Shown in pieces: positions 1 to 64,000 of a stretch of DNA of 64,000 nucleotides (the first letter of the stretch is position 1; each line of letters starts with the position of its first letter). Position numbers and translations under genes: made by a program. Under the pieces are notes generated by a model. The model did no database searches. It saw only the letters and a list, made by a program, of their open reading frames with translations, and was not told the origin of the DNA. Source of the DNA: Spizellomyces punctatus DAOM BR117 (lineage: Eukaryota); assembly GCA_000182565.2 (NCBI GenBank), contig KQ257459.1; one strand, given 5' to 3'.

Positions 1-961
1 AAACAATACTGGGATGCCAATGTGTCTATTTTTATCGCTTTGAACTGATCCTCGTCGGTTCAAGGATGAGGGCAGCTAAGTATGCGCGGGAGCAAACATG
101 TGGCTTTGGTTCAGTCGGTCATGACAGAGGACGATCCCAATTGCTGACCTCTGGGAAGACATGACCAGCGGAGTTGATTACGTAACGCCTGAGCCAGGGT
201 TGGGAGTAAGGGGTTGGGTTAAAACTCCGAGCGATCAAACCTACGGCTGTGCTGCATGTGCCATGATCTGACTGTGTTTAAATAAGCACGAATGTGTGAG
301 CTAATAACTGCCCACCTATGTGTTCGTTTGTTCCGTAACCATAGAGTTAGGTATGAAGACGCATGGACAAATGCTCTTCGTTTTGCGTGTGTCAAGAACC
401 CAGTGTTCTAACGCTATCAACCATGGCAGCATTGAGAACGCTATTTCTTTGAAAAAGTTTCCCAAATGGACGTTGCCCTCTTAAGATCTGATAGATCATG
501 AACACTAACGAGGAACAGAAAGCAAACAGACATGTGGACTTACGAGATACTCGTCAACGAACCTATTGGCTCGAATATGAACAAGGATGAGATTAGTACC
601 TTATAAGACGACGAAACAAAAGCAGAACATGCTCTTCAATTGGGATGAACGTTCAAAGTTTAAAACTCTACGTTACGACCCAGTGTCATCTCAAACCCCC
701 AACCATTCTTTGTTCCAACAGCAGGTTAAACTAATCAGAATTTCTTCCTTTATTGGATACACCCACATCCCAATTCAAAAGCACATATAAAAAAAAATCC
801 AAACTTGATCTACGTAGATCCGTTATTTCATTCAAACAATTCCAAACCTATCACCAAGCTCATCCCCATTCATACAATTGTACACCGACCCACAAAGATT
901 TGAAAAAAAAAAAAAAAAGAATAAACATAGGCTTGCTTGGACTTAGCCATCACACGACTGA

Positions 962-3900
962 TCACGCTAGTTCCACTCTCTCCAACAATTCTGTAACCTC
1001 TCCGGCCTCTTCTTCTTCTTCCTCCATGAGGGGAAGGTAACCCCTCTTTGGTGATCCATGCAAGAGTTCCCGAACACCGTCAACAAACGCTCCGCTTGTT
1101 CTTGGCTCCGCGATACTGGCTTCCAAATCAACATCGTTCGATACAATATCCGTTGATGAGAATATTTTAGGCGGTTTGTAGAACTTTAGGAGGAGAGATG
1201 AAACTACGACAGACACGGAAGAGAGGGACATGGCCATGCCCGCAATCATTGCTGGTAGAGTGATTCCCCAAGGGGAAAAGATACCCATTGCAAGGGGAAT
1301 CATGAGTATGTTACTACGAAGAGTCATAACGCGTTAGAATCTGAGATGAATGATATGAGAGATGTGAGCAAAAGACTTACTAAATAGTAGCCCACAAAAA
1401 GTTCATTCGAATCCTTCTAAATATCACTCTGCTCAAATCAATGGCCGTAACAACGTCTCCCAACTCGTCTCTCATCAACACGACACTTGCGGCTTCCACA
1501 GCAACGTCCGTGCCTCCATAGACAGCAATCCCCATATCCGCTTGAGCCAGACTTGCCGAATCGTTCACACCATCGCCTACCATCGCAACCACATGGCCAT
1601 CAGCTTGAAATTGCGAGACCAGAGACTTTTTACCCGACGGTGTTACGCCGGCATGGATGGAGGAGGTGGGTATGCCGCACTGGCGAGCGATGGAGAGTGC
1701 GGTGAGATATTGGTCGCCTGTTACCATACAAACTTGGATGCCCATTTTCTTCAAGGCTGCAATCGTAGGTGGGGCGGCCGGTTTAAGTGTGTCTGCCAGT
1801 GCAATCAGGCCGACTGGCATTTGGTTGAATGCAACAAAAATTACGGTATGCCCATGGGATTCATGAGTCCGCTGCGAGTCGAGAATACCTGGCGGTATTG
1901 CACTGCATTTGTTGGACGTGAGGAAGGATTGGTTTCCGATCAAGACGTGGACAGGTTTGCCGCTGGGTGGTGTGACGGTGCATTGGACGCCTGATCCCAT
2001 GACCGCCTCAAAAGTTTCGACCACATGGGGGAATGTACTGACATCCAGCACCTCTTTACCATGCTTCGCGATAGCCTTTCCCAAAGGGTGCTCACTGTTG
2101 GCCTCTGCGGCACCAACGATACCAAAAAAGACCGCCTCATTGTGCCACTTGAGATCGTCCGCAAACAACTGGTAAGTCACGACCTCCAACTTGCCCATCG
2201 TCAACGTCCCGGTCTTGTCAAAGACAAACTTTGTCACTCGATGTGCCGTTTCCAAAGGCCCACCTCCTTTTATCAAAATTCCCAGCTGAGCACCCACACC
2301 GGTCCCCACCATAACGGCCGTGGGTGTGGCAAGCCCTAATGCACAAGGGCACGCCACAACAATAACTGATATGCACATACTGAGACAGACAAACACCACG
2401 CTGCTGTCGTCAGGGAACGATGGCGGTATCCATTTCGTCGCATTCAGAATGATGATCCACACAAAAAAGGTAGCCAAGCCGAGGACGATGACAGCAGGAA
2501 CAAAGTATCCTGCCACAGTATCCGCAATGTTCTGGATTGGCGCTTTGGAGGTCTGGGCGTCATTGACAAGTTTGACGATTTGAGCCAACGTCGCATCAGC
2601 CCCAACCCGTACTGCCCGCATGTGAATGGCACCCGATCCATTCACCGTGCCCCCAATGACCGCATCCCCAACCTTTTTGCTAACAGGTAAAGGCTCACCC
2701 GTTACAAGGGCTTCGTCAATGCTGGTCGAACCGTACTCGACGACACCGTCGGCTGGGACGCGTTCACCGGGAATCACTTTTAGCAAATCGCCTGCTTGAA
2801 CGTACTCGGTTGGAATCTCCTTTTCAGTTATTTGCCCAGTACTCTGATCCGTGGACAAAAGCAGAGCCTTTGTGGGTGCCAAGGAAATGAGTTTTGATAA
2901 CGCCGACGACGTCTTGCCCTTGGCCAAATTCTCGAGAAACCGGCCGAGAGTGATAAACGTGATGAGCGTCGTGCAAGTTTCAAAAAACACCTGAGGTTTC
3001 GGGTGTCCTCCTAAACATATCGAGTACATGATGGACGCAACGGAAAATGCAAATGCTACAGAGGTACCGAGTGTGATCAATACGTCCATGGTGTAACTTC
3101 CATGCGAGAGGGCCTTGAATGTAGCACTGTAGAATCGCTGACCAATACCAAATTGAACCGGAATTGTCAGGATCAGCATCGTCAAATCGCCCAACGACAA
3201 TCCTCGCACGATCTCCCAGTCAATCACGCGCGCGAAAAACGTCATGGGCAGGATCATTGAAAGTAGCGTGACAGGAATGGCAAATCTGAGTGACTTCCAA
3301 AAGGCTGATCTCCATTCCTGAATTTCTCTTGTTCGCTCTAGGGACTCCACCTGGGCATTGGATCCCATGTCGGAAAGAAAAGCCGTGAACCCAAGAGATT
3401 CAATCTTTTCAACTATATCCCGCACACCAATGATGGATGAGTCAAACTGAAACCGTCCGCTTTGACCCAAAAGATTCACTGCAGCAGTCTGCACCCCATC
3501 CATCTTGCTCAGCTCTCGTTCAATCTTTCCTGAGCAGCTTCCACAAGTCATACCGAAAATCTTTAGATCAATCGTTCCATAGGTAGCACTGGGTAACACT
3601 TTAGCTCGAAACCCAATGTCATCGATAAGTTTCGCCACCTGCTCTTCAGTCATGAGCAATTCTTTGAACTGGACTTCAGCTCGTTCAGCCAACAAAGCGA
3701 CTTTACAAGAAACGACTCCAGGATTTGATCGCAAGTGCTTTTCAATCGATGCCACGCAACTTGCGCATGTCATTCCTTGAACTTCGATTTGCACAGTTCG
3801 TATGGGTCCGGCAGTTGTGGCGGTGTAGAGAGGGGATGATACGCTGAGCGAGAGGGATGTGCGGGGATCGGGACTTGAGGGTCGGAGAGTGGATTTGAGG

Positions 3901-4697
3901 ACGGTAGTTAGGGTAAGCGGCTTCGGACGGGTTTTTATGGGAGATGTTGAAGACAGTGAAGCATCAAAACCGCATTCTTCTATGGCGTCTATCAATGCCA
4001 GCACATTTGTCTGGGTTGTATCGATTTCAACGCTTGCGTTTTCCGTTTCTAGATCTACCTTGACCGCCTTTACTCCCACCATAGGAGAAAGTTTCGCGGT
4101 AATCGTCTTGACACAGGATTGGCAGACCATGCCCTTTATAGATATGTCGTAGTGTCCGGACGCAGTTGGCTGCTCGTTTAGCCCATGTTGTTGAAGAGCG
4201 GCATCGAATCCACATCCTTCTATGGCGGCAACTAAATCCTCTGGCGACAGCAATCCACCGTCGTATGTAACTGTCGCTGACTCGCTAGCGAGGTCAACCA
4301 CAGCACTTTCCACGCCCGGGAGTGCCTTCAAGACACCAGTGACCGTCTTTACGCATGACTAAAGAGAGAGGGTAATGAGGCTATATGTTGCTATATGGAA
4401 TTCTATCAACTACATCGTGCTTACCTGGCAGGTCATTCCTTGTACACTCACCACTACCTCTTTCGTCCCGCCAACAGGAATGGCCTCAAACCCACATTCC
4501 TCAATAGCATTCACAAGGTCCTTCTCATCCAGTAGGTCCGCATCATACACCACTGTTGCCAGCTCTTCCTCTAATGAGACCGCTACTGAGGAAACACCAG
4601 GTAGCGGTCGCAGTTGCGATTCTATTGTGCGGACACATGAACCGCAGGTCATGCCCTTGACGGTGATGGTTGCAGTGTGTTGTCGTGGAATGGTCAT
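962..4697 (-). CDS. CCC2: Copper-transporting P1B-type ATPase (Ccc2/ATP7-like), 3 exons
   Basis: ORFs 4410-4697, 1380-4331 and 962-1327 join across two short introns (~4360-4426, ~1317-1380). Five N-terminal GMxCxxC metal-binding domains (one split by intron 1), plus TGE, CPC, DKTGT, SEHPL and GDGVND motifs. Confidence 0.95.
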
Positions 4698-5593
4698 TGC
4701 TGATGAATATAAAGTAACAGAATGTCCTACAAATATATGTTAGTTGTGTATGGAGTAGCAGAGGCCAATGCCATCTGTGCCGGGTTTGCCCTCTGCGAAA
4801 ATGAAAGAAGCGATGGGCGAGAAACCCCAGACCCAGAGTGAGTCATACCTGATCAATAGCCCTGGATCACTGCCACGGGGGGCTGTTTTTAGAGCACAGC
4901 TTCTTTTTTATGGTCAAAAACCTTTTTTTACAAACGGGAACGAACGAGGACGACAGAAAGTGAAAAGTAAAAGGATGAGCTAGCTTCGTGAAAAGGGCAT
5001 TTTGGTTATCGCCCGTTACATGACTCGCATCGAGTGCTGTGATCGTTTGTAATTTTCCAACAGGTTTCAAATGGGGGATTGGCTTTTGTTGCTATTTTAG
5101 TAACGCCATCAAGAAACGGTTTGAGAATTCAGTTCATTAGAGCTCATTTGAACTTTGACAAGAATGCAATCAACGACAAGCCGATAGACAATCTTTCTTC
5201 CTGTATTGGTATTGGAATACTTTTGTCCAGGGGGCCGATGAACAAAAACCCTGGTCATGCTCAACAAAACTGCTGACAATTTCAAATCCCTTCCCAATAT
5301 ACCCATCCCATAAGCCAAACATATGCCCAAAACAACTTTCTTTTGATTCCACAGGGGAGACAGGAGAGACAACAAGTTGAAGGAAATGAAAATGCTCATT
5401 AAGCAATGAAAAAAGATTGTGGTTTACGTGACTAGAACTGTCTTCCTTCTTTGTTAAAGGAGTCACACGTGTATTCTGCAAAAGAAGAACAAGGCCGTGT
5501 GCGCTATAAAAGAAAACAAAGTCGTCGTTTGCCCATCGCTAGCTGGTTTATTCCCCCCCGTCGTCGTTCGTCAACACACACACACATCTAATA

Positions 5594-7791
5594 ATGGGTG
5601 AGTTAACAAAGTGTGACATTGCGCAGCACGCTGTTTGATGAGTCATGTGTAAGGCACAGCCATCGTCTGAGTTTATGTGATAACCGATTGGGTCTGGCTG
5701 CCAGGAAAGGCACGAAACCGACGCCGACTGCCACAGCAACAGCCGCTGCAAGACATTGGACAAGTTGACAAGGAAGAATTGTGCAAGGAACCTTTGGAGA
5801 GTGTCAACAAAGAGGCGGGAGAGAGTGTTTGTGTTGACGTTGCTTCTGAAACTGCATTGACGGCAGAGGGAGCTGTCGTTCTGGAAACCGTTGCTTTAAA
5901 GCCACCACCGTCACCATCACCACCCAACGAAAAGGAGGAAGCTCTAGAGCAAGCTACAAAGCAACCGCCAAAGCAGCCTTCGCCAGACCTCACTTCATTC
6001 ACACCTGCCATTGCCAACCCCGTCGCAGCAGAACCTTCAAACGTTCTGCGCCCTCCGAAACCCACTTCCCACCCACCCCGACTCCCAACTCCTCGTATGA
6101 CGCCCACAGCAACTCCCCTCCCAACTGCGCCTCGTCTGGAATGTACTGTTGTGCCTGGTCGCTCGGTTGGCCCATTTATATTGGGAGCACCTATTGGGGA
6201 GGTCGTCGAGCGGTTGAGAGGAATGGAGGGGGTTGTGCCTCGGGTTGAGTGCAAGTATGGGGATTTGGTAAGTGCATGTATTTGAATGATGTGGATGATT
6301 GTGACGCTTTGGTGTGACGCTTTTATTAAACGGTTTTCACATTTTTGGATGTGTAGAATCCGTTGGACATTGATATTGTGCTGAACCTTCCTGCAAACGG
6401 TGTTTGCATGCGATTTGATCCAAAATCGCAGGTAAGGGTTCAAGGCCATGTTTCTTTATTGTTATTCTTTATTGACGGTACATTCTTAGTGTCTGAAATC
6501 CATTGAATTGTATGATTTTTCGAAACTTTCCTTATTTTACAATGGGGTCGAATTCAAGTAGGTTGCTACATTGATTGTCATGGCTTTGTCCACTTGTTGA
6601 TAACGTTGTGCGCGTATATTACAGCTCCTACAAGGTCCTACCCACATTTGTACACATTTATCGATTATTTGGGCCGATATATCCTGTACGTGGAATGCTG
6701 TTGCACAGGCATCTTTGACAGTGGTTGCTAACAAGGGAAGCTGCCTAGGGCGAATTCTGCGAGGAAAAGAAGCACTATGTGTTGAGTTATCCGGTATGCG
6801 CTGGTGATGGGTTTTAGCTATCTAGCACCGGTCTCACTAGTTATGCAGGGGATATCATTTATGTTCCCCATTCCGGACAAGTACATTCCCCTGCAAAACA
6901 TTACAGGTAAAACATCGTGCGACTGGCCCATTATAGAAGCTCTTATTGAACTGTTGTATACTACTAGACCTACCTCTTTCGTTCCCTGACGGTACAACTC
7001 CCGTCCTAAATCGCATTTACGTCTACGCTGGCGCGGAAAAATGGGAGGACGCGGTTCCACCTACTCTATCCCAACTTGAACCCATCACCGCTGAATTGAA
7101 CCATGGCATTCACATTCCCCAACGCGACTGTACACTCAAGTTTGGCGCGCCCGCACAAGATGTTTTGGATGCGCTTGGGAAACCAGAAAAGATACTAGAG
7201 AAGGGTGAAGATAAGATGAAGATTTTTGGAGTGGATGTTGCTGAAGAATGTGATGGAGGAGGATATTTCTGGAATTGTAAGTGTATTGCATTGTTTTTTC
7301 GGGCCTGTTCAAGTGAACTGAAAGTATCTATTTTGTCAAGATTTTTCGCTAGGCATTGATATCCTCTTTTCCGGTACTACGCACACCATCACGAAATTCA
7401 TCCTTCATACAAACTTTTTGGGATGCTGGGAGTTTGGAGAGTATACGAAATGTCGGTTCCAGGTTGTGGGTTTTGAGAATGGTGCTGTGATTGGGTGTGA
7501 CGATCTGGTACGCGTGCTTGATGCATTTTACTCGACTATTGTGTGCTCACTGGTAAACGGTAGTGGAATGACGTTCAAAGCACGTTACCAACACCATCAC
7601 CCCGCCCTGTTGTCTTCAATAGAGGGAATCATCATAATCCTTTTGGTTCTACATGGTTTTACGGATTCGATGGGGTTGTTTTTGAGGTGCGGCGTCTTAT
7701 TCTACTACTTTCTAGCTGACGCTTCACTCACGTTTGAATCGAGTAGGTTATGAAAAATGGGTATCTGGCTTCTGTAACATTGTATGCCTGA
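5594..7791 (+). CDS. PHAF1 / UPF0183 (C16orf70-like) protein, multi-exon, Pro-rich N-terminal extension
   Basis: ATG 5594 plus intron 5598-5704 reads in frame into ORF 5677. Segments VVPGRSVGPFILGAPI, LSFPDGTTPV and LKFGAPAQDVLDALGKP, and the terminal [31 protein letters not shown], match the family as I know it. Many short GT-AG introns. Confidence 0.85.
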
Positions 7792-8454
7792 GACCGAGGG
7801 TGAGTCTGTAGCATATGCCCCCAAGTTTAGTTGAGACGAGTTTGTAGATAATTCTTGTAATAATATCGATTGTGCATGCAAGTAATAGTGTTTCACCCTG
7901 GCCCTCATAGTCCATATATCGACGCAGTATTCCCTTGAACTGTAAGGCTTATGTGAGATTGAATCAATACAAACACCCTTCCTTTGCTCAGGAAAATGCT
8001 TGCCGGTGGTGAGTCTGGTGAAGGGCTCGGTGGCGTAGGATCTGCTGGCCGGCCGAGAGTAGTGTGTTGAGGTATACGTGAGCAGGGGTAGCGCTCATGG
8101 TCAGCTCCTTACTTCTGGCAATCGTCGACTGTGGTTTGCGCATGTTGTTGTGTCTAGAGGTACTTACTCATGGGGAAGTCGAGGAATTTGTCCTTTCGCG
8201 GGGAAAACGCAGCCCTCGGGCCGCGGACGCTGTCCTGCAGTACATGAGATTGGTGTGCGATGAACGCACAAGCTGGGGATGCTCAGGAGGTTGTTTGACG
8301 GTGGGCTATCGTGTAGCAATCTAATGACTTACCAACATCACTCAACAGTGTAAAGCAACTACGACGTAGACCTGACATTCAAAAACAAATCTCTTGTATA
8401 CCAAAAACCTTTCCAAGGCGAAAATTACATCACTACCGTGCGCACAAACGTTTA

Positions 8455-9406
8455 CTACCACAACCGTCTAGCAGGAACGCGAATACTAAAACTCTTGGGT
8501 CGTCCAGTACGATCGTAAAACAGTCTATAGAACAACAGAGAAATAAGGAATCCCATTGCGCCGCCAAATGCCACGTCGGATGGGTGGTGGACATATTGTT
8601 GTGTTCTATGCCAATTGACGTATTAGCTTCAATGAGCTTGTCGTGCTGCGCTTTCCAAAACAAGGAACCTACCGTGATATCCCAACATAGAAAGCGGGTA
8701 AAAGAGGAACTAATATCAAAACACCTTTCCAACCTTTTCCAAACTCCTCCTCAACTGCTGATTCCATTCCATCGGATTCGTCCTCCTCGACGCTCACCTC
8801 GCGTTCCCGCCAATTCCGAAGCACACCAAACCAGCCTGCCATCCAAATGCTCAGAAAGCCCATTCCCGCAAACATGGAGCTGGTATGCCCAGATGGAAAG
8901 GACCGACGTCCTTCACGGATGGTCTCTGTATCCCCTGTGCACGCATTTAGCGTCGCATTCCACAAACACCGTCCAAGGAAATCAGGACGCAGCCTTCCAG
9001 CCCAATTCTTTAAGAAATCCGTAAAGAGCTTCGTCGTAGCCAAGGAAAATAATAATCCCAACATAAACCAATGTAAATCCTTTGCAAAGCTTGCTACATT
9101 CCCTCGGTTCGGTCGCACGGGACTCGTAACATTGCTCAATGGAATCCATCCCATCCTATCCAGCCCGACTCTCACAGCCCAAAAGAGCGCCATGACTACT
9201 GGCGGAACGATGAGAACTACAGAAATGACAACGCCATTCGGTACCCAGTCATTGTAATGTGGATGTGAAATGTCCAAGTCGTCTGGCCGGAAGGGTCGCT
9301 CGAAGGGATGGATATAGGAGACACCTACGCCAATGAAGAAGGTGATGAGGAGGGCTACATAGTCTGGGAGGGTATGTCGGATAGTTGGCGATATCTTTGG
9401 AAGCAT
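8455..9406 (-). CDS. PAP2-family lipid phosphate phosphatase (Dpp1/Lpp1-like)
   Basis: Motifs KNWAGRLRPDF and SFPSGH; after an intron at ~8609-8671, SR-TQQYVHHPSDV. Multiple hydrophobic segments; stop at 8455. Confidence 0.9.
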
Positions 9407-10159
9407 TCTGTGTGCTTCTCAGGCGGGGCGGCAAGTGGTCGTCGTCGATGTAGATGAAGATAACAAACGAGGACCCCGACCCCGACAACAACGACTACAG
9501 TACCTTCGTCAATGGCACAGTCATGTGAATATTTCAAGGCTTCGATAACCTTAAATGGGGGCACAGTCATTGAGCACCTCAATAAAGCCATATAGAGCAT
9601 TATGGCTCCTCAGCCACTTCATTAATCTCAGCCTTAACTTTAGCGATTAAAAGCTGATCTGAACTGTGGCCTTGCGATTTGCAACGTACGGCGATTTGTT
9701 GAAGCTCCAAAAGGAAACTATTGGGCAGGATGTGATGAGTCCTGGGCAGAAGTGAAAAACATAGAACTGCTCTACTATGACATTTCAGTTACTTTCTGAA
9801 TGAGCGTCCCTCAACATGTGTGCTCATTTGCTACAATGGTAAGAGAGATGAGCGAATGCGATGAGGAATGCGTTCCAAAGCGACCCAAAAACTCCCAAAA
9901 ACCGCTAAACGCATCTCCAAGTCCAAGTAGATCATTCAAAAGCTGGAATCCAGAGAGTTGAAAGAAATGGTTGAAAAGGTGTTTGTTCCATTGCCAGCAG
10001 AAAGTTCAAGTGGTAAATGATTCCATAAGAGGCACAGCTTTGGAAGCATAATCACGTGGGTGTAGGAACTTTCAACTTGCTCTCCATCGTCCTTTTGTTT
10101 TTTTCCCACCCCACAACCACTGCCCTTTCAACAGCTGAAAACTTCGAGATATCATCACA

Positions 10160-10485
10160 ATGGGTTCCGTATGGGTTGTATCCGCCGTATTCAGGACTAC
10201 AAGGAAGACTTTGGCGGAAAGCCTGAGATCTGGTTGTACACGACTGAACAAGCAGCTCGAACTGCAATGGAACGCATCGCACGCCGCCTGTACAAGGAGT
10301 CTGATATTATTCAAGGCGCTGGCGACAAGTATTTCGACTCTGGCAGGAATATCATTGTCTTTGGGGAAAGTCCTCGCATGGGCCGCTCGTACCGGAACGA
10401 ATGGGGTGTGCTTTACATGCAGAAAGTTGAAGTCGAGAAAGAATGTCATGAAGCGCCGGTGGAGAGCAGCGAAGATGAAGAATAA
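10160..10485 (+). CDS. Small hypothetical protein, start uncertain
   Basis: ORF 10171-10485 reads as a globular protein (DYKEDFGGKPEIWLYTTEQAARTAMERIARRL) with an acidic tail. The 5' structure is unresolved: upstream exon or frameshift near 10190. Confidence 0.35.
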
Positions 10486-11009
10486 ACTGAAAATCACCAT
10501 AAAAGATGATGATGAGGGTAATGACGACGACGACGACGATGAAAGTGAAGAAGACAAAAGTAGCATCGATGTATGTATCATTCATTGTAGTAAATAATAA
10601 GGACTATGGTAATTCCAAATTGCCATTGATGTTAATGCTGTCGAACATAACTTGTTGTGGCATGACTGTGCCATTCTATATCGTGACTGTGCACCATTTC
10701 TCCTTTTGTGTCATCTGTTGCTGGCGGACAAGCGCATGGGGGCTGTCGGAGCAAAAGGTTCTTTTCCCAGTGTGCAAGATTTCGGGAAAGACCATCATCA
10801 TTAGTGTTATTTTCTTGTCCAGAAACGCCATTGACAAGCTCCCCATTTGTGCTCTTGACACTCCTCAAGACTTTATTCATTCAACGGCTGCCTACTTGTC
10901 TCGGGGCTTTGCGACATTATCAAAACGCTCTTCAGTTTAAAAGTGCACACTCTGGGCCTTGACAAAGTCTTATTGCGAGTTCCTATGCATTCGGGAGCTT
11001 GTCTAGGTG

Positions 11010-14000
11010 ATGACCCCTCTTGACGTCGATGATTTCGGCTGGCTCTCCGAAGATGTGCGCGAACTGGGACGGAGGTTGGTACCGTAAACCCCGCGAAACA
11101 GATCTCTTGCGTTGGTACCTGAAGTTACTTCTGAACTTGATCATTGATATTCTTTCTCTTGCTCGCTTTCTTTTTTCACTAGCCCATCACCACTCGATCT
11201 GGCTGAACTGGACGCCAATGAGGACGAGCTCTTGCTGGAACGAGAAGCATCCTCATCGCCGACACCTTCGTGTCTACTGGCAGACGTACCTTCTTTGCTC
11301 AACGAAACGCCTCCCAAAAGGTTTATGCTACGGAGACAGCATTCACGAGGGGCTCTCGTAGGTTAGTTTTGGGAGCGTTCTGGAAGGAGTTTTGGCCGAT
11401 GGATTTAGTTCTTCTGTCGGAATGGTGCGGGACCCGTCACTTCCCATGTGGTGTATTGCTCACCGCTTTTGCTTTCTTGTTTTTCTTTTACCTCAGGAAT
11501 AGGGTCACCTAAGCCTAACCCCTTTGTGGCATCGGAAAATGATTCGCCAATATCTGTCTCCCCAGCAGCAGAACCAAAAGAGCAATGCTCTATGAACACA
11601 ACCCACGAATCCCATAAGCCTCTCCAATATCACCTGGTTCTTCCCCCCCAAGTTATACAAACGATCGCCTCGTATCTAAGCATACACAAAAGCCGCTTGG
11701 CATGCCTCTTGGTATCAAAAACATGGTCAAAAGCGGCCGCCAAAGCGATTTATCGATGTCCAAGTGTGAAAACTGCAAAGCAGTTTCATTCCCTATTGCA
11801 AACCCTCCTCAGTCCCGGGATTCACAACTATGCGGCCTACGTTGTTGACCTTGATATTCCACTCTCTATTTCAGATGAACTCTTGATGGGAGATTTGGAC
11901 GTGGCCCTTCAATTGTGTCGGAATCTCCGGGGCATCCGTCTTGAGAACGCCTTGAACGCCTCTAACGTTCTCATCCAGTCCCTATCCGATAACGTTAGAC
12001 ATTTACGACGTGTTTACCTGCGGGGATGCCCAATCACAGATGTCCTGGTGCCGGGCCTCACAAGAAGCTGTCCGCGCTTAGAACGCGTGGACTTCTCCTA
12101 TACACAGGCAACCGTTGTTATATTGCAAAACCTTATAGATGGATGCGAACGCATCCAAGCCATAGAGTTGGAGGCATGCGGACCGAGTTTGGGACCGGTT
12201 GTGGTGAACCCGCACAAAGCATTACGTCGACCCTTACGGTACCTTAACCTTCGAAATAGCGCGGTAGAAGATCATCATGTGCGATATGCGGCGATTCATT
12301 GTCCGGTGCTTGAATCGGTCGTTTTGGATGGATGTACGGCTGTGACAGACGATGCTGTTGTGAAGCTGGCGCAGAGTTGCGGGTCAACTCTGCGAAGATT
12401 GGATGTATCATTTGTCCCATCGGTGACTGACGTGGCATTGCACGCACTCGCCAGGTACGCAAAAGTAATGGAAGACCTGACGTTGGCCGGATGTGACCGA
12501 ATCACACCCGAGGGCGTGCAGGTCGTCGCAAAGTCGTGCGACAAGTTGCAAACACTAGCGTTACATGGATGTGCTGGCATCCTTGGGAGTTTTGTACAGC
12601 AGTTTGCGGTGACGGGGACAGAGTTGGAGTGCTCTCTTAAATCAGCGGGTATTAAGCAGTTGGCTGAGCACAAGCAGCAGCAGGACGTACTTTTGACGAG
12701 AGACGTTGGGATGCGGACGGATGAGGCTGGTGCGACATTGTCGGAGGGTCCATTGGTTGAACCACTGGCAAAGACGACAGCAGATACCGCTACCGCTGTG
12801 GTAACAGTGGATCAAACAACCCAAACTGATGTCAATCGTCCGGAGCTCCCGATTGACAGCAAAGCCGTTCTGGACGCTGAAAAGCAACTGCACGATAATA
12901 TTGACTCTACGAGCGCAACGGAAATTCTTTTAAAGTTTGCAGATGCTATCGCATCTGGAAAATGGGTCCCTCCTGGTGGAAATACTCCATCCAATGGCAC
13001 GGATCCTGCCAGCGCTGGTTGGCCTAATCCGTTCCCACCGGGCATGCCGCCATTTCCTTATTGGGGTCCATGGGCGTCCCAGATGCAAGCTCCACCACAA
13101 TACCATCCTGCTTGGGGATATCCTCCACCCGGATGGGCCTCCCCGCCTCTCGGATCGTTTCCTGATCCAAATCGGTCAACAGAGTCACCAACGCCCACAC
13201 CAGCTGATTGGCAGCTCCGTCGACAGTCTTCAACCGAGACGATTAATTCCGAGCTCTCCACGAAGCGCACCTCCATCCTGTCAAACGAGAGCACTGTATC
13301 CGGGGAGGGGCGGACCAAGGTGAAACCCACTATACTTCCTGTCCTGAGGGAGCAAGAGGCGGGTATGCCCACCCCTCCCGATTCACCACCCTCGAAAGGC
13401 AAAGAACGGGATAAGCGCCAGTCTACCGCCTCGACTGTGTCGAATGTGTCTTCCACCGGATCAACTGTATCCAGGTTGAGACCGCCTTCATCTTTGTCAA
13501 GGCTACCGGGACCGTCATCCACTTCGAGGTTGAAGATTCCGTCGGCGGTGACGAGGGGTGTGAAGGCTATACCCAAGCCTACCCCTGCCCCGAGTGCGCC
13601 GACGCTGATGCGGAGTAAGACAGCTGGGAGTTTGACGCCCACGACTAGACCTTCCGTTACCCGAACGAGTACTGGTTCAACGTTGAGCGCAGGGACGACA
13701 CGAACGAGTGCTGGTTCAACCTTGAGCGCAGGGACAACACCTTTACGACGCAAGACATCTTCAGTCCTTTCCCGATCTGCCACGACCTCCAAAGTATCCG
13801 CTTCCATCTCCTCACCCGCTCCGAGCACTCCTCCTGCAACGACAACATACAAACCCCGTCAGTTCCGTAAATTCAACAGCTCACCAGATGAAATTCCCAC
13901 CCTTTCTTCGCGTACCACCACACCAAAGCCCTCAACACCCACCCGCACTCCCACTCGCGCTTCAACTCAATCCGACCGTGAACGAACCAAAACTCTTTTG

Positions 14001-14294
14001 CGGACTCCCGCGCAGACCTCCCGCTTGCGGTGGTCCCATCATTTGCAGCCCAGTCAAGATGGGGAGGGATGGATTGCTGGCGGCACGGTGGTTGAGCCCA
14101 GTCCAGAGAATGGAGAGGAGAAGACGGAAACAGAGAAAATAACAAAGAGGGCGAGTGTGGGGAGTGGGTCGAGTACGCCGACCAAGACGGCGGGTATGGG
14201 AACGAGTGGGATTCGACCACCTTCAGGGCTTCGCATGCCTACCCCGGTTAAGAAACCACCCTTGCTTAAAAAGAAGAGCTTTTCAATGATTTGA
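11010..14294 (+). CDS. F-box/leucine-rich repeat (Cys-containing LRR) protein with a long S/T/P/R-rich tail
   Basis: ORF 11448-14294 has an F-box-like LPPQVIQTIASYL...CLLVSKTW and repeated LxxLxLxGCxxITD units. Probable upstream exons from ATG 11010; intron 11362-11496 keeps frame. Confidence 0.8.
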
Positions 14295-14954
14295 TGAGCG
14301 TAAACCGCAGGGTTTTTTTTTATTCAAGTAAGATGTTTTCTAGTGTGACTAGTTTTTTTAGGCAAGAAGAATGTAATGTTAGAAGTAAGCTCTTTTTTTT
14401 TGTATTTTGCATAGAGGTTTTTTGTTGTATGTAGAGATTTTGGGTGCTTTATTAATTGAAAGCCAATGGAGCAAGACTTTTTTGTTTACAAGATTGTAAA
14501 CGTTGGACGATGGATTTATTGGGTCAAGGTGTGGTGTGTCAACGCAGTGATAACAGCGATGTTACTCGTTGTTTGGACGTAGACCTTCCAATGCACTTGG
14601 TCACGTGTCTAGAAGGCGGCTTCTTGGGGAGGCTTTGCGATCGTCCCTATTGCATAGGGCAACATTCCTGCTTCTGAACCTCATACATTCTCCCACCTCA
14701 TACCCCTCCCATTTCATCCTTTCTTGTTTTCCATCCTTGTCGTGCTTCTTGTGTATTGTCCATTGTTTTGGCATATGGCACGCTAGATTATTACAGAACA
14801 AATAACTGCATATCACTCTACAACGAACCGACAGCTTTTGGATAGTGTGAGTCGCTTGCATATCCTGGGGTTGGAGCCTGTTCCCGTCTCTGAGTTAACT
14901 AACACGTACGTCTCTCCCAAAGACGCCTAGGAACGGCGCGATTTACTTTTTGGA

Positions 14955-17900
14955 ATGTTTGCTTTGAACGGGTTTCCAGAGGAAACACCGCCACAGCCTC
15001 CAATCTTGGACCACCAAGCGAGTTCCATTTCCATTGGAGGTTCAGCTCCCTTTTCCCAGCAACATTCCCAACCCCTACAGCAACAGCACTCGACATCTCT
15101 CTATCACCATGGGCTCGGCGCTGGAAATCATTTGCAACAGCCGCCGCAGCATCACCAGTACGATTCTTCCATGACGCAAGATGGACAATCTCCAGCATCA
15201 CTGGGCGGACTATCCGCCAACACATATTCCAGCATGGACTACGATTATAATGCGATGAATCATTACAATGTACATGGTCACCAGCAATCGGGAGGCTATG
15301 GTCATATGGATATGACTGGATACTCTTCGAGCATGCCCCAATCATCGCCTCCCACTATGGTGCAATCAAATGGATACTATTCGTCCCATCCTTTATACGA
15401 CGTAAGTAGCCACGGTTGAGAAAAGGGGAAGCTAGCCATTTAACTGTTTGTGAGAGCGGATCTGATGGTAAATTCTCGTTTGATACTATAGCAAGGGGAA
15501 CATCACACGATATATCAACAAGACACAGCAACTGGGCCCGACAATGCAGGAGCTCCTGGAGTTAGTCATGTCACACCACCAGTGCCTGTCCCACAAATGC
15601 ATCATCCACCATTAGTGAAAACGGTCAGCAGCGGCGCTGGGCCAACTTACATTCCCGACGGAACGTTGGACATATATGGTGGTGTATATCGCGTCGTGCC
15701 CGTGCGCACGCGTCTTTTTTCATCCTATCACTGGGCAATCGATGGGTTTTCACAGTCAGTAGATGAAAAGCTGGTATCACTGCCTTTTGGACCACCAAAC
15801 TGGAGATGGCAGTTGGTTGTGTATCCAAGAGGCGCGGGGGATGGTGCTGGTTCGCATATTAGCGCGTTTATCAGACCGCTGAAGAATGAGACGGAGCTCG
15901 CTGCAGGGGATATTTGGACTCGACCCATTACAGAGTTTTCTGTCCGAGTGCGAAGGTATGTGACCGCAGAGACTTGATGGAGAGTATACGGACTTTGTGT
16001 GACGGGTCCTCTTTGCATTTTGCTCCAGAGCGATTCCGGGGTCTCCCATTGTGGGTGTACCTGATCCAATTGAGAATTACATTACGACAGATACGTCAGC
16101 ACCTTCTTTCACCGGCTTCTCCGCGGCCATGTCCGGATGGGGCTTTCCTGAATTACTGGAACTGCAAAGTCTATCTGATGCCGTCACGTATGATGGCACG
16201 TTGAATCTGGAGGCGGATGTTATTGGCGAACAAGTATTGGATTGGGCTGTCTATCAGTACCAGTGGGACATTCCCAGTTTCCGGCAGCTGACCGAGGATG
16301 AGACACAGTCGCAAGCATTTGGTCCACCCGAGTGTCAGTGGCGGATCCAAATATTTAGACAAGGCAATAAGGAAGGACAAGGAACCCACTTTTCAGTATA
16401 CCTCATTCCCGAAAAGAGCGCACAAGAGTCTGCTCTCAAGTCTGCGTGGTCGCGTCCGATTGTTTCGCTTACAATAAAGGTTCATGCGGCAGGTGAAGCT
16501 TTGGTGACAAAGACCCTGACGGGCGGGTATATTTTTGATGCCGAGAACCCCGCATGTGGCTGGCCGCAGTTGGTGGAACTTTCGCAACTTAATGACTCGA
16601 TCGACTGGTACGGGACATTGTCCATTCAGACCGAAGTAACTTGGGAACTTTCATATGGTGGACCTGGTACAGATCTAGGTCGCGTCCGCAGTACACTAGC
16701 AGAAATTTCTGGAGAATTGGATGCCATCAAGGGGAGAGCGGAAGCATTGAGCGAGGAACTGGATCAAGCCCGTGCTGAAGTTGTCAATCTTCGCACGGAG
16801 CTAGCTGCATCCCATAGCGAGCTTTCCTCGACTCGAACCCAGCTGAATACAAGTCAATCCCAACTTGAAGACGTTGAGTCTAGATTACGAACGGTCGGCA
16901 ACATCGAAGCCCGCATGGCGGTCGTACAAAAGGAACTTGTAGATGCTCAGAAACGGGTAGAAGAAGCTGAGCGGATTGAGGAGCGCTTTGTCATGGTAAA
17001 GACGGAGCTTGCAGCCGCTCGAGATGCACAACAGATCTCGGATGAGTTGCGTGTCAAAATTGCGAAATTCAAAGCCAAAATTGCTGCACTACGCGCTGGG
17101 ATGGAAGATGAGGGTGTCCTTTCCGTCCCGCAGACATCTGGTGATGGCAAAGGCTGGAACGGGGAGGGCGAACAGGACGCACTCCGTACTGGTGAGGACG
17201 ATGCTGATACATTGCACCTGAAGTTGGTCCAAGTCAACGCAAAGGTGGCTGCACTTGAAGCCGACCTAGCCGAAGCACGTGCTGAAATCGATGCGAAAAC
17301 ACGGGCGTTAGCTGACGCTGCCATCAATGCACCTACCACTGAGGAAGAAGTATTCGATGAGGAAGGTAATGAGAATCCTTTGTTGGCAGCGATGGCTACT
17401 GTACGGAATGAAGTATTGGTTGTCAAGGGTGTGCTTCTTGAGGCTTCCGGGAGAGAGTTGGAGACCGACGCAGAGCGGGCTGGTTTGAGCGCTGAATTAG
17501 CCATGGTGCAAGCCGAGTTGGAGGTCACTCGTGCGGCACTGATTGATGCAGCAAGCAAATCGGAAGAATTGGAGAGCGATACGGAAACTGCGGCGGAACT
17601 GGCGCGAATACAAGCTGATCTCCAGGATGTCCGAACGCAGTTGATCACGCGGCGACTGGGGCTGGAAGATACGGCCGACCTAGCAAATGCAATTGTAACG
17701 TATCGAGCCGATACCGAAGATCGAGCAACCTCTCCATTGCGATCGCATGGCTTTTCTGGAGCCCCATCACCCCAGCATTCTGCTGCCGATTATGGATTGA
17801 CATCTATTTCTACCTTGGACTCTGAGGAGGCGGTTCCATTGCCCACTGGTATGCCTCCACCTCCCATCAATATGGGCCCCCCACTAAGCACTATGCAGAC

Positions 17901-19772
17901 TGGACCATCTACAACCGATGTCCGCGCCCTGCAAGAAAGGGCAGACATGCTCGAATCTATCCATCACCAGGCGCAGACGGACCTCAGTTACACTCAATCT
18001 GAACTCACTGCTGTACAGACTGAACTGTCTGACATTAAAGGACGTATGCAAGCTGCCCAAGAGATGCTAATTGGAGGGGCCAGCTCCAACACAGGGGTAG
18101 ACAATCAGGCGTTGTTTGAGCGGCTATTTAATAGGAGGATGTCAAATGCTTTGCCGCCCGGTGATGGCAATCTCGGTTTTCGCGACATTCCAGAGCCTTG
18201 GACACCGGTTGAAGGGGACGCTGCTGGAGTTAACAGCAAAGAGCTTGCGGTATGCGTTTCAATTTTGTGATTTCTTCGTGACATCACGAATCACCCCGAC
18301 TGATCAACCATATTTTCCAGGCCCTTCTTCAACAAGTCCAAGGCAAAAGTCGGATCCTACCCTCCCTGGCGACCCTCATGACGGCACTCTTAACAATGTG
18401 GTTCATAGTATATTCCACCATCTATGTCGTGTGCTCTCCATCACGACTTGACACACAACCAGCACCACCCTATGCCGACGTCTGTCGAACTACTGTGATG
18501 CCAGCTTGGGAGGCGGTCACGACGACTTGGCATGCCGCTGCTGAGCGGTTTGTGGGGGATGTGGCACCTGGGGTGTTTGATGCTGCGTATACGGTTGGTG
18601 TTTGGGGGTCAGATGTTGGTAAGGGGGTTGTGGGGGGGTTACGGAAGGGGGTTCGAAAGATAAAGAAGGGAACCAAAAGTGTTGAGAGTCGAGATTTGGG
18701 GAGTCGAACGGAAATGCAATCGACGGTAGCGACACCGCTCGTGCCTGTTGCTCAAGAGAGTAGGACGGTAACTCCGTCAACATCTTTGGTATCAGTCGTG
18801 GAGCAAGCTTCAGAGAACCGAACGGAGACGCTGTCAACAGTAGCGACACCGGTCGTGTCGGTTGTTCCAAAGAATAGGACGGGAGATCCATCAACATCTT
18901 CTGTAGCAGTTGTTGAGCAAAGTCAACCGGTTGTGCCGTCTCCTGAAACGACTTGGGAGTCAGTGCCGTTGTCGGAGCAGGGTTCCCCATCCTTCTCGAA
19001 ATCCCTTGTGGGCAGCTATACTCCTGAACAGGATATTGCGATGTCTGCCGGAGAAGCGAATATGACCATGGAACCCGTTGCTGAAAAGCTGACAGATTTA
19101 CCGGTGCCCGTTGCTGATATCGGGTTATCCAGTCCGGCGTCGGAACAGGTTATACACCCGATTGAGCCCGTTGCAGAACAATCCCCAGATGTTACAAGTC
19201 TGACGAGTCCAGTGCCTACCGAGAGCTCACCCCTGCCACCAGATACCCAGAATTCTTTACCACAAAAGACACCCACCATCCTGACACCGACGTCAGAAGT
19301 CGACGCCACGATTGCCGTTTCGGATGTATCCCATTCAGAGGAGACCAACCCGATCGACTCAGACCTATTTTTCGAGTCACCGGTCCCTGAACAGCCATTA
19401 GAGTCTGTTAATCAAAAGATCCCAATCTCAACTGACCCAGTAGTGGTACAAGCTGAAGAGACGACAGAGCCAATGGCAGTGACTCCTCTTGTTGAACCGT
19501 CCTGGACGGAGACTGAGCCTACCACTGCAGCCCTTGCAGTGGAAAATGAGACTGGGATGAGCCCCGCCGGTGAGAATACCATGTCCAAAAATGGCCGAGA
19601 ACCTGATGCGGAGATAACACCGACTGTTGGGGATGAGCGCGAAGGTGACAGTATTGGTGGCGAGACGTTGAGTAACAAAGAAGGTCGAGAGGTGCATGAT
19701 TCCGTGGATTGGGCTGAAAGCGGTGATAATGAACCGGCTGATACGAGGACGGTAACGCATGATGAATTATAA
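14955..19772 (+). CDS. Tandem MATH-domain, coiled-coil, single-TM protein ending in HDEL, 4 exons
   Basis: Introns 15402-15491, 15956-16028 and 18250-18320 join four ORFs in frame. Two MATH-like units (YHWAIDGFS...WQLVVYPRG...HISAFI...GWGF; YQWDIPSF...WRIQIFRQG...HFSVYL...CGW), heptad region, TM LMTALLTMWFIVYSTIYVV, C-terminal HDEL*. Confidence 0.8.
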
Positions 19773-21401
19773 CTGGACTAGAAAAGGTTTTTGTTTTGTG
19801 GCGTTTGGGGATGGATAACTTGCGAAATTGTGGTGAGCAAGTTCAAGGAGGGGGGAAAATGTACCTAGATGATATATTTTTTTGAAGAATTTTGGTTTTC
19901 CATTTATTTTTTTTTCTTTGTTGAAAAGTATCAAGGAATTTTGAGACGCAACGTCTCATAGCGCCGAGACAATCGAAGCTCATTCTTTGGTGGAAATAAA
20001 ATCTGTGTACGCAGCAACCGCAGCGAGGACCCTACCTGAAGCTGAGAGAATGGACACGGACTACTCCAGAAGAAATACTGGGTGGAGTGGGACGCCAAAC
20101 AGTTAAAGAAGCAACGAGCCATTTGATGCAAATCAATATGGGGAGTCTTCGCTGGATGTCAGAGCCACGTATGAAGCTTTACCAGACCAAGAAGGAAACT
20201 ATGACTTCCCGGTTCTTGCTCATGATGACCTGGATCCTTGTGCAATGACACTAAACAGCACCGAAATCTCTGTCAGCTTTGCAAATGAATACTGGGTTAT
20301 ATTTTTTGCTACTCTGTTCCCCATTCGCAAAGGTCCGTACTGGGGTTACTCTCATCAGTTGAGATGCCCAAGATATGGATTACACTGTTTTTAGCATCGT
20401 CTTGAAGCACTTGCCTGAGAAGGCCCAAGACGGCTACGTGCCTTTGCAGGACCAATAGCCAAATTGGCATGTCAACTGGGGTTGGGAATTATGCAGTGCT
20501 CATGAGCCTGGTTTGGTGCCAAGTACCATGGTCAAGATTCCAGTGGTGATTATTTTTGACTTGGGTTGCTAGTATACCAATAGCCAAAGACTCCCCTTTG
20601 AGAAAGATGGACGAAACGATTGCAAATTGTGTCCCGTTGAGCAATGTTCAAACGACAAGTACCGCACTAAGGCCTCAGAAGAAGATAAACGTGTTGAGCT
20701 CAAGAATAAGAGACTATTTGGGTATTTACAATCTCTGTGTGGCATATTTGAAGGTGATTTCAAAGTGCAAAAGGGCCAAGATAGTTTTTTGATATCCTGA
20801 GATTACCTCTTGTTTTGGACAAAGATGATATCTGCTTTGCTGATGATGTGGTTCTACCCCTTTTGGCCAAATTGACTGGGAATGCCAGTTCAAAAAAAAA
20901 TGCCGACATTGGAACATTTCACTGCTAGTGCTGTGAACCCTCTACAGTATGCAGCGTTCTGTTTACACCTACTTCATGCACAGCACCCAAAGTAGATACA
21001 CTCCGAAGGCGAGGCTTCTGAGCTGGGAGCTAGACGAGAAAAAGTATGCATATGTGCTGAAAATGGGCATTCCCTTTAATATAAGTTCCTCGTATGTAGT
21101 CGTGCCCTGTATCATACAATCCTGAGACTGCGGACCCTATCGGGGCAACTTCATGATAAGAAACCTTGGATGACCGTGAAAGGAATCCGTGCTTGTGGTC
21201 TCCTCAGGCTACAGCTGTTCCTCGTTTTCTATTGTGCGCTGTGGTCAATATGCCGTGGAAGAAGATCTGCATCGACCTTGTTTTAATTACTGTATGTTTC
21301 CGAATGAGTCGGCCATGTACATCTCTTATCAATAAAGCATCATTATATACAAAACGTCCGCTACTGGCAAATCCACATACCGTCGCAGATTACAAAGTCT
21401 A

Positions 21402-22580
21402 CTACGAGCTTACTTCCAGAACATTAAACTTTGTCGTCGAACTTTCCAGATATCCTGGAACTGCATACATATAACAGAGTGCTAAGCAATAGTAAACATG
21501 CACGCACACCTGCGCTGTCGCGAGGGCATACGTCGGTTGTGGGATGGCGACTAGGACGATTGCTGTGATCATGGCAAACGCCATCATACCGCCCAAGAGG
21601 AACATGATGTATAGGAATGTTGGGGCACGATGGGTGAGTGGAGAGGATCTTGACGGTTTTCCAACCTGCTTGTCCACAGCGGTTTCATCCGACCCGGGAA
21701 AAAAGTAGCAATTGAGTATCTCTTCTGTTCCGTCCGACTTTGCTGTCGTGGGCGTAATAGGGCTACCGCATGGTTGGTCATTGCTCTTTTTGTCATCTGG
21801 AAGTCGTACACAACTGGCTTCCGTTGCGAGGTTTCTTCTCACATTCACAACAGCGATGATGGAGCATACCGCAATGCACCAATCAACCAACAAACACCAC
21901 GCTGCAGGGAGACTGAACATGCCGTTGACAATTTTTGTCAATAGGGATGTTATGTAGCCATTGCTGGAAATGTATACCCATGCAGAGACGCCAAAGGAGG
22001 CTAAACAGATGAGAATGGTGGTCGGGTATAGAAATAGACGGAGCCGTTCGGGGAATACTATTGCGGGGCGGAAAATGGGGATTCGGGAGAGGTTTAGGAG
22101 TGTATGGGAGCAGGCCGCGCCGATAGGAAATGCACTGATGTTTTAGTTTTGATGGGTTAGCCGTGAAATGCTCAACTCTTTGACGATTAAAATAACCTAC
22201 ACGAAAACAACCGACCACCCAGGATCGACAATAAAGCACGCTCCTCGACGAAAGAAATCAATCACGTATCCGATTCCTGCAACGTCTGTCCCAAGAATGA
22301 AGAGCCTGATGAGGGGAATATCACTTTAGCTCCAGTGTGAGCAGATATTCATCAAGGCAAAAGTAATAGCATACCAGGAAACCACTACCGCGAGATTAAA
22401 CCTTGTTCGTCGCAATCGGTAACGATACACTGCGTACCCAAACGCTATGCAGCTACATACGGCGGTAAGCCCCAAACAAATTAGGATGGGCGTTTCCGCT
22501 TGGATTGGGACAGGTGGCAAGGGACTATTCAGACAGAGTGGATTGGGCTCGGATGTGGTATTGGATGCGCTGTTGCCCAT
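21402..22580 (-). CDS. Multi-pass membrane protein (possibly 7TM receptor-like), multi-exon
   Basis: ORFs 22326-22580 and 21402-21941 and the fragments between them encode successive hydrophobic helices. Exact splice junctions not resolved. Confidence 0.55.
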
Positions 22581-23437
22581 TTTTGCACCTTGGTGCCTGT
22601 TTACCAGAAGAACGTCTCACACTGGACGCGAGACGGCGTAGGAATATTCGCAAGTGAGAAACAAGGATATTAGTCGATGCCCATGATCATGGTTGAGGTT
22701 ATTTATCGGGGCGCCAGGTCCGCCAGGTCCGCCTCTATTTATAGCTAAGAACTTGGAGCTTGGTGCTCAAGGGTCATTCCAGGGTACTAATAGAAAGTTC
22801 TGTGCTTCATGAACGGTTGAGGTAATTTTATTCTAATTATTCCTCCGGTTAATCGGCCTCAGTGTTTATTCTTCTGGCATCACAATAGCATTTAATATTG
22901 AATAGATGATGGATTATTCTGACAAGCAAAGTATGTATTGCATAAGTTACTTTTTGCTTTCCTGTCATTTGCGCTTATTCCAACCAACAGTGGACGGACC
23001 TAAGATCCACAATAGCATTTGACGGTGCAGGACATGAAAATCACGCACAGGTAAAGAAGAAAGAGATTTGAGATAAAGCGCCCAACAATGAATCTAAATA
23101 AAATGACAACGGAAGCTGGCTAAAAATGGGGGAGGGCAGATACAGGCATGCAATGAACAAATGGTTGGCAGGACGGCAGCGCAAATGTCCCAACCTTAAC
23201 GACGTCACAAATAAATGGAACAAAGTTGCATAACGCTCTCTTGCCAGAATATTGTAGTCGACTTTTGCGAATTGGGAGGAATATCGGCCAGAGGGGCTAT
23301 ACCATACGATCTCACCCTAAAAAAAGCCTACATACTAGACGTTTGTGCATCTACCCAGGATCGAACTCTCCACAGGCGTGACGTAACCGCACTGAATGTT
23401 CAGCTCTTCGCAGACCTCAACTTTTGACCTTTCGGCC

Positions 23438-24964
23438 ATGGGCAATCAAACGAGCAAAGATCCCAAGACGGCCCTTTCTGGCTTGACCGATACCGAACGC
23501 AACGCCCTTACATCTCTCTTCGAATCAGCCCACGATGCCAAGTCACAGTCCGTCACTCCTGCATCCGTCACTCCTGCATCCCTCGCTTCACACCTTTCCC
23601 CGATTCTCCCAGCGACACTTCGACAAGCAATTGCATCCCTCGCTAGCCGGTTGTCTGACGGAAAGGGCAAGACAGTCTCGTTCAGCGGATTAGCTGCGAC
23701 TGTGAGAATTATTGTTTTTGGAAGCGTGTTGGAGAAACAGCGTCTCGTTGACGTTTATGCTACCTTGGTAGAGCCGGCTGGGACTAGGGAGTTTGTGAAG
23801 GATTTGGCTGCGGGTGTGGGAATTGGCGTAAATAACAAGAAAGCCCATGTGCCGACTGATCGATTTGTTGATTTTCTACTTGAAAAATGCTGCCCTTCTA
23901 CGAATGTGACAGAGGATGTATTTAGTTCATCAAGTAATAAGTCACCTCTGGTTATCCCACCTCTCTCCGAGTTTTGCACCTGGTTCCCGCGCAACGCATA
24001 CCTCCAAGTCCTGTGGGATGCCCTCTTTACTTCCGCATTCTTTGGCGCCGACTCTTCCACCTCTACCCTCCAGATCCCGACATTGACGGCGCCATCAACT
24101 CTGCTCACAGTTGAAGATTTGTTTATTTTGCATTCAAACATGGCTTCAGAATTCAAGGAAAGCAGGGAATGGGTACAGAGATTTGCTAGCGATAAGCATG
24201 GAAAGAGCTGGACGGTATTTATGAATAGTGTTGAGGATTGCGGAGCGGTCTTGGTTGCCGTTCGGGACAAAGATGGTATACTTCAGCGCATTCAACCTTG
24301 GAATCGCACTACTAGGATGCTCATGGTCAATTGATAGGACACATATTTGGCGGCTTTGCGTCCAAAGACTTTAAATTGAACCCAAAGTTTTACGGCGACA
24401 ATACCAGCTTTGTGTTCTTTCTGCGCCCAAAGATAGGGGTCTTCCTGCCCACTGGATACAACGACCACTACCAATATTTTAATTCGGGGACGCAGACATT
24501 ACCAAATGGAATGGGATTTGGGGGACAGGTATCTATTGTGTGCCTGCGTTGTCAGCAATGGAACAATCGATAACATAAGCTTCGTATCGCAGCTCAATTA
24601 TTTTGGCCTGTGGATTGACGCATCTTTCGAATCCGGTCACTCAAAAGCGGAGCCCAAGTCAACCACCTATGACAATCCCCGTCTGAGTAAACAGGAGGAG
24701 TTTACAATAGATTTTGGTACGTCCAACTATCACCTCAGTTACCTGGTCCAGGTTTTGATCAACCCTTTTTTGACAGTGGAAGCTTGGTTAATCAAGCCTA
24801 AAGAAGTGGATGAGAGATTAGTGACTAAAAAGGGCAAAAAGAGCGTACTGGACGACGACAGTGCTGCAGCTATGCTGGAGATGGGCGGGAGGCGACTATA
24901 TTCAAAAGAGATTGGGAGAGACGAAACGAAAGAGGAAGATGAAGAGGAAAGTAACGATAGCTAA
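23438..24964 (+). CDS. TLDc-domain protein (MEAK7/TLDC1/Rtc5-like), multi-exon
   Basis: Myristoylation-like start MGNQTS; FASDKHGKSW, GHIFGGFAS, FYGDNTSFVF, NGMGFGGQ, FGLWID and STTYDNPRLS across GT-AG introns. Confidence 0.88.
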
Positions 24965-25126
24965 ATTTTACCATTGCTTTTCTATCATGTACATAGAGTG
25001 CCAATTGAACACAGGTCGTTCATCTATGATCTGTGTACTGTACCGCGACGGTACAAAAGTCCATCCCTGGGAGTAACGTCAGGTTCTTGAACGATACTGA
25101 CTCCATGGAAAGCAGGAATTTTAAAA

Positions 25127-26381
25127 TCATCCTCCATCGGCTCTTCTTCTCACAATTTCCACACTCAAAAAATCCCTTGCGCAAATGACATCCTCGTTCA
25201 TAAACGTTCCAACAGCCAAAGCTCGTATCTCTTCCATAATCTGCAAACTCTCTTCAGAAAGGTCCCCCTTGTAACGACTCGAGAAATGGTTCAGAACCAA
25301 TTTCCGAGCCCCAACCAGACGCGCAAAAGCACCGGCCATCTCAGGGGTGGAATGGCCGTGGGATATCGTGGATTCTTGGACTGAGGAGGGAGTTTGTCCG
25401 CTTGCGAGGTCAGCCTTGAGGCAGGCGTTGGTGGCTTCGTGTATAAGGAGATCAGAATCTATTGCAAGATGAATAATCGGAGACGGGTCGTTTGTGTCGC
25501 CCAGAATGGTTATTTTGCGACCGGGAGTGGGAGGTGTGAGGTGCTCTTTCAGAAGGAGGTTTGTCCCGTCTGGTAGGGTTAAAGATTGTTGAGACATGAG
25601 CTTGCCGATTAGGATGGACGGGTTTTTAATTCCTTGCTCTGCTAACGCCTTTCGGTTGCGCTCAAGATGGGGTTGCAGGGTGCTAATGTTAATGTTTCCA
25701 GGGTGTGGAGGCTCTTGGATAACGTAGCCGATGCACGGTACGGTGTGTGCAATCGGCGCGGCCGTTACGGTCATATCAGTTTCGGGATCATGGAGAACGG
25801 ACCAGTGGCTCTCGTTGGGATGCGCTGCGTTGCTACCAGAAGTTAGTTGTATATCCCGTCCTGCAATCTCATCATTGTGCAAAGTTTCGCTGGGAGGAGT
25901 GGATTGGTCGTCCGGAAAGTGAAGCTCGTGTACTGTATACCTGCATTAAAATGGTGGTGTCGGCAATTCAGATGTGAGAGAGCGAAAGGGTTATCCCGAT
26001 GACATACCTGCATCCCAATCTAGAATAGGTAGACTTTAAAGCATTCCTTATATACTCTCTTGTCCCCTTTGGCCCAAAAATCTCGAATTTCATGTCCTTG
26101 TCTTCACCAGGACACCACCCCCCAGCAGCCTGGGAAAGAGTGCACAACAGACCCGGAATACCAAAGCAATGGTCTCCATGCAGGTGTGTTACGAAAATCT
26201 TTTCCACTTTTCCTGCTTTTAGATCGGATTGGATGATTTGGTGCTGTGTTCCTTCGCCTGCATCAAATAGCCAGATACGCCCGTCGAATCGCAGTGCGAG
26301 GCTCGAGTGGTTTCGGGTTGGACTTGGCTGGGCGCTAGCTGTGCCGAGAAACACTATATCAATGTTTCCAATTGTTGGCAT
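25127..26381 (-). CDS. Short-form ribonuclease Z (tRNase ZS / ELAC1-like), 2 coding exons
   Basis: FLGTASAQPSPTRN, FDAGEGTQ, THLHGDH, GDT, HEAT, HST and NHFSSRY motifs in a single MBL domain; intron ~25941-26006. Confidence 0.92.
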
Positions 26382-29300
26382 GCTGTAATATCCGATATGC
26401 GGAGAGAAACGCAAACCGTTTTAGCGCTAGGAAAGTTAAATAGGGGCGGAGTCGCTGCCCAGTTGCCATAGCACCAGCCGCAAAAGTCCCTCAAGCACTT
26501 CGTCCATGTGCTTACCTTGGATTGTTTGAAGTGGTTATCGCATAGTTTTATGCAGGTCTCCCACTCATCTGTGCTCCTTCAAGTGAAGAACATGTTCATT
26601 GGCTCCAGAGTACCATGCATACATAACGATAGACTGGGAAGGCTGTAAATAAAGATTCATATTTTTACTTTGTATGGATTCATTTTAGCACTCTTAGGCC
26701 TACCTTGCTGTCCCATACGTTGTGATGCGATGATAATGAACAGGCAAACCTCGAAATGGAGAGCCAAAACCAGCGCCTTTGCTACTGCAAATCTGATCAG
26801 GAGTGGATGCTTGCCTTCATGTTACGAGCGTAATGAAAATGGCAAAAGGATGGTGCATTCCATATTGTTCATATTGTTCGCTAGCAAATGCCTCTGATGA
26901 GTAGGAATGGCAAAGCATGGCGACATTCAACACTGACACCAGTTGGGCAACTACCAGGGCTCTTTGCGGGTAAAATACGTTTTCCTGTCGTCAGATCGCA
27001 ACTTTCTGTCGAAAGTTCGCCGATATGTAGGATCATCCATGTATTGGCATCAATTGCACACAGTGGCCTGTGTAGCAATGTGAAAAAGACTTTCCAATAT
27101 ATAGGGCAATACGCAAGAAATAGCAGACTATTTACATTGATCCAACTATCACTGGTGATCGAGTATTGCGTTTGTCATGGAACTGAGAAACAAGCGCAGC
27201 GCGCGGAATCAACAGTGAGCGCTCGAGTGTTGAAGTAATCGGGCTTGATCAGTCTTTACTATTTGCCATTTTCAGAAGGTATACATTATGGCGCTTGGAA
27301 GTCTCATAGGACAGCTCAAGCGAAGTATAAATGTCACATGTGAGAGACTATTTCCATTCAATTGGCAAGTCTTTGGCACAAAATGTTTTTGTGGGCTTCC
27401 CCTGTCCGAACCACCCAGCGCGGATTTTCGAGATGGCTCTCCATCTGTTGAAGCAAGGGTTGCTCCCAGATTCTTATGTACCAACAGGTTCCTTCGAGCG
27501 CGAGATGGACTGTAACTGCTTCATAAGCCGTAGACAATTATGAGTAACATCCTCATAGATTCTTCTTCCTTTCGTGTGCTTTCCAAACGCTTAGAGAATA
27601 AGTGCACGCAGTCGCAGTTGTTACCAACCAATATCGCCAACAAGGGTCGAGACGCCCAATGTACTTGAAATGACTAGATTACTGGCTGTCCTGTTATTTT
27701 ATTCGAAATCTTTCAATCATGAGCAGTAGATAAGCAGAGTCAGATGTCATGTGCTAGGCGGCCTCACAGGATATAGAATGTATTTTACACAATGCTTTTT
27801 ATTCTTTTGTGGTCTCACTGGCGGGACACATATCGTTAGCAAACTATAACAGTAAGATGGTGATGGTTTGGGGTTGGATATGAGTGACCGGTTGGTCTAT
27901 ACGCATTTAGAGCTAAGGGGTTGACCGACTACATTGAAGGGTACGTGCGGTTTTCAAGAGTAATACCTACGGGCTTCTAGCACGTACATAGATTGAGCTC
28001 AAAATCGCATGAGATGGACTATGGTTTTAGGTGATATCAAGTTGCGGCTTATGTGTGCGTCTTTTACGACAACAGGACCAAGTGAAGCAGGGAAGGATGG
28101 ATTTTGGGAGATAGATCTACATGGCAAATGATCAGTTACCGTCGTTGGCAAGCCCAGGGATCATATATGCTGTTTACTACCACAAAGGACAAGAAAAGAA
28201 CTTTAAATTGACCTGGAGAAAAGGGCATCCATATACCATCCGAACATTTTATATCCATCCTCACATGAAGTCCACCTCGTGTGGGTGGTTCAAACTCGGT
28301 GAATAAAATGACCAGATGCGGTCGGCGACGCTGAAGAGTCGCTTCCGACTGTACTTCACAACGTTGATAATCATAGGCTAATGTTATAATCTTCTCTAAT
28401 GTGATGTTGAGAGCCAGGTGCCCGGCAAAAAGAAATATATCTCCCATGGGTTCTCAGTTGAAATGACGGGATTTCATTTGATGGGATGACTTTATCTGAT
28501 TTCAAACAGCAGATCGAAAAGCAGAACGACCAGTATTTTGGCGTTCATTACAGGTCAAACTAGAGCTAGATGGTGCTTGCTGTTGATCGCCAAGTGGCCC
28601 AACAGACAAGAGCGGCATTTAGTATTTTTACTAAATTCTAGTACCGATTCGATCTAATCCAATTGCAAACAAGGTGTGTTAAGCCCTTCTCATTTTGGCA
28701 TGGGTCCTTGAAGTGAATTGCCAAATTGCACACATCTTTTCAATAGTGCTACTATAGATCCCTTCGCTCGCCTGTTCTCCAGATATGCTTTCAGTGTTGC
28801 AGCTGGCCCGCATCAAAGGTGTTTGGAGATTAATGTTTTTAGACCGTTGGTTCTTACGCTGCACATTGGAGCTCATTTGAGTAGAACGCTTGAGGAGGGT
28901 CTTCAAAGGGACAAAGCAATTCCAGGAATGAATACAATGCTTTAGCCCGTTCCTTAGATATGGTTTCAAGTGGCAGCTTGCGCTTATCTACCGTTTGAAA
29001 CGGTGGTAAATCACACGGACACAACAGGCCAACCCTCTGAGGATCACAAGAAAGGTGAGGGACCTTGACCAAGATCCTTCATAAGATATGCAAACCTCCG
29101 GTTGGAAGTTGTCTCATCAACAGGGTTAGGGTGCCGGCTGTCGAAAGCCATGATCACATACCCTGACTGGTTGACATGTGCACTCCCACAGAACATAGCG
29201 CATCGTGTAGCTTGGAGAACATGAATACTGCATATTGGAGCATTTGGAAGAGATCCTGTCACGAAGTTTGCCAAAGAATAACAACTGTGGTGTGGCACTG

Positions 29301-30436
29301 ACGTTTTCATCAACATACAGATCGCTGTTTATATTTTTGCTCGTTTACCTTCAAATCTCTGTAACGGATCCCCTCGCCTTTGTGTCCTCTTGTGTCACTC
29401 CTTCTTTAACGGAATCATGTTCGGAACAATGTTCAGACCTCCTCTTTGCAATTTGCGGATGTAGGCATCATCCTCCCTACACTCCTCATTCTACCAAACG
29501 TGACTGGCAAGATCTGTTGTCAAAGTGTAGCCTTGCGGCAATACCACTCCCCTTCGGATTGCTGTTGACAAACAATAGTTTAACGTCATGATGACACTCA
29601 CTTTGAAATAGTTGGCGGATGAGGCTTATGTGATGGGAACAGGTAAACATTTTGATCTTCAGTGCATCGCAGCGAGGACTGCTGGTATACGCATTTTATT
29701 TAACAAGAATTGCCTACTCGGTATAGACGTATCGTATTCAATACTACACCTATTCGCAATTGTGCCTCATCTACTGGCTATGCTATCAGTTTGCTTTCAC
29801 ATTCCTCTCCATTTAATGATGAGCCACGATATCCGCTATTCTCGGCCGGCATCTATACTAGAGAAGGAACACAGGAAGATAACCATTGGCTAGTGCCATC
29901 GCACCTTGTCTCCAATGTGGGGGAAAAGATTCTGCGATATTTAGAAAGACTGTTGGGACTAATAGCACAAAGATATCAAAGACCAGCACAGCAAACAAGA
30001 AGTGGCATGAACGAGTCGATCGAAATGTCCCAGTCACATGACCCTGCAGATGCGAGACATGTCAGAGTCGGAAATGCCGCGGCTTGCATTTCCCATTTGT
30101 TTATTTGGCTCTTGCTGCATTGTTTTAAAACCTAAATTACATCGGGATTGGTCCACGTCCAAACCAAGCGTTGGACCAGTGCCCTGAAGCAAAATCAAGA
30201 ACAAACCATTTACCAGTCAACTGCATGGCCCACATCAAAGACTTGAGGAACCAGGCGGATGCCTGAACCATAAAAAGATTCGTTCCGCCACCAAAAAACA
30301 ATGGGACCACTGGGACCATAGTTCTAAGTAGAAGTATAAAGGAGAAGACATCTTTTAGAATTCTCCAGCACTCCATTACGCACGGAACGAACTAAAACCT
30401 GCAAAATTCCAACCATAAATTCATTACATACACACG

Positions 30437-30737
30437 ATGAAGTTCTTTCTTGTCCTCGCTCTCATCTTCTTTGCTCTTACTCAGTGTACAAAGTCTTAAC
30501 CGTTGTTTATTTTCCGAGCAACTCTTCATACTAACTTTATCCCATGCTGCAGTGACAACTGTTAATGCCGAGTGCGTCATCAGTTCTTGTGAATATGAGC
30601 CCAAGTGCGACTTGGGCAAGGGGGAGAAAGCATGCGTAAATTATTATGGGCAATCATCATTTGCATGCGATTTGGTTAAAAGAAGAGTGATGTGCTGCAA
30701 CAAAGGCGAGTGCAGTAAGATCGACATCAATGCGTAA
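30437..30737 (+). CDS. Small secreted cysteine-rich protein (8 Cys), 2 exons
   Basis: ATG 30437 and intron 30486-30552 (GT...CTAAC...CAG) give MKFFLVLALIFFALTQLTTVNA followed by ECVISSCEYEPKCDLGKGEKACVNYYGQSSFACDLVKRRVMCCNKGECSKIDINA*. Confidence 0.75.
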
Positions 30738-31554
30738 AGTGGAGGACCGCATCATGTTGATAGCTCGCAGAAATTTAGAATTATCGATTGTAAATTGTAT
30801 AGAAAATAGATCTTTTGTCAAGTGCGTTGTGCGCACGCATTCCAACTGGTCATGACTATATAAAGTAATACCATATAATAGTGTTTGGTTCTGTGCCGTA
30901 GTGGTCAACCGCGCGGAACGTTGCAAAATCGTTCCGTTCAGTAGGTCATGAGTTCGAAACCAGCAAAAGTGGGCTCCGTCGGTCGCTTCCTTCACACTCG
31001 GGAACTTCACGTTGACGGTCAGTGACTGAGCTTTCCCACTTTTTTTTCGACTTTTATCATGGCAAAATGCTGCTCAAAATGCACCTGGATGACGGAGAAA
31101 CTGAGGATGTTGGCCGTACATTCTGGTTCTGCTAATCACTGGTCATCCGACGTGACATAGAATATTCAATGCATTAGTCGAATTAGATGCAGAAAGGGAC
31201 TGCCCACATACCAGTTACGCTATCTGCATGGCTGCAATTTGGGTTGCCGTGTGCGCAGAGGGTTAACCAGTGATCAAAGGTGCAAGATTGATAATGTATA
31301 ACCTTCTGTGTAAAGAAAATCATTCCCGTCGTCACGAAGCGAGCACCAAAAACACACCAAGTCCCTGATACAAATAGGATTCTCCTGCGACAGGTCTCTC
31401 CAGAAACCTCGCTTTTAGGCCCCCCCCCCCCCCCCCCACCTTGAAAATGAACCCCTTTTAAAACCGAAAACAAACTTTGGCCCATTTTTTTTTAAAAACC
31501 CAAAACCGTTGGAAAGGGTGAGAACATAAGGGGGAGGCTCCTTTAAAAAAATTT

Positions 31555-31654
31555 NNNNNNNNNNNNNNNNNNNNNNNNNNNNNNNNNNNNNNNNNNNNNN
31601 NNNNNNNNNNNNNNNNNNNNNNNNNNNNNNNNNNNNNNNNNNNNNNNNNNNNNN
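31555..31654. other. Assembly gap (100 N), preceded by low-quality homopolymer-rich sequence from ~31420
   Basis: Run of N in the sequence. Confidence 1.
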
Positions 31655-31714
31655 AGTCACGCCTTGACCAAGATTCCAGGAAGATAAGAAAATTAGATTG
31701 AGCCTCTGCGGACA

Positions 31715-34103
31715 AGGCCTGCGTGATCCGAATTCTGATCAATAACTCGTATGGACGATTAGCGTTTTAAATAGGCGGTCAAGCTGGCAGTTCCCCTGAT
31801 ATGCCCTATGGGATTATGACCTACCTGGGATATCTTTCAAAGTGGTCTGCAACTGTATGATACATGTGAAGATAAAATACTATCGAACGACTTCTGAGCT
31901 TGTCCCATGGATACGTCGATATGAGCTGTAGAGCTACCAAAGCCATGCACAGAATAACAAGAGTGAAAAAGGATTGGTAGTCTCTTATATTCGAAGCAGC
32001 TAATCGTCTACCTGCGGTAGGTTTCGCAAGCTCGATGATCAAGAGGTATATCTATACGATAAAGTTCCAAAATGGACGTCGAGTGAATAAAAGATATTTA
32101 GCTGGGTAAGAACTTGATAATGTGAGCTCAACTCCAGGTTTTATACAGGATCTAATGATGATTAGGCATGTCTTCTCCATCGCTAACCCATATCAGCAAA
32201 TGGCAAGTGGTTTCATCAATCACCTCAACAAGTATTGAAAAGCTGCCGAGAATGTGGCCTACTTCATTGGAACTGCCAACTGATGTGCAAGTCATCAAAG
32301 CATTGAAACCCCCAACAGATGAGGCCTATATGGTTTGACTCGAGTCCTCGACCATTGAGGAGCCTGTTGAAAGCACAAATAAAATACAGCGAAAACAGCT
32401 GCGGCCGAATGCCCTTCTTATTAATGCCTCGACAGACCGCCTCTGGAGTGAAAACAATGTTTGGCTTTCGAAAGGTGTTATTCTCAGCATGGGCATATCC
32501 AGGACATCAAGATGCAGCAGCCACAAAAGGATCCATTACCAGTCACCCAAAGTGCCCAGTAGGAGAGATAGAAATATTCCCAGTAGAACAATCCATTACT
32601 ACTTGTGTCGATGTACAGTGGTGATGTAAGGTGGTTCAGATGGAGTTTTGCGTATAGATTGTTGCATGAAATAAGGACGAGTGATACTCGCCGTGGAGAT
32701 TCGGCCAAACACATAATGTTCTGATGTAGAGTCACCCAAGCCTTGAGCAAGATTCCAAGGAGCAACAGCCGCAGTCAAGGAGGCCAAACACATCACCTTG
32801 TGATCTCCCAAGCGTTGAGCCGTCGTTCGTTAAGAAAATTGGTGGAATATTAGTCCATGTGGATGAGAGGCCGACGTGATTCGTCACCCAAGCATTTGGG
32901 CAGCCTTGCATGAAAGAAGAAAATAGAGTCATTACCCGCTATGGCGGATAAGACCTGTTTAGAAGAATGGCAAGAAAAAAAGCGAACAATCTCGTTGTAT
33001 GTAATTAGGCGTACTTGATTCAAACACGCAACCTTCTGATGTGGAGGATTGAGAAGGTTGACAAGACAAAGAAAGATGCAGCGATGGATGGATTTGATCG
33101 GACCTAGAGTCACCGACCTTCAACAGAGTCTTGCAAAAATGAAAACATAATGATTCGGACTTTTGACCCAGAACCACCAAGGGCCTTCCTTCATCCAACG
33201 TAGTAGGAAGGGAAGGACTTTGCTTGTGCAGGGCTTCCATTGCTAATGCAACTTGTTCCTGCTCCTTACTTGAACTCGTCACATCATGGGCTGCCAAAAT
33301 AGGTTTCCCAAACCGATCATTATCAGTTTAACTGCATGGATGCAATCTCCGTTGCAGTGTGCCATAAAAGGGTGCCCGGTGAGTAACAGGTCGCCTCGGA
33401 TCTAGAGTCATCATCGCCCTTCAGCAGTCTTTCACAGTAGAAAGAGCGGTCGTGTGGTAGAGTGCTGTGCGATTCCAGCACATAACATTTTGATCGATAG
33501 CCGCAAGAGAGTGCCTTGAGCTGTCGTCCATACAAACACTGCTGCGCGATTGCACCATAAAGGTCGAGGTTGGGTTTCACATGGAAGATATATTTGCTGA
33601 CCATCTGGATACCAGTGGAAAAAAAGACGATCTCATCGCATGTAATGAGGCTTGCATGATTTGACCAGATAACCTTGAAATTCAGAGCCAGGAACGCCTT
33701 GACAAGACTCCAAGAAGAAGAAAGTATATTCAGCCGCTGCTACTGATGTGTCCATGTGATTCGACGACCCGCCAAAAGGCATAAGTAGGTTTCCTGAGGA
33801 GAGAAGAAAGAAGGGTTCGTTAGAAGACGAGGACGAGGCCAATGTGATTCGAAGACCCGCCAAAAGGCATCCGCAGATGTCTGAGGAGAGACAAAGTAAT
33901 GGCTGCTTCGGAGAGGAGGCCTTTGTGATTCGAACATTCGCCAAAGCGCATAAGCAGGTTCCTAGCGAGAGACGGTTGGTTGGGATATGAAGCCTACGCG
34001 ATTTGAACGGTAGCTTTGAGATCTAGAGTCACCAAAAAGGCATAGGCTGCCTTCCGAGCCCGGAATTGCGAATTGCCTTGGAGATGGGGCCTACGTGAAT
34101 GCA
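31715..34103 (-). repeat. Dispersed and tandem degenerate copies of the tRNA-Trp 3' half (B-box region)
   Basis: 33007-33046 matches tRNA positions 38150-38189 at 35/40. Further copies near 31715, 32252, 32318, 32707, 32779, 32862, 33645, 33753, 33832, 33915, 33987 and 34083, all in the same orientation as the tRNA. Confidence 0.75.
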
Positions 34104-34941
34104 ACTCCAACGTCACCCAAACCATGCAAAATCGTATCGATGTGCTTGTAAATGATACGCACCTGATTGGAACACATACAAGTCGTAGCAATGCATTGAC
34201 CGGGAAAAGAGGGTTAGATTTGACTTTGATGTGTAAATAGATGGCCTGCAATACTAGTCAAACGCAACTCGTATCAACCTATTTACCGTCATGCGAGCAA
34301 AGCGGCACGTTTCTGCCTATTCACCGTTACCAGCAAAAAGGCAGGTCTGTCTCGTTTGTGATTCGGAAACGGTCGAAGGAGGGCGGAGACTTTCTGAAAA
34401 AGATGATTGAATGGTTCACTGAGATATTTCCATTTTGGCGGCGGTAGCACTTGCGAACTGGACATGGTGGTTCTCCAGTGTGCGTTTCATATCGTTGAGG
34501 ACGTATGAAGATGTCCCTTGCACCGCAAAGTTGTTCTCATCTCTCATGCGAATACCCGTACCAAACATCGTACCAGTGCTGCCCCTGGACCCGCCGCGTT
34601 TGACCTTGATCCTAGTCTTTTCTTGTAACCTAAACGTAAAATAACAGGAATTTTAGCCCGTGCGTTACCCAGGCTTGATGGTATGAACTTTCCGTCATGG
34701 CAACAACTATATGATGTGCCAGTTGAAAGGATTGCAACGACAGCAACCTAGTGCAGCAACTTGGAACTGCTTCCATGCTGCTATTGGTGGAGCAGTGCAA
34801 AGGGATTTTCCACCGTAGATCGTCAGGGCCGTATATTCTGATTTCTGCATGCGCTAGGCGCGAGCGGCCACAAGGGAAGACGTTACCGATCTTCCCCCCG
34901 AACATTGCAAGTCCGGGTGGGTGGGGCGCGAGGTTACCCCT

Positions 34942-35160
34942 ACCCGGTATTGAGTGCCCTTACCAACACGAATCTTGCCTTCCCTAGGTATCCATGCATC
35001 ATCAATTTGTCGTTCCCACCATTTATAAGTGTCAGATGATGGACGAGGTAACCAGGAATCGAATCTGTTGGTTGGTGAACCCAGTATTAAGTGCCTTTAC
35101 AGCCTTCCCCAGTATTACGTGCCCTTACCCAGTATAAAGTGTTCTTACCCGGTATTGAAA
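34942..35160. repeat. ~21-bp repeat, consensus CCCAGTATTAAGTGCCCTTAC, about 5 copies
   Basis: Copies near 34942, 35079, 35108, 35130 and 35150 (partial). Confidence 0.7.
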
Positions 35161-35324
35161 ACTGCCTATGAACTGGAGATTCCCAAAAGAAGAGTTGGCC
35201 AAGTTGCTTGCGCAAATGCCCGCGAGGAGCCACGTGCAGGTGCAATGCTGCAAAGGAGTAGGATACTAAATCTCAGCGTTTTTGCATACTTTCAAACCTG
35301 CCATGCTTGTCCGATAAATAGGTT

Positions 35325-35592
35325 GATGCGAGGCATGAATGATGCGACCGAGAGTGCAAACCGCTGCAATGGTGGATACATCGATGCGAGGTGTGAATGA
35401 TGCCGCCGAGAGTGTTGCAAACCGCTGAGATGATTGAATGATGGATACTTTTGATACGAGTTGTAAAATCATGGTGTGCAAAAAGGCTGCAGTGGTTGCA
35501 CGATGAAAAGGCTGATACGAGGTGTGAATGATGCCACCGAAAGTGTTGGAAACCGCTGCTCTGCTTTGAATGGTGGATACTTTTGATAAGAG
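35325..35592. repeat. Diverged tandem repeat (GATRCGAGGTGTGAATGATGC...AAACCGCTG...TGGATAC), 3-4 copies
   Basis: Units begin near 35326, 35383, 35453 (degenerate) and 35514. Confidence 0.75.
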
Positions 35593-35856
35593 TCTGTACT
35601 TTTGAGTCAACCCGTCCAAAAGTGCGACAATGCATTGTGACGAATGCCAGCGTTCAACACGACCATAATCTCGAGGTGGACTCTAACGAGATCAAAAGAG
35701 AAAAAGCCTTGATCCTCAAACTAATAAACCTAAATGGAATTCTTATGGATTTAGCTAAATGCACACGTTCAAGTGTTAGCAAAACGTAATCCATCCAAGC
35801 TACTGTGCAGGATGGAAACAAAACGGACACTGGCAACTGGGACCTACACCTTTTCG

Positions 35857-36200
35857 GTCTGGACATGGTGAACATGTATGACGGCAGGCATACATGTGAA
35901 TCATGTACAGACTTGATCCTATCGTCGTATTTACCATTCAAACATGGCAGCAACATTGTCTGAACATGGTGAACATGTATGACGGCATCCACGTTCAGAC
36001 TTGCTCCTATCGGCGTCTCTTTACCGCTCAAGCATAGCAGCAACATTATCTGAACATGATGAACATGTATGATGGCAGGCATGCATGTGAATCATGTACA
36101 GACTTGCTCCTATCGTCGTATTTACCATTCAAACATGGCAGCAACATTGTCTGAACATGGTGAACATGTATGACGGCAGTCATACATGTGAATCAAGTAC
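35857..36200. repeat. Tandem ~100-bp palindromic (hairpin) repeat array, left part
   Basis: ACATGGTGAACATGTATG recurs at 35863, 35964, 36054 and 36155 (periods 101, 90, 101). Each unit contains an inverted repeat. Confidence 0.95.
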
Positions 36201-36738
36201 GCTGTTCAGCGAAATCCCAGCCTCTCTACTTCCTAGAGCTCGTCGAGCTTTCGTCCTTTCACGTTTTCATAAGGAACTGTTTAGCATTACTACCTTGGAC
36301 GTTTTGCCGCTGGTTCCGCCATCACTGAGGACAGAGGCGACAGGGGAGCACTGGCACAAAGCGAAAGAGGACTTATTGACGGAGATTGTTAACGCTATTG
36401 GCACGCAAATTCGAACTTGGAGTGGAAACAACATTGACCTATGCTTATCTGGAATAACAGACTCTCCCTTGTTCTGCAAGGTGGAGCAACTTGCCACACA
36501 TCTCGGCCGTACGGAACAGCTGATGTCTGAACTCGAAAGCTCAAAACAATTAGCGAGGAAGAGAATGTTTTTTTCTTCCAGGCCATGTTCATGTGGGAAT
36601 GCACCATCACCCGTCTGCGCTTTTGTAGAATGTGTTGTTGGTCAAAGTATTGTATGGGACATGGACGTTGCCGTTATCGAGATGATGACGTTGACGAATG
36701 GGACCGCCTCAATGAGGAATTTTGTTCGTAGAATATAA
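36201..36738 (+). other. Open reading frame of unknown function inside the repeat-flanked insert; start not defined
   Basis: Non-repetitive part of ORF 36094-36738. The ATG given in the ORF track lies inside the repeat. Confidence 0.35.
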
Positions 36739-36951
36739 AAACTTGCTTACGTGACCAGAATACAAAAGGGCTGTGGGATGACTCGGCTGAGTCATCTTCC
36801 ATTGTTCTACAATGATATAAACGGTGAAGAATCTTGTGTTACCGGGGATTGAATTGTATTTTTTGTGTTACCGGGGACTCAAGAGAATCATGCACGTGAT
36901 GGCATGGCGTGAAGGGATATAACATCATCATTGCAACCTTGGTCCCAGCGA

Positions 36952-37713
36952 AAAATGCGAAAAATGCGACTGCTGTTAGAAATTCTCGATGACCTCTTTT
37001 CCGCCTACATGTTTCTGGGTGACACGATTTACACTGTGGGAAGGGTCTTGAAAAGTACGATCGGCGGACACGAACAAACGAAGCAAAAATGGATCGATCT
37101 GTTGGAAAAAAACTGGCAAGACTTCCCAGACGAGGATCGCGCGGAGGAAATAGCGGAAGGCAAAGCGTTTTGGGATCAGGAGGCAATCAACACGAACCTA
37201 GATCTCCACGACTTGATATACGCATTCAAGGCGAACTGGGACACTCACCAACCTGAGAAAGTCATCACGATTTTCGCCGAATGCCTGGCTCCGAAGAGGC
37301 AATTGGTACTTCATTGGGCAGCGCAGGTCATGAAGATGTATGGCATTTGTTATTTGAACTTGAACAGGTTGGGCCCGCCCGGGTTCCCAGATGGATGGTA
37401 TATTGTGAAAGGTCTACTAAGGGAAGACGAAGTGACGGAGCGCATGTCTTTCGAACCCATTGAGGAAATACAAGTTGGCCGATTCATTTTGGAGGTACTT
37501 GGTGCATATCTCGTCAAGGTGAAGGGGGCGACCAGTGACGAGATGACGATACTTGTGTCACTCGTTGATAAAGGAGGCATCGTATGGGATTTAAGTTGCA
37601 AGTGTTGGATGCCGTACACTTACGATCAGACGAAGTCCGAGGAGTTATTGATGCGGGGTATGATGGGATATGCTACTGATGGAGCGGGGAAAAAGAAGGA
37701 GGAAACTGAATGA
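36952..37713 (+). CDS. Intronless orphan protein, ~253 aa
   Basis: Long ORF with globular-protein composition in an otherwise ORF-poor region; ATG at 36952; no family recognised. Confidence 0.6.
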   Translation, partial: KMRKMRLLLEILDDLFSAYMFLGDTIYTVGRVLKSTIGGHEQTKQKWIDLLEKNWQDFPDEDRAEEIAEGKAFWDQEAINTNLDLHDLIYAFKANWDTHQPEKVITIFAECLAPKRQLVLHWAAQVMKMYGICYLNLNRLGPPGFPDGWYIVKGLLREDEVTERMSFEPIEEIQVGRFILEVLGAYLVKVKGATSDEMTILVSLVDKGGIVWDLSCKCWMPYTYDQTKSEELLMRGMMGYATDGAGKKKEETE

Positions 37714-37723
37714 AATAATGGTC

Positions 37724-37877
37724 GACTTGCTCCTATCGTCCTATTTACCGTTCAAACATGGCAGCAACATTGTCTGAACATGGTGAACATGTATGACGGC
37801 AGGCATACATGTTCACCACGTACAGACTTGCTCTTATCCACGTCTCTTTACCGCTCAAGCATGAGCAGCAACATTGC
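37724..37877. repeat. Tandem ~100-bp palindromic repeat array, right part
   Basis: Same unit as 35857-36200. Hairpin 37772-37827 has 24-bp arms (22/24 paired) and an 8-nt loop. Confidence 0.95.
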
Positions 37878-38118
37878 AACGAGTGGGTTGACCGGGTTTG
37901 ACAGAGCGGACCTACCGCCATCCCAACTAGTATCGAGTATTTCATGGGACAGATAATGGCAACACTTGTCCGATGAACACTTTTGAGTTGTGGTTGAAAT
38001 GATTGCAATTCCAATGAAAAAAAAAAAAAAAAAAAAAAAAAGTTTAAACCGCGGCTACATCTTGAACGGCCATACGACGATATAAAGAGAAGAGTCCTGA
38101 TCTGGTTCCCAAAACAAG

Positions 38119-38126
38119 AAAAAAAA
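38119..38126 (-). terminator. Pol III terminator (T8) of tRNA-Trp
   Basis: A8 on the + strand, about 21 nt beyond the tRNA 3' end. Confidence 0.7.
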
Positions 38127-38147
38127 GGCAATCTCTACCCGTGGGGA

Positions 38148-38219
38148 TGAGGCCTACGTGATTCGAACACGTAACCTTCTGATCTGGAGTCAGACGCGCT
38201 ACCGTTGCGCCAAGGCCCC
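38148..38219 (-). tRNA. tRNA-Trp: tRNA-Trp (CCA), intronless, 72 nt
   Basis: GGGGCCT TG GCGC AACGGTA GCGC G TCTGA CT CCA GA TCAGA AGGTT ACGTG TTCGAAT CACGT AGGCCTC A folds into a complete cloverleaf. Confidence 0.97.
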
Positions 38220-38610
38220 CATATATTCCCTACATTGTCATCCACTGCCACCGTTGCGCCAAGGCCCCGTATGAACTATCCTCAACATGAACAACTCGTC
38301 CCCTCGCCAGCCGCTGCTACCGTTGCGCCAAGGCCCCCATATATTCCCTACATTGTCATCCACTGCCACCGTTGCGCCAAGGCCCCGTATGAACTATCCT
38401 CAACATGAACAACTCGTCCCCTCGCCAGCCGCTGCTACCGTTGCGCCAAGGCCCCCATATATTCCCTACATTGTCATCCACTGCCACCGTTGCGCCAAGG
38501 CCCCGTATGAACTATCCTCAACATGAACAACTCGTCCCCTCGCCAGCCGCTGCTACCGTTGCTCAGCTACCGTTGCACCAAGGCCTGCCGGCCTTGGCGC
38601 TACGGTAGCT
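38198..38610. repeat. 118-bp tandem repeat (3 identical units plus a partial), each carrying two copies of the tRNA-Trp 5' end
   Basis: Units start at 38198, 38316, 38434 and 38552. ACCGTTGCGCCAAGGCCCC at 38201, 38250, 38319, 38368, 38437 and 38486. The array ends in an inverted pair at 38565-38610. Confidence 0.95.
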
Positions 38611-38733
38611 TGTTTCTGAGGTCCCCCGCGGCGATGTCAGTGCATATCTCTACATTGCCGATATCTAGATTGCACAAGAAAATGGTCCCTCGACACAATG
38701 TCCACTTGCTTGGGTCGTCATCGGCTGCTACTC

Positions 38734-38783
38734 AACCCTAACCCGTACCTAATATCAAGTTTAACCCTAACCTAACCCTAACC
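38734..38783. repeat. Interstitial telomere-like (TAACCC) repeats
   Basis: AACCCTAACCC...TTAACCCTAACCTAACCCTAACC; degenerate echo at ~38905-38942. Confidence 0.55.
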
Positions 38784-39056
38784 GCAGCAATATCAGTCAT
38801 CATGATGCATATCTCCACCTTGCCAATAATCTAGATTGCCATAGATAACCGGTTCTGCTCCTCCCCTTACACGATATCCACTGGCATAGGTTGTCATTTA
38901 CTGCTACCCAACCGTAACCCGTACCTAATCTAAATCTAACCATTCTCCTCCACAAGAGATTCCTCCCGGTAGGCAGGTAGGGGGGGTGCTTTTGAATCAA
39001 CTGGTCATGTTCACAACCACATTCACAGTCACGTTTACGCCTGTTGGAATGAATTG

Positions 39057-39460
39057 ATATCATCGGAAATCTTAGAGGATGGAAACGTCGCGACACCATT
39101 TACATGCGCCAGCAACATTTAAAGACCTCATCCCATTTCTTAATGAGCGTTTGCAATAGAGTTTGAACAGTGCCTTGCTGCATATTCCAATGACAACAAG
39201 TGCAGGACTCGGGTTGATTCTCTACCCACTGGATTCCTAGACTTCCACGGTCGCGTAAGGGATCTCATCGGAAATGCCATAAGGATGGAAACGGTGCAAA
39301 CCCATTTACGTACGCCAGCACATTCATGACCCCGCCCTTTCTTGATGCAAGTCGGAAATACTGTTTGAATAGTGTTTTGTTGAATATCCCAATGGTAACG
39401 AGTGAACGAGTGCAGTAGCAGGACTGATTACTCTCCACACTAGATTCCTAGACTGCCATA
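39057..39460. repeat. Diverged ~205-bp tandem duplication
   Basis: TCATCGGAAAT...AGGATGGAAACG...CCATTTAC...CGCCAGCA...GATTCCTAGACT present twice. Confidence 0.8.
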
Positions 39461-39509
39461 GGTTGTGCGTGTTTCACGCATCCGATGGAAACTTGGATAA
39501 CTCGGCCAT

Positions 39510-39930
39510 TTCGTAACTTTTCGACAAGACCAGAACGGTTTTGAAAAGCCCTGAATCGTGGCTATAACCTTGTTGTAATGCTTTTCTAGCTAATATATTT
39601 CCCTGCACACCAGATCCACATGCAAAGATCGTCATCCGCTGCTACCCATCTATGTCGTAGGGTTTTAGATGAGCTTAACTTGGCGAATTCGTAACTTTTG
39701 GACAAGACCAAAACGGTCTTGAAAAGCCCTGGATCGTGGCTATAATCTTGCTGTAACGCTTTTCTAGTTAATCTATCCCCCTACACACTAGATCCAGTTG
39801 TAAAGATCGTCATCCGCTGCTAGCCATTCATGTCGTAGGGTTTTGAATGGGTTTATCTTGACGAGCTTTGTAACTTTTTGAAAAGGCCAAGACTGGGTCT
39901 GAAAAGACATGGATCGTGGCTGTAACCATT
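39510..39930. repeat. Diverged ~178-bp tandem repeat, about 2.4 copies
   Basis: GTAACTTTT...GAAAAG...ATCGTGGCTRTAA near 39513, 39691 and 39870. Confidence 0.88.
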
Positions 39931-40172
39931 GAAAGCAGACCACTTGAGCGTCACTGTTGCCAGAAAGTGCCACATGGCGTTCCTGTATTGAACAACCCGG
40001 TGCATCGTCCCCTTTCCCCTTCCTCCTCTCTCTTTGAATGTTCCTAAGGCTTGCAAACGGGTGCCCCTCGTCTAATAAGACTACTTTTTGCCGTTGATGG
40101 GGGGCATAGGTTTGAACTTTGTTCGGGACAAGACGTCTCTCCCCAGGTTTTATCGCCTCCTTTGCATTATGT

Positions 40173-43100
40173 TCACTCCGTGGTGATAAACCTGACTGCG
40201 TTCATGGCCATCAGATCTGGGCTGTCGGGCAGCAAGGTGACATTGTCACATATCTGTTTGGCTTGTTCCGAGAGTACTATGAGAAACAAGGAAATGTCTT
40301 CCGCAATTGCATCTCCAAAGTCGTCTACCAACACCCAGACCCTCCCAGTCTTCTTGGAGGTCCCCCCAAAGCCTCTGGATCTCACTTCCAGACTTCCAGA
40401 CAAGAGATAGAAAACAAGTATCACACAAGTCCCTTTCGACACCTCGACACATTTCAACAGACTATCAAATCCGACATAGGACAGGAAATCAGTGTGTGGA
40501 TCATTATTGGGTGCTGCATATAATTCCCAAAGTGTATATCAACTGTGAAGACGTTGTACGACTGAGAATTACTGTAATGGGTCTACTTTTATGCAATCCC
40601 TTGAAAAAGGTGACTATTCATAATGATACTACACAGCTCGTTAAATAATGAGGCCTTAACCAAACCCTTTTCCACACATTACATTGCTTGCTCGATAGAT
40701 ATTCCCAACCCTGACCCGAACCTCGCTGATCCATTTCCAACAACTGTCCATCATCAGCATGAACTGGCTCGAAACTGTCTGTTGCATACATGTATAAAGT
40801 TAAATAATCTACCACCTCTTCTTCGCATCTTAACATTGAACGCGCGCTGGAATTGTTAATAACGACACTTTACATCTTGTTGACAATGATGATGGTAAAG
40901 GCTGGTACATGAGCAAACAAGGGGGTCTAGTCTGTGTGCGTAGACATGTCGTATCAACTGACTTCAATGGCCAGGCTTTAATTTATGTAAAAAGAGCGCC
41001 AGAGTCAACGCCTACCTGCCCGCTCTCCACTGCCCCGCTACTACCCTACTAAACAGGTTTTCTTTTGCAATCTATATTACTGGCCATATAGAGCTGCGCA
41101 TGCCTGACAAATTTCCCTACTATGCATTATAGCAAAGGAATTCTGTAGGCAAAAGTTTTCTTACCTGCATATGGTACCGATAGAGGATGTCAATTTTGGA
41201 GATATTGTATATATGAAGATAACTCCAATGGGATTCCTTTTGCAATTCAAGTTATCGACCATTTAGAGAATGCGTGCACTCAACAACGTGTCCCTAATAC
41301 ACATTATAGTAAAGAATTCCCTAGACAAAAGTTTTGTTAGTTCCTTTGTCTCTAGTTAGTTCGTTAATCAGTGCTTCCTAGCGGCATATGATATATATAA
41401 AAGTACGCGATGTCCATTGAGAGACCAAAGGTCTCACCGCAATTGCGTAAAGATATCCTCCTGCTCTTCGTCATCTGGACGGCTACCCCACTACATGTAT
41501 CGACTTGGTGAGTATTCTTTATTAGAAATGTTTCACCACATGGGAAGAGTACCAAATGCTCTACTTGGTGGACCCTTGAGATCTCTCTGCTTTCAGCTTG
41601 GCCATCTTGTCCTCTAATTCGCCTTTCTTCTGTTCTACCACTAACACCGCCCCATTGTCAAAAAAAAGGATCTCATAGATTGAGCCGGCATTCCATTTAT
41701 GAGCGAGATCTTTCTTCGCCTCGTCTGCGGCACGATTCTTATTAGGAACCCAATGAGCGCGGGTTTGCACGAATTCATCAATCCTGCCCTGGCACTCTTC
41801 TAGGGTTTGGTATCCTTTCTCCTGCGTTTTGAAATCGAAAACGACTTTTTCCGAAAATTGAATATCTGCGATCTCGCTGGAGAATTTGGTTTGGCGATTT
41901 CAGTACATGAACAGGCGAACGGTCGACCGTAGTCGCACCTACATTGGTTGCCCTCCAATTTCAAAGGTGTTTCCGATAATTGCCGCACGCTGAGTAGCGA
42001 AGTCCACTTTGTTGTCGGTCGACATGTCAAAAAAGATAATTATGGACCCCTGTTGTGGAGGGTAGGGGGCGATCTGCAAATCGAGTTTCGGTGCTGCCAA
42101 CTTTTGTTGCAGAATTTTGCGAATGGTATTTCTCAACGCATCTTTAAACTCGGGATGACGATCGAAAAATTCCCTTTAGGTCTCTAGGTAAATATGCACC
42201 TGGTGAGCGATTCTAAAAGATGTTCACATCGAACTCACCAGGCGTCAATACACTTCAAGACTACTCTAATTATAAAGTTGATCATATTCGGCTTTGTCAA
42301 TGCAGAGGATTATGTAGGTCTCCTTTAGTCGGCTGGAAGAAAAACTCAAGTTTACACGAAATGTCTTTTCTGGGGACGAGGAATCCATCATTCCTTTTAT
42401 CCTCTGCCAAGCTCCATTCGTTCACCAATCTGCTTCCGACCTATACCCTGATGTTTGCATCATTCTTTTTCATCTACCAGCACCGGATTTTTAGCAGGTA
42501 ATTATGCTTTACCAATTGAAAAGGTTTTAACAATAATGGCTTTTGCCTTGCAAAAGCTGGCAAACGCTTTGTCAATGCTCTTTGTCCTTCACATGGTCAT
42601 CAGCAGACACACAAGTTTCATGATATGCAAGGGTATGTTGTGAATATTCATACTCTTTTCCTGCTTCCTGGACCGCCTTTGGTTGAACGGCGCCTTTTGT
42701 CTTGTATGTTGTGACGTAGATCTTGAGGAGCAAAGCTAGTACACGCGTTTCCTTTCATAAAGTCAGAGTAATCCACAAAGGAAGCATTGAAGTTGATTCA
42801 ATAATAAAGTCCGCCAAAATCACCACGTTCTTATCTTCAATTGTGGGGGAAGTTTATTCAAAGTGATAGAAACCTGCCTTTCAACTTGATAGTGTGCTGC
42901 TCCGCATAAGGTACACAAGCAAAGGTGTCGTCATCTCTGGCCAACAATCTTTAGGAACTCGGTGACCGGAACCTTGTCCCCTAGTAAAAAAAATCTCAGG
43001 CCCATGTTTCTAAGTTGCATCAAACAAGGATGACAGATTGGCGGATATACTTGGGACTTGGTTGCTGCAATGGTCGCATACTAATTTCGCACTGCTGCGG

Positions 43101-43400
43101 TGATCAAGAGCGACGAAGACTTGATCGGTATATCTACCACTCAAAGTGGTAGTGTGCTCTTTCAGCAGACAGAACCTTTTCTCCTCGTCATGGAGCTTAA
43201 CACCCCAAAAGAATTTCTTAACGATATGTGTCTTTTCCCTTCAGTAGTTATATATGGCGAATGGATTCCGGCAATTAGCCGTCGAATCTCTTCTTCCTTC
43301 AGCTTACCATCGATGTTTTCTAGGTCTTTAAGCAAATTCACGTACTTATTGAGAACACAGCTTACTATGTTGCTGTGATGCTGCATCTTTTATTTCAATG
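40173..43400 (-). pseudogene. Decayed long protein-coding gene of unknown family
   Basis: Chain of protein-like minus-strand fragments (43162-43386, 41939-42136, 41561-41770, 40618-40836, 40173-40457). 41939-42136 and 41561-41770 share a frame and are separated by in-frame stops. Confidence 0.45.
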
Positions 43401-43853
43401 TCCTACAGATATCATGACCTACATATGCACCAGCAACATTTACGATCGCGACCTTTTGAAGACGTACATTAGAACTCGTATCGATGCATTCATCGGACAA
43501 ACACCGGGACTTCACTTAATGTGCATATCCGGGTACTCATGCATTCATTGCCGACTGATGCACTTCCGCTGCCATTGGATGTAGCGGTGAAAGTTGGAAG
43601 TCGAGCGGCATATCACCTTTAGATTTGCAGGATGGACCTCACAACTTTTCTTTCTCCCCTCATTGCTAGTTTGAACGAGCGGTTGATCTTGATTCACACA
43701 TGTATTGCAAATCGTCTATCGTCCGTATCCTTGATGTCACCGATCCAAGCTAAGCACCCCTATGACCCCCCTGGTTTTTTTCTTGTCCGGCCCCTTCCAA
43801 GCATGCCCGAGTTAAACCAGTCCTTTTCTTGTCCCAACTGAAAACATACCAAC

Positions 43854-45975
43854 ATGAACACTTGTTCGACCGAGGGGCCTTCTACGTCCCAAGAGTCGCT
43901 CCCGCGACGTCAGGTACTCATAAACGTAACTGGGGACGATCCAGACGACGAAGAGCAACAGGAGATTTTTAAGCAAGACGAGGCCTTTTGGAAAATAGTA
44001 TTTGACGCATTTGGCCAAGAGTGAGATCAAATGTTTTTGCCTGTTTGCTGCTGTCAAGCAAGGCAACTGACTATTCGGAGCTGTCTCGCTTTCCAGGCCG
44101 ACTGGCACATCGGACCCTCAATCTGCTGCGACCACCGGGGACGTCCCAGCAGCCTCACGTTTTTCTACAACCGATGACACTCTCGCTAAATTTATTCCTC
44201 CCCAACGATCGGCCACAGCATGTCCCAATGCTGCAAAAACGATTCTGAAGTATCTGCCCGGAGCGATAACATCCACGTTATATGAAGCGGAAAGTTTTGC
44301 GCCAACAGAGGTCATTCTTCTAGACCAGCCGACGAGGCACCTTTTGCTTGCCGTCCTTCTCTCTGGTGCTCTGAGCCGGGTCTGGTCCTCAATGGATATA
44401 ACAATCAATGCACATTCAGATGAAGATGGGAATTTTGGCTTGGCTGAAGGCACTCAGGTTTCCGTGGCTGATATTAGAGATCTCGCCAAAACACTGGACG
44501 TACACGATAGTCGTCTCCCAAGGGACATTATGGCTTGGATCAACACATGCTCTTCCCACGTTGACTTGGGGGATAGTTGGCTCGAACTGCCGTATTCACG
44601 ACGAATGATGAACCCTTTTTGCCCGCTGTCGGGGTAGCTGGTATTCTTAAACTATCGGACGAAATACCCAGTGACGAGCGCTTCAAAGAAACGAGGCTAG
44701 CTGCTGAATATGGACGGAGGAGACTAGTTCAGCTACTCGGAGAAACTGCGCTGGAAAAGATCCAAGGGGAACTACCTGACTATCCTGGTTTACGCGCAGA
44801 CGCTGTTAACATGATGCAGAGAATTGGGAAACTTAATCCAGTATCGTTTCCGAAAGCCAAGTAGGTTAAAGCAATCGTTCTACTCTACTATGCATGACGA
44901 AACTAACAACTATCCTATGCAGTGGATTCTACTCGACGCATGCTGGTGGAGGCGCTTGTACCGTTTACATCCACGGAGATGTGGCTGTCTCATTTGATAC
45001 TGGCCACATGGCATTTTTTGCAACAAATGCCTGGTTACTACTCCGCATGAGTGAAGTCAAGAAGTTTGTAATTATCGTCTCGCACATTGACTGTGACCAT
45101 ATGAACGGAGCAAAAGTACTGCTTGACTACTTGTCCGGCGACATTCGCTCCTACAAAGTTGAGCTTATCGCACTATAGTACGTAATGTTGTACCCTGGAT
45201 TGGTATTGCCGGGTTCTACTTTCTTCTCATTATACTGTAGCTTCAACTCCCCTGGTTCAGGCCACCTAAGTGAAGGTGTCCGTTCAGTGGCAAAAGCAAA
45301 ATGTGTGTTCAAGCTAGTGACCGAAAATCCCGACAAATTCAACATTTTGAGAACAGTACATATTCCTACAAGTAGCGATCCCACAAGTAGCGGCTTTGGC
45401 AATTTCGACCAAAAAATGAAACCTCTGAGCATTCCGACAAAGGTACTTTAATCTTGTCAGCTACTAGCATTGAATCATTGCTCATCCACTTGTAGCTCCA
45501 TTGCAAAAATCCCTGACCCTTCCAACGTAAAACCCTCCAAAAGTGCCGCATCACGGCGGCAGAAGGGACACTTATGATTCAGATGACCACGTTATAAACT
45601 TTTATAAGAAGGTAAGATGCCCAGATCTACCTGATCAATACAAACGGAGAGAGATATGGACATCCAGGTCAGTTACTCTGAGGCAATGATCACTGGATGG
45701 AAATCCTGTTCGTCGAATGCCGTTTTATTCTAGACAAGGACGTGGTGACAGCGATCATACAATCGATTGTTGAAAGAAGAAAGCGCGCAAGTATCCAGTT
45801 TACGCACGTTGACAATCGTGCAAAGAAGGAGGAATTACAACGACTCAAAAACCTCCACGACCCTTATGACTATGTAAACTTCCACTTGACACTGCGTGCA
45901 CAAACGTATGGCGGGCAAACGGGCTATTGGGATTTAATGCCTCCACCAATTCCCATTGCCACATCGCCACCATGA
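43854..45975 (+). pseudogene. Spliced gene for a caspase/CHAT-like domain fused to a ComEC-like metallo-beta-lactamase, disrupted by frameshifts
   Basis: ATG 43854; introns 44021-44096, 44861-44922, 45178-45240, 45443-45495 and 45668-45733. N-terminal ITINAHSDEDG...AWINTCSS; C-terminal SFDTG, SHIDCDHMNG, KVPHHGG, YLINTNGERYGHPDKDV. Frameshifts near 44575 and 45620, and a broken or shortened exon at 45496-45540. Confidence 0.75.
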
Positions 45976-46509
45976 TATATATGCCAGGTACCCTTCCTCT
46001 ATTCACTTCCAACTAAACTGCATCTCGTGGTAACCTTAACAACCCTAAGTACTTGGAAATTGGACCCCAGATGGAGGCCCAAGGAACTCAATCGATAACT
46101 ATAGATTAGCAAAACTTCAATGTTTGTGACGATTCATGTATCATGCGGATAAGAAACTGTAGTTTACACTGTAAAAGCCTGGAGTGGGTGTCAAATGTTG
46201 ACTATTTGCCACTTTGTCCGGTCTCTCTGTGCGTTGAGCTGATGCAGCTGTGAAAGGTTTGGGCAGCACGCAAGTACATTGTAGAAAGCAAGCGCATATA
46301 TGCACTTCTCTACTGTCGATCAAGCAACTAGAGTTGAGACGATTTGCAAGTGTGCTAGTTTTTCCGCTGCGCGTTCAGATCATCCCCTTGGACTCGTAGT
46401 GATCCAAACGTCATCGGCAAACTTACGACTCTAGTGTGATTCTTACATTGGCATTTAAAAACCACAGAAAGACAACCACCTCTAAATCTTGAAAACAACC
46501 CACAAAAGG

Positions 46510-46926
46510 ATGAAAGAAACAGACCAAGTCGTCCAAGAATTTCATAGCCTCGTCAACATGTCCCCATCCGAACTACAAGCATGGTTACAAACTGACGAGT
46601 CCCTAAACGTTGGAATGACAAGAGAGAATGAAGACGAAGCTGTTGGACATCAAAGGTTTCTGTAATTCATTCAACAATAGGCGGAATACATTGTACTCAT
46701 CACTAAAATGCTATTCATAACAAACAGTGGTAGAAAGATTATCGAAATCCTTGAACGGCAAGACCAATACACTGATCAAGATATTTCTCATATGCGGAAA
46801 GTGGTTTCTTATATTAAGCGGCATTTGGCTCAACGGCATCGAATCAAGAGTGGTAATGTTGAGCATACGAGGTGGGCTTATAGTTTAAAGAATTGGGGAC
46901 ATGATCCTGTCAAGGTTGAAGAGTGA
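46510..46926 (+). CDS. DUF3140-family protein, 2 exons
   Basis: EFHSLVNMSPSELQAWLQTDES...GHQS|GRKIIEIL...HMRKVVSYIKRHLAQ...WAYSLKNWGHDP; intron 46656-46727 keeps frame. Confidence 0.88.
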
Positions 46927-49060
46927 TTTATAGGGGTGGAATATTTTGGAGGAATGGGACGATTTTGGTTTTAGGATGGGAGGTTTTGATGTTGAAGATG
47001 ACGATTATAGGGAGTCTATTTTACGTACTTCATGTCCTGCTGTACAATGTTCATTTTGGACTTGACAGTGTAAACCGTTTCTTGTTAATTCGGCATCGCC
47101 TTTGAGCAGAATTTCTGTCCATCGCCGTCATTTTGATCAAGCTCCATTATCTCATCTGCAGCCTTTTATTCCAACTTTCCACTCCTCTTTAGCCGATCGA
47201 TCAGGTTTGCTGCATTCTTCTGCCGTCTCCCGAGGTTGCTATTCTCGTACATGACTTTGCTACCCTTGTTTAAAATAGCTGGTCCGGCAAAAAGGATATA
47301 AAGTTCGCCGCTGCACTGCCGAGTGGAATCCTATCAATTGCCTCCTACATTGAGTACGTACAAGGTCAACTGTGGGACACCCTGTACATTGAGCCAGTGG
47401 TATCGCCACACGGTGATTGGCACCATCGAGGACCTGCGAAAGCATCTCCCCTGCCATCCGCAGCGTTGTAACGTTTTAACTGAAAGAGGGGCGCCAGGAT
47501 CTGGCGACAACCTGCCCTCAAATACACCCGTGTACAATTTCTTGCAGCAAATCAACAATTGTGCGGTAACCTTCAAGAAATGGCCGACTTGAACGATTCA
47601 CGTACCATCCCGCACAATCCAGTACGATTCAGGGCAAGACATTGCGAATGAAAACCATATGGTACATCTCCCTGCGATACGTGGTGGTAATGGCATATAC
47701 CACATTCAATATTTCGTGGGTAGATCAGCGAGAGTTGATACCGGCAAGAGAAATCAGTGGCACTGTGTGAAAGCTGGGCACGGAGAGCAGTATCCCGTCC
47801 GACTCATTAGTTCGTGGTTTCTGCAGCCGGAACGAACATGAGATTGTCCTAGTCTCTCAAAATACTTGTTCTTCTGTCGTTGAAGCCCAATCTACTCAGA
47901 GACTCTGCAAAAGGGAGGTTAGTACAATTATTACATAGCCATTCACCTTTGATATCAAGTTACTAGTTTCCAATAGTGAGTATCTATCTAGAGTTTACCT
48001 GGAACATGGAATGCTGGAATATCTAAATAAAAATATCATTTCCTGGGTGGAGGTACTTTACCTCACCACAATTTCCTTTACGCTAATGTTTTCAAACATC
48101 CAATCCAAGTGAAAGACGACCATTGAAATCCATCTATTTCATCGTATCCGTTCAAACAGTCTCCGCCGCTTTGAGACTACTATACAGCACATACCGATTT
48201 ATTTCACCTTGTAGCGTATTACCCTAACCTGACAATTCTGCTTTTACGCATAGATACTTCAAGAGCCGGCCGCTGACAGCAGTATTCGACGACAGGCGGA
48301 CATTGTCTCCCACCTCATACACGGTACACTGGTCGAAGATGACCCCGTATCTGCGCTCATACAAATCGCACGACAGTGAGACCATCTGAATGTTGGGGAT
48401 TGAAAAGACAAAAGTCCAATGCTTCTGAATGCGATGAAAGGTAATGGATGTCATCCGGTTATGCCTTGGATATCAAAATGTTCGCATATTCCAGTCAAGT
48501 TCATAGATAATTATTTTTGTCGTTGGAATGACAGAAAGGTTCTACAGAATGACCCATTAATCAACAAACAAGTTGGAAGGCCCTGAGCGTGCATGTACTG
48601 TAATACCATCACGTGTTGATCGGAATGGACTTTTGTTTATAATCGTGTCTTTAGAGTACAGGGAGCATTGGGAGCACTTTACAGCAAAACAGAACAAAGT
48701 GGGCATTTAGGTGCGAGTACATAGGTAAAAAGCAGCCGGCACTTAACATGCCGAGTTTCCCAAGTATTATGGTCGAACGACCAAGTGACAATACACGCAT
48801 GACTAGCACGTTTTTGATAATACAAACGGTTTGCAAAAAAAGTAAAAAGAAACAAGCCATCACATCAACATGACAACATACTAGAATACCGAAAACCAAC
48901 AAAAAAAGCATACCAACACCAAAAACAAAAACAAAACAAAAAACACAGCTACATCAACAAAGTAAAAAAAAAAAATACGACTACAATACAATGCTACAAC
49001 CACACTATAAACAAACCCTAAAATCAACTTCCTATACTCTACAACAAAAAACCAATAACC

Positions 49061-52000
49061 TCACCACCGAAACATTCCCCATCCACACACCCCAACAACC
49101 AACCACATCACCCAAGCACCTCGCCCCTTTGAAACCCCAACCCCAAAACTCGACCCAACAAGCACTACACCAAACAAGAGTGGTATCTTGCCCACATTCC
49201 ATTGTGGGAATGCGTCGGGGGATGGATCATCATATACAAAAAGCGGGTCATTGAAATCATATTGAGGGGCCGTAAAGTGGTTTAAAAGGGATTTGAGGAA
49301 TGTTACGACGAGGGTTGTGTATTGGATGTAGAGGAGGAAGATGGAGAGGATGCGGAGGAGGGAGATGGCTCCGTCGGGGGTTGGATGGAGACTTGGGGAT
49401 TTTAGCACGGGGGGTGAAGGACTTGTCGAGGGGGTTGGAGGTTGTGTGTTTGTAATGTCGGGCGACGAGGGAGAGACGATTGGGCAGTCTTTGGGAGGAT
49501 AGAATGCGTCCGTGTCGATAAAGACCGCCGAGTCCACCCGGTCTAGATCCTTGGGTGGCAATTCGTGGTCCGTGTCAATAGTTTCGTCCATGGATGATCC
49601 TACAACAGGTGTTTGCATTACAGTGACGACAGATGGAACCGGCAAGTGGAGATGCAATTCCGCATTGACTTCGTTCTCGGGCATGTCGCATATTTCAGGT
49701 GCAATTTCACGTTCTCTAGTAGTATCCTTGACGGGCTCTACATTTGGAAATAAATCGTCTTCAGGCGGAAATTCAATATCTTCTTCATCGGAGGGGCCGG
49801 TAACTTCATCCCAGTTCCACATCAAATCTTGCTGTTCGTCGCTGACATACGAAAACTACAAATTCGAAAATAAAATTTAAGCAACAAGTCCAAAATTACA
49901 AGATAAGCAACACGGAACATACCTCATCCCCCTCCTCTTCACACCTAGCCCGCCACTCCTCATCCTCATCTTCACAGCTCCATTCCGATATCGTATCCAA
50001 AACATGCGGAACAAACGCCATCAAAGCATCCCTCGAAGCCCGGGGCTCAAAATACATTTGGTAAATTCGGCGGTCGTACGCATCGAGACCATCAATATCG
50101 TATTCAGCAGAAGAGCACGAGTAACTACTAATCTCAGAGGATTCATCCCAAGACTCAATGTCGTCGTCTTCTTCTTCCTCATGTGTGTCGAGGGGTATAA
50201 TTGTCGGTAGAAGGAGAGAATCACCTCTTTGGCTCTACGGGTTGAGCAGCCATTGTGTTGATAAACGACAAGACTGCTGCAGTAGGCGGTATACGATGAG
50301 CTCACCTGTCCAAATTCTACCAGATCCAAAGCACCCTGGTCCAGTAATGGATGAGCACGGCGGACCGTGACCATCTCTGCCTCCGTATCTGGTGTATCCT
50401 CATTGCAGGGCGGGTCGTGATCAGATGATGGAATCATGAAGCATTCAATGGGAATGCAGTCTTCTTTGACCGCATTTTGCGCCAAGATTGTTTTCTTCTC
50501 AAGACTGCCTTGTAGAACGGGAACGATCGAATCTATATGCAATTCCTCGGCAGGCCCATCGCGGGTCGCTTCTTCGTCCATGACCCATTCAACTACAGTC
50601 ATGCTGGCCCGCAAGTGGGGGACCACACAGTTTATATTCACGCTTTCCGCAGCAATCGTTTCTGCCTCCATTTCTACACCAGCGTCAGCAGATACAATGC
50701 AGCTGGCGACTTTAGGTAGGATATGATCCGTTTGCAGGAACCTAGTGCTTCCAGTGCGCTCCATCAATGTAACCTCCTCCTTCATCCATGCAATACTACG
50801 TTGTACGGAGGGTACAATCTCGTTATGATAAGGGCTGGGGACATCGTCAAGGATATTTGCATCGTTCTGGAGTTGATGCAGCTCGCTTTTCAAGACGGTA
50901 CTTACAGGTGCAAGATCTACTCGAACTGTTTGTAGAGCGTCCACCGGTATCTCATGAAGGCTGCCCACGTCCAAAGGAACAAGCCACTTTGTATTTAGTG
51001 GGGATATGGCCGCTTCCTTGTAGGCTAGAGCCTCTGGCGTCTTGTCCTGTTGGCAAAGAGCAGCGTTTTCAACTGGGCACATCCATGTTATTTTCGTTTC
51101 CGTGCTAGGGGCAAGTTGTTCCATCTCTACTGCCGCATCGGTTTCCACTGTATTAATGATTGCTTCGGTTGTTGGAAGGATGCAAGAGATGATGACTTCT
51201 TGGTTGGTTTCGAATCTTTCAACACTCTTCTCTGGCGTGGCATCCACCGTTGTCGCATGACCTTGTTGGACATTGAGAATGATGTGCGTGGATGTGGGCA
51301 CTGGTGCCTCGTGAGGACCGCAAGATTGCTCGCATGCTGCCGGGAGGAATGACTGGATACCGTCAAACACCGGGAAAATGTGGGCAATGTCCAAGCGTTC
51401 TGCTGGGGGTTCCAGAACAGCACCTTCTCCAGGCGGGGACTGGACGTCCCACAGGTTCCCCCGTGCCACATTTACAATCGGCGTCAGCGCTATGCTTTGC
51501 ACATTATTCATGTACACTGCGTCGCACGAACTATTGTCGTGCATATTGGACGTCTCTCCAATGGCAACAGGGAGGATGACGTTGGCAGTCACTGTCCGTG
51601 TATGCACCCTATCGACCTGGGCATCGCTGTCCACATCCATATCTGTTAACATCCCAAGAGTCAAAGGAATAAGAAGAGACGCGCGGGTGATAGGCACTGG
51701 TAGCGACTCTCTGGCAAGATGCATTTTAGCAACATCCGTCGAGACAACCTGACCGACAGCCCAAGGCATGTCGATGCCAGTTCTTTCCCCCTGCTGCTGC
51801 TTCCCAACACTCAAGACCGCACTCTTGATATCCACAGCTGAATCGCGCAATTTGAGAATAGGCCTGCCATTCTCGTCATCTTCAGGATCCCATAACGATT
51901 TCAGATCCAATGACTTGCCGTAGATGCTGCGTCTACGGGCAAAGGTGTCGGTGCTTTTACGGTCGAGGGGGACTTCGAGAGGAAGAAGGTGTACACTGGC

Positions 52001-52315
52001 GTCAATGATGGTGCTTTGCGGTCGGCTGGATCGACGTTCGGGTGGGACAGCGGATACAGGTGATTGAACGGCGGGGATGTCGTCACTACCAGTCCGCGAG
52101 GAAGGATTTGACGTTGGATGGGGCAGTGTAAACACTCTTGATAACGGTCGCTGTGGTCTGACATTATTCTCTGCAACGACGACATCAACGCTAAACGTTT
52201 TGCTCAATCGATTCAATCTCGCTTCCAAGACACAAGTCTTTGCGCTTAGTTCCTGGAGTTTCCTGCGTCGTTCTTCATAGACATTTCCACCGGTGACTTC
52301 CGGTCCAGATGACAT
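49061..52315 (-). CDS. Large low-complexity acidic hypothetical protein with C-terminal TM segments, multi-exon
   Basis: ORFs 50021-52315 and 49061-49825 with splice-like sites near 50305 and 49860-49921. Short N-terminal coiled coil; two hydrophobic C-terminal segments. Confidence 0.6.
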
Positions 52316-54429
52316 GGTGGGTCAATCATGCGTACACGACTGTCAAAAGGGACACTAAAGGGGGGGGGGAGGAAACGTCTAAAAATCTGTCAGTGCGTAT
52401 GATGCTTTTAATGTCGTTTTGGCCAGTGAGTGAGTAATGATGAAGAGCAGTGATGGGGCTACGATAAAATGGGCGGGTAACTCTCAAGGAGAAAAAAAGA
52501 CAAAAAACCAAGGGCAGAAACAAAGCAAACGACGACGACGACGAGGAGGAAGGGCGAGGGGGATCAACTCCTAGGTGTGGCTTAGCTTCACACTTGCAGC
52601 GAAACGTCGTGCAAATTGCACACTTGCAAAAATCTGTGTTTTTCTTTTTGGACAATATTTCCGAGCAACGAGATGGAGGAAGAGGACGAGGGATGGGGGT
52701 TAGGCTGCTGTAAAAACCTCCCGTCGCAATGGACATGTCTTTTGTATGTCTTTGTTGATAATATCAATGTACATGTGCATGTACAGATGGCGATGCACAA
52801 CAAAAAAAAGAGGTGATGTTGGTCCAGTCGTCGTCAAGGAAGGGGGGGGCAAAAGCAAAAAAACAAAAAAATCCTTCTCTCTGTGTGTGTTGCTTGCTGC
52901 TGCTGTTTGCTGATTAAAAAATCTTTATGCTCTTTTCCAATTGCTGGTGCATTATCTCTTTTTGTATCAATTTTATCAACGATTTTTGGAACTCCCATCC
53001 CCATTTGGGGATCCATTTGATTATTTGGGGAGTAATTGGAGTCGATTTTCAAAAAGGATGCTGGCAACTGGCATTTGGTAACAATGTGAAATGTTCCAAT
53101 GGGGGCGGGATACTCTTGCAAGCAAAGAAAGTTTGAAACTTTTGGCACATTTTGTATCTTGCCATAGCCGTTGTTGTTCCCCCCTCGAGGCGGGAGGAAT
53201 CTCGCACTTGTGATTTCCACATGGCCATAGGGGTCCTGGTCGTTGTAATCGTCCGAATGCAAACTCACCAGAATAGGGCTGTGCATTTTAGACGCCCGGC
53301 ATGCAGCATACTCCAAATGGTGCTGCTCCCCCGTTGGGGACCGCTACTGGTATATATCCGCCTCTGCACAAATTTACACCGACATTTGCAAATACAGATG
53401 TTTTCAGACGTCTTGACCATGGAAATACATGCATCTGATGTGCGAGATATTTTCAGCTGTACTCGTTCGCCTCTCCGCTTTCAGACTTAATGTCGTCTGG
53501 AGTTTACAGCGGTCGTTGCAGCCGATTGTGGTACTGAACTGGCCCGGTGCTCTCATACTCTTTGCAAAAGGTTGCGTTATCCTGCAAACCAAGCCAGTTC
53601 GACAGGTGCTTTATGAACCCATTGACCCAATTGATGGAAAGACACAGACTACACACTGGCGAAATGTCATCAGTACCATTCACCTTGTTGATCTTCACAT
53701 TTTCCAGCTGGTACACGTTTATTCCGAGTCGGGACAATGGCTTGCTTTGCAGGGTTGATCCATTCAAACAGTTGAGGAAATTCTGTGTCAAGTGAAATAT
53801 AACGCTGACAATGATACCTTGCACTTTTTCAGGAAACTCTTGACGAAATTGTAGAATGCCATGCACTGAAGCATGCGTTGGAGTAATCCCTGGAAAAGCA
53901 CACCTACTCCTGGAAACTTGGAAATTAGTTGAATAAATGCAAGTACACATCATTGCAATCTACATAACCAGTCCCCACTTGTGCATCTTCTTGGTGGACT
54001 TTTCCATGCTTATATTGAACAATATTTGGACTTTGCTCGGGACCCAAGGAAGGACACACTCATCCTGTTCAGCCTTTCAGCACATGTTGTTAAAGCAATG
54101 TTGACATGCATGGTAGCAATCTATGGACATGTAGCACGCAAAGCTGCAGGAGTGGTATTACATCACTGCAATCAGTGAAAACAAGGGTGCTTATCGCCAA
54201 CTGGACTCACCAAATTTATGGTAAGGATGTGTTATCACAAAATAGGACAAGGGCCAGTTGGGCATTGGCAGAATGCAAGGGGGTCCTTGAACCTAGTTGA
54301 AGTAGCCATGGACAATCTGCTGTGACGCACCAAAGATGAATTCCATTTTGATCCACCACCTTTTCGAAAAGACCGTTTTTGAGAAAACACAAAAGACAAG
54401 CAAAAGAATCCTCAAAATGCCTAATAGTT

Positions 54430-55874
54430 TCAACAAACACTTTTAAGAACCCTACACAAGCGCTTACACCCCTCCACCAAAATATTGACATCATAGTACG
54501 CAAAACTCAATCTCAAGCAATTCTGACACGTATCCCCTTTGAGCGAAAACTCTGCGCCGGGTTTAAAGCTCACGCGTTCCTTGACGAGTGATGAAAATAC
54601 TGGGTTTGCAGTGGTAGACGAGGAAAAGAGGGCCTGTTTCAGTTGCGTTGTGTTAATGTGCGGAGGAAGGGTGATCCAGATAAAGTAACCGCCTTTGGGG
54701 GGGACAAAGTGGGCCGTAGGAGGGAGATGGGTTTGGAGGGTAGTAATCATGGCGTTCATGCGTGTTGCGTAAGTGGTGCGGAGGGAGACAAGGTTTTGAG
54801 AAAAGTGAGAGGTTTGAAGAAGAGAGGTGAGAAGGCCGGTTGTCAGGTGGTTTGGTGAACCGCCTAGTGACAATGGTTGAGATATTACGGTTTGGCATGG
54901 TACGAGTCGTGTTGGTTGCTTACCACTGTACATGACACCCGACCCCGCCAGCCGGTTAATGATGCCCGTCGCAGCCTCTATCCAACCCACGCGAACACCC
55001 GGGGCAAATATTTTGCTAAAACTGCAGTTGGAAATCACGTTGCCCGAGCCTTTTAGATCATCATAAGCGACCACCCGCTTTGTAGGCGGTGTCGTAGGGT
55101 CGTAGTGCAATAGGTTATATACATCGTCGCAGACAACCAAGACATTATGTTTGCGGGCCAACTTGACTAGTTGTTCGCGTCGTGTGCTGATAAGCGTTGA
55201 TCCTGTTGGATTGTTGTGATTAGGGACAAGGTAGAGAAGGTACGGGTACCGTCCCGGGGGACACGTGTCGTCCGATTGCGTGGACGAGAGTCTGGAGAGG
55301 GTTTCCGCAACGGCGTCAACCTGGAGTCCGTGTTCGTCGGTTGGGATGGGGATCAAGCGGTCGCCAGAGAAACCATGGTCAGCGAGCATGCGAATAGCAA
55401 GAAAGTACGTTGGGTCTTCGACCAGGAAAATGGTTTTGGAGTAGGTAAAGAGTGTAATGATACTGTGAATAGTCAGGGTCAGACATGAATAAATGAGGGA
55501 ATTCCAAGCGTACACACACTCACTTGAAAAACGACTGCGTGGCTCCACTCGTCACAGCCAAATTCTCATAGTTCACTGGTACATCAGCATACTCTTTGGT
55601 CAAAAACTTTGCCAACTAAAAAAAAAAAAAAACAGGTCGGGTAGAGTTTATCTTGTCATTGAGGGAGGACAAGGACACTCCTCACCTCCACTCGAAATTC
55701 CTTATCCCCCAAAACGGGACCATATTGCAATGCATGGTCCGCATCATCGCGAGCAAACCGTGTCTGAGCTGCGATGGGTATCAACTTTACTGGAAGGAGG
55801 TCAGGCCCTGGTGCGCCATAGTCAAACGATATGAGCGTCGGGTCGTCTGTGATAATCCCATTAGCATGTGGCAT
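54430..55874 (-). CDS. PLP-dependent class I/II aminotransferase (Aro8/YER152C-like), multi-exon
   Basis: ALQYGP, TSGATQ, VEDPTY, NNPTG, DDVY, SFSKIFAPGVRVGW, GGYFIW and CLRLSF motifs across GT-AG introns. Confidence 0.9.
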
Positions 55875-56561
55875 AAATGATCAAGACGACGAGCGGAAGC
55901 CGGTACCTGTCGGAAAGAGAGTCGCATCTTCTTTAGAGTACTTTGCTTGAGCCATGTCCAAAATACAAGAAGTTGGAACACTTTCGATCTTATCTATTGC
56001 AGCATGACGTGAGCATTTGTGCACAGTCACTCTAATTAATGTTTGTCATGAGAGCCCCCCCAACGGCGCGCCACGTCAACCAAGTGTTCCCTGCAAGGAA
56101 GCGTTTTTGATCTCTTTTTTAAAGCATTGAATTTCATCCAAGAGATTTTAGCGAGGGTTTTATCCTTTGGTATGTAAGTGTCCATGTGAGAGTGGGCTTG
56201 TTTTGTTGTATCTTGCGGATTGCTTACTGGTACGGGTCTTTAGATCTCTTTCTATTTTCCCCTGAGCGGATTTGCGTCACTCCTGTTGTTAATAGCGCTA
56301 CATTGTGACAGTATATATTTGTATTTTAGGTACGTTGATAAATGTGTTTATTGTGTGTGAGTGGAGGTTTTGCAGGCGGTAGACTGTGTGGGCAAGGGGG
56401 ACATACTGCTCACTGACACTGATTTCGTTTTGCTCTTTCATCTAGATATTTAGCTAAACGTGTTCTTTAGCGACCATTACGATCTCGTACATCTTTCATT
56501 GAGGATATAGTCTATTTGTCAACAACATTTCGCCATATTACGTCTATCGAATTTCTGTTAA

Positions 56562-57526
56562 ATGTCTTTTGGGGATTTGGAAAAGGGCGCTCCCAGGGCA
56601 TATAATGTTCCATGGGGGGACGTCACCTCTTCATCGTTCTCCAACGGTAAGTTCCACCGGTCTACAATACCATACACAAACGCATAATGTCTGACGTGAA
56701 TAGTAGACTCCGCCCAAGATTCCACCACCTTTGACCGCGCCTCCCACACCATCTTCACCATCTCCAATAATGTCGCAACGATCCAAAAGCTCGTTTCCCA
56801 ATTCGGCACACCAAAGGACACGCACGACATGCGAACGCGGTTACACTCCCTAACAGAAAACACCCGCGACATGGTCCGTCAAACTGGTGCAGATCTCAAA
56901 GCCCTCCTAGGACGCCCACACCAACCCCAAACCCTCCGCGACCGGCAAAGAAAAATGGCGCACCAAAAACTCTCAAAGGACTTTGAAAGCGTTTTGAAAC
57001 GATTCCAAAGTGTTTCGCAAGTAGCTGCTGAAAAGAGTCGGGAGTACGTTACGCTTGCTCGAGCTGTCCAAGCTCACGACGAACACCATGACGACGACCA
57101 AGAAGACTCTGAATCCCAACCTCTCATGTCTCGACAGCGGGAACAGCTTGCAATGTTGGATAATGAGATTGAGTTTAATGAAGCGTTGATTGCGGAGCGT
57201 GAAGAGGATCTGAAGGGGATTGAGCAGAGTATTGCGGAAGTGAATGAGATTTTTAGGGATTTGGGGACATTGGTGCATGAGCAGCAGTATATGCTTGGTA
57301 AGTTTTTTGTCTTACTAAAGTTTTGCTCAAGTTTAATCACTTTTTTTTTGATGTTTTAGATAATATTGAATCTAATGTCCAATCCGTTGAAATCAACATG
57401 GAGAATGCAACAGGGGAATTACGTACTGCGGATCGATACCAACGTGCATCGCGAAACAAGTTGTGTTGTGTGATGGTTGTGGTGGCGATGATTGTTTTGG
57501 TACTGGTTTTGGTGATTGTTACTTAG
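56562..57526 (+). CDS. Syntaxin (Qa-SNARE, Pep12/STX7-like), 3 exons
   Basis: ATG 56562; introns 56647-56703/56706 and 57298-57359. Habc region, SNARE motif IEQSIAEVNEIFRDLGTLVHEQ...DNIESNV, C-terminal TM anchor. Confidence 0.92.
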
Positions 57527-57979
57527 GAGTTAGATGCCCTACTCTTTAGATTTCTTTTTTTGTGCATGTGAGTATGTGATGTATAGTGTTTTTTTTTGGT
57601 GGTGTGGTTGCGCGAAAAGGAAAAGATATGTGATTCATTTGAATGTTCCATTTTTTGTTGGGTACCCGTTTATTTCCTGGCCTGGGCGGAGTGCAATACT
57701 GGAAGAACATGTAAACTTTCGTTCTGTCAATACAGTGTGCGCAGCAACAATGTAAAAGACGTATTCTCGTATTCGTCATCCTCAACTAGACATGCTTATT
57801 AGTCAATTTACGCAAAAAGTAAAAAAAAAAAGACCACGTTCTATCGATACATATTAACATCATTTTCCCGGCCCAAAATCAAGCAACCCTAAGCCAAACT
57901 ATGCACACGGATTCCCCAACCCAAAAAGGTACCATCTGCCAACCATTTACCATTTTTCACAATTATTTAAATAAACACA

Positions 57980-60900
57980 TTACGCTGACGCAGAAACCAT
58001 ACCCGCAAACACGCCTCCACGCTTCACCAACACCCCCGGCTCATCAAACTCGACCACCCGCCCCTTGTCAAGCACCAAAACCCGATCATAATCCAAAACC
58101 GTTCCAACACGATGCGCAATACACAAAATCGTACAATCCCTAAACGCCCGTCTCAACAATTTTTGAATCAACGCATCCGTTTCTAAATCCACATTCGCGG
58201 TCGCTTCATCCATTATCAAGATTTTGGGGTGCCGGAGCAGTGCACGGGCCAGACACACTAATTGGCGTTGACCTACTGAAAGGTTTTCGCCGGATGTGTC
58301 AATACGCGTATCAAGCCCTTGTCGAGCGGAGAAAAAGGGGGTGAGGGACGCTAGTGAGAGGGCATCATGGAGTTGGGTGTCAGTGTAAAGAGAAAAGGGG
58401 TCAAGGTTTGTGCGGAGTGTGCTGGAAAAGAGTGTAGGGTCTTGTGGGATGATGGTTAACCCCCGACGTAAGGAAGCGAGTGGGAGGGTGTGAATTGGGA
58501 TGGAATCAAGTGTGATAGTTCCTGTACAGGGTTCGATGATCCGGAATAGAGAGGATACGAGGGTGGATTTACCGGATCCCGTTCGTCCTACGATACCGAT
58601 TTTGGAGGCGTGCGGGATGTGGAGGGATGGGATGTGGAGGACGGGGGGTTGGTTTGGGTAGCGGAGGGTGAGGTTGGTCAGAGTCAGAGTACCGGTTGTG
58701 GGCCAGGTCGGGGGTGGAGGTGTGGGTGGGGTGTGGGACACGATCGTTATGGAGGGCGTGCCGTCGGGAGTAGCCTTGGACGTTACGCCGTGGGTAACCC
58801 CGTCGATAACATTGGCACTACCACCGGCAGGACCATCAAAAAAGTCGGTGGGCGGCGGAGGAGGAGGGGGAACAGGCTCAACTTCAATCTGATACGCATA
58901 AAACTCTATCCGCTCCACAGCATTCATAGCAATCTCCGTCTCTGTAAACTGCCGTACACCCCAATTCAACGTCTGCGTCACCTGTAACGCATAACTCAAA
59001 CTCAATCCCAAAAGCGCCGGAGAGAGTGCATCATTATCTCGATTCAGTAACCCAAATAAACCCGCAAAAAACACGAGGACTGCACCGAGGGATTCTAAAC
59101 GGACTCCTAACCATCGTTGTGCGGCAACTAATAAAAACGTTGGGGCATTATTCGTGTTGATCATGGTGTCTGTTTGGGATATGAAGCGGGCTTGTTCGCC
59201 GTAGGCTCGGATGGAGGGCGCGCCATGGAGTGTTTCGCCAAAGTGGGCATAAAGTGGACTTCGGGTCGTCGAATCGAGGCGTTTGAGTTCGCGAGACGTT
59301 GCGCGATAGATTTTTTGGAGGAGGTAATAAATGCCGAGAATGGGTACAAGCGGGATGATGAAGAAGGGCGTTGCGTAAACGATGAGTACAAAAGTAGATA
59401 CAGCAACCGCAAACGTGTTGATAAACGTTCGAAAAGAATCCGAAAGGGTCGTATCGATCGTGTCCGTGTCTTTTGAGAAGCGGTTAATGATGCGGCCTAG
59501 CGGTGTCGAATCGAAAAATGATACGGGAGATTGAAGGATACGGGAAAGGGCTGCAGCATGAAGGGTCCGTGAGGCCCGTGTTCCAAATAAAGCGAAAAAG
59601 AGACCAAAGAGGTAGAGGGATAGAGTTTGAAAGATGCCCCAGGCCCAGTAGATCCCGACGTAGGTCTTGGTCGTGAATGATGGAATACGATCATTGGTCC
59701 ATATCACGAGCCAAAAGTCGGTGCCAACGCGTGCGGATTGGATAATGACGAGGAGGACGAGGAGCGGGAGCGTAAAGGAGAGACCACCGGCGGCTTTTAC
59801 ATAGGAGAGCCAGACGCGAGTGTCGACGCTTCCTGTTGCGCGGTCTTCGGTTGTCATGAGGGTGTGTGGGACGTGGGTGCGTGTGATGATGGCTTTGATG
59901 CGTGCGAGCGTTGCTTCTTCGGAGGTGTCTGGTGTTGCCGTTTCATCTAGTGTTGTAAAGTCCTCTACAGTTGGTTTTTCTTTTTGTTCTGCAGGGCTCA
60001 AGTTGTCGCCTAGTGTTGCATTTTCATCCGCTTGCACAAGAGTATTTACGCGTTGATCCCTACTGCCATCATGTCCAGCATCGTCCTCCACTTTGCCCTC
60101 ATCGCCGACTACCTTGTCATCCAACCCTCCAAAAGCCTTCATGAGCCTAGCCATCTCCCCCTCCTTCTTCATCAACTCCTCAAACCCGCCGACCTCAACC
60201 ACGCGTCCCTCGTTCATAACAACTACCATATCACACCTCGGCAAAACCCTTAACTGATGGGTCACCAACACCCTCGTCTTCCCCTTCAAGGCCCCTAAAA
60301 TACACTTTTCAAACAAATGTGCACCGACGTGCGCGTCTACAGCCGATAGTGGGTCGTCGAGGAGAATGATATCCGAGTCGAGATAGATGCATCGCGCGAG
60401 GTTGAGGCGTTGTTTTTGGCCGCCTGAGAGTGTGATGCCTCGTTCACCGATCTGAGTCATGTCGGCGTTGGGGAGGAGGGACAGGTCCGGTTCCAGGGCG
60501 CAAGCATGCAAGGCGTGAATGTATTTTGTTTGGTCAAAGGGACGGGAAAAGGTAATGTTGTTTCGGAGGGTTGTGTTGAGGATCCAAGGTTGTTGGGGGC
60601 AGTAGCCGAGTTTGCCAGAGTACTGAATAGTGCCGGATGTGCGGCGCATTTCGCTGATCAGAGCGTTGAGGAGGGAGGATTTACCGGAGCCGACGGGGCC
60701 AATGATGGCGATGAGGGCGCCTTTAGGGAGTGTGAGATTGATGTTCTGAAGCGTTCCTGGGAGTGGATGACGAGGTTGTATGGTATTGAGATGGATATCC
60801 CCCGTTGTGGTGCCCTGCTCATTGCTGATTTTGCGATCGTTTGCTTGCTGCTTTGCGGCATTATCCTCATCATCACCCTCCTTTTTGGTGGTTTTGTGCC

Positions 60901-62756
60901 CACCATCATCCAGAGTGGTCTTGTCGTACTTGGTAGCATCATCATCACCCTGTTTCTTGGCATCATGACCACCATCTTTCACAGCGCTCTTGGCCCCCTT
61001 GGTAGCATCGTCACCCCCCTCCCAAACAAAACATCCATCCACGACCCTCACCGCAATCTCCTCATCCTCAACGACTCCCGGGAACACATCCAGTTCATCT
61101 GCAAGTAACAACCCCTTGATCCTCCCCAAGGCAACCCTAAAATCGACCAGCGCAACCATTCCCTGCGGCAGAAACATGAGTGGAAACCTCAACTGGCCAA
61201 ACCACGTTAACGCCGGAAAGATTTCACTAGCGTCCAAGGGATGCGTCAAGGCATAAATAATAATGGAGAGGGAGGCGGAGAGGATGGGGATGCCGAATGC
61301 AATGGCGAGGACAAGAGAGGAGAGCGTTGCGCGGTGAAGGAGTTGATTGATTTCCTTTTCGCGAACGGAAGATATTTTAGATAGGAACGACTCTTCCCAT
61401 GCAAAGTACTTTATCAGACGAATTCCCGTGAGGATCTCTTGAGTGAGTTTGACGCGGGTGTCTGTAATGGGGGCAATGGTTTTGCGGATGACGGCGAGTT
61501 TGCGCATGATCCGGGTTTGGAGGGGGGCAACGAGGAGGAGGAGGCCGATGCCTGCAAGTGCCGATGGACCCAGTTGGGTGATAAGCAAGATGGAAATGGT
61601 GAGAATTTGAAGAGGGGCAGTCCACATAACGTGGAGAAACTGAAGAAAAAAGTCGATGCGTTGGGTGTCGGTTGAAACGATGGTCATAACTTTGCCGGGG
61701 TTGAAATCTTGTCTGGCTGCCGAAGAGAGGCGGAGGGTTTTGCGGTAGATGGCGGCGGTCAGAGCTGCGCGCACTGACATACCTTCGCTGCCAGCTACTT
61801 GGAAATAGTAGTTGTTGAGCAGGGAGCCAATCATTTGGAGAACAAAGAGGCCGATCACGTATCCGAATCTGTGTAAAAGAGATGATTGTTGGCTTCCTGT
61901 CCTTTTAAGCCCCTTTGGCACTACCTTTAACAACACCGAAATCCATTTCCTTGTACGAATGTGACCATAGATGCATCCCCGGAAACACACACGCCCAGAT
62001 CCAAAGCAAACCACACAGGAACAAATGCCCCATTTTATTCCAAATACACTCACCCTTCAGCCAACGGTGGGAGTTTGGCCTCTGTCCCATGCTCCCGATT
62101 CTCATCAGCAATAGACTTGCTGGCAGCGACAAACTTTAGAATATATTTGACCATAAAGGGGGAAAAGATTAGGGCAAAGTCGCCAAGGCATTTGGCGATA
62201 CCGATTGGAGCAAGTCTCCAGAACCACGCTCTTCTCATTGCCCCTAAGAATGAGATGAGGTGATGATGAATAGATGAACAGAAGAAAACTTTATGCAAGT
62301 CCGTACTGTACACATGGATGAACCCATTCAACACACAAGTAAATGACTCCACTACTCACGCCACAAGCTCGGCTGGATGGACGTTGAAGGTTGTTGAGAT
62401 GTGATTAAATCTCCCCGTGAACTTCCATCCATACTCTGTTCCTGATGGCTCCATCCGACCTTTACTAATTCCTCTTTCCAGGCATCATCGAGCAAGCGAT
62501 GAACATGCTCTACTTTATAGGTTGGCCCCAATTCCCAGATATCGTTGTGATCGAGAGGGCGTTGCCAACCCACGTAAAAAACGGGATTGAGCCAGGTGTA
62601 CGAGAGACGGCTCCAAAGGGATGCAGTGGATTGAGGGCATGTGTGGGTGTGGCCCCAGTTTTTTGGAAGTTTGCGGCCTTTTTTCAAGGGCGCTGGTGAT
62701 TCTTGATCACTGATATGGATCTTGTCGCTATCCTCCTCTTTTGGTGTCTCGGCCAT
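57980..62756 (-). CDS. ABCC (MRP/Yor1-like) full-size ABC transporter, 3 exons
   Basis: TMD-NBD-TMD-NBD layout: GPVGSGKS, LSGGQ, LLDD; GRTGSGKS, LSVGQ, IMDEATA. N-terminal exons in ORFs 62352-62756 and 62050-62352. Confidence 0.95.
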
Positions 62757-64000
62757 CCTGCTGAATACTAAGGAAATGGAATTATGGGCAGTTCAAGCTC
62801 AAGGAGGAAGGAAAGTCTAAAAAATCAGCAGGACGGGCAAGGAAGAAAACGAAACCAACTAGTGTTTTTGTAAAAGACTGCCGATGGTGCGCAGTCATGT
62901 TCGATATTTGTCATCATCTGTTGCGCCGTGTTCCAAAACGTCCAAAATTGGGGACAGATAAGAGAAGACAAAAAAGACAAACACACAAGAAAATGACAAA
63001 CTTACAACTGGGCATCCCAAAAGTGCGATTGATCAATAGGTGTGTTCTACATGCAGAATGCATATCTGTGTATGCATATCCATATCTGTGTGTGTGCTGC
63101 AAAGTGTTATGCATGCAAGTACCGTTGAAAGGTGAAAGTGTTCCAAAAGTGTGAAACACGTGACAAGTGTGAAATTCCTTCCCCTCCTTCTTCTTCTTGA
63201 AGAGTCCGCTTGGAGACCAGTTGGAAATCCCCTTCATTCACTGCTGCTCATGTCAATAAAAAGCATTCCAAATGACATACAAAAAACAAAATGGAAAGCA
63301 GCTCTTTCATTTCACACACTCGCAATACCAGTATCAGCTGTCATTGCACATTGGAAATTCCACATGGATGAACCTATATGAATAGCAATCATCAACGGCC
63401 ATCAGATGATCAACTTGTCTGAATGGGGCATCCCACATTCTTACGCATTTTTTGCTCCTTGTTGCTTATCTATGCAAATGCAAAAACTGTGCATAGCTTT
63501 TACGGATCTGCCCTTCCATCACACGACGTTGGTGGATTGCATCATCACATTCCAATCATACTCTATTGCATTCCATCCAGACATCAACAATGCGCATCAT
63601 TCAACCCTCTTGAACTTTCTCTCATCATCACCAAACACATTTCATCTTGCTTCTTTTCCATTTAGTTTTACGTGATTATTGCACGCAGGCACATTTCGTA
63701 TCGTTCACGACGATATTCTCTCGTAAGGTATGGTTTCATTGAAATTGGTAAAAATAGTCCTCGGAACGGCTCAAGAAGTGACTGTGTGTCTTTTCCTCCA
63801 ATAGGATTTTAAAGACTCAGTGAGTGTGTGAGTCGTTGACAGGAAATACGCACGCACACATTGCCATCTCCCTCTCTCCCCCATCTCGCTTACGGGAAAT
63901 AACAACTTCTTATTTTGATAAAAGACGGACACAGACGCTCAACACAGTTCAACAGCTAGAACACTTCCCACAGACGATAGTAAGCGTAAAAAGATATTCG

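Follow-up and report, generated by a model that had tools for sequence, protein, structure and literature searches.

A probable pseudogene of Spizellomyces punctatus joins an orphan N-terminal region to an MBL-fold domain resembling bacterial defence nucleases

A gene of the chytrid Spizellomyces punctatus DAOM BR117, annotated in part as SPPG_06031, is best explained as a decaying and probably non-functional gene whose MBL half comes from a family of bacterial stand-alone defence DNases and whose N-terminal half is an orphan; we put the probability of this reading at roughly 0.6. The gene runs on the + strand from an ATG at 43854 to a TGA at 45973-45975 of the window, the 64,000-nt stretch of contig KQ257459.1 analysed here. 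Bacterial anti-phage systems have recently been found to make repeated use of protease-activated MBL nucleases as effectors (PMC12799240); a version in a chytrid, with spliceosomal introns and an extra region at its N-terminus, would be another prokaryotic defence effector entering a eukaryote. The main text and one supplementary table of that study make no mention of a fungal or other eukaryotic homologue of the nuclease. The locus would offer a starting point for seeking intact copies among other zoosporic fungi. Several features limit its value: it is a singleton and a broken copy, with 14 reads in the RNA run sampled and an N-terminal half that lacks an assignment. The gene is most likely dead, a relic whose evolutionary interest is modest.

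Structure and annotation of the gene

SPPG_06031 matches exons 1-5 at 100% identity and encodes an annotated protein of 439 aa (P0001); its CDS was rebuilt exactly from the exon coordinates of the present analysis (Table 1). The original prediction had spoken of a hidden gene, which applies to the 3' pieces and not to exons 1-5, as these are identical in the annotated model and cover the first three quarters of the gene from its 5' end. The annotation differs from the full locus in dropping 44500-44576 (25 aa with a candidate Cys) as an extra intron, by which it bypasses the break at ~44575, and in ending at 45451 (TAA 45449-51). It also lacks the KVPHHGG and YGHPD tail pieces, both of which homology puts in the same ancestral domain. 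In practice, the annotation of SPPG_06031 is a truncated CDS plus a doubtful intron. A literature search with the locus tag SPPG_06031 found no paper.

Table 1. Features of the gene, numbered by position in the window
Feature	Positions	Strand	Description
exon 1	43854..44020	+	start codon and first 55 codons of N-terminal region; VLINVTG; in SPPG_06031
intron 1	44021..44096	+	76 nt, GTGAGA...CCAG, keeps frame; also in annotated model
exon 2	44097..44499	+	orphan N-terminal region; EVILLDQPT, ITINAHSDEDGNFGL (candidate His, residue 162 of read-through)
disputed 77 nt	44500..44576	+	annotated intron GTACAC...ATAG; in exon 2 frame reads VHDSRLPRDIMAWINTCSSHVDLGD (candidate Cys 207); frame breaks at 3' end
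exon 3	44577..44860	+	LARTAVFTTNDEPF..., helical linker; ends ahead of MBL domain
intron 2	44861..44922	+	62 nt, GTAGGT...TGCAG, ACTAAC branch-like site; N-terminal region to MBL, in frame
exon 4	44923..45177	+	MBL motif I SFDTG, motif II SHIDCDHMNG (HxDxDH type)
intron 3	45178..45240	+	63 nt, GTACGT...TGTAG; falls between ALY and FNSP
exon 5	45241..45442	+	YFN (motif III Asn), short Ser/Thr/Pro-rich stretch with imperfect 15-nt tandem duplication
candidate intron 4	45443..45495	+	53 nt, GTACTT...TGTAG; good splice signals, wrong downstream frame
broken linker	45496..45530	+	spliced frame stops at TGA 45514-16; KVPHHGG frame closed upstream by TAA 45528-30
piece C	45531..45611	+	NPPKVPHHGGRRDTYDSDDHVINFYKK; MBL motif V at 45540-45560; aligns to K.PHHGS of bacterial families
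frame break	45612..45624	+	13 nt, GTAAGATGCCCAG; intron impossible at such length
piece D1	45625..45667	+	IYLINTNGERYGHP; aligns to ylIStNGslfnHPD of defence-type MBLs
intron 5	45668..45733	+	66 nt, GTCAGT...TCTAG; interrupts Asp codon of HPD; homology continues on both sides
last exon	45734..45975	+	DKDVVTAIIQ...ASIQFTH...; MBL C-terminal tail; stop TGA 45973-75

The five GT-AG introns that had been proposed (76, 62, 63, 53 and 66 nt) were all recovered at their coordinates; introns 1, 2, 3 and 5 preserve the frame and intron 4 is the exception. Likewise, the peptides VLINVTG, EVILLDQPT, ITINAHSDEDGNFGL, AWINTCSS, AVFTT, SFDTG, SHIDCDHMNG, YFN, KVPHHGG and YLINTNGERYGHPD were all found in the translations. 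Intron 2 is canonical and in frame, and exon 4 has no start of its own before motif I, which supports the proposal of a single spliced gene that contains both the N-terminal region and the MBL domain. Profile homology spans introns 3 and 5, and the MBL part itself appears to carry spliceosomal introns; at the intron 3 junction the profile alignment pairs VELIALYFNSPGSG with isvtdiwfNgPela, and in the last exon the match to the tail of the family extends to query residue 237-248.

If the annotated model were right, the gene would be alive: 44500-44576 would be a true intron, translation would end at 45451, the 439-aa half-MBL protein would be non-catalytic or have a new function, and KVPHHGG/YGHPD would be a dead UTR remnant. 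The annotated CDS is indeed an uninterrupted ORF with GT-AG introns, the 77 nt between GTACAC and ATAG resemble the other introns in length (53-76 nt) and contain a TTGAC branch-like site, and a few RNA reads fall on the locus. We nevertheless consider a living gene unlikely. The extra intron has a G-rich acceptor, with 5/13 pyrimidines before the AG versus 8-11/13 in the five other introns, and the product would end after motif III, lacking motif IV, motif V and the HPD block, all invariant in alignment A1. RNA coverage is minimal, at 14 reads among ~26.4 million records read from one run, with no joints listed, and no homologue that could show constraint on the protein was found in the protein databases.

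The C-terminal half resembles bacterial defence MBL nucleases

Sequence comparison indicates a genuine MBL-fold domain in the C-terminal half; the nearest kin of this domain appear to be stand-alone bacterial defence MBL nucleases that resemble the ComEC C-terminal domain. Stand-alone MBL pro-nucleases of this kind comprise HamM, Avs1a, Lamassu- and DRT-associated MBLs and CanC (Tuck et al. 2025, PMC12799240). With the read-through pieces joined into a 276-aa query (X at the breaks), we obtained 41.5 bits against a profile of five bacterial proteins, while the best of 2000 shuffles reached 14.9 and the next 6.2. The library models of defence-type MBLs are PADLOC PDLC03854 'LmuA', PDLC02158 'Avs1a' and PDLC03805 'RTasMBL' and NCBIfam NF041809; in PADLOC, those five profile proteins scored 166-273 bits with LmuA (PDLC03854), followed by Avs1a and RTasMBL. 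With a second profile, made from another 120 members (the best 120 of 1880 family hits), the joined query reached 25.6 bits (best shuffle 3.0), and pairwise phmmer against 80 metagenome members reported 80/80, at up to 38.9 bits. The score against a ComEC-CTD profile, built from a comparison set picked by the query's own KVPHHGG motif, was 27.8 bits (12.8 with KVPHHGG masked; best of 1000 shuffles 6.1), lower than that against the defence-type profile. The significant scores are those of our own small profiles on the joined read-through; curated models responded below threshold, to single exons, at E 0.03-0.23. Among these were Pfam Lactamase_B on exon 4 (E 0.061), NCBIfam Avs1a (12.6 bits against a cut-off of 420) and PADLOC LmuA (E 0.03) and RTasMBL (E 0.035).

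The motifs point in the same direction as the scores, and together they sustain the original prediction of a ComEC-like MBL of the prokaryotic defence-effector kind, with defence-type proteins closer than ComEC. Motifs I-III are present, SFDTG, SHIDCDHMNG and YFN falling on the invariant D30/G32, H56 D58 D60 H61 and N84 of alignment A1, with Thr in the query at G31. Motif V KVPHHGG and YLINTNGERYGHPD (HPD block) also align with the family, in frames that are severed from the upstream ORF. The HxDxDH form of motif II, present in the fungal query, occurs in 76/80 defence-type MBLs versus 4/34 ComEC proteins (30/34 have HxHxDH); an aromatic-x-N after motif II, YFN in the query, in 54/80 versus 0/34; and HP[DSEN] after motif V, HPD in the query, in 65/80 versus 3/34.

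In sum of likenesses, the defence-type MBLs (LmuA/Avs1a/RTasMBL; HamM/CanC) give the fungal domain its best profile and pairwise scores and share with it HxDxDH, aromatic-x-N, K-x-P-H-H-G, an [ST]-N-G...HPD block and the C-terminal tail. Their association with a protease partner parallels the extra N-terminal domain of the fungal gene. In contrast to them, the fungal gene is eukaryotic with five predicted spliceosomal introns, its MBL follows an orphan N-terminal region (~290 aa) in a fusion where theirs is a separate gene, its motif IV is unrecognisable, its reading frame is broken and its scores lie below the curated thresholds. The active site of defence MBL pro-nucleases has two 'gating' insertions that contain protease sites (PMC12799240), for which the fungal domain has no space, as only 103 aa separate motifs II and V compared with 166-256 in the defence-type MBLs.

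ComEC offers a second comparison. In the ComEC MBL, Asp replaces one motif II His and Asn occupies motif III (Silale et al. 2021, PMC8579336), and as described there the ComEC/Rec2 CTD shares with the fungal domain the MBL fold, the motif II Asp-for-His and the motif III Asn. KVPHHGG occurs verbatim in ComEC proteins (9/20 ORFs tested have Competence plus Lactamase_B), and two stand-alone relatives among our matches (P0003, P0082) are named 'ComEC/Rec2 family competence protein' by NCBI. ComEC/Rec2, however, has the Competence (PF03772) membrane domain, which Pfam did not find in any piece of the fungal gene or in P0001, and the motif II and III forms and the sequence after motif V in our ComEC sample are unlike those of the fungal MBL, as counted above.

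In a quick tree the 10 rows of ComEC separated from the 81 others, fungal query included, with 99% SH-aLRT support, subject to a long-branch warning. At 5.63 changes per column, where the median is 0.7, the fungal branch in the family tree is very long, which makes its position in the quick tree, in a basal polytomy relative to the trypsin-, CHAT- and caspase-linked clades, unsafe. Other searches did not extend the family: phmmer of PDB with P0001 gave 0 matches at E up to 10, plasmid tblastn gave no match for the gene, a scan of prokaryote genomes for peptides of P0001 produced 39 pattern matches of which 0 were related, and for paralogues in S. punctatus the protein databases returned only the gene itself. 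As a separate lead, ESM Atlas placed P0001 among Lactamase_B-type neighbours at 0.90 (20/30 matches).

The reading frame of the MBL domain is broken

Three frame breaks interrupt the gene, at ~44575, 45496-45530 and 45612-45624. Two of them are the frameshifts previously placed at ~44575 and ~45620, both of which are real; the disruption at 45496-45530 adds a third. There, the splice from 45442 to 45496 runs into the TGA at 45514-16 and the KVPHHGG frame is blocked by the TAA at 45528-30, and we found no GT/GC-AG intron of 30-600 nt that joins exon 5 to the KVPHHGG frame. Further downstream, piece C can be linked to piece D only through a 34-nt GTTATA...CCCAG intron or with loss of the motif. 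On the sequence alone, the MBL domain cannot be made whole by the present gene.

The middle xTGD segment, reported missing in the original prediction, is absent as described. The invariant G196-D197 of alignment A1, which holds the motif IV Asp, has no counterpart in the fungal MBL, and the motif II-V spacing of 103 aa is below all 110 comparators (114-128 in 34 ComEC proteins; 166-256, median 196, in 76 defence MBLs). A loose motif IV pattern was matched only by SSD in the Ser/Thr/Pro-rich stretch. Frame 1 of 'intron 4' (45443-45495; KGTLILSATSIESLL) was tried as a decayed LLTGD/LLLGDA motif IV strand, its register and spacing fitting by eye, and was rejected as unsupported: the peptide scored -2.1 bits, not above shuffles, and its insertion took the ComEC score from 27.8 to 27.1 (945/1000 shuffled inserts at least as good) and the defence-type score from 41.5 to 40.8 (1884/2000).

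Were the breaks sequencing or assembly errors, the real gene would be intact. The breaks at 44570-44576, with its five-G run, and near 45612-45624 are typical sites of indel errors. We find this explanation very improbable, because it demands three separate errors in 1.1 kb and because independent DNA reads agree with the assembly. Two DNA runs (X17, 129 reads; X18, 274 reads) covered 30/30 bins, those of the breaks included, with no substitutions or indels listed, and contigs from a 2020 run (X1), which span 43798-44757 and 45025-45818 and with them all break sites, showed 0 differences and 0 gaps. The summed mean DNA depth was ~11.5 at 44510-44590, 5.7 at 45482-45562 and 7.6 at 45563-45643. 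The runs share the species label and are probably of the same strain, so that they confirm the assembly and not a species-wide state. Agreement between the reads and the assembly at the breaks contradicts the mis-assembly that had been raised as an alternative and argues for decay; with the frame breaks and stops, it indicates that the gene is probably a pseudogene, as had also been suggested.

Origin and decay of the gene

Under the preferred reading of a decaying gene, the C-terminal half would descend from bacterial stand-alone ComEC-CTD-like MBL-fold DNases, anti-phage effectors such as HamM, Avs1a and CanC. We infer that the MBL half was acquired from bacteria, because no eukaryotic relative was found among the best 120 of 1880 family hits. 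It would have resided in the fungal genome long enough for spliceosomal introns, and would form one transcription unit with the N-terminal region of ~290 aa. To judge from the family, the ancestral product would have been a two-metal (Mn/Zn) phosphodiesterase cutting DNA. Today, motif V and the HPD block appear to be severed from the upstream frame by breaks and stops, and the largest possible product would be a truncated protein of 439 aa that lacks motifs IV and V and might have a non-catalytic role.

The N-terminal half and the protease question

The N-terminal region of ~290 aa has no detectable relatives. When it was searched with phmmer against 1.84 billion representatives, only the gene itself was returned. 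Pfam, NCBIfam and PADLOC gave no match to the N-terminal half, CHAT and Peptidase_C14 being absent in Pfam at E up to 1 or 10, and none of the 51 ORFs of at least 75 aa at 36-50.5 kb is a Pfam-recognisable protease. Single-sequence AlphaFold2 models of P0001 and exon 2 had pLDDT values of 36.2 and 39.9, too low for a fold comparison to be informative. As a lead only, ESM Atlas gave exon 2 low recognition (1954) and unnamed clusters, with DUF6642 on 23% of one cluster.

The original prediction saw in this region a caspase/CHAT-like protease. That reading makes the N-terminal half a divergent protease of clan CD, past or present (His162, Cys207), fused to the MBL nuclease, so that the gene would have encoded a single-chain death or immunity effector analogous to the bacterial caspase-nuclease 'canu', now frameshifted. 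The peptides INAHS (H162) and INTCSS (C207) do end hydrophobic stretches 45 aa apart, and a 45-residue His-Cys spacing falls in the range of caspase-like proteases. The Cys lies within 44500-44576 and is spliced out in the annotation by an intron whose G-rich acceptor is atypical, as noted above. The frame breaks 8 codons past this Cys; every in-frame intron solution in the region ends at 44576 and deletes it, and 0 retain it.

Profile comparison spoke against a protease. A search with a local CHAT profile built on 30 sequences reported 1604/2000 shuffles but not the read-through N-domain, and hhalign gave a probability of 0.29%. A local C14 profile (15 sequences) gave -1.8 bits, with 1189/2000 shuffles at least as high and an hhalign probability of 0.17%; a profile of trypsin partners gave -2.0 bits (336/2000 shuffles at least as high). 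An ESM Atlas features search with exon 2, where recognition was low, returned no caspase-like family. When the N-domain was compared by phmmer with the 1046 ORFs of 80 metagenome loci that contain this MBL, 23 rows resulted, of which 0 fell among the 5 CHAT/caspase or the 33 trypsin-like partner ORFs. One of these matches, L248:3365-4480 (9.7 bits, E 0.03 over 1046 ORFs, shared CSSHVDL), was taken as chance; it is a polysaccharide pyruvyl transferase and is not adjacent to the MBL. With no family match, profiles at or below shuffles and no in-frame solution that keeps the Cys, the proposal of a caspase/CHAT N-terminal half finds no support.

The wider notion of a protease-nuclease effector fared in part better, as a module of this kind has bacterial precedent. 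Bacterial nucleases of this MBL family are reported with trypsin-like partners and, in one clade, with caspases; the protease activates the nuclease, and the caspase-nuclease 'canu' loci are a published instance of the protease-nuclease module (PMC12799240). In our own 80 metagenome loci, a CHAT gene was present in 4 and a Peptidase_C14 gene in 1. In locus L263, Peptidase_C14 lies immediately upstream of the MBL, which is the order of the fungal gene, and in L220 Lactamase_B and CHAT share one open frame of 934 aa, a covalent fusion whose order, MBL then CHAT, is the reverse of that in the fungus. Canu and the other protease-MBL pairs thus resemble the fungal gene in combining the same MBL family with a second, possibly proteolytic, module; they differ in having a recognisable protease, whereas the fungal N-terminal region resembles none of the three partner kinds by sequence.

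The functional pairing of the MBL family with proteases (PMC12799240) and the fusion in L220 therefore lend the protease reading some plausibility, and the opposite domain order in L220, together with the profile results, counts against it. The quick tree places the fungal MBL outside the 30-row clade that contains all CHAT/C14-linked members, a placement that is unsafe. Overall, we give the reading of a former caspase/CHAT protease little credence. A fuller version strikes us as more doubtful still. It would make the locus the relic of a eukaryotic single-chain 'canu', in which a very divergent caspase/CHAT-like protease lay upstream of an ungated defence-type MBL DNase; the whole, derived from a bacterial module and furnished with introns, would have served an early chytrid as a cell-death or immunity effector and would now be decaying, and the annotated intron 44500-44576 would have been introduced by a gene caller to mend the frame, concealing the catalytic Cys.

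One further candidate for an N-terminal fusion to an MBL, a 780-aa ORF in locus L168, was rejected: its first ~390 aa are an Arg/Ala-rich open frame in GC-rich DNA and not a domain.

Structure of the gene and its annotation

The start codon, five putative GT-AG introns (53-76 nt), stop codon and motifs proposed in the original prediction were all recovered by DNA reading and scripted exon assembly, the motifs lying within four translated pieces, A to D (215, 246, 27 and 94 aa). Introns 1, 2, 3 and 5 keep the frame exactly, as had been claimed for four of the five. Translated 44924-45175 is 100% identical to the NCBI protein SPPG_06031 (P0001, 439 aa) of Spizellomyces punctatus DAOM BR117. Our exon set reproduces its CDS exactly, indicating that the annotation uses 44500-44576 as an extra intron and enters 'intron 4' to a TAA. 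The annotated protein is without 25 residues bearing AWINTCSS and without the entire KVPHHGG...YGHPD tail.

Features of the gene and a nearby exon (window positions)
Feature	Position	Strand	Basis
Start codon ATG	43854	+	DNA reading, scripted exon assembly
Intron 1, GT-AG, frame kept	44021-44096	+	scripted exon assembly
Intron 2, GT-AG, frame kept	44861-44922	+	scripted exon assembly
Intron 3, GT-AG, frame kept	45178-45240	+	scripted exon assembly
Intron 4, GT-AG, candidate	45443-45495	+	scripted exon assembly
Intron 5, GT-AG, frame kept	45668-45733	+	scripted exon assembly
Stop codon TGA	45973-75	+	scripted exon assembly
Annotated CDS exons, SPPG_06031	43854-44020, 44097-44499, 44577-44860, 44923-45177, 45241-45451	+	CDS reproduced exactly
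DUF3140 exon	46681-46923	+	Pfam, 64 bits

The MBL half falls with defence-type nucleases

Library scans of single exons gave MBL matches only on the HxDxDH exon, all sub-threshold: Pfam Lactamase_B (E 0.061), NCBIfam Avs1a (E 0.043) and PADLOC LmuA (E 0.03) and RTasMBL (E 0.035). We scored the joined domain against two bacterial groups. The ComEC set came from 120 loci picked in prokaryote genomes by the DNA pattern of KVPHHGG, the query's own motif; 20 such ORFs were scanned, yielding nine with Competence plus Lactamase_B (ComEC), two with Lactamase_B alone, one TetR and eight with no match. Against a profile of 34 MBL domains selected by this motif the fungal MBL scored 27.8 bits (best of 1000 shuffles, 6.1), and 12.8 bits once the motif was masked (shuffles at most 6.1). 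The defence-type profile was selected independently of any query motif and consists of five stand-alone proteins from 401 Pseudomonadota genomes searched with Avs1a and LmuA models; in PADLOC these proteins score 166-273 bits for LmuA PDLC03854 and also match Avs1a and RTasMBL. Here the fungal MBL reached 41.5 bits (single-sequence E 4.9e-15), with the top two of 2000 shuffles at 14.9 and 6.2 bits. The two aligned blocks (VIIVSHIDCDHMNG...ALYFNSPGSG and KVPHHGG...YLINTNGERYGHPDKD...ASIQFTH...) span the intron 3 and intron 5 junctions and a 13-nt break at 45612-45624.

A1, the alignment of these five defence-type proteins, retrieves 1880 proteins (E up to 1e-5), of which the best 120 are all bacterial or metagenomic; named matches among those 120 are entered as 'MBL fold metallo-hydrolase', as close variants of that name or as 'hypothetical protein', and two (P0003, P0082) are labelled 'ComEC/Rec2 family competence protein'. 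A profile of these best 120 scores the fungal MBL at 25.6 bits (shuffles at most 3.0), and pairwise scores to the MBLs of 80 metagenome loci of the defence type rise to 38.9 bits.

Three signatures part the two bacterial groups: HxDxDH in motif II (76/80 defence-type versus 4/34 ComEC), aromatic-x-N after motif II (54/80 versus 0/34) and HP[DSEN] after motif V (65/80 versus 3/34). All three, as HxDxDH, YFN and HPD, are found in the fungal sequence and are mostly missing from the ComEC set, and these counts place it with the defence type. According to Silale et al. (2021, PMC8579336), motif II of the ComEC CTD has Asp in place of His, its motif III has Asn, and the nuclease activity of this domain is Mn-dependent. 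In a quick tree the 10 ComEC rows separated with 99% SH-aLRT from all remaining rows (81, including the query). The very long fungal branch (5.63) was unplaced within the non-ComEC side. The original MBL assignment of this half and its link to prokaryotic defence effectors are both upheld, with a more exact placement.

As described by Tuck et al. (2025, PMC12799240), the stand-alone MBLs of defence systems are similar to DNA-uptake nucleases; two insertions keep these DNases in a proenzyme state until a partner protease activates them, a trypsin-like one or, at 'canu' loci, a caspase. The fungal middle can accommodate neither these gating insertions nor motif IV. Its sequence offers no counterpart to the invariant motif IV G-D of A1 (G196-D197), and motifs II and V are 103 aa apart, versus 114-128 in 34 ComEC and 166-256 in 76 defence-type proteins, bearing out the predicted absence of the middle segment. 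The frame-1 translation of 'intron 4' looked by eye like the lost motif IV strand and was rejected after three tests gave zero gain over shuffles. Within exon 5, in the shortened middle, lies an imperfect 15-nt tandem duplication (45365-45394; cctacaagtagcgat / cccacaagtagcggc, 12/15 identical) encoding PTSSDPTSSG.

Frame breaks and the disputed intron

We compared public sequencing reads with window 43700-46100. DNA runs X17 (129 reads) and X18 (274 reads) covered 30/30 bins with zero listed substitutions or indels, at a summed mean depth of about 6-11 in the break bins, and two contigs of run X1 matched 43798-44757 and 45025-45818 with neither differences nor gaps. Since the DNA runs bear the same species label, they vouch for the assembly and not for the species as a whole. 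Mis-assembly, one earlier explanation of the frameshifts, is unlikely. RNA run X16 gave 14 reads at the locus from ~26.4 million records read, with no joints.

In an exhaustive GT/GC-AG search across the breaks, no intron of 30-600 nt connected exon 5 with the KVPHHGG frame. The frame from the 45442/45496 splice ends at a TGA (45514-16), and the KVPHHGG frame is shut upstream by a TAA (45528-30). From the KVPHHGG piece to YLINTNG, the sole solutions were a 34-nt intron or deletion of the motif. Between exons 2 and 3 the sole acceptor was 44576, and every solution lost the candidate Cys. This acceptor is G-rich (TGACTTGGGGGATAG), unlike those of the gene's other five introns, with 5/13 pyrimidines before the AG versus 8-11/13. 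Because the annotated intron 44500-44576 hides the frameshift exactly, it looks like a gene-caller's repair. The breaks and stops, together with the agreement of the reads, strengthen the earlier suspicion of a pseudogene.

The N-terminal half and bacterial MBL-protease pairings

The N-terminal half had been read as a caspase/CHAT domain. It matched no Pfam, NCBIfam or PADLOC family (DUF4332 was sub-threshold: E 0.014, 16 bits, cut-off 23.2), an Atlas features search was uninformative, and neither of two AlphaFold models was usable. With exon 2 (159 aa), phmmer against 1.84 billion representatives returned P0001 alone. We scored local protease profiles against the read-through N-domain (309 aa). 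A CHAT profile (30 domains; matches in 90 of 151 genomes searched) did not report it, while 1604/2000 shuffles were reported (hhalign probability 0.29%). A Peptidase_C14 profile (15 domains; matches in 11/121 genomes) gave -1.8 bits, equalled or exceeded by 1189/2000 shuffles (hhalign 0.17%), and a profile of five trypsin-like MBL partners gave -2.0 bits, equalled or exceeded by 336/2000. When the 1046 ORFs of the 80 metagenome loci were searched by phmmer, 23 rows were reported, with zero protease partners among them. A polysaccharide pyruvyl transferase ORF (L248:3365-4480, +) with CSSHVDL in common with the disputed segment (9.7 bits, E 0.03 over the 1046 ORFs) was judged chance. The proposed His (162) and Cys (207) both exist, 45 residues apart; the Cys lies inside the disputed 77 nt. 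The caspase/CHAT assignment gained support from none of the tests applied here.

MBL partners in the 80 metagenome loci, 16 of which have <1.2 kb flanking on both sides, were trypsin-like in 33, CHAT in 4, caspase in 1 and none in 42. By Pfam, L263 (2710-7050) has a 1083-aa Peptidase_C14 protein directly upstream of the MBL (105.8 bits); L244 (5797-9003) has a CHAT + TPR-S protein directly downstream (CHAT 58.6 bits), followed by a Tle1-like phospholipase; and CHAT genes adjoin the MBL in L257 and L249. On a bacterial metagenome contig, a single 934-aa open frame, L220:4268-7069 (+), carries Lactamase_B at its N-terminus (23-92), a Peptidase_M17_N-like stretch and, reaching the contig end, CHAT at its C-terminus (696-934), and is a natural covalent fusion of defence-type MBL nuclease and CHAT protease. 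The five CHAT- or caspase-linked MBLs all fall in one 30-row clade of the quick tree (99% support), which is without trypsin partners. Such pairings keep alive the original protease-nuclease idea.

Overall reading and genomic surroundings

Most likely, a bacterial-type defence nuclease gene entered the chytrid lineage, acquired introns as well as an N-terminal extension, and is now in decay. We found no paper naming the SPPG_06031 locus, and among the matches listed it is not described in literature on MBL with ComEC, fungi or gene transfer, or with caspase, fungi or NLR.

Nearby in the window lie unremarkable eukaryotic genes (Cu-ATPase, F-box/LRR, MATH, TLDc, aminotransferase, syntaxin, ABC transporter). 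Between 36000 and 50500, near-silent to Pfam, 51 ORFs of at least 75 aa gave DUF3140 and one sub-threshold match, with no recognisable partner protease; a 766-aa ORF at 50024-52321 (-) matched no family. The window also holds an unrelated second MBL-type ORF at 25130-25945 (-; Lactamase_B_2, E 2.9e-4, 21 bits, cut-off 27) and a scaffold gap of 100 N at 31555-31654.
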